Counted from the first letter of the stretch, positions 1 to 64,000 are shown. The stretch is DNA of 64,000 nucleotides from Promethearchaeota archaeon (GCA_048938895.1 JBHLLU010000007.1:1-64000), one strand, 5' to 3'. The notes: generated by a model not told the origin, from the letters alone. A program made the numbers and translations.

Positions 1-103
1 ATTTAAGTTAAATAATTAAAAATTAAAATCTATTAATATCTGAATTATATTATGAACCATCAAAAAAAAGTTTTTCCTTATTAAAACAATTAAGTAAGAT
101 TTA

Positions 104-349
104 TTATTTAATAATTTTATATTTCTGTTTGAAAACTTCAATTCTTTTTTCGAAATTTAATTTCCAATTTTTATTCTCTGATCTTTTCCAATAAGAATGT
201 GGTAAACTTGGAATATTATTTTCATCACATAACCTCTTGAAGAGATCAAAACTTACTCCAAATGCTTTAGCTAAATGGACACGAGGTCCAATAAGTAATA
301 ATTCTTCAAGTAATTCTTTTTTATTAATTTTCTCTACTAGAGAGTTTTT
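104..349 (-). pseudogene. Start-less open frame with an HTH-like segment; probable gene remnant
   Basis: Manual translation gives LVEKINKKELLEELLLIGPRVHLAKAFGVSFDLFKRLCDENNIPSLPHSYWKRS...KYKIIK*. In-frame stops lie just upstream and there is no canonical start codon. Confidence 0.35.
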
Positions 350-642
350 TTATCTTTATCAAATTTGGTTCAAAATTCTAGGAGCTCTAATTATGGAAAA
401 AAGCAGAGATGTATTAACAAATCGAGGGTAAACTGTTAGTAATGAAGATAAATTTCTAAAATGTTAAAAAACTAGCCTAGGGAGATTATTCCATTATATA
501 AGTTTTTTAGAGATTATTAAAATTAAGTAGGTTCTCCCCTTCTACCTTTGACTGAACAAAAAATTTTTAGGTTTTATGCCCCAAATACCAAATTTTATTT
601 TTAATAGTGTATTAAATACAGTATCAAATATCGATGAATTAT

Positions 643-681
643 GAAAATATATTTGTATTTATGTATATTTGAAGGAGATGA
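643..681 (+). promoter_or_regulatory. Candidate kink-turn-like hairpin plus SD site in the rpl7ae leader
   Basis: GA-AAATATA (643-651) pairs with TATATTT-GA (664-672), immediately followed by GGAGATGA. The canonical C-stem is weak. Confidence 0.3.
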
Positions 682-687
682 TTAAAA

Positions 688-1059
688 ATATCGTATGTCA
701 AATTTCAAATCCCGGATCAACTAAAAAACCTACTTAAGAATGCTTTAAGTAAAGTTGCTGAAGCACGAGATTCTAAAATCCGCAAGGGTATGAACGAGGT
801 TACTAAATCAATTGAAAGACAATTAGCGAAACTTGTAGTTATGGCAGAAGACGTTACTCCTCCAGAAATTTTGTTTCATATTCCACTCTTGTGTGAGGAA
901 AAAGGAATTCCTTATGCATATCTATCGACTAAGAAAGAACTTGGAAATACTGTGAGAATAAATGTATCAGCAAGTGCTATTGGTATAGAAAACGTGGGAA
1001 CGGGAAATGAAGGCGTATTAGATGATGTGATAAAAAAAATTGGTGAAATTAAGAAGTAG
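688..1059 (+). CDS. rpl7ae: Ribosomal protein L7Ae (eL8); probable ATA start
   Basis: SYVKF...KIRKGMNEVTKSIER...LVVMAEDVTPPEILFHIPLLCEEKGIPY matches L7Ae. Homology extends 34 codons upstream of ATG 790 to ATA 688; in-frame TGA at 679. Confidence 0.95.
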   Translation: MSYVKFQIPDQLKNLLKNALSKVAEARDSKIRKGMNEVTKSIERQLAKLVVMAEDVTPPEILFHIPLLCEEKGIPYAYLSTKKELGNTVRINVSASAIGIENVGTGNEGVLDDVIKKIGEIKK

Positions 1060-1077
1060 TACTTATGGTGATACAAT

Positions 1078-1323
1078 TTGGTTAAATTAGATAAATCAAA
1101 GAGTGTAAATGTTCAAGATTTGTCGATACCTGCTCAGGTAATTCAAATTATTGGACGTACTGGACTCACAGGTGAGATTACTCAGATAAAGGTGAGAATT
1201 TTAGAAGGTCCTGACAAGAACAGAATATTAACCCGGAATGTAAAAGGCCCTATAAGGATGGATGATATTGTCATCTTAAGAGAAGTCGAACGTGAAGCTC
1301 GTAAGATTAGAGGTCGTCGTTAA
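1078..1323 (+). CDS. rps28e: Ribosomal protein S28e (eS28)
   Basis: [24 protein letters not shown]...[18 protein letters not shown] signature; GGTGAT SD; follows rpl7ae. Confidence 0.95.
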
Positions 1324-1429
1324 CTCTAAACGTGTTTTTATTAAACTTTGATAATTAAATCATAAATTTTCTTATTTTATTCAGTGCAATTTTAGTTTAA
1401 TTTAAAAATTTTAAGTTAAACCACTTGTT

Positions 1430-2242
1430 ATGCAAGATTCAAAAAAGCGTTATAAAATAGTAATTTTTTCAGCTATATTAATTGGGGTTATCTCTATATC
1501 TTTTTTATATTTATTTTCTCTCCATCTCATAGCAAAAGCGTTTGCTGATTATAAAGGAGCATTACAAGTAGTATCGATTATATCTGCTCGAATTGTAGTT
1601 TTATCTATTATCTCTTATTATCTATTCAACAAGTGGTTCAATCAAGAAGCCCAATATCTATCTGACATCCCGTTTTTGTTAGGTTTGTTCTTCATTATTC
1701 TCATTTTTGGAAAGGCAATTGATCTCATCTGGGACCTTACGTTTTTTACCTTTAATGATGAATTAGTTTTAATATTTTTAAAATTCAGATTTTTTATCAT
1801 AATATTTGAAATTGCACCTCTTCTTTACCTTGGTATGGAGATAATATTCTTTAGGTTGGAAGATCGTTATAATAAACTGAAAGACAAGAATTACATGAAT
1901 AATTTAAGGTTTAAACTTATAACGATTATTCTTTCCGTAGAATCAGTAATAATTCTTATTACACCACATGTTACCCTGTTAGGAATGTTTTTGCCTATGA
2001 TGCTTATTCCCTCTTTATTAGGAATCGTTTATATTTTTTATTTAGCTTATAGATTAAACCGCCTTTCAGTTGTGAAGCCTAAGATTCTAACAATTGGTTT
2101 TTTCATTTATCTAATCTCAAATGTCTTTAGGCCTACTATGCAAAGACTTCTAGGCGAAAATGCTAGTTATATTATTGTAGTAGAATCTGTAGATTTAATT
2201 ATTTTCGTAGTAATCTTCTTAGGTTTGTATAAAAAGTCTTAG
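1430..2242 (+). CDS. Multi-pass membrane protein of unknown function
   Basis: 270-aa ORF with about 7-8 hydrophobic segments. Confidence 0.75.
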   Translation: MQDSKKRYKIVIFSAILIGVISISFLYLFSLHLIAKAFADYKGALQVVSIISARIVVLSIISYYLFNKWFNQEAQYLSDIPFLLGLFFIILIFGKAIDLIWDLTFFTFNDELVLIFLKFRFFIIIFEIAPLLYLGMEIIFFRLEDRYNKLKDKNYMNNLRFKLITIILSVESVIILITPHVTLLGMFLPMMLIPSLLGIVYIFYLAYRLNRLSVVKPKILTIGFFIYLISNVFRPTMQRLLGENASYIIVVESVDLIIFVVIFLGLYKKS

Positions 2243-2413
2243 ATTTAGACACATTCTAAAAACTATTATTTCACATTTAAGTTTTTAAATTTCGAGTTTT
2301 GTGAAAATATTTAAATATTAGAAAAACATTCATTGTTTGAAGGTTTCATATAATTTGAAGAATAAAAAAAGATATGGTGATACATTATACGCTTAAGTAA
2401 CCAATCAGATCTA

Positions 2414-4141
2414 TTGGAAGAGAATAAAATCATAATTATAGGGGATCTTAAAATTAAAGAACATAAGAATTTGAAAAATCTGCTCATATTTATTGTATTA
2501 CTTATCATTTCTTTATCGATTTTAGAACTTAATAAAGAGATAAGTTACTTTCGCTATGAAAGAGTTCAGTTTGAATCCTCTGGGGCAAGGTTGTATGCAA
2601 ATTTATATTATCCCTCAAAGATATTAAACTTTCAGGAAAAAAGACCTTTAGTAATTTATTGCCATGGAATTGGATCAAAACGTGATTTTGACTTAAGGAT
2701 CCCCGTTGAATTTACCAAAAGAGGATTTTACGTCGCTGCCTTGGATTATCAGGGCCATGGCGAGAGCGAAGGAAATATAAATAATATTGATCCTATAACA
2801 GGTATCCCTGCTTTAGCCCAAGATTGTTCAAAATTATTAGACAAATTAGAAACTTTACCGTTTTATAAAGATGTTAATCTAACACAAATAGGATTAATTG
2901 GTCATTCACTGGGAGGGATGGTAGTATTAATGAATCAAGCATTAGATTCTCGGTTCAAAGCAACTGTAGGGTTAGCTCCTTTAGTAAATCTGGAGCCTCC
3001 CAGATTTGGGTTTGTTTATAATGAACAATTCATGGAATATATCCCTGTGAATCTATTGAATCAAGAAAATTCAGAAAATCTTCTGATTATTCACCATCTA
3101 AAGGATGATATCTTAGATTTTACTGAAAATGCTCTTAAAGCTCAACAATTAACTAACTGTTCATTAATTACAATGAAGGGGTTTATGATAGGAGGTCCTC
3201 ATCAATTATTTTCAGATAAAGTTCTTATAGAATCAATTAATTGGTTCGAATCTCATTTCTTTAAATCCGAATCAATAAATGGGCTTATTTTTATTACATT
3301 TTATTGGAATTACTTCTTCATTGTAATCAATCTGATCCTGTTATTTGTAATTGTAATATCTTTGACTTCAATCTCAAGTAAATTGATCTTTAGAAAAGAA
3401 CAAAGATCTGAAAAATCATTATCTTTTGAATTTGAGAGAATTCCTACAAATAAGCAAAAAAAAGTACAAATTATAAAAGTTTTTCTTTCAATTGGTATCT
3501 TTATATGTAATTGGGTAATATTTGAAAGAATTTTTAGTTTACCTGGATTGCTATATGCTTCCTTAATCATGATTTTACTATACTTTTGCATAAAATTGTA
3601 CAGTTATTTGAAAAAATCTAAAAGTGAGAGAGTAAAACTAAATTTTCTTAAAATTGTAAAAGACCAATTTAAATTGAAATATATTTTCTTTAATATCATT
3701 AATATCGTTTACTTTATAGTCATTTATATGATGTTTTCATTTTATTATCCTTTTAGCTTCATATGGCCATCTAATTTTGTTGTACATTTTATTCTTGGAT
3801 ATATGGCATTTCCTATATTTTTATCTGTGGAGCTACTCTTTAGGAAGATAATTTATCCTCAATTAACCTTCCTAAAGTCAAAGAATTCAAAAAATAAAGT
3901 CATATTAATAACCACTATTTTAGTATTAATTAATCTAATGTTCTTAACCAAACGGTTATCTTACTTTCCATCGTTGCTTTTTACTTTTCTTATTTTTGTA
4001 TTAGTTATAATACAAAATTCAAAGATATTCGAAAACGTAAAAAGTTTTTATCCAGTAGTAATTATTTCTTTTACAATAATACAAATCTTTTTTGCTGCTG
4101 TAATCTCAAATGCTATTGGTATAAGTCTTTCGATCAACTAA
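2414..4141 (+). CDS. Membrane-anchored alpha/beta hydrolase with a C-terminal multi-TM domain (possible ATA start at 2387)
   Basis: HG oxyanion motif, DYQGHGES and GHSLGG nucleophile elbow; N-terminal TM and many C-terminal TMs. Confidence 0.85.
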   Translation: MEENKIIIIGDLKIKEHKNLKNLLIFIVLLIISLSILELNKEISYFRYERVQFESSGARLYANLYYPSKILNFQEKRPLVIYCHGIGSKRDFDLRIPVEFTKRGFYVAALDYQGHGESEGNINNIDPITGIPALAQDCSKLLDKLETLPFYKDVNLTQIGLIGHSLGGMVVLMNQALDSRFKATVGLAPLVNLEPPRFGFVYNEQFMEYIPVNLLNQENSENLLIIHHLKDDILDFTENALKAQQLTNCSLITMKGFMIGGPHQLFSDKVLIESINWFESHFFKSESINGLIFITFYWNYFFIVINLILLFVIVISLTSISSKLIFRKEQRSEKSLSFEFERIPTNKQKKVQIIKVFLSIGIFICNWVIFERIFSLPGLLYASLIMILLYFCIKLYSYLKKSKSERVKLNFLKIVKDQFKLKYIFFNIINIVYFIVIYMMFSFYYPFSFIWPSNFVVHFILGYMAFPIFLSVELLFRKIIYPQLTFLKSKNSKNKVILITTILVLINLMFLTKRLSYFPSLLFTFLIFVLVIIQNSKIFENVKSFYPVVIISFTIIQIFFAAVISNAIGISLSIN

Positions 4142-4166
4142 AATTTTCTACTTTCTTATTAAAAAA

Positions 4167-4772
4167 TTAACTATTTTTCAAATGTTTCTTGTTGACCAAA
4201 ATTTTAAGCTCTGAAACAAGCCAACATAATTCTTCATATGTAGCCGAAGATTTAAGAATTTCATTAAATTTTTTGGTTATTTCTTTTTCAGATGGTTTTT
4301 CAGTAGTTCTTAGGAGAGAAAGTTGCAATTCAGCTAATTTTCGAGATAAATCCTCATAAGAAACCTTATCTTCTGAAAGGTTGTGAGCAGCAAGGGTTAT
4401 TTCGGCTTCAAGATCCATATCCAATCCCGAATCAATAAGTTCAAGAGTATCCTCAATTTCAATTTCTAATTCCTCCCTTTTTACTAGAGAATTAGTTTCA
4501 TGAAGACCCTTTCTAAGAACATCCATAATGGCAAGAAAGGCACCATATTCTTTACCCTGATTGATAATATAGATCTTTGCTGGATTTTTTCGTTTATCGT
4601 TTAAATTTTTAGCCCTTTTCCTAGCAAACTCTCTTTTCCTTTCAGATGAGCTTGAACCAAACCATAAATATATAGTTTTAAAGTCATCAATTAAATAGAC
4701 TTTAGCATTGCTAAAAACACCCTTTTTCACCTGTCTACTTTGTCCGTTTTCATAAATGCTAAAGAGTTTCAC
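4167..4772 (-). CDS. Single gelsolin-like domain protein with a helical C-terminal domain
   Basis: VYLIDDFKTIYLWFGSSSS..K...A..RA...I.QGKE...F is the gelsolin core. The C-terminal part has the repeated helices YEDLSRKLAEL and YEELCWLVSEL. Confidence 0.8.
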   Translation of the reverse strand: MKLFSIYENGQSRQVKKGVFSNAKVYLIDDFKTIYLWFGSSSSERKREFARKRAKNLNDKRKNPAKIYIINQGKEYGAFLAIMDVLRKGLHETNSLVKREELEIEIEDTLELIDSGLDMDLEAEITLAAHNLSEDKVSYEDLSRKLAELQLSLLRTTEKPSEKEITKKFNEILKSSATYEELCWLVSELKILVNKKHLKNS

Positions 4773-4914
4773 GGTTTTTATTTTCCGTTTATAATTTCAT
4801 ATAGTAAAACTAAGTAAAAATGCATATTAAATTTTAACTCATAGAAAATTTACTTAGAACTGAAAATAGATATGAACCTAATAAAAAGGGAAAGGATTAT
4901 ACTACTATACTTAT

Positions 4915-5124
4915 TTACTCGGTTTCATTAAAAAAGCCGAGTAATTTTAAGTTTTTATATTCACTATGTAAGAATTCTCTTAATGCAATTCGAATAGCCT
5001 CAGACCTGCTTGGTACAATCTTCATCCTTATAAGTTTCTGAATATTTTGATCATATATTTCAGGTAAGTTAATCGTAATGTTAACCATTTTAGGTTTAGA
5101 TTTCTTTTCTCTTATCTCTGTCAT
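4915..5124 (-). CDS. Ribbon-helix-helix (CopG/MetJ/Arc) DNA-binding protein
   Basis: NITINLP...IQKLI....PSRSEAIRIALREFL RHH pattern; GGAG SD. Confidence 0.85.
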   Translation of the reverse strand: MTEIREKKSKPKMVNITINLPEIYDQNIQKLIRMKIVPSRSEAIRIALREFLHSEYKNLKLLGFFNETE

Positions 5125-5412
5125 TGATTTGACTCCAAACAGTACTGATTTCTAATTACCAGTGTTAGATAATGAATGGGTAAAGTTAAAATGCAGGTAT
5201 ATTCTTTGCTTAAAACACATTCTCTCTTTTCCAATAATATATTATAAGTAACGTATGTATAAAAAGTTATTTATGCTTATTTTAAGTATTTAAAGGTTCC
5301 AATATCAGATATAATTTATTTTAATTCTTTAAATGCCTAGATGAACAATTAATAGGATTGATTAATAGATTGATTGAACATTTTTTATTATTAATAAAAA
5401 ATAGCCCTGTCG

Positions 5413-6273
5413 TTAATAAGAACTTCTCAATTTTTTTCTTTTATAAATAAATTTAATTAAAGATACAATTCCTAAAAGAAGAAATACAACAAAACTATCT
5501 CCCATTGAGATTACTGTTAACATGGGATTATTATAATTATCATAAGATATATAGACAGATTCCAGACCTGGAGGAATTAAAACATTTTTAAATCCCCATA
5601 TATACCTATTACCGTTAGGAATTTCAATAATCTCAAATGTAATTTGCTGGCTAGATAAGATATTGTAGGTATCTGGTTGCTGTCCGAAAACCCTAAATTC
5701 AATGATTTCCGAAATAGTTCCATTCCATATTCTAGCAGTCCCAATATCATAATGGAATGACAGGATCCCTACATCATATACAAAAATAGTTTTAAAATTA
5801 TATTTAAGAATGGTAGTTTTATTTTCTAGTAAAGTTATATTACAAACTATCAAATTCCTATGAACCATATTAATATAATCATCCCAAGAATAATGTTCAC
5901 CCGATTCATACTCAATAATCTCATAAGGAAGTATAGAATCGTTCATTTTAATCGTACATGTAGAATTCAATCCTAACAAGTGATCCGAAAATGGAGCAGC
6001 AATAGTTAAGTTCAAAGTTTCATTTGGATTATAAAGTGTATAATTTCCCGAAAATTCTAAATCAAAATGATTATCGAGATAAGTAGCGTTTATCTCAATC
6101 AAAACACTAGCATTAGGCATAAAGCAGGAACTATCAACCTTGGGGATAAATCCTCCAAACTCTGAGGTTTGAATTGGTGCTAGATTAGCTTTTGAATTTG
6201 AGATTTCTTTGTTTAAAAATACTAAAGAAATGAAGAAGAAGATTACAATATATGCAAACTTTGATTCTTTCAT
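5413..6273 (-). CDS. Secreted or surface protein with signal peptide and C-terminal TM anchor
   Basis: Hydrophobic N-terminus, beta-rich body with many N-x-S/T sequons, and a C-terminal ISMG-TM-KRKK tail. Confidence 0.75.
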   Translation of the reverse strand: MKESKFAYIVIFFFISLVFLNKEISNSKANLAPIQTSEFGGFIPKVDSSCFMPNASVLIEINATYLDNHFDLEFSGNYTLYNPNETLNLTIAAPFSDHLLGLNSTCTIKMNDSILPYEIIEYESGEHYSWDDYINMVHRNLIVCNITLLENKTTILKYNFKTIFVYDVGILSFHYDIGTARIWNGTISEIIEFRVFGQQPDTYNILSSQQITFEIIEIPNGNRYIWGFKNVLIPPGLESVYISYDNYNNPMLTVISMGDSFVVFLLLGIVSLIKFIYKRKKLRSSY

Positions 6274-6341
6274 TTACTTAAAAAGAAAATAAATTGCTTA
6301 TTAAACTCTTTTGTCAAAATTTCAATTTTTCAGGGAAATGA

Positions 6342-7016
6342 TTATTTTCTTTCTTCTGATTTTACATATCTACCCCGTGTTTCGATTGCATCAATGTTTT
6401 CAATAATAGATTTATGAATGCTTGAATTTACTCTCTCATATTCTAATCGATATCCTTCAAGAAAAGCGTTGAAACAAATTTCATAGTGATCTCCATGAGA
6501 CGATGCTAATACTCTCTTGAAGAGATGCAGATCAACGCTTTTATCTTCGATTGTATCTGAATATTCATGTAATCCGAAGTCAATAAGGAAGATTTTTTCA
6601 TTCTTGGTAATTATTAGATTGCTAGTTGTAACATCTCCGTGGATATGACCATTAATATGTAAAAGAGCAACCATTTGTCCTATAAACTTAAAATACTTCT
6701 CTTTTTTAGTATTACTTATAGTACCTAAGACATTTTTTAACTTCTGCCCTTCAATGAATTTCATAATAATAGTTGAATTTTGAGTATCTACCTCATAAAC
6801 AGTAGGAACATTTATACCATAAGATTTGACTTTAATTAATGCCCTTCCCTCATTTAAGGTCCTTTCATGCCGAATTTTTCTATCTATTTCTCCTAGACGA
6901 TATTCTTTTGGAATGCGGTATTTAAAAATTACTCGTTTATCAAACCAGCTACCAAGCCATAGACTTGCTTCAGCCCCTTTGTGAATAAGTTTTTCCTTAT
7001 ATATTGCAGAATTCAT
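6342..7016 (-). CDS. bud32: KEOPS kinase/ATPase Bud32
   Basis: KGAEA, K.RIPK.YR, HGDVTTSN, IDFGL and C-terminal RGRY; directly downstream of kae1. Confidence 0.95.
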   Translation of the reverse strand: MNSAIYKEKLIHKGAEASLWLGSWFDKRVIFKYRIPKEYRLGEIDRKIRHERTLNEGRALIKVKSYGINVPTVYEVDTQNSTIIMKFIEGQKLKNVLGTISNTKKEKYFKFIGQMVALLHINGHIHGDVTTSNLIITKNEKIFLIDFGLHEYSDTIEDKSVDLHLFKRVLASSHGDHYEICFNAFLEGYRLEYERVNSSIHKSIIENIDAIETRGRYVKSEERK

Positions 7017-7018
7017 TT

Positions 7019-8041
7019 TTATTCACCATTCCTCCAAGGAACTGTAATTTTATCCATTCTTTCTTTAGGTTGGACTATTGTTTTAGATATTTCATGCTTT
7101 CCCTCTGAAATATATCTTAAAATTCCGGTCCAGGCAATCATAGCACCGTTATCACCAGCATACTTTAAAGGAACTACTTCAAATCGAGCTTCATGCTCCT
7201 CACAGATATAATGAATCATCTCTTGCAATCTCTTATTCGCCGCTACTCCACCTGTAAGTAGGACTTCTTTTTTTTCCGTATGAGCTAGAGCTCGTTCAGT
7301 CACTTCAGTTAGCATAGCAAAAGCAGTTTCTTGTAATGAATTTGCCACATCATTAAGATTATATTTATCATTGAATTCTGGGGATTCTAATAAACGTTTT
7401 GCGGCTGAATAAAGTCCGGAAAAGGAGAGATCCATGCCTTTAACTACATAAGGTAAATGGAGATATTTTCTTGAATGTAAAGCTAATTTTTCAATCTTTG
7501 GACCTCCAGGATGGCTTAATCCTGCATCTCGAGCAAAGGAATCAATCATATTACCTACAGCTATATCAAGAGTTTCCCCAAATATTTGATATCTATTTGA
7601 TTCAAATGCACTGACAATAGTATTTCCCCCAGAAACATACAGAGTTAACGGATCTGCAATATTACATGTTAATCGTCCAATTTCTATATGGGCAATACAA
7701 TGATTTACAGCAATAAGAGGAGTTTCCAAAATCTGACTTAACATTCGAGCTACTAAAGCACCTATTTTTAATACGGGTCCCAAACCAGGACTCTTACTGA
7801 ATGCGATTAAATTTACTTGTTTAATAGATAGGTCTGCTTCTTTAAGAGCCTTATTAATAGCATTAGCAAAACAATTTAAGTGATGTTCCCGGACTAACAT
7901 AGGATGAAGTCCTCCTGTTTCTGGTATAAAAGTATCATTAACAAGAGAATGAACTCCTCCTTCAAAATCAACTATACCCACACCCCATGTATGCGCGGTG
8001 CTTTCAATACCTAAACAGTACTTTTTCATTAATTTCGCCAA
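7019..8041 (-). CDS. kae1: tRNA N6-threonylcarbamoyltransferase Kae1
   Basis: LGIESTAHT, PGLGP, NHCIAHIE, LYVSGGNT, GETLDIA, GGVAAN and DNGAMIA motifs. Confidence 0.97.
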   Translation of the reverse strand: MAKLMKKYCLGIESTAHTWGVGIVDFEGGVHSLVNDTFIPETGGLHPMLVREHHLNCFANAINKALKEADLSIKQVNLIAFSKSPGLGPVLKIGALVARMLSQILETPLIAVNHCIAHIEIGRLTCNIADPLTLYVSGGNTIVSAFESNRYQIFGETLDIAVGNMIDSFARDAGLSHPGGPKIEKLALHSRKYLHLPYVVKGMDLSFSGLYSAAKRLLESPEFNDKYNLNDVANSLQETAFAMLTEVTERALAHTEKKEVLLTGGVAANKRLQEMIHYICEEHEARFEVVPLKYAGDNGAMIAWTGILRYISEGKHEISKTIVQPKERMDKITVPWRNGE

Positions 8042-8136
8042 GATGTATAAAAGAACTCTAATAATTCTTAAGTTGAAGTACGAATTATCGAGAAAAATAG
8101 TAATAAAAGAGAACTTAGTAAAATTGATGGTTTGAT

Positions 8137-8352
8137 TTATCCATCAATGGATTTAACACGTTTTCGAGGAGTTCTTCTTGATGCCTTTCCTTTAGCTGTA
8201 CCTTTTCTTTTAAAGACTGCATAACCACATTTCCCACAACTCCATCGATCGTAATGATTCGCAAGAAAATAACTCGGACCACATTTAGGACACGATCTAT
8301 GAGTTCTCACTAACTTGTCTCCTTCGAGTTTATAATATTTTGAAGCGTCCAT
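8137..8352 (-). CDS. rps27ae: Ribosomal protein S27ae (eS31)
   Basis: YYK...CPKCG...FLANHYDRWSCGKCGY zinc ribbon; conserved operon position. Confidence 0.95.
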   Translation of the reverse strand: MDASKYYKLEGDKLVRTHRSCPKCGPSYFLANHYDRWSCGKCGYAVFKRKGTAKGKASRRTPRKRVKSIDG

Positions 8353-8369
8353 TTTACTATCCTATCTTT

Positions 8370-8726
8370 CTAATTATTTTCGAATAAATGCTTATAAGGT
8401 TCATTTCTTCTTTTAAGCTGATATATTTCCGTTCTCTTTTCCTTATCAAGATTACGAACTCTGATATAAAATGGTTCAAAAAATTGGAGCTCTTTGGCAT
8501 TATCATAGATATAGATTCTCCCTAGGGTATATGATGCCCCAAAATGGGTATCTAGTTTCTTAATAATGGTTAATTTCTCATCAGACCCTTGCATTGCAGC
8601 GATTTTCTTTTTTACATCTAATCGATTTGGAGTACTTGTCCCAAAATGATCAATTCTAATCGTGATTTCTTTTCTATCGATCAAAGGATTTTTTTTCTCT
8701 TCTATTATCTCGATCTTTAATGACAT
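8370..8726 (-). CDS. rps24e: Ribosomal protein S24e (eS24)
   Basis: EEKKNPLIDRKEI...TPNR.DV...T.FG.....G...IYD pattern. Confidence 0.95.
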   Translation of the reverse strand: MSLKIEIIEEKKNPLIDRKEITIRIDHFGTSTPNRLDVKKKIAAMQGSDEKLTIIKKLDTHFGASYTLGRIYIYDNAKELQFFEPFYIRVRNLDKEKRTEIYQLKRRNEPYKHLFENN

Positions 8727-8878
8727 GTTGAACCTTTTTTGCTTAATATGCTCAAATTCGTAAAATCATAATGGAATTCCATTTGATTTATAGAATTCAA
8801 AAGAATAGATAGAAATTAAAATTTTGCTTTTTATAAAAGTAATATCATGAATTTGCTATAAATAGTTGTTATTAGATT

Positions 8879-9466
8879 TTAGAATTTTTCCATTATTTCG
8901 ATGAACTTCTTTACTTTAGCTTGGATTTTAGCATCTACATCGATAATAACAATACCCTCCGGGATCATAAAATTTGAATCAGTTATAGGTGGTTGACCAT
9001 AAAATGCAAATTGCCCTACCTCCTTTTCAACGGGAATCTCTAAAATGAGAGGTAGCACTAGTAAATCTTCTTCACCTTCAGTTATCTTAATTAGTGTCTT
9101 TTTATTTGACTTAATCGATTCTCTGAAAAGTTTCCAACAACCTTTTTGAATAGTGCCTACTGGGTTTTGAAATTCATGAACTACATCGAAAAAATTCTCA
9201 AAATCGATATTTATTTGATTCCGTTGGGTTTTCTCATCAATTATACAAATTTTTATAAAGGATTTTAGAAAGCTATTAGCCATGAAATCTTTGGTCACAA
9301 TATCTCCTACAATATAAAAATTGATAGATTTTCCAGATTTTATATAATCTTTGAAAATATTTTCTACTTGAGTAATTGTATCCTCTCTAGTACCCGCTAT
9401 TAGAATATCAAGTGGCTCTGCATATGATTGTCTTTTTTTTTGAGGAATTCTTAAATTATAATCCAT
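8879..9466 (-). CDS. GTP-dependent dephospho-CoA kinase (DUF359 family)
   Basis: VGDIVT, IIDEKTQR, NPVGTI, GEEDLL and YGQP motifs; conserved position between spt4 and rps24e. Confidence 0.88.
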   Translation of the reverse strand: MDYNLRIPQKKRQSYAEPLDILIAGTREDTITQVENIFKDYIKSGKSINFYIVGDIVTKDFMANSFLKSFIKICIIDEKTQRNQINIDFENFFDVVHEFQNPVGTIQKGCWKLFRESIKSNKKTLIKITEGEEDLLVLPLILEIPVEKEVGQFAFYGQPPITDSNFMIPEGIVIIDVDAKIQAKVKKFIEIMEKF

Positions 9467-9558
9467 TTAAATCAAGAATAGTAAGGCAGAGTTCTATATA
9501 ATTTTTACTCTGAAATAAAGCTATGTAAGAATATAAAGAGTAAAATTTTTATATAAAT

Positions 9559-9747
9559 TTAACGTACTCTTAAAGCATATTTTCCAGGATAGTGAATTTT
9601 GAGATATTCTGCGAACTTAGACTCTTGAGGATTAATTATTATAACCTCTCCTGTAAAATCTTCGCTTAGAGTATGAGTTTTGCATTTTGGGCAAATAGTT
9701 TCGTTTTTAGTTATTAAATGACAATTTTTACATGCTTTTTCTTTCAA
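9559..9747 (-). CDS. spt4: Transcription elongation factor Spt4 (RpoE'')
   Basis: ACKNC...CPKC....LSEDFTG.VII..P..S..A....I..PGKYALRVR. Confidence 0.95.
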   Translation of the reverse strand: MKEKACKNCHLITKNETICPKCKTHTLSEDFTGEVIIINPQESKFAEYLKIHYPGKYALRVR

Positions 9748-9767
9748 TAAATCACCCTATATAATTA

Positions 9768-10367
9768 TCATTCATCTTCATCCATTTCGTCTTCTTCACT
9801 TTCCTTTAGTGGTTCTTTCGAAAATTCTTCTTCAAGATCATTTGCTATCCAATCTTCTTTCCCAAGGAATTTTTGTCTCATAGTTAAACCCAATTTTCCA
9901 CTTCTTCCAGTACCTAATGATACGGCAATTATTTTTGCTCTTACTTGATCATTTACCTCAAGAATTTTTCCAGTTTCTTTACCTATGAATCGATTCCCAA
10001 CTTGTTCATAAGAGATATAATCATCACAAATTTGAGACACATGAACTAATCCATCCAATGGTCCTAGTCTTATGAAAGAACCAAAATCAACTATTTCTAC
10101 TACAGTTCCTTCGACAACTTCTGAAATTGTTGGTTTAAACGTAAGGATTGTAAATTCCACTTCATGAAATGTGTTTGCATTCCCTGGAATGATGATACCC
10201 TTCCCAACCTCTAGTACATCGACAACAGCAATGATAAAGCCATAATCACGCGTGATAATACCCTCGTAATCTTCGCTTAAGATTATTCTGGCGCTTATAG
10301 TTTTTTCTTGACCAAAAAGAAATGGAGGTATTTCGATTTTCCCTTCAATAGTAAAAAGTTTGAACAT
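9768..10367 (-). CDS. rpoE1: RNA polymerase subunit E' (Rpo7)
   Basis: IPP..FG, GSFIRLGPLDGLVHVSQI S1 domain, KLGLTMRQKFLGK. Confidence 0.96.
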   Translation of the reverse strand: MFKLFTIEGKIEIPPFLFGQEKTISARIILSEDYEGIITRDYGFIIAVVDVLEVGKGIIIPGNANTFHEVEFTILTFKPTISEVVEGTVVEIVDFGSFIRLGPLDGLVHVSQICDDYISYEQVGNRFIGKETGKILEVNDQVRAKIIAVSLGTGRSGKLGLTMRQKFLGKEDWIANDLEEEFSKEPLKESEEDEMDEDE

Positions 10368-10548
10368 TTGAATATACCCATCAAGTAAATGAAGCTTAAT
10401 GATGTCTAGTAATTTATAGAATTTGTTAAAAAATTAATAGTTTATGGTTTTCTAATTCTAAACTTTAGAAGATAGACTTATTAAAGCTACATTTCTTTAT
10501 TTTTAATATTGCTTTTTGTTTGATTGAAAAGAGTAAGGAGATGGAAGC

Positions 10549-11352
10549 TTGTCTGGTTATATTGGTAAGAAAATACGATTAGAAAGAATCATTAATAGAG
10601 AAACTAAGAAAACCATTATAATTCCAATGGATCATGGACTAACTGTAGGCCCTATCAAAGGAATAGAAAAAGATTTAGGAGAAATTGTAAATAAAGTAGC
10701 GAAGGGGGGTGCTAATGCAGTGATAGGACATGTCGGTATTCCCTTGTATGCACACCGAGGATATGGTCCCGATATTGGACTAATATTACATCTCTCAGGT
10801 TCCACTTCATTAAGCCCTGATTCAAACTACAAAGTTTTGGTAAACACAGTGTTAGAAGCAGTCAAATTTGGAGCAGATGGAGTTTCAATTCACATAAATA
10901 TAGGGACTAAATCAGACCCGGAGATGCTAGAGATTTTAGGAAGTGTATCAAGAGAATGTAGAGATCTTGGAATGCCCCTTATTGCTATGATGTATCCTAG
11001 GGGTGAAAATATAGAAAATGAGCAAGATGTAGAAGTAGTAAAAATTGCGGCTAGAGTTGCCGCTGAATTAGGTGCGGATATCGTAAAAACAAATTGGACA
11101 GGAGATCCTAATTCTTTTAAAGAAGTTGTAGATGGTTGTATGGCACCTGTTATAATTGCGGGGGGTGAAAGAGTGGGGATAAAAGAAGTATTAGAAATCA
11201 CTAAGCAATCAATTGATGTGGGGGGTTCAGGTGTTGCTTTTGGTAGAAATGTGTTTCAAGCAGAAGATCCAACAAAATTTGTTAGAGCTCTTTATTTAAT
11301 TGTACATAAAGATTATGAAGTTAATGAAGCCATGAAGGAAGCAGGTCTTTAA
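10549..11352 (+). CDS. DhnA-type class I aldolase (ADH synthase AroA'/fructose-bisphosphate aldolase family)
   Basis: PMDHG, GADGVS, AMMYPRG, ELGADIVKT (Schiff-base Lys), IAGG and GRNVFQ motifs. Confidence 0.9.
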   Translation: MSGYIGKKIRLERIINRETKKTIIIPMDHGLTVGPIKGIEKDLGEIVNKVAKGGANAVIGHVGIPLYAHRGYGPDIGLILHLSGSTSLSPDSNYKVLVNTVLEAVKFGADGVSIHINIGTKSDPEMLEILGSVSRECRDLGMPLIAMMYPRGENIENEQDVEVVKIAARVAAELGADIVKTNWTGDPNSFKEVVDGCMAPVIIAGGERVGIKEVLEITKQSIDVGGSGVAFGRNVFQAEDPTKFVRALYLIVHKDYEVNEAMKEAGL

Positions 11353-11364
11353 ATTTTTAAAAGG

Positions 11365-11673
11365 TTAATTTCTTGTTAACGATAATCTGATAGGTCTGAA
11401 ATCTGCGATCATTTGTATACCCGCTTTAACTGAAGGATCATTTTCAAGTAGTTGTTTAGCTTCTTCTTCTGTTTTAGTTTCTAGAATTATCAAGCCAAAT
11501 GGATCATCAACGATTAATGTAGGACCGGCTAAAAATAACTTTTTTTGGTTTAGTAACTCTTGTAGATAATAAAAATGATTCTGCATTATATTTTCTTCTT
11601 CCTCCCTTGGATTTGTAATGAAATCCTGCCGATATGGTTTAATAACTGCATAAAAATGTTGCTTATTATTCAT
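11365..11673 (-). CDS. YciI family protein
   Basis: H..YL..L.....L.LAGP ... EEA..L...DP.V pattern. Confidence 0.85.
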   Translation of the reverse strand: MNNKQHFYAVIKPYRQDFITNPREEEENIMQNHFYYLQELLNQKKLFLAGPTLIVDDPFGLIILETKTEEEAKQLLENDPSVKAGIQMIADFRPIRLSLTRN

Positions 11674-11718
11674 ACTTAGTATTTATATTACTTTGTTTTA
11701 ATTTTAAATTATTATTCT

Positions 11719-12975
11719 CTATTGAGTATCTACGTGTTTTAGATATTCTATACAGATCTCAACAAATTGGCCTAATGCTTCTTTCTCTATATTTTCAGGA
11801 GTGTCTAGGCGTGTATGATAATATGGAGGGAGTTCATTTTTTAAATCTAGCCCTCCCATAGAGGCAGCAGCAATTCCCTTTTTGCTAAATGCAGCACCAT
11901 CTGTTGCACCAAAAGGTAAAGGAGCTATGGTTGGATTAGAATTTAACTTTTTTGCTATTTCAAATAGTGGTCGTACTACATCAGCATCATGCGTTGCGCC
12001 AATTCCTGGTTCTCTATCGAGTATAAAAACCGCATCCTTTTTTGCTATACCATCCATGTTTACAACTAAAGTTTTCTCCTCTTTTAGTTGATTATAGTGA
12101 GCACTGATATACCTTTTCGCACCCCTTAGGCCTGCTTCCTCTCCTGCAAATGAAATCAGATATATTTTTGTATGTTTGGGATAAATTTCTGGATTAATCT
12201 TATTCTCTGATAAAGCTTTGGCTATTCCTAAGACAGTAGCTACACCGGATAAATTGTCAAAAGCTCCTGGGACTGGATGATAAGTATGAAATAAAACATA
12301 AACTAGAATAATTGGTATAAATGCAATGAATAGAAATCCAAATGAGAAAAACAAAATAACAAGATTAATAGATAATATTTGAAGAATTATTTTTAGTAGG
12401 ATTACAATAAAAACAATTCCCACTCCAATATAGCCCACATTTATTATTATTACCCCAAATTTTTTCAAATAATAGAATGTATTAAATTCGAAGGCAGAAT
12501 CATGATGTGCTGAAAAAATTATACTATGCTTAATTTCGCCCAAAGGATTAATAGTGCCAATAATATTATTTGATTTTCTTTTAGGAAAAAGAAAATCATA
12601 GGTTTCATGATATTTCATTGTCTCTAAAATAAGATAACTGATGCTAAGTAAAATAAGGATTACAGCAATAACGAGAAAAATAGGGTTATAAATTGTATTA
12701 ATTCGTAATAATTCAAGATCAATCAATACTGAGAGCCAATATAAAACTATAGAAATGAAAACAAGTAAAACACTATATCTGATACCACCTAAAAACGCGT
12801 GTGGACTGCTAATATATTCTTCCTGATGAACCTCGTCACAGAATTTATTTAATTCCTCTTCAATAAGATTCCCTGCAAGTCTCTCTTGCTCAGTACCAGA
12901 TTCTCTTGGACCAACTTCCTCACAAATCTTTTCTATGAATTCATACATATAGTCATTTAAGTTTGAATCAATCAT
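11719..12975 (-). CDS. M28 family metallopeptidase with inserted TM segments
   Basis: GPRESGT, AHHDS, GAFDNLSG, GEEAGLRG, NMD, TD and YYHT..D motifs. Confidence 0.88.
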   Translation of the reverse strand: MIDSNLNDYMYEFIEKICEEVGPRESGTEQERLAGNLIEEELNKFCDEVHQEEYISSPHAFLGGIRYSVLLVFISIVLYWLSVLIDLELLRINTIYNPIFLVIAVILILLSISYLILETMKYHETYDFLFPKRKSNNIIGTINPLGEIKHSIIFSAHHDSAFEFNTFYYLKKFGVIIINVGYIGVGIVFIVILLKIILQILSINLVILFFSFGFLFIAFIPIILVYVLFHTYHPVPGAFDNLSGVATVLGIAKALSENKINPEIYPKHTKIYLISFAGEEAGLRGAKRYISAHYNQLKEEKTLVVNMDGIAKKDAVFILDREPGIGATHDADVVRPLFEIAKKLNSNPTIAPLPFGATDGAAFSKKGIAAASMGGLDLKNELPPYYHTRLDTPENIEKEALGQFVEICIEYLKHVDTQ

Positions 12976-13172
12976 TTGTTTTAAATAAGTTTGTATCTAT
13001 TTAAATTAACTTTATAAAATCATTAAAAAAAATAAAGTTCTCTGTTCTTTATTTAGTTAAATTGCTTACTAAAGTTTCTAATAGAAATGAGATAATAAGG
13101 AAAAGTAAGAAATGAAGTCTTAATATTATACAAAATTAAATTAATTTAACATTACAGAGGAAAAAAAGCTAC

Positions 13173-13553
13173 TTAGATTAATCTTGCTATTTTTTCGGTT
13201 GTGCGTTTGCAATCTAAAAATATTAATCCAAGTCGTACATCTTTCGTTGTAGATACCGTTAATACCGCATTAGGGCCTGCTTGAAGCACTAGGAGATAGC
13301 CCTCGTTTCCTCTGACATATAACTGTTCGAATTCTCCTTTTTCCATCTCGATAACCGACCTTTCGGCTAAGGAGAGCAACGCGGCAGTCATTGCGGCAAT
13401 CCGAGTTTCATCGATACCTTGTGGAAGTGCCGATGCAATTGGAAGCCCCTCAGCCGAAACTATAGCAGCAGCCTTCACTTCAGGGATTGCATTGAGGAGT
13501 TTCTTCAAAATATCATCTAATGTCTCTGTAGTTGGTTCTCCCATGGCGTTCAT
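13173..13553 (-). CDS. Roadblock/LC7 (MglB/LAMTOR-like) domain protein
   Basis: AAAIVSAEGLPIASALP..IDETRIAAMTAALLSLAER...G......V.G..GY....AG..AVL is a canonical roadblock. Confidence 0.93.
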   Translation of the reverse strand: MNAMGEPTTETLDDILKKLLNAIPEVKAAAIVSAEGLPIASALPQGIDETRIAAMTAALLSLAERSVIEMEKGEFEQLYVRGNEGYLLVLQAGPNAVLTVSTTKDVRLGLIFLDCKRTTEKIARLI

Positions 13554-13895
13554 AGTCCCTTACGTTTTTATTGACTAAGGTTAATTATTATACCTAAATT
13601 AAGTTATAATACCTATTAATGATAATATTATAATCAAAGTATTTTAATTTAATTTTTTGTATTATTTTCTTTTTATTAAATTATATTATTATTTGTTTAT
13701 TAATTTAGGTTTGAATTTTTTGAGTGGTAATGATTTAGAAGATGATCTACTTTTTAAATTCTTAGAATCTGTAAGTATTTCATTAGGTATATCTAACAAT
13801 TTTTGTTGATTGATTACTAGAAATACTAAATTTTAGAAAAATTACTTATTAAGTTATTAATTATTAATCTAAAAAATTGATTTATCTGATGAATT

Positions 13896-15068
13896 ATGGA
13901 CTATTGGACAGCTGTAGATGCGATTTATAACGTTACATTATCTTTATCATTCTTTACTTTTATGTTTCTTATTTTTTATATAGGAAGAAAGGGATTTAAG
14001 GCGGGTAATAAATATGGAGGTGTTTCTTCCATAATTTGTGGTGTTTGTTTTTTAATTTTTGGATATTATAACTCTATAGTAAGGTTTTATGCTTACCCGT
14101 ATAATGGGTTTATGGTATGGTGGATTGGCATCATTTTACTGGTTAACCTAATTTTTTCCACACTAATTAAAAGAGAAAAAAAGAATATGAGCATGGAAAA
14201 TCAAGATAATAGTTTAAAAGGAGGGAAAAAATCAGCTTTAAGAAGATATGTAGAACGGATGACAAAAGAAAATCCATATAGTGAAGAAATTACATTTAAG
14301 ATGGAATTAATTAGGAAAAGCTTTCATTTAACCGGTTTATTATTGGTATTAGCATATTTTGGATTTTTTAGCTTCCTTTACCCGGTTACATTGATAATAA
14401 ATGATAGTGTAATCGAATTGATACATAATATAAAACCTGCTTACGAACTTATTTGGGGTGATATTTCTCTATATCCATATACTAGTGGTTATACTGGTCT
14501 TACCCCCGGCAGTGTACCCCCTGCTGTGGTTGGATTAACAATGATGGCATTAATTGGAGCATTAATGTTTGCGTTAATTTCTGACTTAATCCGGATTATT
14601 TGGGGGCCAGAATACTCCGTTTTTAATTTTTTAACTAAATCAATGTTAAGAAATAAGGAAAAAAATGCTGCAGGTCCACAAATTTATATTATCACAGGAT
14701 TTATCTTTTCTTATATGCTGTATATGGCAGGGATTCTGCATATTTTAGCCGTATTTTCGGGAATTCTTATTGCATGTCTTTCGGATGCCGCAGCAGCTTT
14801 AATTGGGAGAAGATACGGAAAGCATAAAATTAAGGTGAGAAGCCAAGATACTAAATCTGTGGAAGGATTCTTAGCGGGAGTGATTGTAGCATATTTGATT
14901 GGATTAATTATAATAGGTCCGGTTTATGCGATAATAGGGGCTATAATTTTCTTTATTACAGATTATTTTCCCATATATACTGCTGATAATATTTTAAATC
15001 CGATATTCATACCATTAGGAATTCAGATATTTATAGTTTTATTAGGCTTGCCCGTTGGATGGTTTTAA
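13896..15068 (+). CDS. CTP-dependent polyprenol/diacylglycerol kinase family membrane protein
   Basis: RKSFH, DAAAALIGRRYGKHK, KSVEG and DN motifs; multiple TMs. Confidence 0.82.
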   Translation: MDYWTAVDAIYNVTLSLSFFTFMFLIFYIGRKGFKAGNKYGGVSSIICGVCFLIFGYYNSIVRFYAYPYNGFMVWWIGIILLVNLIFSTLIKREKKNMSMENQDNSLKGGKKSALRRYVERMTKENPYSEEITFKMELIRKSFHLTGLLLVLAYFGFFSFLYPVTLIINDSVIELIHNIKPAYELIWGDISLYPYTSGYTGLTPGSVPPAVVGLTMMALIGALMFALISDLIRIIWGPEYSVFNFLTKSMLRNKEKNAAGPQIYIITGFIFSYMLYMAGILHILAVFSGILIACLSDAAAALIGRRYGKHKIKVRSQDTKSVEGFLAGVIVAYLIGLIIIGPVYAIIGAIIFFITDYFPIYTADNILNPIFIPLGIQIFIVLLGLPVGWF

Positions 15069-15100
15069 AATCAAGAAGATATAATTAACTTGTATGAAAG

Positions 15101-15946
15101 ATGCATAAACTAATAGATGAATTAATTAATATCCAGTTAGCTATTTTTGATCTTGACGGAGTAGTGTATCGTGGAGATTCTTTAATCCCAAATGCGGATG
15201 CAGTTATAAATGAATTAAAAGAACTATCTGTCAAAGTTATATATAATTCGAATAATTCAACAGCAACTAGAAAGACATATGTTGAAAGACTGAAGAAATT
15301 CAACATCAAAAGTACAATAAATGATATCTATACTAGTGCATCTATAACCGCAAGTGAAATTACAAAAATTAAAGAAAATGCTAAGATTTTCGTAATAGGG
15401 GAAACAGGTTTAAGGCAAGAATTACAATCAATGGGACATATCATTGAAACCACCCCTACTGATTGTAAGGATATAGATTTTGTTATTGTTGGGCTTGACA
15501 GGGATTTTACCTATGAAAAACTAGCTATAGCCCAAAAATGTATATTAGAGGGTAAAGCACAGTTTTACGCTACAAATGCAGACTCTACGTTACCTGTTGC
15601 TCAAGGGCTTAAACCGGGAGCAGGAGTAATGGTAAATGCCCTAAAAACATGTACGGATAAAGATCCGATCAGAATTTTTGGAAAACCAGAACCGTTTGGC
15701 ATTGAACTTATTTTAAACGATACCAACACTCCTCCAAAAAAAGCATGTATTTTTGGAGATCGGTTAAATACTGATATTTTAGCAGGAAATCGTGCTAAAG
15801 TTACCACGGTTGCAGTTTTAACAGGCGTCACTACAAGAGATATGATTAAAAGTCTAAAAAGTAGAGGAAAAGAGTCAAAACATTTTGATACTAATATTAT
15901 TCCTAATTTGATTATTGATAAATTAGAAGAGATTTTTAAAAAATAG
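15101..15946 (+). CDS. HAD subfamily IIA (NagD-like) phosphatase
   Basis: FDLDGV, SNNS, ATNAD, PGAG, GKP and GDRLNTDILAG motifs. Confidence 0.92.
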   Translation: MHKLIDELINIQLAIFDLDGVVYRGDSLIPNADAVINELKELSVKVIYNSNNSTATRKTYVERLKKFNIKSTINDIYTSASITASEITKIKENAKIFVIGETGLRQELQSMGHIIETTPTDCKDIDFVIVGLDRDFTYEKLAIAQKCILEGKAQFYATNADSTLPVAQGLKPGAGVMVNALKTCTDKDPIRIFGKPEPFGIELILNDTNTPPKKACIFGDRLNTDILAGNRAKVTTVAVLTGVTTRDMIKSLKSRGKESKHFDTNIIPNLIIDKLEEIFKK

Positions 15947-15948
15947 AT

Positions 15949-16476
15949 TTATCTGGCAGATATTTTAGCTTTACTCATCATTATTCTCCCTATTTCGAGA
16001 AATACTTCTTTGACATTTTGACCATCTTTGGAAGAACATTCTATATAGCCGCATAAATTATTTCTTTTGGCTAATTCAAGTGCTTCATTTCTGGAAACTG
16101 CTCTTTTGTATTCAAGATCGAGTTTACTCCCGACCATAATTATGGGGATTTGATCAAGTGGACCTTTATATCCTTGTTTAACAATATTTAACCAATCTTG
16201 AAAATTGCGAAGACTAGAATATCGGGTTATATCAAACATGAAAATACCACCAGATGCACCCAAAACATAGCTGGGTAATAGGAATCTAAAACGTTCTTCG
16301 CCAGCAAAATCCCAAATCTGTAAACTAATTCGCGTTCCCTGAAGTTCTATCTTTTTTATATGAAAATCCACACCTATCGTGATTTCTTTGCCTCCTTGAA
16401 ACACCCCCGTAAGATAACGGGCTATTAAAGTGGTTTTTCCTACCCCACCATCACCAAATAGACAAACTTTAAACAT
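15949..16476 (-). CDS. Rab-like small GTPase
   Basis: GDGGVGKT, TIGVDF, WDFAGEERF, SKLD and CSSK motifs. Confidence 0.92.
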   Translation of the reverse strand: MFKVCLFGDGGVGKTTLIARYLTGVFQGGKEITIGVDFHIKKIELQGTRISLQIWDFAGEERFRFLLPSYVLGASGGIFMFDITRYSSLRNFQDWLNIVKQGYKGPLDQIPIIMVGSKLDLEYKRAVSRNEALELAKRNNLCGYIECSSKDGQNVKEVFLEIGRIMMSKAKISAR

Positions 16477-16703
16477 TGCATCTTGAAAGGCTTATCTCCT
16501 CCACATTGTATGCATTCTGGTTAATTAAATTTATGTTATAGATGTTTATTGCCTATATTTAGTATATAATGAATAACTTTAATTTATCCTTTGTAAATTT
16601 GATATCAATTATTTTTTTATAATATAATAAATTTAATTTTTAAAAATAATTGTTTTCTGATATTAAATAGTTCTTATAACAATTTTTTGCACAACTCTAA
16701 AGT

Positions 16704-17867
16704 TTGATGAAAATGAGAACAAAAGTCAGTATTGTAGATGTGAATGATTATGATGGAATCTCTAAAGCTTCAATCGGTGCTATAAAATTAATCGAAAATG
16801 ATTTTCACTTTAAGTTTCCTGAAGCCAAAAAGATTCTCCTGAAACCAAATTTATTAACAGCTAAAAAAGAGGCATGTACTCAGCCAGAATTCATTGAAGG
16901 TGTACTATCCTATCTAAAAAATAATGGAGTCTCTATGAATAACGTTTATTTGGGAGACTCTCCAGGACAATCTCAAAAAGTAGGTTCTGATGTAGCGAAA
17001 GAAATTGGTATTTCTGAAATATGTGAATCATTCGGTGTCAATTTAGTAGATTTTGAAAGTGGTCCACCCTTAGTTGAGAGTATTAGTGATGCTCGAAGAC
17101 TTAAAGAAATTCATGTTGCAAAGATAGTGAAGGATTGCGATATTTTGATAAATTTTCCACGTTTAAAATCTCATCTAGAGGCGACAATGACAGGGGCTAT
17201 TAAGAATTATTGGGGAATAATTCCTGGCGGTTTGAAAGCTCATTATCATTTATATGGAAAGACAGTTGAACAATTTGGGGAAGTGCTTGCTGATAACTTT
17301 TCTTGGGTAGTAAAAAATAAACCAAATAGATTAGTTGTTTACGATTTACAAGAGATAATGGAAGGGAACATGGGTCCTGGAGGCGGAAAAATGAAAACAT
17401 GGGATCTTATCCTAGCAGGTACAGATGAAGTGGCTTTAGATTTAGTAGCTCTAGAAATAGGTAAAATAAAAGTTAAAAATGTTCCACATGTCAGAAATGC
17501 AATAGAGCGTAATTTAGGGATTGGAAATTTGGAAAATATAGAAATTGTAGGGATGTCTCTTGATGAAGCTAAACAATGTACTCCGAAATTTAAAGTTCCA
17601 GGAAGTCGTTTTACAAGTTTTATTGGCTACATGACAGGGCATATAGGGTATAAAATCATCAAGAAAATTCCTAAACTGATTAAATCTAGATGTGTACAAT
17701 GTGGCGAATGTGCTCAAAATTGTGCTTCTGAAGCTATAGATTTTGAAATAAATAATTACCCTATTTTTTTGAGAAAGAAATGCATTTCTTGTTTTTGTTG
17801 TGCTGAACTTTGTTCGGAAAATGCTATTAAACCGAAATCAAGAGGTATATCAGGGTTATTTAATTAA
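16704..17867 (+). CDS. DUF362 domain protein with a C-terminal 2x[4Fe-4S] ferredoxin
   Basis: LLKPN, GDSPG, LKSH...MTGAIKN.WG; two CxxCxxCxxxC motifs. Confidence 0.88.
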   Translation: MMKMRTKVSIVDVNDYDGISKASIGAIKLIENDFHFKFPEAKKILLKPNLLTAKKEACTQPEFIEGVLSYLKNNGVSMNNVYLGDSPGQSQKVGSDVAKEIGISEICESFGVNLVDFESGPPLVESISDARRLKEIHVAKIVKDCDILINFPRLKSHLEATMTGAIKNYWGIIPGGLKAHYHLYGKTVEQFGEVLADNFSWVVKNKPNRLVVYDLQEIMEGNMGPGGGKMKTWDLILAGTDEVALDLVALEIGKIKVKNVPHVRNAIERNLGIGNLENIEIVGMSLDEAKQCTPKFKVPGSRFTSFIGYMTGHIGYKIIKKIPKLIKSRCVQCGECAQNCASEAIDFEINNYPIFLRKKCISCFCCAELCSENAIKPKSRGISGLFN

Positions 17868-19270
17868 TTTTTATATCGTTCTTGATATAATTTTGAATAT
17901 TCCTGTAAAAAGTAATAGTATGATAATCTTGCATTGATTATGGAGTTATATTGTATAAATTCATTAGCAGAATGAGCATAACCCCCTATTCCTAAGCCAC
18001 CAGTAAGAAAATTTAAACCCAAAACACTTTTGAACTTACTTAACGGTGCAGCGGCTGCACTGATTGGCCATATATCAGTTTTAATTCCGAGTTTCTCAGC
18101 ACTTCTAATAAGACTTTTTACCAAGGAAGACTCTTTTGGAACTCTTGAAGTCTCATAGCCAATATGTTTAACTAGCTCAATCTTAGCTTGTGAAGTATTG
18201 GTAAATTTTGTAATCTTCTCTTTAATCTCTTTAAATAATGCATTTATAGATACACTATGTGCAAACCTAATATCTATATTGCAGGTTGCTTTATTAGGGA
18301 CATAATTTTTCAATCCTTCTTCTAAGAATCCCGACTTTAAAGTGGAAATATTGAATGTTGGGTTAAATAAATAGTTAGAAAAGTCTAATTTTTGATCATT
18401 CTCACGAGTTTGTATAATTCCTGACTTTTTTTTAATATCTTGAATATCTATTTTATCAAATAGATCGTTAAGAATTATTTCTTCTTCTTTGGTTATTTTA
18501 TAGGGTTCTTTCAACAGATCAATGTGAAAGTTATTATTGGAATAAATTAAGTTTAATAACGAAATTAAATCGGTAGCAGGATTGGGTATCATAGCACTAT
18601 ATGCAGAATGAGGTTCTTTATTATCTGTTGATATATTTAATGAAAAAGATAATATACCTTTGTAACCAAGTTTAATGATTGAATTTCCATTTAAATCTTG
18701 TTTTGTGGAGGGATAAAAAACATCTAAACAGTTTTTAAATATAGTATTATTCTTTTCTATCAATTCTAGTAATGTCGGAGAGCCAATTTCCTCTTCGCCA
18801 TCAAATAAAAGCAATAATGATATAGGTAAATCCTCCCGTTTCTTTAATTCCCTTACTACATCCAGAAAACAGATTAGTGGTGTTTTTGAATTATATGCAC
18901 CTCTTGCTATAATGCAATTACCTAAGACATCAAGAGGAGAGCTAAGAGTATGGATTTCTGCCCCAAAAGGATCAGCTATCCATTCCCCTTCATTATTGAT
19001 AGGTTGGGTATCATACATCATATATATCAATAATTCATCCTCAATTTTACCTTCAATCCTAGCTGTAAACAAAGGGTTAGTTATACCTCGAAATTCTGAA
19101 ATGTCTTTAGCGAATGGACTAATAAAGGATATGATAAAATCTTTTGCCCCTAAAATGCCTCTTTTATTGTGAGTATTACTCGGAATTCTCAAGAAAGGTC
19201 GTAATTCGTTGTCAATGAAGTTATTATTATCTTTTGTAAATATCTCTTCAAGTTTTTCATTTGATTCCAT
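17864..19270 (-). CDS. M20 family peptidase/amidohydrolase with variant metal ligands
   Basis: YMMYDTQP, ARGAYNSK, DGEEEIGS, LGYKG and AHSANE motifs. Confidence 0.85.
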   Translation of the reverse strand: MESNEKLEEIFTKDNNNFIDNELRPFLRIPSNTHNKRGILGAKDFIISFISPFAKDISEFRGITNPLFTARIEGKIEDELLIYMMYDTQPINNEGEWIADPFGAEIHTLSSPLDVLGNCIIARGAYNSKTPLICFLDVVRELKKREDLPISLLLLFDGEEEIGSPTLLELIEKNNTIFKNCLDVFYPSTKQDLNGNSIIKLGYKGILSFSLNISTDNKEPHSAYSAMIPNPATDLISLLNLIYSNNNFHIDLLKEPYKITKEEEIILNDLFDKIDIQDIKKKSGIIQTRENDQKLDFSNYLFNPTFNISTLKSGFLEEGLKNYVPNKATCNIDIRFAHSVSINALFKEIKEKITKFTNTSQAKIELVKHIGYETSRVPKESSLVKSLIRSAEKLGIKTDIWPISAAAAPLSKFKSVLGLNFLTGGLGIGGYAHSANEFIQYNSIINARLSYYYFLQEYSKLYQERYKN

Positions 19271-19337
19271 GTATATTCAATAGTTAAATTAGGTAATTAA
19301 TTAATTTAATTATCAAAAATTTAAGCAATCATTAACA

Positions 19338-19751
19338 ATGAAAGATTTAGATTATAATTCTAAAAATGTTGAGGGAATTGCCCCTATTATAAATGAATTA
19401 AGGTATAAAGGTAATTTAACGGGAGTTTTATATGTGAAAAATAATGGAGAATTAATAGATGAAAGCATTGAAAAGTCTATTGATAGTAAAGCTTTTGCTT
19501 CAATGTGTGCTTCTGTCTTGGAGAGTGCTACAGAAATTAGAGATACTTTGGGGGACCAACAAATTAATAAAATTATTGCAGAATTAGAGAATGAGTCGAT
19601 TATAATAGTCAAAATTGATAAAAACACATTTTTAGTATGTATTTTAAATGTTCAATCAAATATTACTCTTATTTTAGAGGACTTAAGTAATTATATTCAT
19701 AAAATCAAGGATTATAATAATATTATAAATTCTTCATCCAATCAGGATTAA
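19338..19751 (+). CDS. Divergent roadblock/LC7 domain protein
   Basis: GVLYVKNNGELIDESI....DSKAFASMCASVLESA..I...L......IIAEL roadblock pattern. Confidence 0.8.
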   Translation: MKDLDYNSKNVEGIAPIINELRYKGNLTGVLYVKNNGELIDESIEKSIDSKAFASMCASVLESATEIRDTLGDQQINKIIAELENESIIIVKIDKNTFLVCILNVQSNITLILEDLSNYIHKIKDYNNIINSSSNQD

Positions 19752-21393
19752 TTTTGTTTAGAGCGATTTCTACTTCTTTTCTAACATCCCAATTATCATC
19801 CCCCAATATTTCAACGAGAGGATCAATTGCATCTTTATTACCAATTTCACCTAAAGCTTTAACTGCAGAAAGTCGAATTTTATCATCAGATTCTTTTAAT
19901 AAGGAAATAAAAGGTTCAATTGATTCAACCTTTTTCAGTTTTCCAAGAGCCATAGCCGCCCAACTCTTAATATAAATATCGTCATCATTAAGACATGAAA
20001 TAAGTGAATTTATTGATTCATTTCCGCCTAAGTTTATAAGTAGTTTCACCCCTGTTCTTCTAAGTTTCCAATTTGGGCTTTTTATAGCCTCATTCGCTAT
20101 GTTATTCAACTTATCAGATTCAAAATTGACTAGACTACTGATTGCTGCTTTCCTTACACTCCCATGTTCATCCTCAAGTAATTTAAAAATTAGATCTATG
20201 GTCTCAGGATCTCCAATTTCTCCTAAAATTCTTACACAATACATACGAATTTGCCAAGACTTATCTTGTAAACCATTAATGATTAAATCGTCAGAAATTT
20301 TGTCTAAAATTTTAAGTGTTGATTTATAGGCAGACCTTCTTATACTTGCGACTTTACTATTGAAAGTATTGATTAATAAATCAAGTGCCTTATGATCTTT
20401 TAACATACCAACTAATTTTATTGCTTCCTTTCTAGCAATTACATTTCTACCTTTAATAAGCTCATAAAGTACATCATATGTTTTTGATCTTGATAGAATT
20501 TTTAACAATGAAGCTCGCGCAAGATTTCGAATTTTAAAATCCTTTTCTTTTAAAAGTTCTAATAATGGTTTTGTGGCTCTTTTACTACCTACATTTCCTA
20601 GTACACGAATAGCTTCTTTTTTTACTTCTATCTCTATGTCATTGAGAGCATTTAATATATATTTTGTATTTTTCAATTCAATTATTTTTTCTAAGGCTTT
20701 AACTGAATTTTTCCTTACAGAGGGAGCTAAATCATTCAAATTTGATATTAAAATATCTTCACTTTTCTTGTCACCGATTCTTCCTAATATAACCGGTATT
20801 TCTCTTTTGATATTTGGATCTTCAGATTCAAAATAATCGTAGATTGTTTCTAAATTTCCCTTTTTTCCTATTCTCACAATTGAATCCATTAAAAGATTAT
20901 AAATTTCTATATTTCTATAGTGTAATAATTCTATTAACGGTACAAGGGCTTCTTTTCTCCCTGTTTTTCCTAAAAACGTTATCGCTAGCTTCTTAGAATC
21001 AATATTTGCATCATTTAATGCCTCGATAAAGAAGTGGATAGACCTATTTAAATCCACGTTACCTACTACTTCAATCAAATTTCTTCTTACTGTCCCATCA
21101 CTACAGTTCTTATATTGCTCCTTTAAAAAATCAATCCCATTATCAGGATAAAATTTAGCTAATATATCAATTAAAGCAATACGTAATTGAGGATGTTTAT
21201 CTTCTAAAAACACTTTTTTAATTTCTTGAAGAGGAATTTTATGATGTTCGCGAAATTGAATTAATTTTTCTACTGCTTCTACCTTATTTTCCCATGATTC
21301 TGAAGATTTCAAAATCACTAGCAGAGAATTAACTGCTTCTTCAGGATTCATGGAATTAATTTCTTCAAATAATTGTTTACTATTAGGAATCAA
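19723..21393 (-). CDS. HEAT (PBS-lyase-type) repeat solenoid protein
   Basis: Many ~31-aa repeats of the type L.D....VR..A..ALG.IG...A...L across the whole length. Confidence 0.9.
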   Translation of the reverse strand: MIPNSKQLFEEINSMNPEEAVNSLLVILKSSESWENKVEAVEKLIQFREHHKIPLQEIKKVFLEDKHPQLRIALIDILAKFYPDNGIDFLKEQYKNCSDGTVRRNLIEVVGNVDLNRSIHFFIEALNDANIDSKKLAITFLGKTGRKEALVPLIELLHYRNIEIYNLLMDSIVRIGKKGNLETIYDYFESEDPNIKREIPVILGRIGDKKSEDILISNLNDLAPSVRKNSVKALEKIIELKNTKYILNALNDIEIEVKKEAIRVLGNVGSKRATKPLLELLKEKDFKIRNLARASLLKILSRSKTYDVLYELIKGRNVIARKEAIKLVGMLKDHKALDLLINTFNSKVASIRRSAYKSTLKILDKISDDLIINGLQDKSWQIRMYCVRILGEIGDPETIDLIFKLLEDEHGSVRKAAISSLVNFESDKLNNIANEAIKSPNWKLRRTGVKLLINLGGNESINSLISCLNDDDIYIKSWAAMALGKLKKVESIEPFISLLKESDDKIRLSAVKALGEIGNKDAIDPLVEILGDDNWDVRKEVEIALNKINPDWMKNL

Positions 21394-21552
21394 TTGATAA
21401 CCTTACCCTGTATATATTAATAAAATTTGTAACTATGACAACCTTTGAAATTATACAAAAAAGAAGATTTATTTATGTTTATTGATCTTTGAAATTACGA
21501 AAACTAAATTAGATTCAAAATAGTAATTATTTAATATCAGCAAATTAGATCT

Positions 21553-22008
21553 ATGTCATCGAAGAATGAGTTTCTTAATCATATTGAATATTTGATGAAG
21601 AAATATGAGGATGAAGAAAAATCAGGGATTTTCTTTAAACTTGAGAAGAATAAAGAAGTATTGGAAATACTAGGAGTTTTGAATTTTATAGAAGATAAAA
21701 TTAAGAAATGGGGAAATACAAATATCTTTAGCTATATTGGTGACCTATTTGAAAGACACACAACATTAGTGATTGGCTCAAGTAATTCTAAAGAAGCTAT
21801 TAATATTATAATATATGTTTATTTAACGCAAGTTATTAGAAAAAATGATGAGATCCTAAATATTGAAGGGAAATTTGAGAACATTCATGAAATAGAAGGA
21901 TTTCTAAATGAAGAAATTTCTAAAAACATAAAAGTAGGATATCCTACTAATCTCAAATTAGAAAAGGATTTGAAAAATCATATAGATAAACTCATGTCTT
22001 CAAAATAA
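21553..22008 (+). CDS. Hypothetical protein
   Basis: 151-aa ORF with ATG start and typical composition; no motif recognised. Confidence 0.7.
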   Translation: MSSKNEFLNHIEYLMKKYEDEEKSGIFFKLEKNKEVLEILGVLNFIEDKIKKWGNTNIFSYIGDLFERHTTLVIGSSNSKEAINIIIYVYLTQVIRKNDEILNIEGKFENIHEIEGFLNEEISKNIKVGYPTNLKLEKDLKNHIDKLMSSK

Positions 22009-22039
22009 AAATTATATAAAAATTTTAAGGTGATGGGTA

Positions 22040-22915
22040 ATAAAATTTGTTGAATTGAGTAGTTTTACTGAATCAGAAATATTAGAAACACACAATGAAG
22101 CTTTTTCTGATTATGAAGTACCTATGCAAATTTCTTTGGAGTCATTTAGAAACCTTAATCGTAGGAGAGGTGTTAGTTACAATTTATCTCTTGGTGCAGT
22201 TGATGGTGAGAAATTAGTTGGGTTTATCCTAAATGCCATTGATTATTGGGAAGATAAATTGACAGCTTATGATTGTGGAACGGGAGTTATACCCGATTAT
22301 CGTCAGAAGGGTGTTGGTAATCGAATTTTTAGTGAACTTCTACCTATATTACAAGCAGAAAATATTGAACAATATCTATTAGAAGTCATTCAATCTAATA
22401 CTGCTGCTTATAATTTATACAAAAAGAGAAATTTTCAGATTACTAGAAAATTTGACTGTTTAATGGCAGAAATAAAGGAGATTAAAAGTTGTCTCCATAA
22501 TAGTCGCAATAATCCATTAGCTGAAAAATATGATATTCGAGAAATAAATTCAATTGACTGGAATTATGTCATAAACTTTTGGGATTATCCTCCTTCATGG
22601 CAAAATTCGAATATGTCAGTTCAAAGGTTACCTAATAGTTTTAATTATCTTGGAGCATTTTCAGAAGAAAATCTAGTTGGTTACCTTGTCTATGAACCAA
22701 ATGGAGGTCTTACGCAAATAGCCGTAAGTAAAAATAAACGTAATCAAGGTATTGGCACAGAACTTATAAAATATCTAATAAAACAAAACTCTAATGTCGA
22801 CAAGTTAAGTATAATTAATGTTGATACCCGAGATAACTCCTTGTTAGGTTTTATAAAGTGCCTAGGATTCAATTCTTTTATCACCCAATTTGAAATGAAT
22901 TTAAAAATAAAGTAA
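22040..22915 (+). CDS. Tandem-domain GNAT N-acetyltransferase; probable ATA start
   Basis: AFSDY, GTGVIPDYRQKGVG, LEVIQ.N..A..LY and a second motif A (RNQGIG). AGGTGA SD is followed 6 nt later by an in-frame ATA. Confidence 0.88.
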   Translation: MKFVELSSFTESEILETHNEAFSDYEVPMQISLESFRNLNRRRGVSYNLSLGAVDGEKLVGFILNAIDYWEDKLTAYDCGTGVIPDYRQKGVGNRIFSELLPILQAENIEQYLLEVIQSNTAAYNLYKKRNFQITRKFDCLMAEIKEIKSCLHNSRNNPLAEKYDIREINSIDWNYVINFWDYPPSWQNSNMSVQRLPNSFNYLGAFSEENLVGYLVYEPNGGLTQIAVSKNKRNQGIGTELIKYLIKQNSNVDKLSIINVDTRDNSLLGFIKCLGFNSFITQFEMNLKIK

Positions 22916-22932
22916 AAAAATCAATATAATGA

Positions 22933-24306
22933 TTAATTTTTTTTGTTAACACTCTTTATTGCAATGAACGTGCTTATAGCAGCTACTAAAGTTATTATCA
23001 TAAGTGGATATCCGTTTATTTGAAATCCTCCCTCTTCAAACTTTAAGTTGACATTACCTTGAAAACTTCCTTCAACTGCGGCAATGCCTCCATCAAACAA
23101 CATAATATCAGGAGTACCATTGTCATTAATATCGGGAACTATGTACATCTCTTCAGCCCCATGGTAATGTTCTCCACCAATAGAAATTAATTGAGAGCCG
23201 CTATTACCTGAAAAAACTTCGTGAGGGTAAAAGTCACCGAAAATTCCATAATCGTCATATCCATCAGCATTCACATCTCCACAAAAGGTTACTCCATGCA
23301 TATAATTTAAAAGATTTTGAGCTGTGTGATTGCGAATAAATGATCCGTCTAATCCTGAATAAATACCAACTTTATATCCTGAAGAGTATAATCCACCAAA
23401 GTCACCCCATCCATCATTATTTATATCCCCCACATAATGTAGAGAATGTAGATTGATTGGATTTGACCAAATAATATTGTTATTGGATGTATTTATTAAG
23501 GTAACTCCTGCTCCTGTTCTTGCTATGATTGCATCTGAATTAAAACCAGCTCCATTTGGAATGATATCAAGCCCCCATCCAACTCCTGCTCTATTCCATA
23601 TTTCAGAACCACTAATAGTTAAAACTTGTAAAAAACCTGAAATTGTTAAAATATGTTGAGTTGAATTAATTGTTATCGATCTTATTCCGTTTGAAACTTC
23701 TGCTAGTTCAAACTCCCATATCACAGTCGCATTTACACTTTCAACACATTGAACAATAGCTCTAGGGGTGTAATCAATACCTGTAATGACATAATCGTTT
23801 ACACCATTTCCATTTACATCATGCTCTAAACCAAATCCACAATCAATAACAGGCCAAAAGAACCCAGCTCTTCTATTTTCTTCATCAGGACTGTCTAAGG
23901 CAACACCATCTTCCCCATTAAGTAAATAATGATTATTCCAAACAGCTTCAAACACTAATTGTTCAGTAATATTGTCCCCATCTGCATCAATACCAGAATC
24001 ACAGCCCCAAAGAACTTCATGGTGTAGCCCCCATTGATCCCAGATTTCTTTAGGACCACCATGCGCAGGATTTACATCAAGAGCTTTTGTATATATTGCT
24101 CCACAGATACCTATTTCCCGCCATCCATCACCATTAATATCATCCATAACCCAAGCACCCCAAATTCTTCCCTGGTTTTCTTTATAGGCAAAAATTAACC
24201 CTGAATTTGATGAAGCTTTACAATTTGGTGCGTATGATATTAGATATGATGTAAGCACAAATATAGAAAAGAAAATCATTAGAGATTGTTTAGGTTTTAA
24301 TCTCAT
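22933..24306 (-). CDS. Secreted FG-GAP/integrin-like beta-propeller protein with C-terminal anchor
   Basis: Signal peptide; Ca-binding repeats DINGDG, DADGDN, DVNGNG, GDINNDG, GDVNADG, DINDNG; INGY-TM-KK tail. Confidence 0.82.
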   Translation of the reverse strand: MRLKPKQSLMIFFSIFVLTSYLISYAPNCKASSNSGLIFAYKENQGRIWGAWVMDDINGDGWREIGICGAIYTKALDVNPAHGGPKEIWDQWGLHHEVLWGCDSGIDADGDNITEQLVFEAVWNNHYLLNGEDGVALDSPDEENRRAGFFWPVIDCGFGLEHDVNGNGVNDYVITGIDYTPRAIVQCVESVNATVIWEFELAEVSNGIRSITINSTQHILTISGFLQVLTISGSEIWNRAGVGWGLDIIPNGAGFNSDAIIARTGAGVTLINTSNNNIIWSNPINLHSLHYVGDINNDGWGDFGGLYSSGYKVGIYSGLDGSFIRNHTAQNLLNYMHGVTFCGDVNADGYDDYGIFGDFYPHEVFSGNSGSQLISIGGEHYHGAEEMYIVPDINDNGTPDIMLFDGGIAAVEGSFQGNVNLKFEEGGFQINGYPLMIITLVAAISTFIAIKSVNKKN

Positions 24307-24529
24307 ATTTAATACTATTTCATTTTCAATTATTTAAGCATTCTGTTCAAACTTTGGAGGAAAAATTACTTATATTCACATCTTTTTTCTCAAGGGTTGT
24401 ATACATGTCTATAGTTGACACATTCTATAAGTTTAAAGGATTAGCTTTTGGGGGATAAATAACACCTAAGTTTCTTTAGTACAATCATTGTATAAAAAGC
24501 TTTTAAAAAGAGAAAAAATATAAAAAAAA

Positions 24530-26509
24530 TTACCCTATCTCAATATCCATTTTTTTGCGTTCAGCCATTAAATCATCCACGACTGACGGATCTGCTAATG
24601 TCGTTACATTACCAATTTCTGTTCCCGCAGCAATAGCTTTTAAGATCCTTCTCATTATCTTACCACTTCTTGTCTTTGGTAGAGCATCTGCAAATTGTAT
24701 GACATCTGGTTGAAAAACAGGACCTATTTCTTGTCTTACATGCATTCGAATTTCATTGGCTAATTTGGCTGATTTCTCAACTCCTTGCATTAATGTTACA
24801 TATGCATAAATTGCCTGTCCTTTTATCTTGTGAGGAAAAGGTGCAACTGCAGCTTCTGCAACACTTGGATGACTTACTAGAGCCGATTCAACTTCCATAG
24901 TTCCTATGCGGTGACCAGACACTTTGATTACATCATCTAATCTTCCAAGAATCCAATAGTAACCATCTTCATCGCGTCGTGCCCCATCACCAGTATAATA
25001 ATAACCAGGATATCTCTCAAGGTAAGTAGATTTAAATCTTTCAGTATCACCCCAGACATCTCTTAACATACCAGGCCATGGTTGTCCCATAGCAAAGTAT
25101 CCACCTTCATTTGGTTCAGTCACTTCATCACCTTCTAGATCAAATATAATCGGTCTAATCCCTAAGAAAGGCATACAACATGATCCTGGTTTAGTCGGTG
25201 TTGCTGTAGATATGGGTGTCATGATGAATCCTCCAGTTTCAGTTTGCCAGTAAGTATCAACGATTGGACAATGACTTTTCCCAATAACTCTATGATACCA
25301 CGTCCAAGCTTCTGGATTAATAGGTTCCCCCACAGTTCCCAAAACTTTTATAGAACTTATATCATGCTTTTCCACAGGTTCTTCCCCATATCTCATTAGG
25401 GCTCTAATAGCAGTTGGTGCAGTATAAAAGTGTGTAACTTTATGACGTTCTACGATATCCCAGAACCTATCAACGTCAGGATAAGTAGGAACTCCTTCAA
25501 ACATTAAACTCGTTGCACCATTTGCAAGTGGTCCATAAACTATGTAAGAATGACCTGTAATCCATCCTATATCCGCAGTACAATACCATATATCCTCTTC
25601 ATGATAATTAAAAACAACCCTATGGGTAAATGATGTATACAAAATGTATCCTGCAGTAGTATGTTTTACACCTTTAGGTTTGCCTGTTGTTCCACTTGTA
25701 TATAAAATAAATAATGTATCTTCAGAATCCATTTTTTCAGATTCACATTCTTCACTCATTCCTTCAATGAAGTCATGATACCAGATATCTTTATCTGTAT
25801 GAGGAACATCCCTACCTGAACGTTGAACAACAATAACCTTCTCAATAGTAGGAACATCATCAATAATCTGAACTACATCTGCCATTTTAGGATAATATTT
25901 TCCTGCTCGTAACGTTTCATCACTAGTAAATAGTAGTCGAGAATCGGAATCTTCAATTCTATCTTTTACAGCTTCTTTTGAAAAACCACCAAATACAATT
26001 GAATGAATCACACCAATTCTAGCACATGCTAGCATAATGATAGCTAACTCCGGAATCATTGGAAGCCATATCGTTACTCGATCTCCCTTCTTCAAACCCA
26101 ATTTCTTCATACCATTTGCGACATTATTAACTTCTTTTAATAGCTCATTGTAAGTAAACTTTCTTACCTGTCCTGGTTCATCCGCTTCCCATATTAATGC
26201 TATTCTTTCACCGTTTCCCGCATTGACATGTCTATCTAAACAGTTATAGGCAACATTTAGTTTTCCTCCTACAAACCAATTCCCTGGAAATAAATCTGTT
26301 TTTTCCCATACTTTCTCATAAGGTTCAAACCAATCTAACGATTTTGCTTGTTCCCCCCAGAATCCTTCCATATCCTCAATAGATTGTTTGTAGAGTTTTT
26401 TGTATTCTTCTAATGACATACCAGTTTTAGCAAAATCTAAATTAAGGGCGACAGGATCAAATATACGATTCTCAGTAAGGATACTCTCCATTCGTTCTTC
26501 TTTCGACAT
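24530..26509 (-). CDS. acs: AMP-forming acetyl-CoA synthetase
   Basis: YTSGTTGKPKG, ADIGWITGHSY, VGEPINPEAW, DTYWQTETG and PKTRSGKIMRR motifs. Confidence 0.97.
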   Translation of the reverse strand: MSKEERMESILTENRIFDPVALNLDFAKTGMSLEEYKKLYKQSIEDMEGFWGEQAKSLDWFEPYEKVWEKTDLFPGNWFVGGKLNVAYNCLDRHVNAGNGERIALIWEADEPGQVRKFTYNELLKEVNNVANGMKKLGLKKGDRVTIWLPMIPELAIIMLACARIGVIHSIVFGGFSKEAVKDRIEDSDSRLLFTSDETLRAGKYYPKMADVVQIIDDVPTIEKVIVVQRSGRDVPHTDKDIWYHDFIEGMSEECESEKMDSEDTLFILYTSGTTGKPKGVKHTTAGYILYTSFTHRVVFNYHEEDIWYCTADIGWITGHSYIVYGPLANGATSLMFEGVPTYPDVDRFWDIVERHKVTHFYTAPTAIRALMRYGEEPVEKHDISSIKVLGTVGEPINPEAWTWYHRVIGKSHCPIVDTYWQTETGGFIMTPISTATPTKPGSCCMPFLGIRPIIFDLEGDEVTEPNEGGYFAMGQPWPGMLRDVWGDTERFKSTYLERYPGYYYTGDGARRDEDGYYWILGRLDDVIKVSGHRIGTMEVESALVSHPSVAEAAVAPFPHKIKGQAIYAYVTLMQGVEKSAKLANEIRMHVRQEIGPVFQPDVIQFADALPKTRSGKIMRRILKAIAAGTEIGNVTTLADPSVVDDLMAERKKMDIEIG

Positions 26510-26849
26510 TCTAATCTACACTTTTGAATTTCTTTTATAATTTGATTAATGAATTTAATTTTTTATATTTTATAGAATAGTACTAATTCAAGAAAGAATT
26601 GAATGGAATTTAAACATTTTATCTATAAATCATTTAAGATAATTTTCGAAGGAATCAGTTTGATAATTATATTGAGTAAAACATAAATTAAAAATAAATT
26701 TTAATAGGTGTTTAATTGGATTCAATTGTATAAAATTGAATAAGTAAACAAATAATAAATTAAGACAAAATCAATCTAATCGAACAATAAATTTAAGCTA
26801 ATAAATAATATTATAATTAATTCCAATTTTTTCATACCCCATAGGTAAG

Positions 26850-27206
26850 GTGATAAATATACCTAAATGCAAATTTTGTGGTAAAGAAGTTGCTAAAAAT
26901 GATTTTGTAGATGATTTTGAAATATGTATAAATTGCGTTATGACAAATACAATCAATTATTCTTTAAAATATGACCTTCGTATGTGTTTATTCTTTTTAG
27001 GAATATTGTTTTTCATTGTATCTTTGTTTTCCGTGATAACTATTATCCCTTTTGTATTATCAGATTTTAAGCAATATTTTGTTTTTGCCTTACCTCCTTT
27101 AATTATGAGTATCATCAGTGGTAGTTTAGTTCTCAGTTCATTACTTGTTTCTAAACAAAAATATATAAAGGAAAGAAAAAAGCCAGAAAACACTTTATCA
27201 TTATAA
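26850..27206 (+). CDS. Small Zn-finger plus 2-TM membrane protein (possible ATA start at 26859)
   Basis: CKFC...CINC followed by two hydrophobic helices. Confidence 0.7.
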   Translation: MINIPKCKFCGKEVAKNDFVDDFEICINCVMTNTINYSLKYDLRMCLFFLGILFFIVSLFSVITIIPFVLSDFKQYFVFALPPLIMSIISGSLVLSSLLVSKQKYIKERKKPENTLSL

Positions 27207-27268
27207 AATAAAGTTATATAAAGGCAATAATAATCTAAGTTAGTATAATATGTTAGAAAGGAATAAAT

Positions 27269-29161
27269 ATGTCGAATTCAGAATGGCGAGAGAAGTGGAA
27301 AGATAAAGAAATCAGTGCTGAAGATGCTGTTAAGAAAATTATACCAGGTAATAGAGTTTTTATTGACTCAGGATGTTCAGAACCACAATTATTAACATCA
27401 GAATTAATAAAACAATCAGAAAAGCTAATTGATACAGAAATCCTTCATTTTTTAACAATTGGGCCTGAAAAGTATTTCGAGGATAAAGCTGAAGATCTCT
27501 TTAGACATAACGCATTTTTTATTGGAAAAACTCTTCGTGAGGAAATTAATAAAGGTCAAGCTGACTATACTCCCATTTATGCCAGTGAAATCCCCTCGTT
27601 AATTACCACAGGACGTAAACACATTGATATTGCACTTATACAAGTTAGCCCTCCAGATCCTTATGGATTTTGTTCCTTAGGGATAAATGTGGATATTGCC
27701 AAACCTATAGCTCAATCATCATTTATGACTATTGTTGAAATAAATCCGCAAATGCCTCGTACCTTAGGAAATAGTTTTATTCACATGAAAGAAATAGACT
27801 TTTTTGTATATAATGATGTGCCTTTATTGGAATTTCAATTTGATGAACCAGATGATATTGCTGAAAGAATAGGTCAAAATTTAGCTAATTTAGTAGAAAA
27901 TAAATCAACCATCCATGTAGGATTTGGGGATCTACCAAATACCTGCTTAAAATACTTATTTGATAAAAATGATCTAGGTATGCATTCACACTATATTACT
28001 GATAATATAATCCCTCTTATTGAAGAAGGAGTGTTGACTTGTAGAAAGAAAAATTTCCATCCTGAAAAGATAATTACAAGTTTTGCGTTAGGGACTAAAA
28101 AATTGTATGATTTTGTACACAATAATCCATACATCGAATTTTTTCCTTCGGATTATGTATGCAATCCACGACATATTGGAATGAATAAAAAATTGGTTTC
28201 AATAAATTCAGCGAGACAAATTGACCTAACAGGACAGGTAAATGCAGCTACAGAAGGCTATCAATTTTATTCTGGATTAGGAGAAACTATTGATTTTATG
28301 AGGGGTGCTGCATTTTCAAAAGGAGGAAAACCAATTATAATTATCCCTTCAACATCTCGGGACGGTAAAAAATCTAGAATTGTTCCTCATTTAGATGAGG
28401 GTGCAGGAATAATGTTATCTCGTGGAGATGTACATTATGTTGTAACTGAATGGGGGGTTGCCTATCTTCATGGTAAAACGATCCGAGAAAGAGTGCTTGA
28501 ATTGATATGTATTGCTCATCCAGACTTCCGACAATCTCTATTGGAAGAAGCAAAGAAGTTAAACTATGTGTATTCAGATCAAATTCTTCCCTGTGATGAA
28601 GAAGGACGAATATGTATATATCCTTCACAATATGAAACGATCTATACCGCATATAACAGCGAAAAGATTAGAATTAGACCCGTCAAAACTACAGACGAAT
28701 CATTACTTAAAGAATTATATTATTCTTTAAATGAGAGAGATAGATATTTAAGATTTTTCGGTATGAAAAAAGAGTTTACACATTCTAAAACCCAAGACGA
28801 GGTTAATATCGATTATGACAAAATATTCTCGATTGGTGCATTTGTAGGGGAAATAGGTAAAGAAGAAATGGTGGGAAACGCAACATATTATCTGAATCCT
28901 AAATTGAATACAGCGGAATATAGCTTTCTAGTCAGAGAGGGATATCGCGGGAAAGGGGTTGGGACTTTTCTTTACCGACATCTTATTATTATAGCAAAGG
29001 AAAAAGGGATAAAAGGATTTTATGGCAACATTCACATTCAAAACAAGAGTACTGTTCGTATTATACAACAAGGGGGTTATACCAAAATCACTCCTCCGGA
29101 AGCGGGAGAAAAAGAGCTATTTTATGAAGTCTTTTTTGATAAAGAAGATTCTATAGATTAG
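27269..29161 (+). CDS. Acetyl-CoA hydrolase/4-hydroxybutyrate CoA-transferase-like domain fused to a Pat-type GNAT
   Basis: DIALIQVSPPD..G..SLG, EINPQMPRT.G, DLTGQV, S.GGKPI and VVTEWG motifs; C-terminal IRIRPV..DE.......SL...RYLRFF ... YRGKGVG. Confidence 0.9.
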   Translation: MSNSEWREKWKDKEISAEDAVKKIIPGNRVFIDSGCSEPQLLTSELIKQSEKLIDTEILHFLTIGPEKYFEDKAEDLFRHNAFFIGKTLREEINKGQADYTPIYASEIPSLITTGRKHIDIALIQVSPPDPYGFCSLGINVDIAKPIAQSSFMTIVEINPQMPRTLGNSFIHMKEIDFFVYNDVPLLEFQFDEPDDIAERIGQNLANLVENKSTIHVGFGDLPNTCLKYLFDKNDLGMHSHYITDNIIPLIEEGVLTCRKKNFHPEKIITSFALGTKKLYDFVHNNPYIEFFPSDYVCNPRHIGMNKKLVSINSARQIDLTGQVNAATEGYQFYSGLGETIDFMRGAAFSKGGKPIIIIPSTSRDGKKSRIVPHLDEGAGIMLSRGDVHYVVTEWGVAYLHGKTIRERVLELICIAHPDFRQSLLEEAKKLNYVYSDQILPCDEEGRICIYPSQYETIYTAYNSEKIRIRPVKTTDESLLKELYYSLNERDRYLRFFGMKKEFTHSKTQDEVNIDYDKIFSIGAFVGEIGKEEMVGNATYYLNPKLNTAEYSFLVREGYRGKGVGTFLYRHLIIIAKEKGIKGFYGNIHIQNKSTVRIIQQGGYTKITPPEAGEKELFYEVFFDKEDSID

Positions 29162-29210
29162 GTAATACGTATTTTTATTTTTCTTTTTTAATTATTTAGC
29201 TTGTTAAAAA

Positions 29211-30011
29211 ATGAAGTTTAAATATACAGATTATCATCTGCATACAGCAAATTGGAGTGTCGATGTCGGAAAAGATGGTCCTACATTCGAGGACTATATT
29301 AAAGTTGCAGAAAAAAATGAAATTAATATCTGTTTTCTTGAACACTATGAGCTATACTATATTGAGAAAGATAAAACAAATCCTTTTTATAATGGAAATA
29401 TTGATAATTATTTAGAAGAACTTGATGAACTGAAAGAAACCTATGATTTCATCTATAGTGGACTTGAAATCGAGTATTATGAAGATAGAGAAATTAAGCT
29501 TCTAGAATTAATGGATGATTACGGAAGAGACTTAGATTTCATAGGAGGAACTTTACACGAATGGATTTTTGGCTATCCTATTACTTCTAAAGAAAAATTA
29601 TTGGATTTTCTTGCTAAAAAAAAGATGAGAGATATTATAGATGAATATTTTCTACTATCCAAAAAGATGATCAATTCGAAAATCTTTAAGAATATTTGCC
29701 ATCTTGATACTATTTTTCGCTATATTAATGAAAATGACATAAAACCTGAAGAAGATTGTGATGTTTCTGAAGATAGAGTCTTAGAATTGGGACGTCTCTG
29801 TATAAAGAATAAAATCTCTATTGAATTCAATTTATCTGGTAGAAAATTTCCCATTGGACGACCCTTTCCTTCAAAATCAGTGATATCCACGTTAAAAAAA
29901 GAAGGAGGATCATTTTTTGTAGGATCAGATTCTCATAAATTAGATTATTTTGAAAGTCAAATCTCAAAAGTAAAAGAAGCATATAACTATATAAATTCAA
30001 TATCATATTAA
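29211..30011 (+). CDS. PHP-family phosphatase (HisK/HisJ histidinol-phosphatase-like)
   Basis: DYHLHT, EH, GLEIEY, GTLH, CHLD, IEFN and GSDSH motifs. Confidence 0.85.
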   Translation: MKFKYTDYHLHTANWSVDVGKDGPTFEDYIKVAEKNEINICFLEHYELYYIEKDKTNPFYNGNIDNYLEELDELKETYDFIYSGLEIEYYEDREIKLLELMDDYGRDLDFIGGTLHEWIFGYPITSKEKLLDFLAKKKMRDIIDEYFLLSKKMINSKIFKNICHLDTIFRYINENDIKPEEDCDVSEDRVLELGRLCIKNKISIEFNLSGRKFPIGRPFPSKSVISTLKKEGGSFFVGSDSHKLDYFESQISKVKEAYNYINSISY

Positions 30012-30028
30012 ATTACAGCTATTATATT

Positions 30029-30760
30029 ATGGAATTCAAAGATTTTCAAAATAAAATTAATAAATGGGACCAGAAAATAATTCTAAAATACAATGGTATA
30101 GGTGGAAAACCTTTAACTTATATCTTAAAAGTTCTATCTTTTTTTGGGAGGGAAACAGTCTGGATTTTTTTAATTGCTTTTTATTTATTTATATGGTATG
30201 ATCCCTTCTTACTTTCACATTTAAGCGCTATTTTTTTAATCGGTTTAATTATGGTCGTTATTATTAAAAAATCAGTAAATAGATTACGACCATTTGAGAA
30301 GTTAGGTACCGAAAAAATAAAAGTATTGGAAAAAAGACCTAAATCAAAGAGTTTTCCATCTTGGCATGCATATAACATTGTCGCATATGGTTTACTAATA
30401 GGATTATTTTTTCTGAGATCACCTTTAATAATAATACTAATGCAAGGTTTTGCAATTATTGTGTCATTTAGTAGAATACAATTAGGAGTACATTATCCTA
30501 GTGATGTTATATTTGGTTATATTCTGGGAATAATTGGGTTTTTATTCTCAACGTTCATCCTTGCGCCATTTTTCCAAGATATTATTGAATATTTTGAAGG
30601 TTTTGCTCTCCACCGTATTGAATATAGACAAATTAACTCACTGGTTTTTGAAAATATCTGGTATTTAATATTATGGCTATTAATATGTGTTCTTATTATA
30701 ATTTCTGCCACATATAGACATTTTAAAGATGGAAAAAGAGAAAAAAAGTTAAAGATCTAA
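30029..30760 (+). CDS. PAP2 family membrane phosphatase
   Basis: K..V.R.RP, SFPS.H and SRIQLGVHYPSD motifs. Confidence 0.9.
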   Translation: MEFKDFQNKINKWDQKIILKYNGIGGKPLTYILKVLSFFGRETVWIFLIAFYLFIWYDPFLLSHLSAIFLIGLIMVVIIKKSVNRLRPFEKLGTEKIKVLEKRPKSKSFPSWHAYNIVAYGLLIGLFFLRSPLIIILMQGFAIIVSFSRIQLGVHYPSDVIFGYILGIIGFLFSTFILAPFFQDIIEYFEGFALHRIEYRQINSLVFENIWYLILWLLICVLIIISATYRHFKDGKREKKLKI

Positions 30761-31999
30761 GCTCTTCCTTTTGCTGAATAAGTCTTTTAGTTCATTTAGC
30801 ACCGTTAATCTTGAATTTTCCCCCGCTCTACTACTACTAAAAGAAGGATTAGAAATTTCGAGTGGTTGTCCCCCTTGGGCTGCTTGAAATGCACCTGATT
30901 CTATTGCACGAAGACGAGTATCAAGATCATTTAGCTGTGTAGAAATGCTCTCAGACAAGCGAATTACGGCATTTAATGTCTCTTCTAATGTTTTCCCTAA
31001 ACCTTCTACTTTTCTTACCGTTGGATCAGTAAGAGAATATGTAGAACTCATCAAATTTTTAATATATTTTGCAAATTGAGGTTCGTGGGAAATCAAGGAA
31101 TAAATAGAAGTTAAATATATTTCAATATCAAAATCATAATTCTTGTTTTTTAGGAGTTCTCTCATATTATCCTTTAAGAGTTCAATATTTAGGAGTATTT
31201 TTGGGTCACTTTTTAAATCCGGATCATACTTATGAAAAAATATTAAAACATAGGGATTTTCTTCTAACATTACTAATGAATCCAATATATTGTCAAGATA
31301 ATTCATCGCCTCCTCAAATCTTTCAGAATCTTGAATATCTACTACATAGATTAATAAGTCTAATTGAACAAAATATTGCTCGGGATTATTAAGATACCTT
31401 TCTCTATACTCTTCTTGTCCTCCGAGATCCCATATAAATAAAGATAAAGTGGAACTACCAAACTTCATTCTGACTACTCCCTTTGTCGGATGAGTACCAA
31501 TCATATCACTAATTCCTAAACGTCCTCCAAATTTAGATAAAAGTGATGTTTTGCCTGCAGCATCTAATCCCGCTACTAAAACTTTCTGAGCTTGCCCAGT
31601 TTCAATAGCTTCCCTTTCTTCTGTAATGCTTTCAATGAGGACACTTATAGTAACTGCTTTTTTTAGCTTATTTTCTAAGGTAGGATATTTTTTTTTAAGT
31701 TCCTCGATTTTTTTCTTTAGATTTTCTGTTAATTCAATTGATTCTTCAGTTTCCTCTAATGGTGTTAGATTTTGAAAAGGATCTTCTTTGTCTAAATTTA
31801 GTAATTCATTAATTTTGGAAATTTCAAAGAGATCTTTTATAATGGTTGATTCTTCTTTATCTATAAACTTATAGGATTGAATAGGCAACTTTAAAATATC
31901 GTCGATCTTTTCTAGCTTCTCTATTTTTACCGATTTATCATCTAAAAATTTGGTAATGACCTTTATAATTTCTGAAGTTTCTGAGGACATAGTGACCAT
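30749..31999 (-). CDS. Multidomain Rag/Arf-like small GTPase
   Basis: GLDAAGKTS, PTKG, WDLGGQ, HKYD and TSI motifs; ~135-aa N-terminal domain and C-terminal coiled coil. Confidence 0.88.
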   Translation of the reverse strand: MVTMSSETSEIIKVITKFLDDKSVKIEKLEKIDDILKLPIQSYKFIDKEESTIIKDLFEISKINELLNLDKEDPFQNLTPLEETEESIELTENLKKKIEELKKKYPTLENKLKKAVTISVLIESITEEREAIETGQAQKVLVAGLDAAGKTSLLSKFGGRLGISDMIGTHPTKGVVRMKFGSSTLSLFIWDLGGQEEYRERYLNNPEQYFVQLDLLIYVVDIQDSERFEEAMNYLDNILDSLVMLEENPYVLIFFHKYDPDLKSDPKILLNIELLKDNMRELLKNKNYDFDIEIYLTSIYSLISHEPQFAKYIKNLMSSTYSLTDPTVRKVEGLGKTLEETLNAVIRLSESISTQLNDLDTRLRAIESGAFQAAQGGQPLEISNPSFSSSRAGENSRLTVLNELKDLFSKRKSLDL

Positions 32000-32195
32000 T
32001 GATTCTTTTAATATTAATAGAATGATTTTGCTTTTATTATTATTTATTAAACTTTTATGATACTAGTTAAAAAGGCTTCGATATAAATTTTCACAACTTA
32101 ATTTTAAATAGATTAAACTTAAATATTTATTAGAGGATGTATTTTATACTAAAAATGAAAATTTCCATTACTAACCTTAACTATCACAAGTAATT

Positions 32196-33119
32196 ATGCC
32201 CTCTTATTTTGAAGACAATGAATTTTTTGAAGATAATGGGGAGGAAGGCCCACATTGTTGCGATAGTCCTAAAATTAGCGAAGAAGACGGATTTTATGTT
32301 TGTTTAAACTGTGGATTTGTGTACTCCAGGATACTTGATGATAGTCCTCGAAGAGCATTTACTCAGGAGGAAATTCAGAAACGGAAGAGTAGTGAACGAG
32401 TATATAGTCCAATTGGTCCAAGAACAATCATCCGAGGATCAAGAGACGCCAGGGGCACGTTACTGAGTCCGAAATATAAATCAAAGTTTAATAGATTAGC
32501 TAAAATTCATAGATCTTTGACAACTAGTTATGAGAGAAACTTGTGGATAGCATTACCTAACTTACAGCGTTTACAAAAAAGATTGAGTATACCAGATGCC
32601 GTAGCTGATGATGCACTTAGAATTTATACTCAAACAGTCAAAAAGAAATTGACGATGGGAAGGAGCATCGATACTCTATTATCTGCTTCGATTTTTGCAG
32701 CTTTAAAGGTTCATGGAATACCGAGAACCGCTGAAGAGATAACAAAAGTTGCTCAAATTCCTAAAAAGAAAGTAATAAAGAGTTATCGATTAATTTTGAT
32801 GGAAGTTCTTCCAAAACTTGGAATGAAAGTACAACATTTTTCAGCGGATAGATATGTGGATAAATTCAATGAAGAACTTAAACTTTCAATGCAGTGCCGG
32901 AACATAGCAGTAAAATTAATCGAAAAGGCAAGAGAGAGTGGTTTTAATTCAGATGGTAAAGACCCAAAAGGAATTGCCGCAGCCTCAATCTATATAGCAT
33001 CAAAAATTTGTAATGAAAATAGAACTCAAAAGGAAATTAGTCAATTAGCTAAAGTTACTGAAGTAACTCTCCGTATGCGAGTTAAAGACCTACAAAATTA
33101 TGCAAATATTGTTGATTGA
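32196..33119 (+). CDS. tfb: Transcription initiation factor B (TFB) paralogue
   Basis: Zn ribbon (CCD...VCLNCG), two cyclin folds (GRS, PRT..EI, GKDPKGIAAASIYIA) and RTQKEI...A.VTEVTLR.R HTH. Confidence 0.93.
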   Translation: MPSYFEDNEFFEDNGEEGPHCCDSPKISEEDGFYVCLNCGFVYSRILDDSPRRAFTQEEIQKRKSSERVYSPIGPRTIIRGSRDARGTLLSPKYKSKFNRLAKIHRSLTTSYERNLWIALPNLQRLQKRLSIPDAVADDALRIYTQTVKKKLTMGRSIDTLLSASIFAALKVHGIPRTAEEITKVAQIPKKKVIKSYRLILMEVLPKLGMKVQHFSADRYVDKFNEELKLSMQCRNIAVKLIEKARESGFNSDGKDPKGIAAASIYIASKICNENRTQKEISQLAKVTEVTLRMRVKDLQNYANIVD

Positions 33120-33121
33120 TT

Positions 33122-36100
33122 TTAAATATCTATTAGCTCTAATTCTTCCTCAAATAGGGGTAAAATTTCTAACATCCCTTTAACTTTTGGCAGATAATTT
33201 TCTAACTTGTATTCTTTTACATCTATTATAAAAAGAATTAACATGATATCATATGTATCTTCAACCAATTTTTTATTGACACCTCGTCTATTTAAATACT
33301 GATTAATACTTTCTCTGATGTGTGAGTATGGTTCTTTTAATTTAAATAAACAGAGTGCGTGTAATAGGATAAGAAGTGCACTAGTTTTAAAATCTCCTCT
33401 TCTAGAAACCATTGTTTCAGCTAATTCATAATATTTCATAGATGCTTCTTGGAAATTTTTTGTTTCTAATAAGGTGAAAATTGGTTTATAAAAAATTCTT
33501 TTTGTTTTTATGCGTTTACTAAGATCTTCTTCCTTCTCTCTTCGAGTTTCCCCAATTTTTGATTCAATTTTTCCATATCTTTGATCAATTTCTATTGCTT
33601 GACTTTTGGTTAACTCTTCGCTAGTTTCTGATCTTGGTGTTATTATTCGATTTTCAATATGATCTTCACCTAAAAATTCATGCAAAAGGTCAATTTCTTC
33701 ATTAAACAGAGGAAGATATTCCATAAAAATCAATGCTTCATTGAATTTGCGTTCATCTTGAAATTTTTTGGCTTGAAGCATGTATTTAACTAAGGTAACA
33801 GGAAATGTTTCAGAAAAAAGTTTTCCTAATCCTAATAAACTATTTTTGATCTCTTCTAATAGATTTCTAATATCTTTTACTTCATCCTGTTTAAATAGTA
33901 ATAAACTAACAACTGCTAATGAGACACCAGCTAAATTATATTTTTGAATTTTATTGAACCCGATAATGCTCCTTTTGTATAAATCAATCGCTTTATTATA
34001 TTCTTGTGAGGTAATATAGTCTAAAGCATCCATAAAGTATCTTGTCTTTCTAGCATTTCTCTCCATGAATTGCCTTTTTTGATCTAAACTTCTATATTCT
34101 CTAGCTTTATTTTCAATTATTGAATGCATCTCTTCCAATTCTTGTCCTTCCCTCGTTTCCCTTGCTTCTTCTGAACGTAAAATACTTCTTTTGGCTTCAA
34201 GTTCTTCGATTCTTCTGTGGATTTCTGACCTGTATTCTCGATTTATAATGCGGTCATTATATGCATGAGCATTTGCTAAATCACCTATGTTTATATATAT
34301 CTCAGCAAGTTTTTTGTAAATTTTATCATACTTGATTTTTACAATATCTTCTTTTTCTAAATATGCGGATACGACATTAATTGCCTTTTTTAGGAGTTCA
34401 TTTGCTTTTCTAATCCCAGATTCGTTTTCTTCCTCTTGTAGTAACTTCAAAGCCTGATTTTTAATAATTTCAATATATGTCAAAATAATTTCTTTAGATT
34501 CATCATATAGAGAATGGTTCCGATATAATCTATTAGAATCTTCCATAATGTTTGCTTCTCTTTCAAAGTTCTCTAATTTTTCAATTTCTTTTAATTTTTC
34601 AAGGAAAATCGGAAAAATTCTAATTAGATACATTTTTCTTGCATCTATTGATAAGCTATTAGAAATGATGAAAAATTCTTCGAATTCGTTCCCTTCTAAT
34701 AAGATATCTAAAGATTTAGTAAGAATTTGATCGCCAATATCCTCCCGACCTAACTTTTTGAGATAATCTGCTTGATCTATTAGTAATTTTGAACTTTTAA
34801 GAAATTTTTCTTTATCTTTTAGTTCATTTGCTAATAGAATTTTTTCTTTGTTCATATCTATTACTATATCTAGTTCAGCTTTAACAAAATCACTTAAAAC
34901 AACAATCCCCTTTTTAATTGTATCTTCCATTTCTTTCTTTATAGATGCTCTATATTTATCCTCACTCTCTGCACTAAAGTTTGTTAATTCTTGTTTCAGC
35001 ATTAATGAATTCAATTTATTAATAAGTATTGTAGCTACAGTAAAATTTTTCTTCTCAATAAATAGGTTGATTAATATTTTTAAAATGGAATCAATATTGG
35101 TTCTTTTTACATGATATGATTCCCACATATTTTCAATTTCTTCATAAGTGGACCTCGCAGCGTAGATTTCCTTAGCCTCAACTTGATGTTTAAAGATTTC
35201 GAGTAATATATTAGTTAATTTATTGGTTAACTCTTTGAGTTCCTCTGATAGAGCTTCTCGTTGATATTTAAATATAGCTGTATACAATTGTTCTCTTGCT
35301 AAGTCAAATCTATTATTTTCTACTAAAAATTCAGCAGCATTTCCTATTTTCCCTGTTAATTCTTTTAATATCATCTGTGATTCTTGATGAGAGAGACTTT
35401 CAAGAATTCTGAATGCTTTCTCAACTTTACAAGCAGATATCCAGGAAGTAATTGCTAGCCTAAAAGCTTCATCAATTATCTTTTTATCTAATAGTTCAAT
35501 ACTCGCCCATTGACCAGCTCTTTCGTATTGTTTAGCTGCCGTTTCATAATCTCGCTTATTAAAACAAAAATTACCCTCTCTTATCATTGCTTCTACATAA
35601 AGCGTTTTAAAATTTACAGATTTCTTCTTATCAATATTTTCCAATATTTTACTAGCTTCAAGATACAAATTTATTTTGGAATATAAATAGGCTGCTTGCT
35701 CTAAAATAATAAAGTAATCTTCTTTATTGTAAATTTCTGCAATCATAGCAGCATTTCTCACTGCTTGAGCAGCGTAATAATAATTTTGATTGCTGAAATA
35801 TACATTTGCCATTTGTATAAATATAGGAAACCTCATCCAAGCATTTTCTATGTTTAATGGGGTCTCTCCGCCAATCATTGCTAAACAGAGTGATTGAAGT
35901 GCTTGATGGAAATCTTTTGGATTAAGGTTGGCAAATGCTTCAAGGCTGGGATAATTCACCCATAAATTTGTTAACAATTCATTTACAGACAGAGGAAGAA
36001 TTCCATTCTGGTCATAAAAGATTACAATAGTTGGGATATCTCTTTTAATTGAAAAAATGTCTGGTAAGACCATTTCAAATAGTTCATACTCTTCCTTAAG

Positions 36101-36340
36101 TAAAGGATTTATAAAAAATATAATTCCATCGACAATCGGGATAATTTCGTCTAAATCAGCTGAAATGTCTGTGATAGCATCAATTTCTAAATCACAGATA
36201 TCTTCAAGGATTTTTACTTCCTTATACCATTCATAATAAGTGTCTTTATCTTCTCCAGGTTCACTAAAAGCTCTTGAAGTATAGAAATGTGCGGCAACTG
36301 GATTTCCTGATAGGATTAAAACTTTGAAGATATAATGCAT
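33122..36340 (-). CDS. Large alpha-solenoid (TPR/SNAP-like) protein with an N-terminal degenerate small-GTPase-like domain
   Basis: N-terminal YIFKVLILSG...DGIIFF...IPTIVIF without a P-loop GKT; then helical repeats such as YETAAKQYERAG and YNKAIDLYKRS. Confidence 0.75.
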   Translation of the reverse strand: MHYIFKVLILSGNPVAAHFYTSRAFSEPGEDKDTYYEWYKEVKILEDICDLEIDAITDISADLDEIIPIVDGIIFFINPLLKEEYELFEMVLPDIFSIKRDIPTIVIFYDQNGILPLSVNELLTNLWVNYPSLEAFANLNPKDFHQALQSLCLAMIGGETPLNIENAWMRFPIFIQMANVYFSNQNYYYAAQAVRNAAMIAEIYNKEDYFIILEQAAYLYSKINLYLEASKILENIDKKKSVNFKTLYVEAMIREGNFCFNKRDYETAAKQYERAGQWASIELLDKKIIDEAFRLAITSWISACKVEKAFRILESLSHQESQMILKELTGKIGNAAEFLVENNRFDLAREQLYTAIFKYQREALSEELKELTNKLTNILLEIFKHQVEAKEIYAARSTYEEIENMWESYHVKRTNIDSILKILINLFIEKKNFTVATILINKLNSLMLKQELTNFSAESEDKYRASIKKEMEDTIKKGIVVLSDFVKAELDIVIDMNKEKILLANELKDKEKFLKSSKLLIDQADYLKKLGREDIGDQILTKSLDILLEGNEFEEFFIISNSLSIDARKMYLIRIFPIFLEKLKEIEKLENFEREANIMEDSNRLYRNHSLYDESKEIILTYIEIIKNQALKLLQEEENESGIRKANELLKKAINVVSAYLEKEDIVKIKYDKIYKKLAEIYINIGDLANAHAYNDRIINREYRSEIHRRIEELEAKRSILRSEEARETREGQELEEMHSIIENKAREYRSLDQKRQFMERNARKTRYFMDALDYITSQEYNKAIDLYKRSIIGFNKIQKYNLAGVSLAVVSLLLFKQDEVKDIRNLLEEIKNSLLGLGKLFSETFPVTLVKYMLQAKKFQDERKFNEALIFMEYLPLFNEEIDLLHEFLGEDHIENRIITPRSETSEELTKSQAIEIDQRYGKIESKIGETRREKEEDLSKRIKTKRIFYKPIFTLLETKNFQEASMKYYELAETMVSRRGDFKTSALLILLHALCLFKLKEPYSHIRESINQYLNRRGVNKKLVEDTYDIMLILFIIDVKEYKLENYLPKVKGMLEILPLFEEELELIDI

Positions 36341-36543
36341 ATTAATATTTTTTTTAGTCTCTACTTTTCTATTAATTTTTCTCTTTTTTTATTTTATGAT
36401 TAATGAAAATTTCTTTACGAATAGATCATATAAAATTGATAGTATATAACGTATGAAATGATTTTAAAAGAATAGAGATCTTTAATTATTCAATTGAGTT
36501 TGAGAAATTATAACTATGTTTTGACCCATTCGAGGATAAAATC

Positions 36544-37206
36544 TTGGATTATCTAGAAAGAAATTATCATCTTATAAAAGATAGAATGATTCAACAGATG
36601 GAAGAATCTATTATAAAAGGGAGAAAACTTATCGATTCAGAATTAGATACTGGAATTTTAAATTTAATTGTAAAACCTCTTGTTAAACTTTTCTATGATA
36701 ATTGGGCAAAAAATGATGTAAGAGATAATACACTGAAGCAGATTAACCTTACTTTGGATGCCGGTTTAAAATTACTAAAAATTGGGATATCTACTGATAA
36801 TTTTACTAAAATTCTTGAGGAGAGCTTACCAAAATATATTCAAGCAGATCAAACATCATTGCAGTGCATTAAGCACCATAAAAATTACGGTAAAATAATA
36901 GAAGTAGCAAAAGAAACTTTTACAAATTATTTAAAAGAAGTGACAAAACTTTTAGACATAAAAGAGGATGTAGACGATTATGGTGATTTATGTAGGGCTG
37001 CTTTTAAATCAATAGAAGAAGCGGAGGAAAATTTGATGAAACAATTAAATTTTACAGAGAGAGGTATTAAAATAGTTGAAGAAGATCCTTCTATTTTAAA
37101 AATTCCAGTGGGAAGAAGAATTATAGTAAAAACTCTTAGAAAAGGTTTTTTACAAACAAAGAAGGAGTTTATTAAGTCATTGAATGAAACTTACAATCAG
37201 AAATAA
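36544..37206 (+). CDS. Hypothetical helical protein, paralogue A
   Basis: 220 aa; clearly homologous to the downstream ORF. Confidence 0.8.
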   Translation: MDYLERNYHLIKDRMIQQMEESIIKGRKLIDSELDTGILNLIVKPLVKLFYDNWAKNDVRDNTLKQINLTLDAGLKLLKIGISTDNFTKILEESLPKYIQADQTSLQCIKHHKNYGKIIEVAKETFTNYLKEVTKLLDIKEDVDDYGDLCRAAFKSIEEAEENLMKQLNFTERGIKIVEEDPSILKIPVGRRIIVKTLRKGFLQTKKEFIKSLNETYNQK

Positions 37207-37270
37207 TTAAAAATTAAACAAATAAAATATTCAATTAATTAATCGTGAATTATTTTGTGGAGATTTTACT

Positions 37271-37933
37271 ATGGATAACCTAGAGAGAAATTATAGAATC
37301 TTAGAAAAGAAAATGATTGAACAAATGGATATTTCCCTAAATTATGGGAAGAATTTAATAGATTCAGAATTAGATACGGGAATTTTTAATGTTCTAGTAA
37401 AACCTGTTGTGAAATCTTTTTATAAATATTGGTCTGATAAAGATGCTCGTGTAGGTACACGAGAACAGATAAAACTAACTTTAAATTCTGCAAGGGAATT
37501 AATTACGAATGGACAATTATCAGAAGAACAGGTTAATAAAGTAATTAATAAAAATTTTCCAAAATATCTAGAAAATGATCAAACTGATCGCCAGTGTAAA
37601 AAAAATCACCGAAATTATAAAACTTTAAGAGAAGTTACAAAAAAATGTTTTATCACACAAGTTGAAGAGAGTATACTTTTTTTAAAGGTAACTGATAATG
37701 TTAATGATTATACTGCTTTATCGAGAGCAGCATTTAAAACAAAAGAAAAAGCATATCAAGCATTGAAACGTCAACTTGATTATAATGATGAGGGAATAGC
37801 AATTGTAGAAAAAGATGATACAATTTTAAATGTACCTAAGGTTGCGAAAAAAATAATTTTAAATATCCTCAGAAAAGGTTTCGAGTTAACTAAGCTACAG
37901 TTAATTGAAGAACTTGATGAAATTTTTAATTAA
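37271..37933 (+). CDS. Hypothetical helical protein, paralogue B
   Basis: 220 aa; shares LERNY, LIDSELDTGI, DQT..QC.K.H.NY, RAAFK and LRKGF with paralogue A. Confidence 0.8.
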   Translation: MDNLERNYRILEKKMIEQMDISLNYGKNLIDSELDTGIFNVLVKPVVKSFYKYWSDKDARVGTREQIKLTLNSARELITNGQLSEEQVNKVINKNFPKYLENDQTDRQCKKNHRNYKTLREVTKKCFITQVEESILFLKVTDNVNDYTALSRAAFKTKEKAYQALKRQLDYNDEGIAIVEKDDTILNVPKVAKKIILNILRKGFELTKLQLIEELDEIFN

Positions 37934-37982
37934 TCAGAATCTAATTTAATACGTAAGAAAGTATAAAGTGTAAATTATTACT

Positions 37983-39044
37983 TTGAATAAAGCGGCTCAA
38001 AAATCAGAAAAAAAGGACTATTCACGTTTAGTTTTTTTAAATTTGTTAATTAATTTCTTTATTATTACATCTTATGTCTATTTTGCTGAGACTTTTGGAT
38101 CAATCTCAACCATATTTATTGAATCCCAGGAATTTAACATAAGATTTGGGTTCACATTATTATTATTTGTTTTTCTTTCAGAGTTAGCTGGTTTTTTACA
38201 TGGTTTAATAGGGGGATTTTTAGCTGAACTTCTATACCAATTTGCTTTTTACCATGAGATATATCTTGAGTGGTGCCTGATTGTTGCGATTTTAGGATTT
38301 TTAGTTGGTCTTTATAAATATAAACCCCAAAAATATCAAGTAAGAAAGAACGTCTTTTATACATTTATATCTCTTGTTATAACTAGCTTTGTGACGACAG
38401 GGATTATTATTCTCTTTCAAGTACTAATTCACCCAAATACATTTGCTCCAGAAATTGTTATCATAAATTATGGGTTGAAGTTCCTTCTCCAAGCAATGAT
38501 TTCAATAGTTATTATCATTCCGTTTTTATTAGTTGTTTATGACAGAATTTTAGCTACCGAAGAGAATGATTTGTATTATATGATACTAACTCATCATCCT
38601 ACTTCTGCCAGTGATCATACATTTTATCTTAAATTTGGAAGAACAAGAATCTATTTTTGTTCTAGATGCTCAGGGGTCATTCTAGGAGGTTTATTTGCTG
38701 TTTTTTTCACTCATATGTTAGAACTTATTTTTCAAACCCAATTTAATGGTTTTATTGCATTGCTTCTGATAATCATACTCCCAATCCCTGGTATTGTTGA
38801 TTGGGGAACTCAACGACTCCTCTTAAGAAAAAGTACTACAGGATCAAGGATTTTCACAGGTTTCATCATTGGTAATGCCCTCCATTTTATGTCATTCACT
38901 TATAAATACTATTTATTTACTTTTTTGATTCTTATTTTATATTTCACCATATTCGGGATTTTAATCTACCTTGGACATAAAAAAGAAATGAAATTATTAA
39001 GGATGAAGGATTATCCATATCTAACTGAAGAAGATGATGAGTGA
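37983..39044 (+). CDS. Membrane protein: ECF S-component-like domain fused to a DUF2085-like domain
   Basis: N-half has the S-component-like G...GL.GG..A pattern; C-half has HH...FCSRCSG...P...DW.TQ......S....R..TG. Confidence 0.65.
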   Translation: MNKAAQKSEKKDYSRLVFLNLLINFFIITSYVYFAETFGSISTIFIESQEFNIRFGFTLLLFVFLSELAGFLHGLIGGFLAELLYQFAFYHEIYLEWCLIVAILGFLVGLYKYKPQKYQVRKNVFYTFISLVITSFVTTGIIILFQVLIHPNTFAPEIVIINYGLKFLLQAMISIVIIIPFLLVVYDRILATEENDLYYMILTHHPTSASDHTFYLKFGRTRIYFCSRCSGVILGGLFAVFFTHMLELIFQTQFNGFIALLLIIILPIPGIVDWGTQRLLLRKSTTGSRIFTGFIIGNALHFMSFTYKYYLFTFLILILYFTIFGILIYLGHKKEMKLLRMKDYPYLTEEDDE

Positions 39045-39047
39045 AAT

Positions 39048-39554
39048 ATGCAGAATACTATTTTTGTGCATGGTCTTGAATCTTCAGGTTCCGGCTTTAA
39101 GGCTAGATTGTTGAAAAATATATTTCCTAATATCTACACTCCTACTTTTACGAAATCCACTCCGGACATATTAATGTATGATCTATTAGAAATTAGAATG
39201 AAAGAACTCAATTCGATTTTAGCTACTAAAAACAATTGGATTTTAATTGGATCAAGTTTTGGTGGGCTTATGAGTGCGCTATATGCTCTACAAAATCCTT
39301 CCAAGGTAAAGCAATTGATATTATTGGCTCCATTTTTGGAATCTCGTAAGCTTAAGCCACACATGTATAATCCAATAGATATTCCAGTTATCGTTTTTCA
39401 TGGGATCAGGGATAATGTTGTACAGTATAAGGGTTCTAAAAAGAGAGCAGAAATTTTCTTTACAAATTTATATTATAATCTTGTAGATGATGATCATTTT
39501 CTCCACCATACTGTTAAACAATTAGATTGGAAAAAATTAATCATAAATGATTGA
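39048..39554 (+). CDS. YqiA-like small alpha/beta hydrolase (esterase)
   Basis: HGLES, GSSFGG, LLAP, HG.RD.VV and DDH motifs. Confidence 0.88.
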   Translation: MQNTIFVHGLESSGSGFKARLLKNIFPNIYTPTFTKSTPDILMYDLLEIRMKELNSILATKNNWILIGSSFGGLMSALYALQNPSKVKQLILLAPFLESRKLKPHMYNPIDIPVIVFHGIRDNVVQYKGSKKRAEIFFTNLYYNLVDDDHFLHHTVKQLDWKKLIIND

Positions 39555-39684
39555 ATTTAGAGAAGGATGAAGTTTCCTTAATTAAATTTTTCATATAAAT
39601 CTTATAAAAACTGGACTCCATTTTTTTTAAAATTAATAATGAATGTCTCACAATTAAGGATAATTTACAATTAAAGTGTGAAAA

Positions 39685-40152
39685 ATGGAGTGGGAAGATA
39701 TAATAGATAATCTTTACTTATGGTATAATGAATTTATTGAATGGTATTCGGTCCAACCGATTTATGGACAGATTTTAAGCATCATAGGAATTATCGCATT
39801 ATTAGCTTTATTGGTTACCCTAATTTATTATGTAATTAAAGGGATAGCGTATTTAGTATATTATATCTTAAAAGGAATCTACCTTTTACTAAAGTATATC
39901 GGGCTAGGGATATTTAAATTATGCGAGGGTTTCTATAAATTGGTTTCAGGAGAAATGAAAATAGACAATACTAATGATTCTAATTTAATTCAACCAGCCA
40001 TGACTCAAACGAATGTTCTTTTTTGTAATGAATGTGGAAGAAAATTTTCTGAAAAGATGATTAGGAAAATTAGATTACATGGGAATGTATTTTGCGTTCA
40101 CTGTGGAAAAGAATTTACTTTAAAAGAATATCAAATTTCACTAGCTTATTAA
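39685..40152 (+). CDS. Membrane protein with a C-terminal Zn ribbon
   Basis: TM helices followed by FCNECG...FCVHCG. Confidence 0.78.
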   Translation: MEWEDIIDNLYLWYNEFIEWYSVQPIYGQILSIIGIIALLALLVTLIYYVIKGIAYLVYYILKGIYLLLKYIGLGIFKLCEGFYKLVSGEMKIDNTNDSNLIQPAMTQTNVLFCNECGRKFSEKMIRKIRLHGNVFCVHCGKEFTLKEYQISLAY

Positions 40153-40228
40153 CATTTTTACATTTTTCAAACAAAAATAATTAAAGGAATTATACAAAAA
40201 CATAATTATTAAGGTGTAACTAAAAAGT

Positions 40229-41818
40229 ATGTCGAAAATATATGTTTGTAGAGAGTGTGGTTATGCGTTTCCGGTTGAACTCTCTAATTTAATTGAACAA
40301 AATATTCAAGTTTATTGTGAGCAGTGTGGATCTCCTTTTATTTTGGAAGGAGTAACATTTAGACCGGCTCAAACACCAGTTAGAAGGAAAATAACACCTC
40401 CAGTTAGTCTAAGTAAGAAAGATTCTACTAGTTTAAATAAATTAATTCAATTTTTAAATAAAATATCATTTCTCCCAATTTTTATATTTACTATCATCTC
40501 ATTTGGTTTTATTGCCGAACTAACCTTCAATTTCGAAAATTGGCCAAACATTCTTTTTAATCGAGGTCTTCTAGGTTTAATTGGCCTATTCCTGATAATA
40601 TATGATAGGGCATATATTTCCCCAAAAATAAAAGAAGAAAAATATAATGAGATATTCATTGACTCTATCTGTTGGGGGATATTAGCTTGTATACTATATG
40701 GGACAGGAGTAATTATTCTCATCAAGGGAATTTTTATTTTCATTTATGTTATTACTGATGAACAAAACAAAAACCTAAAAGTTTACCATTACGGATTACT
40801 TGCAAAAAATTCTCTCTCTTATCTTTCTGCAAAAGCGGGATTTGTGATTATTTTAATGGGAATTTTTAGGATTTATGCCGATAAGATTTATATCCCATCA
40901 AGTTATTCTAAGACAATATTATTTCCTATTGGTGACCCTCCTCTTGAGATTCCTGTAATCATTCTAATATTTCTTTGTTATTTACTCATCGCAATTATAA
41001 CTTTAAGCATAGATAGCAGACAAAAATCAGAACTCAAAGACAAAGTTGGATTTGGAATTGTAGACTCAATCAAATTTATAATAATGGGGGTACTAGCGAC
41101 TCTTTTCTATGCTTCTGGGATCTTTATTATACTGAAAGGAGCATTGATTTTTTTCCTTTTTGTTGGCAAACCTTCAGAAAATCTTGAAATACCTTCAAGA
41201 GAGGAGAGCCCAATACCTTCTCCTCAGAAATTTACATTAGTGGAACCTCCCTTAAAACCAGAGGTTAAACAAATTGAAGAGGCAGAAAAAGAACCAATTT
41301 TGGAACCCACTCCAATAAAGACAGAATCTAAAGAAGAAGGGCCAATTTCTGAACCAGAAATAAAGATTGAAGAAGAACCAAGTGTCATTGAAGAAATAGA
41401 GGAGAAACATATAGAGAAGGAAAAAGAATTAACAGAGGAGGAATTCGAATTAAGACTTCACGAATCTCTTCTACCAGTAAAAGATGAAAAGGACAAAAAA
41501 TTAGTAAAAGAATATTTTACCAAGATTTTTTCTCTTCTATCAAAAGATTTGAGACAACAAATTAATGATCTAAAAATCTCAAAAAAGGAAAAAAGGGAGT
41601 TATTGGAAGAACTTGCTTTCTTAACTAAGGAAGAACAAATAAAATATGTCGAAGTTTTGATTGATTTATATAAAGAGATTCCTAAAAAATTAATAGAAAG
41701 AATTCGAAAGTTACCGAATGTTAAACTACAACATATTGACAAATTAATAGAACAATTGAAATATATGGATTCTCAAGAGCAGATTAGATTTATTCAATTC
41801 TTAGAGGAAAACGCCTAA
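40229..41818 (+). CDS. Membrane protein: N-terminal Zn ribbon, duplicated TM module, Pro/Glu linker, helical C-terminal domain
   Basis: CRECG...CEQCG; about 8 TMs; PE-rich linker; repeated C-terminal helices. Confidence 0.8.
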   Translation: MSKIYVCRECGYAFPVELSNLIEQNIQVYCEQCGSPFILEGVTFRPAQTPVRRKITPPVSLSKKDSTSLNKLIQFLNKISFLPIFIFTIISFGFIAELTFNFENWPNILFNRGLLGLIGLFLIIYDRAYISPKIKEEKYNEIFIDSICWGILACILYGTGVIILIKGIFIFIYVITDEQNKNLKVYHYGLLAKNSLSYLSAKAGFVIILMGIFRIYADKIYIPSSYSKTILFPIGDPPLEIPVIILIFLCYLLIAIITLSIDSRQKSELKDKVGFGIVDSIKFIIMGVLATLFYASGIFIILKGALIFFLFVGKPSENLEIPSREESPIPSPQKFTLVEPPLKPEVKQIEEAEKEPILEPTPIKTESKEEGPISEPEIKIEEEPSVIEEIEEKHIEKEKELTEEEFELRLHESLLPVKDEKDKKLVKEYFTKIFSLLSKDLRQQINDLKISKKEKRELLEELAFLTKEEQIKYVEVLIDLYKEIPKKLIERIRKLPNVKLQHIDKLIEQLKYMDSQEQIRFIQFLEENA

Positions 41819-41820
41819 AA

Positions 41821-42714
41821 ATGTCGCTGGAAAGAAGAAGAGAAGTTAAAAAACCGAATGAGAAAGATGTTTTGGAAGATAGTTCATTTAGGCGTTTGAA
41901 TTTTAAACCTTTAAAATATGGGGAAGATATAAAGGAAAAGAAAGTAAAAGAAAAAGATCTGGTTGAAGAATTAACTGAATTAGAAAAAGATGTTTTACAA
42001 ATTGCCAAAAATATCCTTAAACTGAAGCGTTATGAAGTGGAATTTGAAATTGAATCAATGTCTCAGATACAAAGATTTCCAATAATTGAAAAATTATATG
42101 CAAAATGTATTGCGAAATTGTCTTATAAGAAAGGATATAGCAAAGAAGAAATCTTTCTTGCAATAAGATCGTTAGAAGAAAAGAATTGGATTGTTACAAG
42201 CGAAAGGCGTACAAAACTAGAGATACTCACTAATGAGAAACTTAAAAAAATACTTAATTTTATTAAGGAGAATCCAGGGATTCATGCAAGAGATGATAAA
42301 ATTGAGAAGGAATTGAATATTACCCGTACTCCTTTTCTTAAGCACGTAATGACTTTAGAACGGTTTAATCTTATAAGATCAAAAAAAATTGGAAAATCTC
42401 TTCATTACTTTTTATCTGAAGTTCCTGAAGATTATGATAATCTAAAAATCATTTTTTTAAATCCTCTAATCCCTCAAATATTAGAAGAAATTTTCAGAGA
42501 TGAGTTGGTGACAATCACTAAAATAGGAGAAGCTTTAGATATTTATAGTGGAACGATACTCTATCATATAAATAAATTAAAAGAATTAAACCTAGTAAAA
42601 TCAACCAAGAATAAATCAGATAAGAAAATATTCTTAGTAAATTTTGAATTATTAAAAATTTATAATGATTTTTTTAAAGAACCTGATTTTAGTAGGCTAT
42701 TGCGAGGGCTTTAG
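41821..42714 (+). CDS. Multi-winged-helix transcriptional regulator
   Basis: ILNFIKENPGIH...L.I.......HV..LE...LI and a second wHTH (ILYHINKLKELNLV). Confidence 0.8.
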   Translation: MSLERRREVKKPNEKDVLEDSSFRRLNFKPLKYGEDIKEKKVKEKDLVEELTELEKDVLQIAKNILKLKRYEVEFEIESMSQIQRFPIIEKLYAKCIAKLSYKKGYSKEEIFLAIRSLEEKNWIVTSERRTKLEILTNEKLKKILNFIKENPGIHARDDKIEKELNITRTPFLKHVMTLERFNLIRSKKIGKSLHYFLSEVPEDYDNLKIIFLNPLIPQILEEIFRDELVTITKIGEALDIYSGTILYHINKLKELNLVKSTKNKSDKKIFLVNFELLKIYNDFFKEPDFSRLLRGL

Positions 42715-42754
42715 ACTAGTATACATGTTATATCTTCTTCATTTCAGATTTAAA

Positions 42755-43630
42755 TTAAGTTAATTTCCTTATTTCCGGTAAACTATTTATTAAAACTTTA
42801 ATTGCCCAATCAATTCCATTTTCCATATCCGGATGGATTTCTTTCGAATGAAGTAAATCATATTTCAAATTTCCAGGTAAATCTGTGACAGAAAGAATTG
42901 ACGCAGTTTTTAAATTATATAATTTTCCTAATAAGAATAAAATTGAAGATTCCATATCAATTCCCTGAATTTTGATTGATTGTAATGCACGGATAAAGTC
43001 TAAACTCTCACAAAATAGGGCATCAGTAGTCCATAAATCCCCTAACAATAATTTGTTGGGCATTAATTTTCTACCAGAATTTATCAAAATCTCTTTTAGA
43101 TTTGGATTTGGATGTGATATGAAAATCGTTTGATTTCCTGTTTGGAGGTTTTGAAATTTTGAAAAGGGATTTGTTATAGCTTTTAAATTATTAGAAAGGG
43201 ATGGATTTTCTCTTATGTATTGTGGACTCGTTCCATCATCGCAATATGCCAATTTAGGTATTAGAATTTTCCCTATATCAACATTCATATCAGGTAACTC
43301 AATTCCACCACATGTATCTAATCTTATTATTATTTTTGCCTTGCATCTTCTCAAACATTCGATTGTCATAGCACAATTTGGAGCCCCTACTAATGAACGA
43401 ATAACACTGACTCTAATATTATTAATTTCACCATTATATACTCTCCCATAATTCCGTTTGTTTTGTAATTTTTGTAATACTTTTTTCATTACAATTTTGA
43501 TAGCGGGAAGAATTACAATTTCATTTACATTTGAAGGGCTTGTTTCGAGAAATATCCGTACAATTTTCTCGTCGACACTTATAAATTTAAGTCCTACATT
43601 TCGCAACTCGCTTTTTATTTTATTCAGCAT
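42755..43630 (-). CDS. Purine/uridine nucleoside phosphorylase family protein
   Basis: GAP, IIRL.TCGG, DDGTSPQY, WTTDA.F.E, IDMESS and V.D motifs. Confidence 0.82.
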   Translation of the reverse strand: MLNKIKSELRNVGLKFISVDEKIVRIFLETSPSNVNEIVILPAIKIVMKKVLQKLQNKRNYGRVYNGEINNIRVSVIRSLVGAPNCAMTIECLRRCKAKIIIRLDTCGGIELPDMNVDIGKILIPKLAYCDDGTSPQYIRENPSLSNNLKAITNPFSKFQNLQTGNQTIFISHPNPNLKEILINSGRKLMPNKLLLGDLWTTDALFCESLDFIRALQSIKIQGIDMESSILFLLGKLYNLKTASILSVTDLPGNLKYDLLHSKEIHPDMENGIDWAIKVLINSLPEIRKLT

Positions 43631-43776
43631 CTTTATTTCAGTTTTTATTTATGCTAATTAAAAGATAGTTTAGTTTTTCTTATTCTCTAAAAGTACGATA
43701 CTAATTATTCAAATACTTATATTTTTTAAGAATATAGTTTAATATCTAAAGTAAATACATTTATTTATATAAACTA

Positions 43777-45099
43777 TTGAGTATTTCACGTTTAAGTGGC
43801 GCTTTTATGAAGAATCGGTTCATCGTCGATAACAGAATTACTAATGAATTTATTGAGGCATATACAAAAACAACTTACAGAATTGTTGGCAAGAATAAAC
43901 ATTCTTCCATCAAACCTTGTCATTGGTTAGAACAGAGACTTTTGACGGGTAGAGATAACCGAAATTGTTATAAAGGTGTATTTGGGATAAAAAGTAATAG
44001 ATGTTTACAAAATACCCCTTCATTACCATTTTGTAATCATCAATGCGTTTTTTGTTGGCGAGATATAGAAAAAGGTTCAGTAGGGAGCGAGTTTAGTGTT
44101 GAACCAGATGAACCAAAGGAGATCGTAGGTGAAATGGTTCGTCATCATCAAGATATTATCCAAAATCATTTACCTTTAAGAAGATATTTGGATAATTATG
44201 AGATAATGTTAGACATCCTTTATTATATGTTAATACATGGCGAGGCATTCTACAATATAAATTCTTTAATGAATAAAGTCCATGTTTCGAAAAATAAAAT
44301 TGAGAGAGCTGTAAATCTGCTTAAAAATCAGAATTTCATTAAGTCAAAAAATAATGGATTTACAAATTTTGGACTCGATGATGATATTAGCTGTTGCATT
44401 AATTCTAGAGTGGAATTAGAGATATTACTCAACCGAGCATTAACAACTCCTGATGAAATAATGCAAGCTCATAGTGAAGCAATGCACCCAAATCATGCTG
44501 CAATATCTCTTGATGGAGAACCGTTATTATACCCAAGAATGTCTGAACTAATTAAGGAATTCAAAAATCGTGAGATGACTACATTTATAGTAACCAATGG
44601 TACCCTCCCTGACAAAATTAATGATTTGAATTACTTACCAAGTCAGTTATATATTACTTTACCAGCACCAAATGAAGAGATATACAAGAAACTCTGCCGA
44701 CCAATGGTAAAAAATGGGTGGGAGAAAATAAATGAGAGTTTATTAATGTTAAATTCTCTTTCTTGTAGGTCATTAATTCGATTAACTGCTATTAAAAATT
44801 TAAATATGCACGAAAAATATATTAATACCTATAAAAATATAATTGAAAAAGCAAATCCGAACTTTTTTGAGATAAAAGGATTCACTCTCCAAGCAAAAGC
44901 ATTAGCAATAAAAGAACGTTTAAGAAGCAATAAACCACTGCATTATTTTTTTCCAGATTTTGAATATTTAGAAGATTTTGCTCTTAAGTTTGAAAAGATG
45001 ACCGGATTTCCTATTATATATAGGAATAGGACAAGTAGAGACTTTTTATTTGCCGTGAATTGGGACAAAGATAAAGATCCAAGAATTACGGAATTATAA
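43777..45099 (+). CDS. taw1: 4-demethylwyosine synthase Taw1/TYW1 (radical SAM) with an inserted domain
   Basis: HSSIKPCHW, CYK, RCLQ.TP, CNHQCVFCWR, HAAISLDGEP, VTNG and QLY motifs. Confidence 0.92.
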   Translation: MSISRLSGAFMKNRFIVDNRITNEFIEAYTKTTYRIVGKNKHSSIKPCHWLEQRLLTGRDNRNCYKGVFGIKSNRCLQNTPSLPFCNHQCVFCWRDIEKGSVGSEFSVEPDEPKEIVGEMVRHHQDIIQNHLPLRRYLDNYEIMLDILYYMLIHGEAFYNINSLMNKVHVSKNKIERAVNLLKNQNFIKSKNNGFTNFGLDDDISCCINSRVELEILLNRALTTPDEIMQAHSEAMHPNHAAISLDGEPLLYPRMSELIKEFKNREMTTFIVTNGTLPDKINDLNYLPSQLYITLPAPNEEIYKKLCRPMVKNGWEKINESLLMLNSLSCRSLIRLTAIKNLNMHEKYINTYKNIIEKANPNFFEIKGFTLQAKALAIKERLRSNKPLHYFFPDFEYLEDFALKFEKMTGFPIIYRNRTSRDFLFAVNWDKDKDPRITEL

Positions 45100-45183
45100 A
45101 TGCAAATAAAAAGAAAATACATTTTCAAAGTGGTCCTATCTCTCATAAAATTCATATAGATCCCTTCTATTCTTTAAAATAAG

Positions 45184-45798
45184 ATGTATATAATTTGCTT
45201 AGATCTTGAAGGAGTTCTTACTCCCGAAATTTGGGAAGAAGTTGCTACAACTACTGAAATTGATAAACTCAAGCTAACTACTAGAGATATTCCTGATTAT
45301 GATGTTCTTATGAAACAACGATTGAATATCCTAAAAACAAATAATATTACCTTAGATGATATCCAAAAAATAATTGCAAACATAGAACTTTTACCAGGAG
45401 CATTAGATTTTATAGAATGGCTTCAATCAAATTCTCAAGTACTAATTGCTACCGGTAGTTTTATAGAGTTCATTCAACCAATTGCAAAGAAACTTGGTTA
45501 CCCCTTAATTTTCTGTAACAATCTTGAAGTTAGCAATACAAGGATAATTACAAACTATCATTTAAGATTAAAAGACATGAAAAAGAAAACAGTAAGAGCG
45601 CTTAAGAAATTGCAATATAATGTTATAGCTGTTGGTGATTCTTATAATGATATTAAAATGCTAAAAGAAGCTGATTTTGGAATTTTATTTAGACCTTCTG
45701 AAAATGTAAAAAGAGACTATCCCCAATTCACTGTTGCTACTGAATACTCTGAACTAAAAGATCTAATTGGAAATATTTTACATTCAGGATCAATATAG
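45184..45798 (+). CDS. thrH: Phosphoserine phosphatase/homoserine phosphotransferase
   Basis: CLDLEGVL.PEIW, TTRDIPDYDVLM..R, GDSYND..ML and GILFR motifs. Confidence 0.9.
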   Translation: MYIICLDLEGVLTPEIWEEVATTTEIDKLKLTTRDIPDYDVLMKQRLNILKTNNITLDDIQKIIANIELLPGALDFIEWLQSNSQVLIATGSFIEFIQPIAKKLGYPLIFCNNLEVSNTRIITNYHLRLKDMKKKTVRALKKLQYNVIAVGDSYNDIKMLKEADFGILFRPSENVKRDYPQFTVATEYSELKDLIGNILHSGSI

Positions 45799-46428
45799 TT
45801 ATTTATTTGAGTATTGTCGAATGGCATACTTCAATTCTTTTAAATTGATTTTTTTTAATGCTGAGAATTCTAAATAGGGGATAGAAGTTTCATCATTATT
45901 CTGATAATTACTTAAGTGAATTAAATTAAGATTAAATTCTTTTGCAGACGTTAAAAATATATTTATTTTTCTATCTTTATCATAATTAGAAATTTTGTCA
46001 ATTTTATTTAAGAGGATCAAGATGGGAATCTTAAATTCGTTTAAAAATTGAATAAGTTCAAAACTTAAGGGAATTGTATTTCTATCTTCTATAAAATATT
46101 TCTTTATTTCATCTTCTATTCTTAAAATATTGAGCACCACTAATCCTAAAAAATAATTATCATGATTTCTTTCAATATGAATGACAATCTGCTTTTTTAT
46201 GTGTTCTACACGTCTATGGCTAGAATGCTTAGCAAATCCAAATCCAGGAAGATCAACGATATTATAGTTTAAACCAGGTTGGGTTATTGGTTTTATCAAC
46301 AAAGTGCTACCGGGGGATTTCCCTATTTTCCCTTTGAATAAACTAGGGTTGGGTAATAAAAGTCTTGTAATTGATGTCTTACCGACATTTGAATTTCCAA
46401 TTATTAATAAAGAAGGTTTTTCATTCAT
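45799..46428 (-). CDS. engB: EngB/YihA-family GTPase
   Basis: GNSNVGKTS, G..PGST, DLPGFG, NKID and FSA motifs. Confidence 0.8.
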   Translation of the reverse strand: MNEKPSLLIIGNSNVGKTSITRLLLPNPSLFKGKIGKSPGSTLLIKPITQPGLNYNIVDLPGFGFAKHSSHRRVEHIKKQIVIHIERNHDNYFLGLVVLNILRIEDEIKKYFIEDRNTIPLSFELIQFLNEFKIPILILLNKIDKISNYDKDRKINIFLTSAKEFNLNLIHLSNYQNNDETSIPYLEFSALKKINLKELKYAIRQYSNK

Positions 46429-46459
46429 TTTCTTTTTTATCTTGTTGATTCAGCGATAT

Positions 46460-47344
46460 TCAGATATCAAGGAAATCATCATTTAAAAAATCTTTGAACA
46501 TTTTTTTCTTTTCTTGTTCTTCAATTACAGGACGGGTACTTATTGGTTCACCTGCGATTTCTAACATTTCCTTTAGAGTATCAACATTAATGTTTATCTT
46601 AAACATTCCATCTTTTAAAAAGCGTACTACTTGTTTACTATTCAAACTCAATCGTAAGATATAACCTAATCCGAAATAAAATTGATGTTCTGGAATTGGA
46701 TCTATAGGTGATTTACTTGTAACTTCTTTCAAAACATCATATAATAACATTTTTGAGGCAATATGATCCTCAACATTAAATACAATATAGTAGAGGGCAT
46801 GATACCATATTTTATCTCGCTTATTTTTGATGTAATCTAAAAATTGATCTGGAGATACAACTTTTTCTTCTGTTTCTTTTCTTTTTAATAACTCCTGTTT
46901 AATTCGTTCCTCTAGCTCTTTGGAGACTTCATGAGTTGGCTGAGGCAATTCCTCTCCTTCAGAAAGTTCTGTTATTTCTTCTTGTTTAACAGATTCTATT
47001 GCATCTTGCATATCTTTTAATTCTTCGAAGTCGATTTCATCCATATCGGAAAAGTCAGTTACCATTGTCTCTTTAAACTCTTTTTCTTGTTGCAATTCTT
47101 CCTCAATTTTTAGGGCTATAGACTCTTCATCTGTTATCTCAATTTCGGATGATTCCTCAATTTCTTTAACTTGAGCTATAGCATCTTGTATTTCTTGAAG
47201 TTCTTCCATATCTAGATCCTCTAAATCAGAAAAATCGGTCTCTAGTGCTTTCATTTCTTCTAGATAAATTTTAAGATCGTCTTCCTCTATTGATTCTTCT
47301 TCATTTTCAATAAGTTCGGTTTCCTCTTCTTTATTCTCATTCAT
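46460..47344 (-). CDS. Acidic repeat protein with a folded C-terminal domain
   Basis: E/D-rich N-terminal region with two TDFSD repeats; C-terminal ~120 aa appears globular, possibly wHTH. Confidence 0.75.
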   Translation of the reverse strand: MNENKEEETELIENEEESIEEDDLKIYLEEMKALETDFSDLEDLDMEELQEIQDAIAQVKEIEESSEIEITDEESIALKIEEELQQEKEFKETMVTDFSDMDEIDFEELKDMQDAIESVKQEEITELSEGEELPQPTHEVSKELEERIKQELLKRKETEEKVVSPDQFLDYIKNKRDKIWYHALYYIVFNVEDHIASKMLLYDVLKEVTSKSPIDPIPEHQFYFGLGYILRLSLNSKQVVRFLKDGMFKININVDTLKEMLEIAGEPISTRPVIEEQEKKKMFKDFLNDDFLDI

Positions 47345-47445
47345 TTTAAACTAATATACTAGTATTTATGATTGTTGATACATATTTAATTAAAATATTG
47401 CCTTTCGTATAATTAAAATTGTCCTAAATATTTATTCACTTTAGT

Positions 47446-48159
47446 ATGGATGAAATTAACTTAGATAAGTATAAAGGAATCATCTTTGATATGGATGGTG
47501 TGATCTATAACATATCAGAAGCAATTGAAAAAGCAGTTGATGATTCTGTAGATAAGTACAAGATGAATGTCAATACTTCTGAGATAATGGAAGAACTTGC
47601 TCATCTCATTGAAGAAATCCAGAATTATCCCGTTCCCAAAATTATTCTTAACTCATATGATCTATTACAAGTAAAATTTTTGGAGGGTTTAAGCTATTTT
47701 AAGAAACTTCGTATTGCTATTTTTCTATTTAATCAGTTTAATAAATATAAAGATGCTGAGTCTTCGATTTATCCGGGGATAGATGATTTGATAAAGAATA
47801 TTTATGATAAAAAATTGAAGTTAGCAATATTAACCAATAATAAAAGCCAATATGCTGAAGAAGTCTTAGAAAAGTTTAATTTAACCAAATTTTTCAAGAC
47901 GATCATAGGATTTAATGAAGTATCAGAAGTAAAACCTAGCCCTGAAGGTATTTTAAAAATCATCGATGTCTGGAAGATTAAACCATCAGAAACAATTTTT
48001 ATAGGGGATATGACCACAGATGTAGATGCGGGAAAATCCGCAAAGGTCAAAATGATATGTGTCGCTTCTGGTCTGGCTAAAAAGGAATCTTTACTAGAGC
48101 ATAATCCAGACATTTTGGTTGACAATACAGAACAATTAATCAAACTTTTCGGATTTTAA
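47446..48159 (+). CDS. HAD subfamily IA phosphatase (phosphoglycolate-phosphatase-like)
   Basis: FDMDG, YPG, LTN, KPSP and IGD...DV.AG motifs. Confidence 0.9.
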   Translation: MDEINLDKYKGIIFDMDGVIYNISEAIEKAVDDSVDKYKMNVNTSEIMEELAHLIEEIQNYPVPKIILNSYDLLQVKFLEGLSYFKKLRIAIFLFNQFNKYKDAESSIYPGIDDLIKNIYDKKLKLAILTNNKSQYAEEVLEKFNLTKFFKTIIGFNEVSEVKPSPEGILKIIDVWKIKPSETIFIGDMTTDVDAGKSAKVKMICVASGLAKKESLLEHNPDILVDNTEQLIKLFGF

Positions 48160-48277
48160 TTTTATTATATTATTAATACCCTTTATAATAATAAGCAAGA
48201 GATTAGTGCTTCATCAGAGTAACAAACTGCCTTAATGGAATTTTATTGTTATTAATTTTTTAAATTTTTCTCATATT

Positions 48278-48305
48278 GTAAAAATTTAAAACACCTAATT
48301 TTTAC
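48278..48305 (+). promoter_or_regulatory. 28-bp palindrome overlapping a BRE/TATA-like element, copy 1
   Basis: GTAAAAATT-N10-AATTTTTAC upstream of the first GTPase. Confidence 0.55.
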
Positions 48306-48336
48306 TATTTAGGAAATAGATTCATTAAATTAGACG

Positions 48337-48897
48337 TTGAATCATATGAGTGATGCTTTCAAATTTAAAATTGTAGTAGTGGGGAATGCTGCTGTTGGGA
48401 AAACTTCGCTGATTAAGAGATATACCACAGATACCTTTGAAAAGGATTATATTTCAACTTTAGGAATGCATTTTTCGAAATTTGATGAAGAAGTTGCAGG
48501 AGAAAAGGTAGAATTATTACTTTGGGACTTAGCCGGTCAAGAATCGTTTAGTACTTTACGTGACAGATTTTATGCTGGTAGTAGTGGTGCTATTATTGTT
48601 TTTTCTCTTGCTCCAGAAGAAATTGAAACCTATAATCAGATTAATAAATGGTATTCGGATGTAAAAGAAGCATGTGGTAATATTCCAATTATATTATTTG
48701 GAAATAAAGCTGATTTGGTTGATCAAGAGGCTTTAATAAACAGTCCAGACTATGCTACTTCTGATATTCATGTTGAAAAGTTTGCTCAAGATCATAAATT
48801 TATTCGGTATTTCAAAACAAGTGCTTTATCAGGTCAAAATGTCAAAGAAGCATTTCAAGCATTAGTAGTAAAATTATATCAAAGAGCTACAATTTAA
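48337..48897 (+). CDS. Ras-superfamily small GTPase (Rab/Rho-like), tandem copy 1
   Basis: GNAAVGKT, Y.STLG, WDLAGQ, NKAD and TSAL motifs. Confidence 0.93.
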   Translation: MNHMSDAFKFKIVVVGNAAVGKTSLIKRYTTDTFEKDYISTLGMHFSKFDEEVAGEKVELLLWDLAGQESFSTLRDRFYAGSSGAIIVFSLAPEEIETYNQINKWYSDVKEACGNIPIILFGNKADLVDQEALINSPDYATSDIHVEKFAQDHKFIRYFKTSALSGQNVKEAFQALVVKLYQRATI

Positions 48898-48948
48898 TTT
48901 CTTCAATTTTAACGCTTTTTCGATTAGATATTATTAGCATTTTCTTTT

Positions 48949-48976
48949 GTAAAAATTTAAAATATGAAATTTTTAC
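48949..48976 (+). promoter_or_regulatory. 28-bp palindrome overlapping a BRE/TATA-like element, copy 2
   Basis: GTAAAAATTT-N8-AAATTTTTAC upstream of the second GTPase. Confidence 0.55.
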
Positions 48977-49019
48977 TAAATAAGAAAGAGTATTTTCAAC
49001 TAAAAGGAGATTGGTATAA

Positions 49020-49589
49020 TTGAGTGATGTTAAAGGTTATGGATTTAAAATTACTGTTATCGGGGATGGTGCTGTGGGAAAAACTTCATTAATCAAAAAA
49101 TATACTCAAGGATCCTTCCAGAATGAATATATCGCTACGTTGGGAACTCAATTTTCTAAATACGAGGAGATCATTGATGGAGATAAGGTTGAACTATATC
49201 TTTGGGATATTGCAGGTCAGGATTCATTTGATGCATTACGTCAAAGATTTTATATTGGCAGTAGTGGAGCTATTATTGTATTTTCTCATGCGTCTGAACA
49301 ATCTGCAAGTTTTGATCATATAACGAAATGGCTGAGTGATTTAAAAAAGCATTGTGGAAACATACCAATTGTTCTTTTCGGAAATAAAATTGATTTAATC
49401 GAGAATGGTGAATTAAAATCGGATTCGAACAATCCAAAATCAGACGGTAATCTAGAAAAATTTGCAAAAGATAATCGGTTTGTTGGTTATTATAAGACCA
49501 GTGCTCTTACAGGTGAGGGAGTTACTGATGCGTTTAAAGCTTTGGTTAGAAAACTCTATATGATCGCTAAGGTCTCAAGCTTTTCATAA
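49020..49589 (+). CDS. Ras-superfamily small GTPase (Rab/Rho-like), tandem copy 2
   Basis: GDGAVGKT, Y.ATLG, WDIAGQ, NKID and TSAL motifs; GGAG SD. Confidence 0.93.
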   Translation: MSDVKGYGFKITVIGDGAVGKTSLIKKYTQGSFQNEYIATLGTQFSKYEEIIDGDKVELYLWDIAGQDSFDALRQRFYIGSSGAIIVFSHASEQSASFDHITKWLSDLKKHCGNIPIVLFGNKIDLIENGELKSDSNNPKSDGNLEKFAKDNRFVGYYKTSALTGEGVTDAFKALVRKLYMIAKVSSFS

Positions 49590-49652
49590 ACTCTTGCTTT
49601 AATTATTATTTATAGTTGTATAGTAAAAACTTTAAAAAAAAAAATTAAAAGT

Positions 49653-51911
49653 CTAAGTACGCTTATAGATAAATCGTTCCCAACTTTTTCTGTTAGGCAT
49701 TTCTAATGGCATGTCCTTTCTTTTACGGATTTCAAGAATAAGGTCTTCTTCTAAAGAGCCAGGCACCTTTTCAAAACCTAAAAATTCATAACCAAAGAAA
49801 GCCCTTCCTTGTGTTGAGCCTCTGATATCATCAGCAATTCCAATTGTTTCTGCCGCAGGGATTTGACCTTGCACTCTTACGTATTCCCCTTCAGGTATGA
49901 CATTGGTTATTCGGCCTCTTCTCTTAGTTACAGTTGTGGTTACACCTCCTTCAGTGCCTTGAGGTGTTTTTATGTCTATTTTCTGAACTGGTTCATAAAG
50001 ATGAGGTCCTGCTTCTAACATCGCTAATGATACAGCAGAAAAGAACATTCCGGCAATTTGCCCATATTGTGTATGCCTGGGGTCTTCGTGAATGGTCATG
50101 TCTGTAAAAACTACTTTTATTCCGGCTGCGGGTTCTTTTGCTATAATACAATTACCTAACCAGTCTCTAAATGCTGCGCTTAAATAAGATCTAACACGAT
50201 CGAATCTTTGTAGCCCCGTGGTACCGTTAACGAGTAAACTACCATGATAGACATCAACTATTCGTCTTGCTTCTTTTGCATCCCACCCTGCTTCTTCTCT
50301 GAGGATCTGAGCTCTATCTTTATCGTTTTGTAAATCATTTATTTTTCCTGTTTCTATTAATCTTTCTGTAGTCTCATCTAAGGGTTCTATATATAATAAG
50401 ATACGATTATGTGTATTTGCAGACTTAGTATAATATTCTGGACTTTTTTGTGTTATTTTTTCTCTGTAAATAATAATTGGTTCCCCAATGTTTATTTGTA
50501 CTTGATTGTTGATTCTCTTTGTAAGGATTTCTATCTGGAGAGGATCAATACCACTTAGTATAAATTCACCAGATTCGTCGTCTCTTCTATATTCTGCTTC
50601 TGGGTTTGCCTTGAGCCATTTACTTACTACTTCATCCAATTTATCTATCTCGTGAGGATCTTTCGGTTTGATACTTCTTGATACGACCGCTTCACAGGCA
50701 TAATTAATTTTTTCGAATGCAATTTTTGCCAAATTTTTCTTTTCTTCTTTATCCCTCGGAACATTATTCGTCAGCATAAATGTTTCTCCAGCAGGACATA
50801 CGAAACCAAATAAAGCAAAGAGGTTTCCAGCAGGAATCTTAGGAATATCTAAGATATCTGTTATTTCCATAACCCCTAATCGCTTCACACGATTACTTGA
50901 ATCACTGTTTATTAGATAAATTGAATCTGATTGGTCAAATGTACCCGAAAATACACGTCCAATAAGCGTTGCTTGATAATTCCTCTTAGGGTCAAGGAAA
51001 ATTTTTGTAATCATTCCCAGCAATCTACCATTTGGGTCACTCTTAATTAAAGACTGCCCTAGTTCTGAATTTATATTTCCCCCCCAGATATGAGGTATTC
51101 TATATTCAGAAGCTGTGATTGGATCAGGAAGATGATCTACTATCATTCTCAACATTGGCTCATCTAGGGGAAGATTATCCCGTAGCCATTGAATGTCTCC
51201 TTCATTATACTTAGCAAAGACATCTTGAGGTTTCAAACCTTTTTCCAATAATATTTCATATGTAAAACCCCAACCATGTTTAGCAGAACCCACTGCTACT
51301 GAATTCTTCGCAAAATCAATAGACCAATCTGAACCTTCAGGTCTAACTTTTTTAATTAGATCATTAACTTCCCGAGTAATTTTATCTATTTTTGCAAAAG
51401 TATCTTGAGGGCTTAACTTAAGTTCACTTATCAATCTATCAACTTTATTAATAAATAAAACAGGCTTACAGAGTTCTTCTCCTACGGATAAACGAATATT
51501 GGTTTCTGTTTGCGTCATAACTCCTTCTAGAGCATCAACTAAAATAATAGCACCATCGCTCCCTCTAAGCGCTCTTGATACTTCTCCTGTAAAACTAATA
51601 TGTCCCGGGGTATCATTTAATTGAATGATATAGGGTTCAGGATCCTCTGGCTTTCTTGGGTCATTAAATGCAAGGAGAACAACGCTTGTAAATATTGTAA
51701 TGCCCCTTTCTTGTTCTTCATCATCTGAATCAGTCATTTGAAGCTGACCTGCATCTTCAGGTCTCATAAGTCCCGCACGCCTTAATAAGTAATCTGTTGC
51801 TGTGGTTTTACCATGATCAATGTGTGCAGTGATCGAAAATATTCTCTTCTTCTCGTAGGAACCCTCGGTGACTAATTTGGCTATAGTTTCAGGATTTTTT
51901 ACCTTAACCAT
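49653..51911 (-). CDS. fusA: Elongation factor 2 homologue, probably the divergent Asgard paralogue (aEF-2p)
   Basis: AHIDHGKTT, EQERGITI, DTPGH, NKVD and domain IV/V. The diphthamide loop reads HEDPRHTQYGQ instead of HEDxxHRGxxQ. Confidence 0.9.
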   Translation of the reverse strand: MVKVKNPETIAKLVTEGSYEKKRIFSITAHIDHGKTTATDYLLRRAGLMRPEDAGQLQMTDSDDEEQERGITIFTSVVLLAFNDPRKPEDPEPYIIQLNDTPGHISFTGEVSRALRGSDGAIILVDALEGVMTQTETNIRLSVGEELCKPVLFINKVDRLISELKLSPQDTFAKIDKITREVNDLIKKVRPEGSDWSIDFAKNSVAVGSAKHGWGFTYEILLEKGLKPQDVFAKYNEGDIQWLRDNLPLDEPMLRMIVDHLPDPITASEYRIPHIWGGNINSELGQSLIKSDPNGRLLGMITKIFLDPKRNYQATLIGRVFSGTFDQSDSIYLINSDSSNRVKRLGVMEITDILDIPKIPAGNLFALFGFVCPAGETFMLTNNVPRDKEEKKNLAKIAFEKINYACEAVVSRSIKPKDPHEIDKLDEVVSKWLKANPEAEYRRDDESGEFILSGIDPLQIEILTKRINNQVQINIGEPIIIYREKITQKSPEYYTKSANTHNRILLYIEPLDETTERLIETGKINDLQNDKDRAQILREEAGWDAKEARRIVDVYHGSLLVNGTTGLQRFDRVRSYLSAAFRDWLGNCIIAKEPAAGIKVVFTDMTIHEDPRHTQYGQIAGMFFSAVSLAMLEAGPHLYEPVQKIDIKTPQGTEGGVTTTVTKRRGRITNVIPEGEYVRVQGQIPAAETIGIADDIRGSTQGRAFFGYEFLGFEKVPGSLEEDLILEIRKRKDMPLEMPNRKSWERFIYKRT

Positions 51912-52123
51912 CGATTAATACACTTTGTTTTCTATTGTTTTTTTATCTATAATGAAGAAGGAAGTATACAAAATCATAAAAATTTTATGAATTTAAGCTA
52001 TAAATTCGTGATTTTTAGCGATTATTTGATTAATAATTAAATAAAATTAAAGGTAAATTTAAAACCACTAACTCTATTACTATTTTAACAACTGAAATTA
52101 GGGACATTTTAAGGTTCTTAAGA

Positions 52124-53431
52124 ATGAATATTTATTTCGTCTTTAAGCTCTCAACTACATGTTTAATTATTCTTGGAACTATAATTTTTGCGGGAGTGTG
52201 CTTCAAACGACGAGATTTATTTTCTTGGCTGATTGCTTTTATTGCTGGTTCAATCTCAGAATTTTTTAGGCTCCTTTCTCAGGAAGATTATGATCTTTAT
52301 TATTTAACGGGATTAATTTTTTCAACATTAACTTTATTGTTAATAATAATAGCAGTTTCTCATGAATATTACACAACATTTATGCATCCTAGTAAATCTG
52401 GACCTGTTTCTATCGTTCTTTTATCTGTTATTCAAATGATCCTTTCAGTTGGTCTCCAAATTATTATTGGAGTCCTATTATTTGTGGCATTATTTCTAAG
52501 TCTGAGGATTTATTTAAAGAAGAAAACACCTACCCATGCATTTTTATGTTTGATTCTAATAAGTGGAATTATAAACATGATAGCTATATCCTTAAGAGAT
52601 GCAGGTATTGAAGGCGCGGAAGAATTTTTTCTTTTTTCTTCAGCTGTAATGGCTACAAATATATTTCTTACCGGAATAGTTGCTCTTATCGAAGATAGGA
52701 TGGTAAAGTCGGAATATAAGTTCCGGTTAGCTTATAATAGAGCTGAATTATATAAAGATCTATTTGTACATGACATCAATAATATACTCCAAAACTTAGA
52801 GTTTTCTTTAGAAATTATATCTCAACAATGTGAAAAGCATGAAATTGAAGAGGATATTAAAGAGCTACTAAGCCTAGCCAAAAAACAGGTAAATAGAGGT
52901 GCTGAACTCGGTATTAACGTGAGAAAACTCTCAGATTTAGAATTGGGTAAAGTTAATTCTATCTCGATTGACTTGAATGGCGACTTAGAAAAAGCAATAG
53001 CATTTGTAAAACCAAGATTTCCAGAAAAAGATGTAAGAATTATAATTGATTCAAAGGAAGAAGGCTTAAAGGTAATTGCAAATGACTATTTATATGATAC
53101 TTTCAGAATAATTATAAACAACGCGATTCGATATAATAATAGCCCTGAAGTAGAAATAAGAATTAATATCATTCCCATACATGAAGAAGGGAATAATTAT
53201 ATAAGAATGGAATTTATAGATAATGGTACAGGATTGCCAGATGCAATGAAACAAAATATTTTTCATAGAAATTATGATGGACCTAAAAATTTTAAACGGT
53301 TCGGACTAGGGCTTCTTCTTGTAAAAGAAGTTGCTCAGAGTTTTAATGGAAGAGTATGGGCAGAAGATAGAGTAAAAGGAGATTTTGAAAAAGGATGTAA
53401 AATAATTATGTTAATCCCTGAAGCTCAATAA
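52124..53431 (+). CDS. Membrane sensor histidine kinase
   Basis: About 6 TMs, H-box HDINNILQ, N-box NNAIRY, DNGTG and GLGL. Confidence 0.92.
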   Translation: MNIYFVFKLSTTCLIILGTIIFAGVCFKRRDLFSWLIAFIAGSISEFFRLLSQEDYDLYYLTGLIFSTLTLLLIIIAVSHEYYTTFMHPSKSGPVSIVLLSVIQMILSVGLQIIIGVLLFVALFLSLRIYLKKKTPTHAFLCLILISGIINMIAISLRDAGIEGAEEFFLFSSAVMATNIFLTGIVALIEDRMVKSEYKFRLAYNRAELYKDLFVHDINNILQNLEFSLEIISQQCEKHEIEEDIKELLSLAKKQVNRGAELGINVRKLSDLELGKVNSISIDLNGDLEKAIAFVKPRFPEKDVRIIIDSKEEGLKVIANDYLYDTFRIIINNAIRYNNSPEVEIRINIIPIHEEGNNYIRMEFIDNGTGLPDAMKQNIFHRNYDGPKNFKRFGLGLLLVKEVAQSFNGRVWAEDRVKGDFEKGCKIIMLIPEAQ

Positions 53432-53433
53432 CC

Positions 53434-54888
53434 TTAAATATAAAAAGGTAGTATTATTTTTGTAAGTAAAGTCAGAGCTTTCTTCCCAGAAGATAATCTA
53501 GCATTCATACAATTATCAAGATTTAGGATATCAAAGTTATCGGGAATCTTAGGCTTAATAAATTTCTTTAAAAAATCAAGAAAATTAGTAAAATCTCTAT
53601 GAGTTTCAGTCCATAAATACCCCTCTTTCTCAAAGAAGCGTGGATTTTTTCTTTTAAATTTTTCTACATGGTCTTTTTCTTTAATTGGTGGTCCCTTGCG
53701 AATATAAGTTTCTGAAATATTTGGATTTTCACAATATATTACGAGATTATACTCATTTATATCATCTTCAAAATAGACTTCAAATAGAATCTTACCGAAC
53801 CGTTCTATGTGTGTAAACTCTTTTTCTCCATTAGCTATGATCTGATCGCCTAAAGAATACAGTTTATCGCGGTTTATTGTATAGTGAATCTCATTATCAA
53901 GGTTTTTTAACTCTATAAGAAATAACTTCTTAAGCAGATTCTCTTTTTCAACATTGAAATCCATCTCTGGAATAGGTTTGAGTTCAAAAAAATCAACACT
54001 TGATTTTTCTAGAAATAGTTTTATTCTGTATTTACAATATCTATAAGACCGTTCTGATATAGCTGATGCGACATTTCTATTTTTGTCTATAGGATCAATA
54101 ATAAGTAAACAATCTTTTTGAAAATGGGTAATTTTTTTTAAGTCTTTTTTACTTCTTTCATAATAATCTAGGGGATTTGAAGCAAGCTTATCAAAATTTT
54201 CAAAAAGATTAATAATGTTCTCAAAATAATAAATAAGTAATTCTGCACTATATCCAATAAATCCTACTTTACCTACAGAACTCTTATCTCCATAGCTATA
54301 GTTTGCTTTAAAAAATTGCTTTAAGAGTCGAACGTCATTTTTCTGGACTTCTGATAAATTATCTCGTATAAAGCGTCCATGCCAAGGTGAACGATCAACC
54401 GCAGTTATTGGTCCCGTCTTTTTAATGACAGCTAAATCTAAATCAAAGTAGAGCACAATATCTATTTTTATTTTTACATTTTCTTGATAAAAATCCACAG
54501 TGACATAGGGATGTTCTGCATATAATAGTCTTGGATTTTGAAATTCTTTTAAATTCAAGCTCGGAATGATCCATCTATTACAGAGATCTAAGAAATCATC
54601 TTTTGACTCTCTCTTTAGCTTATTTTTACTTAATCCCTCATACTTGGGCGCAAAAGAATTATAATCTAACCCAATAAAGAGATCTATATCATAATCCCCC
54701 CTTAATTGTGTTTGTTTTATCCCTGTTGAGCCTTGTGGTTCTATCTTTGTATACTCAATTCCTAATTCTTTCGCTTTCGTAGCTAGAAGGGCTCTTAATT
54801 GATCAGTTATTTTGCTGATTATATCAATTTCAGTTGGAGTTGGGGTAATTTTTTTTAAAACTTCTTCGAAGATATCATCATATGGCAT
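53434..54888 (-). CDS. cca: Class I (archaeal) CCA-adding enzyme
   Basis: GS...T.L.GD.DIDLF, YAEHPYV, TAVDRSPWH, VRLLKQF, GF.GY..ELL and DPID..RNVASA motifs. Confidence 0.92.
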   Translation of the reverse strand: MPYDDIFEEVLKKITPTPTEIDIISKITDQLRALLATKAKELGIEYTKIEPQGSTGIKQTQLRGDYDIDLFIGLDYNSFAPKYEGLSKNKLKRESKDDFLDLCNRWIIPSLNLKEFQNPRLLYAEHPYVTVDFYQENVKIKIDIVLYFDLDLAVIKKTGPITAVDRSPWHGRFIRDNLSEVQKNDVRLLKQFFKANYSYGDKSSVGKVGFIGYSAELLIYYFENIINLFENFDKLASNPLDYYERSKKDLKKITHFQKDCLLIIDPIDKNRNVASAISERSYRYCKYRIKLFLEKSSVDFFELKPIPEMDFNVEKENLLKKLFLIELKNLDNEIHYTINRDKLYSLGDQIIANGEKEFTHIERFGKILFEVYFEDDINEYNLVIYCENPNISETYIRKGPPIKEKDHVEKFKRKNPRFFEKEGYLWTETHRDFTNFLDFLKKFIKPKIPDNFDILNLDNCMNARLSSGKKALTLLTKIILPFYI

Positions 54889-54897
54889 CTTATTTGG

Positions 54898-56706
54898 TTA
54901 CATCCCCCACCAAGGATGGTTTGTTTTACGCATTAAAGAGATAAATTCTCTAAGGACTTGTCTTTGATCAGTAGTCAATTCATCCAAAAATTTTCCCATC
55001 AATTGTCTTGCATGAGATTCTGGAACATTAACAAATAATGTTTCATCCTTTCCAATTTCTCTTCCAATTTCAATACCTCGAATAGAAATTGCGACCTCAG
55101 AGTCTTTTTCAGCCTTTTCTAATGTCTCCCCCTTATCTTGAATTTGATGAATTCTTCTAACCCTCTTACCTTCATCAGTTATTAAAGGAACTTTAGGATA
55201 TAAGGTACCAGCTTCAACTTTTACTCCAAATACTGCAGGATCTGAATTCCTGAATATATATTCAGGAAACATTTTTAATTTAGCAGGAAGGATCAATTCA
55301 CTTAAACCTTTTGCGGTATCTTCAGCTTTTCTTGTCTCTGAATATTCAATATAATCCTCCAGCAATCTGTAAATTACATTATTAGTAAAAATTCTTATGT
55401 TATCAATAAATGCCTGTTCATTGGCTTCAGGTAAAATTGGGACATTAAATCCTAGCACAACGGCAGAATAGGGATCAAAAGTTTTTACGATATTAGCATT
55501 AATTACATCTTCTTTTTTTATCGGTCCAACATCAGCAATACTAATTTTTACCCCATTTTTAGTGAAGTGGTTTTCTAAGGCTTCTAAAGAACCCAGGGTA
55601 TCGGCTTTTAAAACCACTCCTGCTTTTTCAGTTTTTATACGGATACTTTCTACTTCAGATTCTATTTCGCTATATACAGCTTCTTCATCAGATGGGCCCC
55701 CGATACCCCTAAAAGGTGATCCTGCGACAACATCATCTATATTTGGGGAGAGAATTTTAATTCCTGCTGCTGCTGTAACCACCTCAACAGAATCGAATTT
55801 CTGTCGGGGATCTCTAATTTCATCTAAAGGTTTGGGTGTAAGTAACGCTCTTACTTTTGATTTTATTGGTTTTTCCAAACCACCAACTATAAATTCGTCC
55901 CCTTTGTGTATAACTCCATCATAAATTAATACATCCATTGTTTTTCCTTGTCCTTTCTCTTTTTTAACCTCTAAAACTACTCCACGTGCGGGACCTTCAG
56001 AAAATTGAATATTTGTAGTTAAATATTGTTGAACTAAACCCATCAATACCAGTAATAAAGTTGAAATTCCCTCTCCGGTTTTACCACTAGTAGGTACAAT
56101 AGCTACTTTCTTGGTAAAATCATTGATTTTATCATAACGGTCTATTCCTTTAAATCCTTCTTCTAAGAAATTACCCATTATTTGAAGAATTTTTTCATCT
56201 AAAAACTCTTTTACATGTGGTTTTTGGGAATTATAAGAATCTTGAAAATCAGCATCTTTTTGAGATTTCCAACCAGATAACCTATCAATTTTATTTGCAG
56301 CTATGACAAATGGAGTTTTTCTCTCTCTTAGTATTCTTACAGATTCCCATGTAATCGGCATCGTACCTGCGGTTACGTCAATTACTAAAATCGCTATGTC
56401 CGCCACAGCACCCCCTCGCTTTCTTAAATTCAAAAATGCTGCATGCCCCGGTGTATCTACCACTAATATTCCAGGAAGTTTAATATCCATCTTACCAAAT
56501 TCCTGTTTGGATTTGCTTAAAAATTCCTTGACATCCTCAGTAGGGAAATAAGAAGCACCAATATGTTGAGTAATACCTGCAGCTTCTCTTTGTTGAACCA
56601 CTGTTCCTCTAATATAATCTAATATAGTAGTTTTTCCATGGTCAATATGCCCCAAAATACAGACAATTGGGGCTCTGATTGTCTTTTCAGTATCTGATGT
56701 TGTCAT
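54898..56706 (-). CDS. infB: Translation initiation factor aIF5B (IF-2)
   Basis: GHIDHGKTT, ITQHIGA, DTPGH, NKID, KADTLGSLEA and FRNSDPAVFG motifs. Confidence 0.97.
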   Translation of the reverse strand: MTTSDTEKTIRAPIVCILGHIDHGKTTILDYIRGTVVQQREAAGITQHIGASYFPTEDVKEFLSKSKQEFGKMDIKLPGILVVDTPGHAAFLNLRKRGGAVADIAILVIDVTAGTMPITWESVRILRERKTPFVIAANKIDRLSGWKSQKDADFQDSYNSQKPHVKEFLDEKILQIMGNFLEEGFKGIDRYDKINDFTKKVAIVPTSGKTGEGISTLLLVLMGLVQQYLTTNIQFSEGPARGVVLEVKKEKGQGKTMDVLIYDGVIHKGDEFIVGGLEKPIKSKVRALLTPKPLDEIRDPRQKFDSVEVVTAAAGIKILSPNIDDVVAGSPFRGIGGPSDEEAVYSEIESEVESIRIKTEKAGVVLKADTLGSLEALENHFTKNGVKISIADVGPIKKEDVINANIVKTFDPYSAVVLGFNVPILPEANEQAFIDNIRIFTNNVIYRLLEDYIEYSETRKAEDTAKGLSELILPAKLKMFPEYIFRNSDPAVFGVKVEAGTLYPKVPLITDEGKRVRRIHQIQDKGETLEKAEKDSEVAISIRGIEIGREIGKDETLFVNVPESHARQLMGKFLDELTTDQRQVLREFISLMRKTNHPWWGM

Positions 56707-56786
56707 TTAGGATCACTTACTCTATATTTCTATTATTAGTTAATAAAAAGTAATAAGAAAATTAGAAGTTTTTTGATTTTTTCCTT

Positions 56787-59657
56787 TTAACTGTTTACAA
56801 GATATTTTTTAAGATATTTTGCGGTAAATGAGGTTTTTGAGTCAAGGATTTGTTCGGGAGTACCTTTGGTGACAATTTTACCACCTTTTTCCCCACCTTC
56901 GGGGCCTAAATCAATAATATAATCGACAGATTTTATAATATCCATATTATGTTCAATAATAATTACTGTATTTCCTTTATCTACTAATCTTTGGAGTACT
57001 TGTAATAAAAATTTAATATCATACATATGTAATCCTGTAGTAGGTTCATCTAAGATATATAATGTATTTCCTGTACTTGTTTTTCTCAACTCTCTTGCAA
57101 TTTTTAATCTTTGGGATTCTCCACCACTTAAAGTGGTTGAAGATTGTCCTAATTCCAGATAACCTAAACCGACATCTACCACAGTTTTTAAGGTTCTTTT
57201 CAAATTAGGAATATTGTCAAAAAATTCCAAGGCTTGATTGAAGGTCATTTTCAAAACTTCTGAAATTGATTTCCCCTTATATCTTACTTCCAAGGTCTCT
57301 GCATTATATCTTTCCCCTTTACACAGATCACATCTGATATAAACATCAGGTAGGAAATACATTTCTTTAAGGATATAGCCAGTCCCTTTACATTTTTTAC
57401 AATGCCCTGCTTTGGTATTAAAGCTAAATCTACCTTTATTATAACCTCTTTCTTTCGATTTTGGTAATTGAGCAAATATATCTCGAATATAATCTAAAGC
57501 TTTTGTATAAGTTGAAGGAACAGACCTAGGGGTTCTTCCTATTGGAGATTGATCAATGTTAATAATTTTATCTATTTTATCATAACCTTTTATAGTATCA
57601 AAATCTCCTTGTCTAATTTTAGAACTGCGACTATTAATGAGATTATGTAATCCTTTATAAAGACAATCTATAATTAAACTTGTTTTACCCGCCCCTGAAA
57701 CACCAGTTACGCATGTGAATACGCCTAATGGAATTTCGATTTCAATATCTTTTAAATTATTTTCTCTTGCGCCGAAAAGTTGCAAAAAATCATTATCTGA
57801 TTTACGTCGTTTTTTAGGGATTTCAATTTTTTCCATCCCTGATAAAAATTTTCCAGTCAAGGTATCAGACTTTATTATTTCATCTAATGAACCCTCAGCA
57901 ACGATTTCTCCCCCTTTAACACCTGCTAAAGGTCCTAGATCTATAATGTGATCAGCATTCTCCATTATCGCTTCATCATGCTCTACAACAATAACTGTAT
58001 TACCAAGATCTCGTAATTTTTTTAACATTTTTATAAGTCTATTAATATCCCTTTGATGTAAACCAACACTTGGTTCATCCAAAACATATAACACCCCCAC
58101 TAGACTAGAACCTAATTGAGTCGCTAATCTAATTCTTTCTGCTTCTCCAACTGATAATGTATCTGAACGTCGGCTTAAAGATATATAATCTAATCCTACA
58201 TTTTCTAGAAAAGATAATCGATCATTAATCTCTTTTAGTATTTCTTTTGCAATCGTTCTATCAGTCTCATTTAATTGTAGTGATTTAAAAAATTTGATTG
58301 AATCTTTTACAGATAAATCAGTTAATTGAGCGATATTCATATTATTTATAGTTACTGCCAGACTCTCTGGTTTTAAGCGTTTCCCATCACACTGAGGACA
58401 TGCAATCCGATTCATAAAACTTTCATAATTTTCTCGTGCCCATTCAGACCGTGTCTCCATATATCTCCGATGTAGCAATGGTATTATTCCCTCAAATGGT
58501 CTTATAACATCCCAAGAAGATTTATATTCCTCGTGATTATTTCTATATTCATTTCCATTGCTTTCAAAGTGAAATTGAATTGCTTCATCTTCTGTACCAA
58601 ATAACATTTTATTTAATTTCTCAGGCTCTATTTCCTGTAATGGAGTTTTATTAGCACTGAATCCATAGTGTTTAGCTACCTGAACTATGGTTTGCCAAGA
58701 ATATCCCGTTAAAGAGTTAAATCCTGGAATGTCTCTTATTGGTGTATCTATAAGCGGTACTGATAAATCATCGCCTAATACAAGTCCATAATCGAATTCC
58801 ATCACGGTACCAAGACCACTACAATATCTACAACTCCCATGAGGGATATTGAATGAAAACATCTTATGGTCTAATTGTGGAAAAGAAATGCCACAATCTA
58901 TGCAAGCAAGGTGTTCAGAATAAATTTGTTCTGCATCATCAACAACTTCGACTATAACTAATCCTTCTGCGAGTTCTAACGCGTTTTCTATTGAATCTGC
59001 TAATCTTGTTTTTATATCTTTACGCATTACTAACCTATCAATTATGACATTAATATTATGTTTAACATTCTTTGGCATTGTTATTTCTTCATCTAAAGTA
59101 TATTGAATCCCATCAACTTCTACTCTTACATATCCTTGCTTTCTTAAATCTTGTAGAAGATCTTTATACTCTCCTTTCCGGTCTCGAATTACTGGAGATT
59201 TAATTATAAATTTTTGATTTTCCTTTATAGAATCGAGAAGAATTTGAATAATTTGTTGCGGGGTTTGTGGTCTTATTTCTTTTCCACAATTAGGACAATG
59301 TGGAACACCAATATTTGCGAAAAGAAGCCGATAATAATCATAAATCTCCGTAACCGTTCCTACTGTACTTCTAGGATTTTTCGAGAGTGGTTTTTGTTCT
59401 ATCGCAATTGCCGGTGATAAACCTTCAATGGAATCTACATCTGGTTTATCCATTTCGCCTAAAAACTGACGGGCATAGCTTGATAGTGATTCTAAAAATC
59501 TTCTCTGTCCTTCTGCATATAAAGTATCCATTGCTAGACTAGATTTACCACTTCCACTTATTCCTGTTATAACCACTAGTTTATTACGAGGGATAACAAC
59601 ATCAATGTTTTTAAGATTATTTTGTCTAGCCCCTTTTATTACTATAAATTCACTCAT
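56787..59657 (-). CDS. uvrA: Excinuclease ABC subunit A
   Basis: GISGSGKSS, YAEGQRR, NPRSTVGT, Zn fingers, second Walker A GVSGAGKT, LSGGE and DEPTTGLH. Confidence 0.97.
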   Translation of the reverse strand: MSEFIVIKGARQNNLKNIDVVIPRNKLVVITGISGSGKSSLAMDTLYAEGQRRFLESLSSYARQFLGEMDKPDVDSIEGLSPAIAIEQKPLSKNPRSTVGTVTEIYDYYRLLFANIGVPHCPNCGKEIRPQTPQQIIQILLDSIKENQKFIIKSPVIRDRKGEYKDLLQDLRKQGYVRVEVDGIQYTLDEEITMPKNVKHNINVIIDRLVMRKDIKTRLADSIENALELAEGLVIVEVVDDAEQIYSEHLACIDCGISFPQLDHKMFSFNIPHGSCRYCSGLGTVMEFDYGLVLGDDLSVPLIDTPIRDIPGFNSLTGYSWQTIVQVAKHYGFSANKTPLQEIEPEKLNKMLFGTEDEAIQFHFESNGNEYRNNHEEYKSSWDVIRPFEGIIPLLHRRYMETRSEWARENYESFMNRIACPQCDGKRLKPESLAVTINNMNIAQLTDLSVKDSIKFFKSLQLNETDRTIAKEILKEINDRLSFLENVGLDYISLSRRSDTLSVGEAERIRLATQLGSSLVGVLYVLDEPSVGLHQRDINRLIKMLKKLRDLGNTVIVVEHDEAIMENADHIIDLGPLAGVKGGEIVAEGSLDEIIKSDTLTGKFLSGMEKIEIPKKRRKSDNDFLQLFGARENNLKDIEIEIPLGVFTCVTGVSGAGKTSLIIDCLYKGLHNLINSRSSKIRQGDFDTIKGYDKIDKIINIDQSPIGRTPRSVPSTYTKALDYIRDIFAQLPKSKERGYNKGRFSFNTKAGHCKKCKGTGYILKEMYFLPDVYIRCDLCKGERYNAETLEVRYKGKSISEVLKMTFNQALEFFDNIPNLKRTLKTVVDVGLGYLELGQSSTTLSGGESQRLKIARELRKTSTGNTLYILDEPTTGLHMYDIKFLLQVLQRLVDKGNTVIIIEHNMDIIKSVDYIIDLGPEGGEKGGKIVTKGTPEQILDSKTSFTAKYLKKYLVNS

Positions 59658-59961
59658 ATTCTACTATGTTTTCTAATTCTTGAAATCAAAAAAGTTTTTC
59701 TAGGATATTATAAAACCCAATACTTATATTGAAAATTAAAAAATAATATACAAAATCTGGGTATACGATTTATGAATTATTAAAGGAATATTAGAAAAAT
59801 TCAGCACTCAAAGATTTAAAATAATTTGTATCTATAATTATCCTATCCAATTATAAGACAAGAATTGGTAAAGGTAATATTATATCTAATGATGATCTAT
59901 TGAGTGAGATAATCCCCTACGTTGGTTTATTCAAGATCATGCAACTATCTATTTCGGCCAT

Positions 59962-60264
59962 TTGAATATAGTTAAAGAGCGTGAGGATTCAAAATCATTA
60001 ATACGAAGGCTCTTCACTAAACCACGGGAACTTGATAATAAAAAGATTGAGCCTTTATTTAAGATACTGGATGAAATTGCAAAAGCACATAATAAAACTC
60101 TTGCACAAGTGGCAATTAATTGGCTTATAACAACAGAACAGATATGTGTTATACCAATTCCAGGAATTAGAAATATACGACAAATAAATGATAATATGGG
60201 TGCACTCGGTTGGCACATTACGAAAGAAGAACGTGCTCATATCAACAAAACCGAGATTAGTTGA
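59962..60264 (+). pseudogene. C-terminal fragment of an aldo/keto reductase
   Basis: L.EIAKAHNKTLAQVAINWL.....IPIPG.R...QI.DN.GALGW is the AKR C-terminus. The N-terminal catalytic part is absent and no upstream ORF supplies it. Confidence 0.7.
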
Positions 60265-60305
60265 AATTATAAGTTCAGAAGAATGCAATTAATGAACTTA
60301 GGTTC

Positions 60306-61049
60306 TTATTTATATTCAGATTCATCTACAACCAAATTGGGATCAAGTAATCCTTTTTGAATTTTCCTTAATACATAATTCCTAAATTCCTTGCTTGTGA
60401 AATTTCGAGTTTCAAATTGATTAAATTCCTCTACTTTTTCTCCTGATTTATTATTAATTGTTTCAACATCCCGCATGACATATTCAACCATCGTTGCGCC
60501 TAATAATATACTAAATAAAAAGGATGAAATTAAAGCAGCATCTTTTTCTTTGATCTCTCCTTTATCAATTGCTTTTTGAATTACGCGAGTAGTTCCTTCC
60601 AGATATCTAAAGGGCTTATATTCTTTTTCAAATGGTCCTTTTTTTTCTGAGGGAGGAGATCGGATAATGTGCATCATTCGAAAAGCCGCATAATCTTTTT
60701 CTGCAAATTCAAAAAAGTGTTTAAAAATTTTTAGTAATAAATCAACAGTTGAACCGTTAAAATTCTTAATGATCTCCCGGTTTTCATTCCTGTATTGTTC
60801 ATAAAACTTTTTCCTTATCGCAATCCATAGTTCTCGTTTGCTTTCTACATAATTATAGAGATTATTTTGGCTCATACCTAATTTTCTTGCGAGACCACGT
60901 AGTGTGAAACCATGAAGTCCTTGTTCTTGAAATAATTGTTTTCCTACTTCAAGAATTTCATCAAATTGTTGAGCTTTCTTCTCAGGAGACCTACTTCTTG
61001 TTTGTTTTTTACTATTAATATCGCTTTTTCCATCAATCATTGATTTCAC
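60306..61049 (-). CDS. TetR/AcrR family transcriptional regulator
   Basis: ILEVGKQLFQEQGLHGFTLRGLARKLGMSQNNLYNYVESKREL HTH. Confidence 0.92.
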   Translation of the reverse strand: MKSMIDGKSDINSKKQTRSRSPEKKAQQFDEILEVGKQLFQEQGLHGFTLRGLARKLGMSQNNLYNYVESKRELWIAIRKKFYEQYRNENREIIKNFNGSTVDLLLKIFKHFFEFAEKDYAAFRMMHIIRSPPSEKKGPFEKEYKPFRYLEGTTRVIQKAIDKGEIKEKDAALISSFLFSILLGATMVEYVMRDVETINNKSGEKVEEFNQFETRNFTSKEFRNYVLRKIQKGLLDPNLVVDESEYK

Positions 61050-61159
61050 AGAATTTTAAAATGAGTCTAAATTCACATAATTAATTTAAAATGATTTATT
61101 GTTCAAGTACTTTATGAATTTATTTTCAATTTTTCTAAAAAATATGATGGTGTCTACTT

Positions 61160-62104
61160 ATAGCATCAAAATCTAAAGGTTTAATCTTCAAAATTGAGAG
61201 AATGGCTACTGACGATGGCCCTGGTATTCGTACGACAATTTTTTTTAATTATTGTCCCTTAAATTGCATTTGGTGTCATAATCCAGAATCCATTCCAAAG
61301 AAACCTCAACTTCAATGGATAGATCGTAAATGTATTGGTTGTAATAGTTGTGTAGATGCTTGCCAAGAGAATATCCTATTTTTTGAAGAAGATGGTTTAC
61401 ATATTAATAGAGAGAAATGTACTAGTTGTGGAGATTGTGCAGAAGCCTGTCCAAGTACGGCATTAACTATGTGGGGTAAGTGGTGGGATCTAGATATTCT
61501 TTTTCGCGATATTGAGAAAGAAAAAATATTTTTTGATAAAACAAGAGGAGGTATTACCGTTTCTGGTGGTGAACCTACATTTCAAGCAGATTTTCTCTTA
61601 CAGTTATTAAAATTATGTAAGGAAAATGACATTACTACTGCTTTAGATACTTGTGGATATTCAAGTAAAAAAGTTTATCAAGATTTATTACCCTACGTTG
61701 ATATTGTCCTTTTAGATATAAAAGTCATTGATCCTAAAAAACATGAAGAATATACGGGTGTTCCAAATAAAATAATTTTAGATAATGCTAAATGGATTTC
61801 ACGTTATATCAAAGAAAATGGAAAAGTTATGTGGATAAGAACACCAATAATTCCTCACTATACTGCAACTAAAGAGAATGTTAAAGGAATTGGAGAATTC
61901 ATTGTAAATGAATTAAATAATATTCCTGATCAATGGGATCTATTAAGTTTTAATAAACTATGCGAAATTAAATATTCAAGGTTAGGTCAACCATGGCCTT
62001 TAAAGGATGAGCCCTTAATGACAAAAGAAGAGATGGAAAATTTTCTTGAAATTGCTAAAAATACAGGTGTCAAAAACGTTAAGTGGTCTGGTTTAACTCG
62101 TTGA
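61160..62104 (+). CDS. Glycyl-radical enzyme activating protein (radical SAM with ferredoxin insert); probable ATA start
   Basis: KGLIFKIER...DGPGIRTTIF, CPLNCIWCHNPE, two CxxCxxCxxxC motifs, SGGEP and DTCG. Confidence 0.93.
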   Translation: MASKSKGLIFKIERMATDDGPGIRTTIFFNYCPLNCIWCHNPESIPKKPQLQWIDRKCIGCNSCVDACQENILFFEEDGLHINREKCTSCGDCAEACPSTALTMWGKWWDLDILFRDIEKEKIFFDKTRGGITVSGGEPTFQADFLLQLLKLCKENDITTALDTCGYSSKKVYQDLLPYVDIVLLDIKVIDPKKHEEYTGVPNKIILDNAKWISRYIKENGKVMWIRTPIIPHYTATKENVKGIGEFIVNELNNIPDQWDLLSFNKLCEIKYSRLGQPWPLKDEPLMTKEEMENFLEIAKNTGVKNVKWSGLTR

Positions 62105-62256
62105 ATCGAAAAAAAACGAATTGCAAATCCTCTATTTCTTATATTTTATATTAAAATATCATTCTCATTTCACATCTTAAACAAGAATATGATCTTGAGT
62201 TTTTTAATTTAAGATTGAAAAATAAAATAGAAAAAATTAAAAAAGTAAAATAAAAT

Positions 62257-64000
62257 TTATATTTCATTGAATACTGTTCTTGCGATAATATCATCCTGAA
62301 GTTCTTTTCTTAGATCTATGAATCGAGCAGAATAACCTGAGACTTTAACGGAAAGATCAGGATATTTCTCTGGATGAGCTTGAGCGTCTCTTAATGTTTC
62401 TGAACTTATTGGATTTATCTGAAGCTCTCGACCTCCCATCTCTAAATAAGCCTCCACTATAGAAGTTAAATGTTCGAGTCCCTCATCTGTTTCTAGTATA
62501 TTCGGATTGATTCTAATATTCATAGTTGCTCCATTCGTTAAATGAGGGTCAGCTGTAGCATAGGCTACTGATCGAAGTGTCATAGTAAGCCCATTCTTTT
62601 CCATACCGTTTGCAGGAGAAATACCATTTGATACAGGTTCATAGGCTAATCTTCCATCTGCAGTCGCCCCCAATGCTTTACCTTCCATAACTTGTGTTCC
62701 GGAAGATACAAGACAATTATGATATATACCATCACCGCCTCTTGCTTTATATTTTCTTGTAATATCACATATAGTAGATGCAACCCATTTTGCTAACTCG
62801 TCTACCTTTTCATCACCATTACCGTATTTGGGAGCTTTATTTCGTAATTTTTCTCGAAGTTCTTCCGCCCCCTTGAAATTATTATTCATATGGTTAACTA
62901 ATTCTTCCATGCTCACTAATTTCTCTTCAAAAACTGCCCATCGAATTGCTGCTAAGGAGTCTGCGACACCACCAAGTCCTTGAGACCCCATTGGGTTGTT
63001 GTTATATTTAGCTCCGTTTCTAGTTGCATCCATTCCGCTTTCGAGACATCCTTCTATCGTAGATGATAGCAATGGGGAAGGTAGGTAATCTGCAAATGCT
63101 TTATCCTTTAACTCAGCCTTTTGTACCGTGAGATCTATAGCAAATTTAAGCTGTTCTACATAAGCTTTCTTGACATCTTCAAAAGATTTAAAAGTTTTAG
63201 CTGGGGGTGTTTTCACTCCAACAGTTTTATTTCCTGAAAAAATAGTGCGTCCTTCATTTAATGCCATGTTAAGAAGGATTGAAATCTGAATAGCATTCCC
63301 TGCAGTATAAGAGAAATCATTACCAGTACCATGGGGTTCCACGCATCCCACAAGTGAATAATCTCTAGCATCCTCTAATGAATATCCAGTATTATGAAGT
63401 TGTGGGACTAGAACTTCATCATTATGAATGCCCATTCCAGCTGTATATTTAAAAGCTTCAATTGTCCTTTTCAGAAAATTATGGGGTGTCTTGGAAGAAA
63501 TTCGTATTGATATTGTATTTAATAAGCTTTTTACATTTGCAACAGCCTCAAGAAACATGTATGATACATCATTAGTAGCGTCATTTCCATCCTTGTCTAG
63601 TCCACCGATAGTTACATTATTCTGTCCTGCGATAACGACAGAAGCAAGTTTAACTAAATACTCCTCAACGAGTTCTAAAGCTTCTTCATAAGTAATACGG
63701 CCTTCGGCTAAATCAGCGGCATAATATGGGTAAAGATATTGGTCAACGCGTCCTTGAGAAAATATATTTCCTTCACCATAACTCATTTCCATGACGACAT
63801 TAGTCATCCATATTGATTGAAGTGCTTCTATAAATGTTCTTGGTGGAAGGGCAGGTACTCGTCTTGTGCGTTCAGCAATTTCTAAGAGTTCAGCCTTTCT
63901 TGTTTCTGAAGCATTTTCTGCCATTTCCACTGCAAGATCAGCATAACGATTGGAATAATCGCAGGCAGTTCTTGCTGCAACTACGACTGATTCATAAAAA
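62257..64000 (-). CDS. Glycyl radical enzyme (PFL2/dehydratase-like), 5' end outside the window
   Basis: GRVDQYLYPY, GCVEP Cys loop, GATADGR and VKVSGYS Gly loop; frame stays open to the window edge (FYESVVVAARTACDYSNRYADLA). Confidence 0.93.
   Translation of the reverse strand, partial: FYESVVVAARTACDYSNRYADLAVEMAENASETRKAELLEIAERTRRVPALPPRTFIEALQSIWMTNVVMEMSYGEGNIFSQGRVDQYLYPYYAADLAEGRITYEEALELVEEYLVKLASVVIAGQNNVTIGGLDKDGNDATNDVSYMFLEAVANVKSLLNTISIRISSKTPHNFLKRTIEAFKYTAGMGIHNDEVLVPQLHNTGYSLEDARDYSLVGCVEPHGTGNDFSYTAGNAIQISILLNMALNEGRTIFSGNKTVGVKTPPAKTFKSFEDVKKAYVEQLKFAIDLTVQKAELKDKAFADYLPSPLLSSTIEGCLESGMDATRNGAKYNNNPMGSQGLGGVADSLAAIRWAVFEEKLVSMEELVNHMNNNFKGAEELREKLRNKAPKYGNGDEKVDELAKWVASTICDITRKYKARGGDGIYHNCLVSSGTQVMEGKALGATADGRLAYEPVSNGISPANGMEKNGLTMTLRSVAYATADPHLTNGATMNIRINPNILETDEGLEHLTSIVEAYLEMGGRELQINPISSETLRDAQAHPEKYPDLSVKVSGYSARFIDLRKELQDDIIARTVFNEI

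Follow-up and report, generated by a model that had tools for sequence, protein, structure and literature searches.

A gene located head to head with acs in a Promethearchaeota archaeon encodes a protein in which a CoA-transferase-like domain is joined by a linker to a GNAT domain carrying the residues of Pat-type acetyltransferases. On balance, and with some reserve, we read this protein as a Pat-like lysine acetyltransferase acting on the acetyl-CoA synthetase Acs, with the CoA-transferase-like domain serving as its regulatory module. In the proposed mechanism, the C-terminal GNAT domain would use acetyl-CoA to acetylate Lys617 in the PKTRSGK motif of the Acs encoded head to head with it, which would stop acetate activation at high acetyl-CoA levels, and the mark would be removed by one of the sirtuins or HDAC-type deacetylases of the genome. 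The N-terminal domain would no longer transfer CoA; it would stand in for the ACD-like domain that regulates Pat/PatZ, binding CoA/acyl-CoA (or another ligand), probably mediating dimerisation, and controlling the GNAT.

Structure of the locus

The window analysed is a stretch of 64,000 nucleotides (GCA_048938895.1, JBHLLU010000007.1:1-64000), within which the following features were defined.

24530–26509, minus strand: acs, AMP-forming acetyl-CoA synthetase, 659 aa (ORF call)
24659–24679, minus strand: PKTRSGK motif of Acs (translation check)
24659–24661, minus strand: codon of Acs Lys617, predicted acetylation site within PKTRSGK
26510–27268, no strand: divergent intergenic region, both promoters expected inside, widened by the small ORF (ORF list)
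26850–27206, plus strand: small ORF, 118 aa, N-terminal CxxC...CxxC followed by hydrophobic stretches
27269–29161, plus strand: fusion gene, 630 aa, CoA-transferase-like domain, linker and Pat-type GNAT (ORF call, Pfam, NCBIfam, phmmer)
27281–28564, plus strand: CoA-transferase-like domain, residues ~5–432, 4-hydroxybutyrate CoA-transferase fold
27914–27931, plus strand: altered gate loop HVGFGD, canonical (L/I)QxGIG (alignment; coordinates checked)
27974–27994, plus strand: LGMHSHY, with His241 (codon 27989–27991) at the catalytic Glu position (alignment; coordinates checked)
28271–28297, plus strand: SGLGETIDF, altered SGxGGQxDF loop (oxyanion-hole Gly, carboxamide) (alignment; coordinates checked)
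28664–29098, plus strand: Pat-type GNAT domain, residues ~466–610, including the IRP...RYLRFF stretch (PF00583, PF13302)
28916–28918, plus strand: Glu550, predicted GNAT catalytic residue (aligns with PatZ E809 and SlPatA E123)
28946–28963, plus strand: RGKGVG, residues 560–565, acetyl-CoA pyrophosphate-binding motif (translation)

The Acs protein matched NF001208 (acetate--CoA ligase) with 982 bits against a cut-off of 657, and TIGR02188 with 953 bits, also above the cut-off. No other true Acs is encoded in the genome, where the closest AMP-forming paralogue shares 31% identity. The original prediction, that the fusion gene is divergent from an acs retaining PKTRSGK with one small gene between them, described this layout correctly. 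The small ORF had no family in a Pfam search and only a weak, below-cut-off match in NCBIfam; tblastn revealed a match at the same place in 9 of 80 related loci (34–59% identity), and the ORF is probably a variable insert outside the system. In the fusion protein, Pfam assigned PF02550 to residues 17–185, PF13336 to residues 275–428, and the GNAT family PF00583 to residues 513–597. The AlphaFold2 model of the fusion had a mean pLDDT of 92.5 and a pTM of 0.90.

The CoA-transferase-like domain

The fold of the N-terminal domain is that of the family: PF02550 and PF13336 both scored above cut-off, phmmer matched the solved 4-hydroxybutyrate CoA-transferases 9vag, 3eh7, 3d3u, and 2oas with E-values of 1e-117 to 1e-98 (down to 1e-96 with 3gk7 included), and Foldseek gave target-normalised TM-scores of 0.93–0.95 for 3gk7 and 2oas. 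Class I CoA-transferases are defined by a nucleophile Glu, a gate loop, and a GGQ loop (PMC3180442, PMC4876117), and the original prediction held that all three are altered here, with LGMHSHY replacing the catalytic Glu motif, GFGD replacing GIG, and SGLGETIDF replacing SGxGGQxDF. The coordinates proved exact, and the loss of the Glu was confirmed by alignment to 9vag, 3eh7, 3d3u, 2oas, and AarC. In the phmmer alignments to the four former enzymes, dlgmhshyitd lies over dlgvhtemisd, which places His241 at the position of the HTE Glu; vgfgdlpn is aligned over mgigaipd, and ysglgetidf over ysgfggqldf, of solved enzymes. The AarC match starts at residue 241 of the query and position 294 of the chain, Glu294 being the AarC nucleophile (PMC4876117). 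Gly388 of AarC is the external oxyanion hole (PMC4876117), and the loop Gly of SGLGETIDF would correspond to it residue by residue. In RipA, the loop equivalent to the altered gate loop, G-V227-G, lies next to the catalytic Glu and acts as the gate of the acyl-CoA cleft (PMC3180442). Judging from these alignments, the canonical catalytic set of CoA-transferases has been lost.

The altered site is conserved among the 73 orthologues. His241, His239, Ser240, and His216 (the latter in HVGFGD) are each present in all of them, residue 339 is always acidic (47 Glu, 26 Asp), giving G(E/D)T for GGQ, and residue 340 is Thr in 71. The gate loop has changed from GIG to GFG or GNG, the residue varying among F, N, and Y, while residue 258 is Cys except in eight orthologues, which have Ser. 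Altered residues kept in 73 of 73 orthologues reflect neither chance nor sequencing error. The mean top-residue frequency is 0.88–0.90 in the CoA-transferase half versus 0.87 in the GNAT half, and both halves are under strong purifying selection. Its conservation, equal to that of the GNAT half, and the confident AlphaFold2 model indicate that the N-terminal domain is not decaying. The term "degenerate" originally applied to it is too weak for the site, which appears to be rebuilt and is invariant in the 73 orthologues, so that it may have acquired another ligand, a metal, or a different catalytic role. In the proposed mechanism, the domain would still bind a CoA species and would regulate the GNAT.

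The GNAT domain and its predicted substrate

GNAT enzymes bind the pyrophosphate of acetyl-CoA through an R/Q-x-x-G-x-G/A motif, represented in the fusion by RGKGVG. Glu550 and R560 are present in all 73 orthologues, and G563 and G565 in 71 each. The two residues aligned with Glu550, E809 of PatZ and E123 of SlPatA, are the catalytic Glu of these enzymes (PMC12184503). The best solved relatives of the domain are PatZ (9it0/9isq) and SlPatA (4nxy/4u5y), with E-values of about 1e-14. The alignment to residues 700–864 of E. coli PatZ (9it0, E-value 1.7e-14) includes IRP...RYLRFF, and the longer Pat-specific pre-GNAT sequence IRP...RY(L/Y)RFF...EFTH...IDYD is present and aligned to PatZ 700–864 and SlPatA 20–187. 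The Pat/PatZ-type assignment made in the original prediction is therefore upheld by the alignments to 9it0 and 4nxy, in which E550 is kept; the Pat model NF058543 matched residues 463–601 below its cut-off.

All 13 Acs sequences in the alignment have an unchanged PKTRSGK motif, whose Lys corresponds to the active-site residue acetylated in the bacterial enzymes (K609 of S. enterica Acs; PMC12184503). When the full fusion was modelled in complex with the C-terminal domain of Acs, the ipSAE was 0.64 in three runs, and the best of three controls gave 0.00; the runs had at least 87% of contacts in common, with a partner pLDDT of at least 83. Of 157 solved complexes, 116 attain this ipSAE mark, as do 2 of 215 mismatched pairs; these counts are only roughly valid here because our own alignments were used for the complex model. 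In this model, Lys617 touches fusion residues 495–498, 552, and 587, and E550 touches Acs residues 613–615. All confident interface residues are located in the GNAT (490–618), and nothing in the model suggests that the N-terminal domain shapes the substrate pocket. Because a complex of the SlPatA GNAT with SeAcs has already been solved (4U5Y; PMC12184503), this result may simply reproduce that structure. Acs is the predicted substrate of the fusion; the PX4GK motif is found in 15 of the 24 AMP-forming family members of the genome, so Acs need not be the sole or main target.

Linkage to acs

In 65 of 68 informative related loci, acs lies divergently upstream of the fusion gene. The start-to-start gap is at most 1 kb in 53 of the 68, most often about 250–310 bp, and the linkage persists even where as much as 5.8 kb has been inserted between acs and the fusion gene. 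The anticipated synteny with acs is thus conserved among these loci, but its reach is narrow, the altered fusion copy and its acs linkage being confined to one Asgard family. There, synteny extends over the entire block and takes in unrelated genes (PHP-like, PAP2, GTPase, and TFB), so the linkage is, taken alone, weak evidence and could be a product of inheritance, not of selection. Stronger evidence than the linkage in the family of the window comes from a distant Asgard family: another, catalytically intact fusion subclade is located there within 3 kb of acs, in divergent orientation, in 51 of 66 genomes. Fusions are located away from acs in four of five complete or near-complete genomes of other families (three of the same order and one of another family).

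Paralogues and the wider fusion family

A paralogue in the same genome (contig C99, 17370–19292) is 50% identical to the fusion, has the same three-domain architecture and length, and keeps MGIGI, HSE, and GIGGQVD, with intact Glu and GGQ; it is not adjacent to acs. It belongs to the same Asgard radiation of the tree, and intact-motif fusions also occur in other Asgard families. The presence of an intact fusion in the same genome implies that the fusion preceded the loss of the catalytic motifs. In the sister lineage P0121, Phe occupies the Glu position, yet the loop has an acidic residue (GDS). Across the wider fusion family this position carries many residues, including D, Q, F, V, C, P, and G. 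At least 18 changes of the Glu state among 90 fusion rows, versus 3 among 61 stand-alone rows of one tree, suggest that the catalytic constraint was relaxed after fusion to the GNAT.

In at least 120 bacterial protein clusters, the same CoA-transferase–GNAT fusion is extended by a C-terminal PF00850 (AcuC-type) deacetylase domain; in 108 of 120, Asp occupies the Glu position, and the GGQ loop is gone. By Rosetta stone reasoning, these proteins favour the lysine acetyltransferase reading. Deacetylase candidates in the archaeal genome comprise three SIR2 matches and four to five PF00850 matches, none of them in the same locus and all off the contig of the window (C65).

Alternative interpretations

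The protein could instead acetylate lysines of targets other than Acs or of a far wider range, for example further acyl-CoA synthetases or a global target set as known for PatZ; the acs adjacency would then be a matter of inherited block synteny, with no particular functional significance. The PHP-like, PAP2, GTPase, and TFB neighbours being as conserved at the locus as acs, the frequency of PX4GK among the AMP-forming paralogues, and the fusions remote from acs in other families all suit this reading, which we nevertheless consider rather unlikely: it leaves aside the acs-linked second subclade in the distant family and the persistence of linkage across insertions, an acetyltransferase gene divergent from acs is known, and tested, in B. 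subtilis (PMC11255334), and the complex model, with the proviso that 4U5Y is already solved, places Lys617 in the GNAT site. Still less is to be said for an enzyme of small-molecule metabolism, in which the GNAT would N-acylate an amine or amino acid with acyl-CoA supplied or positioned by the CoA-transferase-like domain and no protein would be modified. In its favour, the paralogues with intact motifs may be genuine CoA-transferases that feed a GNAT, amidohydrolases of small molecules are also found among PF00850 domains, and an MFS transporter and a second GNAT occur in the cluster of the distant family f31. However, the nearest solved relatives of the GNAT are Pat protein acetyltransferases, matched along with their specific N-terminal extension, the transferase machinery is gone from the copy in the window, and the C-terminal domain of Acs is predicted to dock with its Lys in the GNAT site; this possibility appears very improbable.

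The N-terminal domain could also have been neofunctionalised, with His216, His239, His241, Glu/Asp339, and Thr340 forming a new catalytic or metal centre, for example an acyl-CoA thioesterase with a His-carboxylate dyad or a site of three His and one carboxylate; this would make the protein bifunctional, or a reader of some signal that is not acyl-CoA. The three His and the acidic residue, and nearly so the Thr (71 of 73), are invariant in the manner of catalytic residues, P0121 likewise has an acidic loop in spite of its Phe, and by homology to RipA (PMC3180442) and AarC (PMC4876117) the three altered elements line the active-site cleft. On the other hand, the alternation of Glu and Asp at residue 339 and of F, N, and Y in the gate is loose for a precise catalytic geometry, Cys258 is replaced by Ser in 8 of 73 orthologues, and the diversity at the Glu position across the fusions fits loss better than one new chemistry, so that we regard this alternative as unlikely. 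An Acs-directed lysine acetyltransferase remains the probable function of the fusion.

Comparison with known systems

Solved enzymes of the AbfT/RipA family (AbfT 3gk7, 2oas, 3eh7, and RipA 3qli) share the fold of the N-terminal domain, with TM-scores of 0.93–0.95 and 33–40% identity over about 430 residues, and many of their cleft residues are kept, e.g., DLTGQ, F343, and R345. The fusion differs from them in having His for the nucleophile Glu, altered GGQ and gate loops, and an attached GNAT, and it scored 253 bits against TIGR03948, for which the cut-off is 675. Its C99 paralogue, in contrast, retains all three motifs and lies away from acs.

The divergent layout resembles that of B. subtilis, where acsA is transcribed divergently from acuABC (PMC11255334), acs in both cases facing the gene of its inactivating acetyltransferase, which is a predicted one here. 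AcuC is a classical Zn-dependent deacetylase of the PF00850 type, the domain found C-terminally in the bacterial relatives of the fusion. Unlike the fusion, AcuA consists of a small GNAT alone and lacks a regulatory domain, and unlike acuABC, the window has no deacetylase gene.

The closest parallel in the GNAT subtype is provided by Pat of S. enterica, PatZ/YfiQ of E. coli, and PatA of S. lividans, with E-values of about 1e-14 over 160 residues including the pre-GNAT extension, an equivalent catalytic Glu (E550 = E809 = E123), and a conserved acetyl-CoA motif. In these proteins too, the bulk of the sequence is a large non-catalytic domain derived from an enzyme, and the residue expected to be acetylated is the Lys in the active site of Acs. 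However, the regulatory part of Pat has the fold of NDP-forming acyl-CoA synthetases (ACD), while that of the fusion is a class I CoA-transferase fold; Pfam and NCBIfam found PF02550 and PF13336, and no ACD-type family, in its N-terminal 430 residues. The classification quoted in PMC12184503 lists five types of Pat, with ACD-like, cAMP-, ACT-, or NADP-binding domains or none, and the CoA-transferase type is missing from these five. The fusion would thus represent a further regulatory-domain type, and its host, unlike those of Pat, is an archaeon.

Organisation of the acs-fusion locus

The fusion gene and acs are arranged divergently in the window, where the ORF list gives the following features:

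24530-26509, minus strand: acs, 659 aa
26850-27206, plus strand: small ORF, 118 aa
27269-29161, plus strand: fusion ORF, 630 aa

The coordinates of the original prediction each proved to be exact on checking, and the small gene that it placed between acs and the fusion is present in the ORF list. The fusion protein comprises PF02550 (residues 17-185), PF13336 (275-428), and the GNAT domain PF00583 (513-597). Its NCBIfam score was 253 bits, against a cut-off of 675 for true butyryl-CoA:acetate/succinate CoA-transferases, and the NCBIfam model of mycobacterial Pat matched residues 463-601 below its cut-off. By its NCBIfam score (982 bits with a cut-off of 657), the acs product is a genuine acetate--CoA ligase, and it is the sole one encoded in its genome, the closest AMP-forming paralogue being 31% identical.

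The small ORF was considered as a conserved third component and rejected, being found at just 9 of 80 related loci. A 286-aa protein encoded at 22055-22915 (plus strand) consists of two tandem GNAT domains (PF00583 twice, E 1.7e-23); its gene is located about 1.6 kb past the 3' end of acs, with a gene for a probable secreted protein (22933-24306, minus strand, 457 aa) in between. Within the flanks covered, just 2 of the 80 related loci had a tblastn match to this tandem-GNAT protein. Downstream of the fusion, at 29211-33119, there are a PHP-like ORF without a Pfam match, a PAP2 phosphatase gene, a GTPase-like gene (416 aa, minus strand), and a TFB-like gene; this order is kept at nearly all 80 related loci, with TFB being 79-97% identical.

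Alteration of the CoA-transferase active site

A phmmer search against all PDB chains matched the fusion to 4-hydroxybutyrate CoA-transferases with E-values from 1e-117 to 1e-96. The sequence DLGMHSHYITD was aligned over DLG(V/I)HTEM(I/F)SD of the solved enzymes, VGFGDLPN over MGIGAIPD, and YSGLGETIDF over YSG(F/T/V)GGQ(L/V/M)DF, while a weaker match to AarC begins at query residue 241 opposite chain position 294, the AarC nucleophile. The proposed loss of the catalytic Glu is thus borne out, His241 occupying its position, and the GIG and SGxGGQxDF motifs are altered as predicted, to GFGD and SGLGETIDF. Family I CoA-transferases are defined in part by a Glu in the active site (Glu249 in RipA), and the adjacent G-V227-G loop of RipA gates the acyl-CoA cleft, according to PMC3180442. 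PMC4876117 describes an external oxyanion hole provided by the backbone amide, strictly conserved, of a Gly in a loop (Gly388 in AarC), and a conserved carboxamide that buttresses the catalytic Glu. Together, the alignments and these papers indicate that three elements are changed in the fusion, namely the nucleophile, gate loop, and Gly-Gly-Gln loop; the residue-by-residue matching of the loop positions is our inference.

A word-indexed protein search with the fusion listed at least 120 clusters at 75-94% identity, all with the identical three Pfam domains; those with a named source all belonged to Asgard lineages. Conservation was analysed for 73 sequences, namely 72 full-length orthologues from 80 genomic loci and the window's copy. 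His216, His239, Ser240, and His241 were each found in 73 of 73, residue 339 was Glu in 47 and Asp in 26, Thr340 was present in 71, and the predicted GNAT catalytic residue, Glu550, was kept in all 73. The mean frequency of the top residue in this set was 0.90 and 0.88 in the two CoA-transferase lobes, on a par with 0.87 in the GNAT domain, and therefore selection on the N-terminal domain is as strong as on the GNAT. The AlphaFold2 model of the fusion (74-row alignment) had a mean pLDDT of 92.5 and a pTM of 0.90, with Foldseek TM-scores (target-normalised) of 0.93-0.95 to 3gk7 and 2oas. A sequencing error or a pseudogene as the source of the altered motifs was rejected in view of the open frame, the confident model, and the invariance of the changes in 73 orthologues. 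Judging by this conservation, the N-terminal domain is rebuilt rather than decaying.

Origin of the altered copy and the wider protein family

A second fusion is encoded in the same genome on contig C99 (17370-19292, minus strand, 640 aa); it is 50% identical, retains MGIGI, HSE, and GIGGQVD, and has no acs gene nearby. Among 400 scanned genomes of the phylum, 263 had a match to the fusion, but matches of at least 71% identity were confined to the family of the window's genome (f1), the sister families of the order reaching about 50%. Some match was found in 126 of 134 f1 genomes. A tree of the CoA-transferase domain was built with FastTree from 155 rows; on it, the His-bearing clade and its Phe-bearing sister P0121, a representative from the wide search, form a supported group (99) nested in an Asgard radiation whose remaining members retain Glu and GGQ, so the fusion predates the loss. 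The catalytic set was then lost in one duplicate, in the ancestor of the family f1. A search for the P0121-type lineage in five genomes yielded a single match, 62% identical but cut short, on a contig of 1.5 kb. In 4 of 10 genomes of the genus g11 (G167, G168, G169, and G175), the fusion match contains one in-frame TAA; the open frame is still 614-644 aa, and the TAA probably sits just 5' of the true start.

A search of 1.84 billion representatives revealed 1,697 proteins at E <=1e-30, and the Glu position was surveyed in the best 150, which include 72 full fusions and 61 stand-alone proteins. Among these 72 fusions, 42 have Glu and 30 another residue (D in 14, Q in 3, F, G, and P in 2 each, and V, C, I, S, H, A, and T in 1 each), while the 61 stand-alone proteins have Glu in 44 and Gly in 12, the latter forming one clade. 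Parsimony on a tree rebuilt without the trait columns gave at least 18 changes between Glu and non-Glu among 90 fusion rows versus 3 among 61 stand-alone rows, counts that are rough since many nodes are weakly supported and both directions are counted. Even so, this difference indicates that catalysis is often dispensable after joining to a GNAT. The Gly-bearing (HSG) clade comprises stand-alone proteins of about 425 aa from the same CoA-transferase family, with GGQ mostly kept (P0226, P0229, P0233, P0234, P0237, P0246, P0250, P0257, P0258, P0260, P0263, and P0268), and may represent a further non-canonical subfamily.

Some members of the wider family carry additional domains. In P0157 and P0173, two long representatives, a PF00850 histone-deacetylase domain is located C-terminal to the GNAT. 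P0124 and P0126 (about 960 aa) have an N-terminal extension of about 340 aa with 4Fe-4S dicluster domains, and their Glu position is taken by Val or Gln, suggesting a variant linked to redox state. With P0157 as the query, at least 120 clusters were listed, each about 1,000 aa long and with both PF13336 and PF00850; most also have PF00583. Eleven of those listed bear an organism name, 10 bacterial (Deltaproteobacteria, Myxococcota, Aminicenantes, Planctomycetes, or just 'bacterium') and 1 Thermoplasmatota. Asp occupies the Glu position in 108 of 120 listed clusters and the GGQ loop is gone; 107 of 120 retain the Glu of the GNAT. That a single chain combines a writer with an eraser of the AcuC type argues that this GNAT family acts in reversible acetylation. 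A scan of metagenome contigs with P0157 found 12 loci, all matching the CoA-transferase part alone at 29-42% identity.

Linkage of the fusion to acs

Linkage could be judged at 68 of the 80 loci, those with enough upstream DNA, all from one family. An acs gene is divergent upstream of the fusion at 65 of them (within 1 kb at 53, at 1-3 kb at 10, and further away at 2), and was not seen upstream at the other 3. At these loci, conservation of the PHP-like, PAP2, GTPase, and TFB genes further downstream equals that of acs, and the loci come from one family; the linkage within f1 taken alone is block synteny. Locus L030 (DATKTW010000124.1), labelled as a Nanopelagicaceae bacterium, carries a gene 86% identical to that of the window and the same downstream Asgard block, and is probably a mis-binned contig.

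Synteny with acs, which had been suggested as a check, holds in part outside this family. Other families were represented by five complete or near-complete genomes, in 4 of which (three of f3, one of f16) the fusions are far from acs. The fifth, G319, belongs to the distant family f31; its two tandem fusions, whose motifs are intact, are divergent from acs and from genes for an MFS transporter and a small GNAT, with the following features between the fusions and acs:

L091 (G319:C1:1795000-1810000), 7695-9688: MFS transporter (435 aa) and separate GNAT (174 aa)

This cluster hints at carboxylate uptake and activation. The fusion was found in 66 of 71 f31 genomes; acs lies on the same contig within 3 kb, always divergent, in 51 of the 66, both genes are present but unlinked in 8 (on different contigs in 7, in 3 of which the fusion is within about 650 bp of a contig end), and an acs match is absent in 7. 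Since the f31 copies are placed apart from the window's clade on the CoA-transferase domain tree, the association with acs is either very old or has arisen twice. This supports a functional tie, possibly a metabolic one for the intact copies.

The Pat-type GNAT and its predicted substrate

When residues 439-630 were searched alone, they matched E. coli PatZ (9it0/9isq, residues 700-864, E 1.7e-14) and the S. lividans PatA GNAT (4nxy/4u5y), and then Sulfolobus Pat. Glu550 was aligned over PatZ E809 and SlPatA E123, described as the key catalytic residue in PMC12184503. The assignment of a Pat/PatZ-type GNAT is thus upheld, both by the nearest solved relatives and by the matching catalytic Glu.

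The full fusion was folded with the C-terminal domain of Acs (residues 516-659). The ipSAE was 0.64 in 3 of 3 runs and 0.00 in the best of three controls; of the solved complexes, 116 of 157 attain this ipSAE mark, as do 2 of 215 mismatched pairs, a calibration that is only rough here as our own alignments were used. At least 87% of contacts were common to the runs, and the partner pLDDT was at least 83. In the complex model, Acs Lys617, the Lys of the PKTRSGK motif, contacts fusion residues 495-498, 552, and 587, Glu550 contacts Acs residues 613-615, and the confident interface residues belong to the GNAT alone. Since a similar complex, the SlPatA GNAT with S. enterica Acs (4U5Y), has already been solved, the score shows likeness and may stem from that known structure. 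Acs Lys617 is the most likely target of the fusion. The PX4GK motif occurs in 15 of 24 AMP-forming family members of the same genome, so other substrates are possible.

Three SIR2 and 4-5 PF00850 matches were found in the same genome, none on the contig of the window. One sirtuin gene (C147:518-1048, plus strand) adjoins a gene for an AMP-forming acyl-CoA synthetase (C147:1249-2796, minus strand), a paralogue with a PVTSVGK motif, and the two may form a second acylation-control pair.

Proposed function and comparison with known systems

Asgard archaea are the closest prokaryotic relatives of eukaryotes, and Lokiarchaeia are thought to live by fermentation and acetate exchange. Reversible Acs acetylation is a textbook example of metabolic control through lysine acetylation in bacteria and is poorly known in archaea. 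Very probably, the fusion is a lysine acetyltransferase of the Pat-like kind whose N-terminal domain derives from a CoA-transferase but does not act as one. The proposed acetylation switch is partly supported, by the Pat-like GNAT, the lost transferase set, and the linkage to acs, less the share of that linkage that is block synteny in f1. The N-terminal domain may sense acyl-CoA, bind another ligand, or carry out a new activity, and the invariant His/His/His/acid set is compatible with a rebuilt site. Should the proposed switch hold, the family would be a clean case in which an enzyme fold has been taken up as a sensor, with catalysis lost many times independently; it would also point to a large bacterial family with writer and eraser on a single chain, and would offer a testable handle on the gating of acetate activation in Lokiarchaeia.

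A broader reading, which we regard as rather unlikely, is that CoA-transferase-GNAT proteins, with or without an AcuC-type deacetylase or Fe-S domain, represent an old and widespread sixth lysine-acetyltransferase architecture of archaea and bacteria, with the CoA-transferase fold providing the metabolic input, and that in the Lokiarchaeial family the input site has been rebuilt as a three-His/carboxylate centre that reads a non-acyl-CoA signal (metal, redox state, or carboxylate) or hydrolyses acyl-CoA. If so, Acs would be under the control of an input unknown in any described Pat system.

A full-text literature search, with most subscription journals beyond reach, found neither a CoA-transferase-GNAT fusion nor Acs acetylation in Asgard archaea. 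The AcsA enzyme of B. subtilis is a target of both AcuA and AcuC, and its gene is transcribed divergently from acuABC (PMC11255334). The Pat classification in PMC12184503 distinguishes five types: the regulatory domains are ACD-like in types I and II and cAMP-, ACT-, or NADP-binding in type III, and are missing from types IV and V. A CoA-transferase-type regulatory domain, as in the fusion, is absent from this scheme, and if the proposed switch holds it would be a new type of regulatory domain in this classification.
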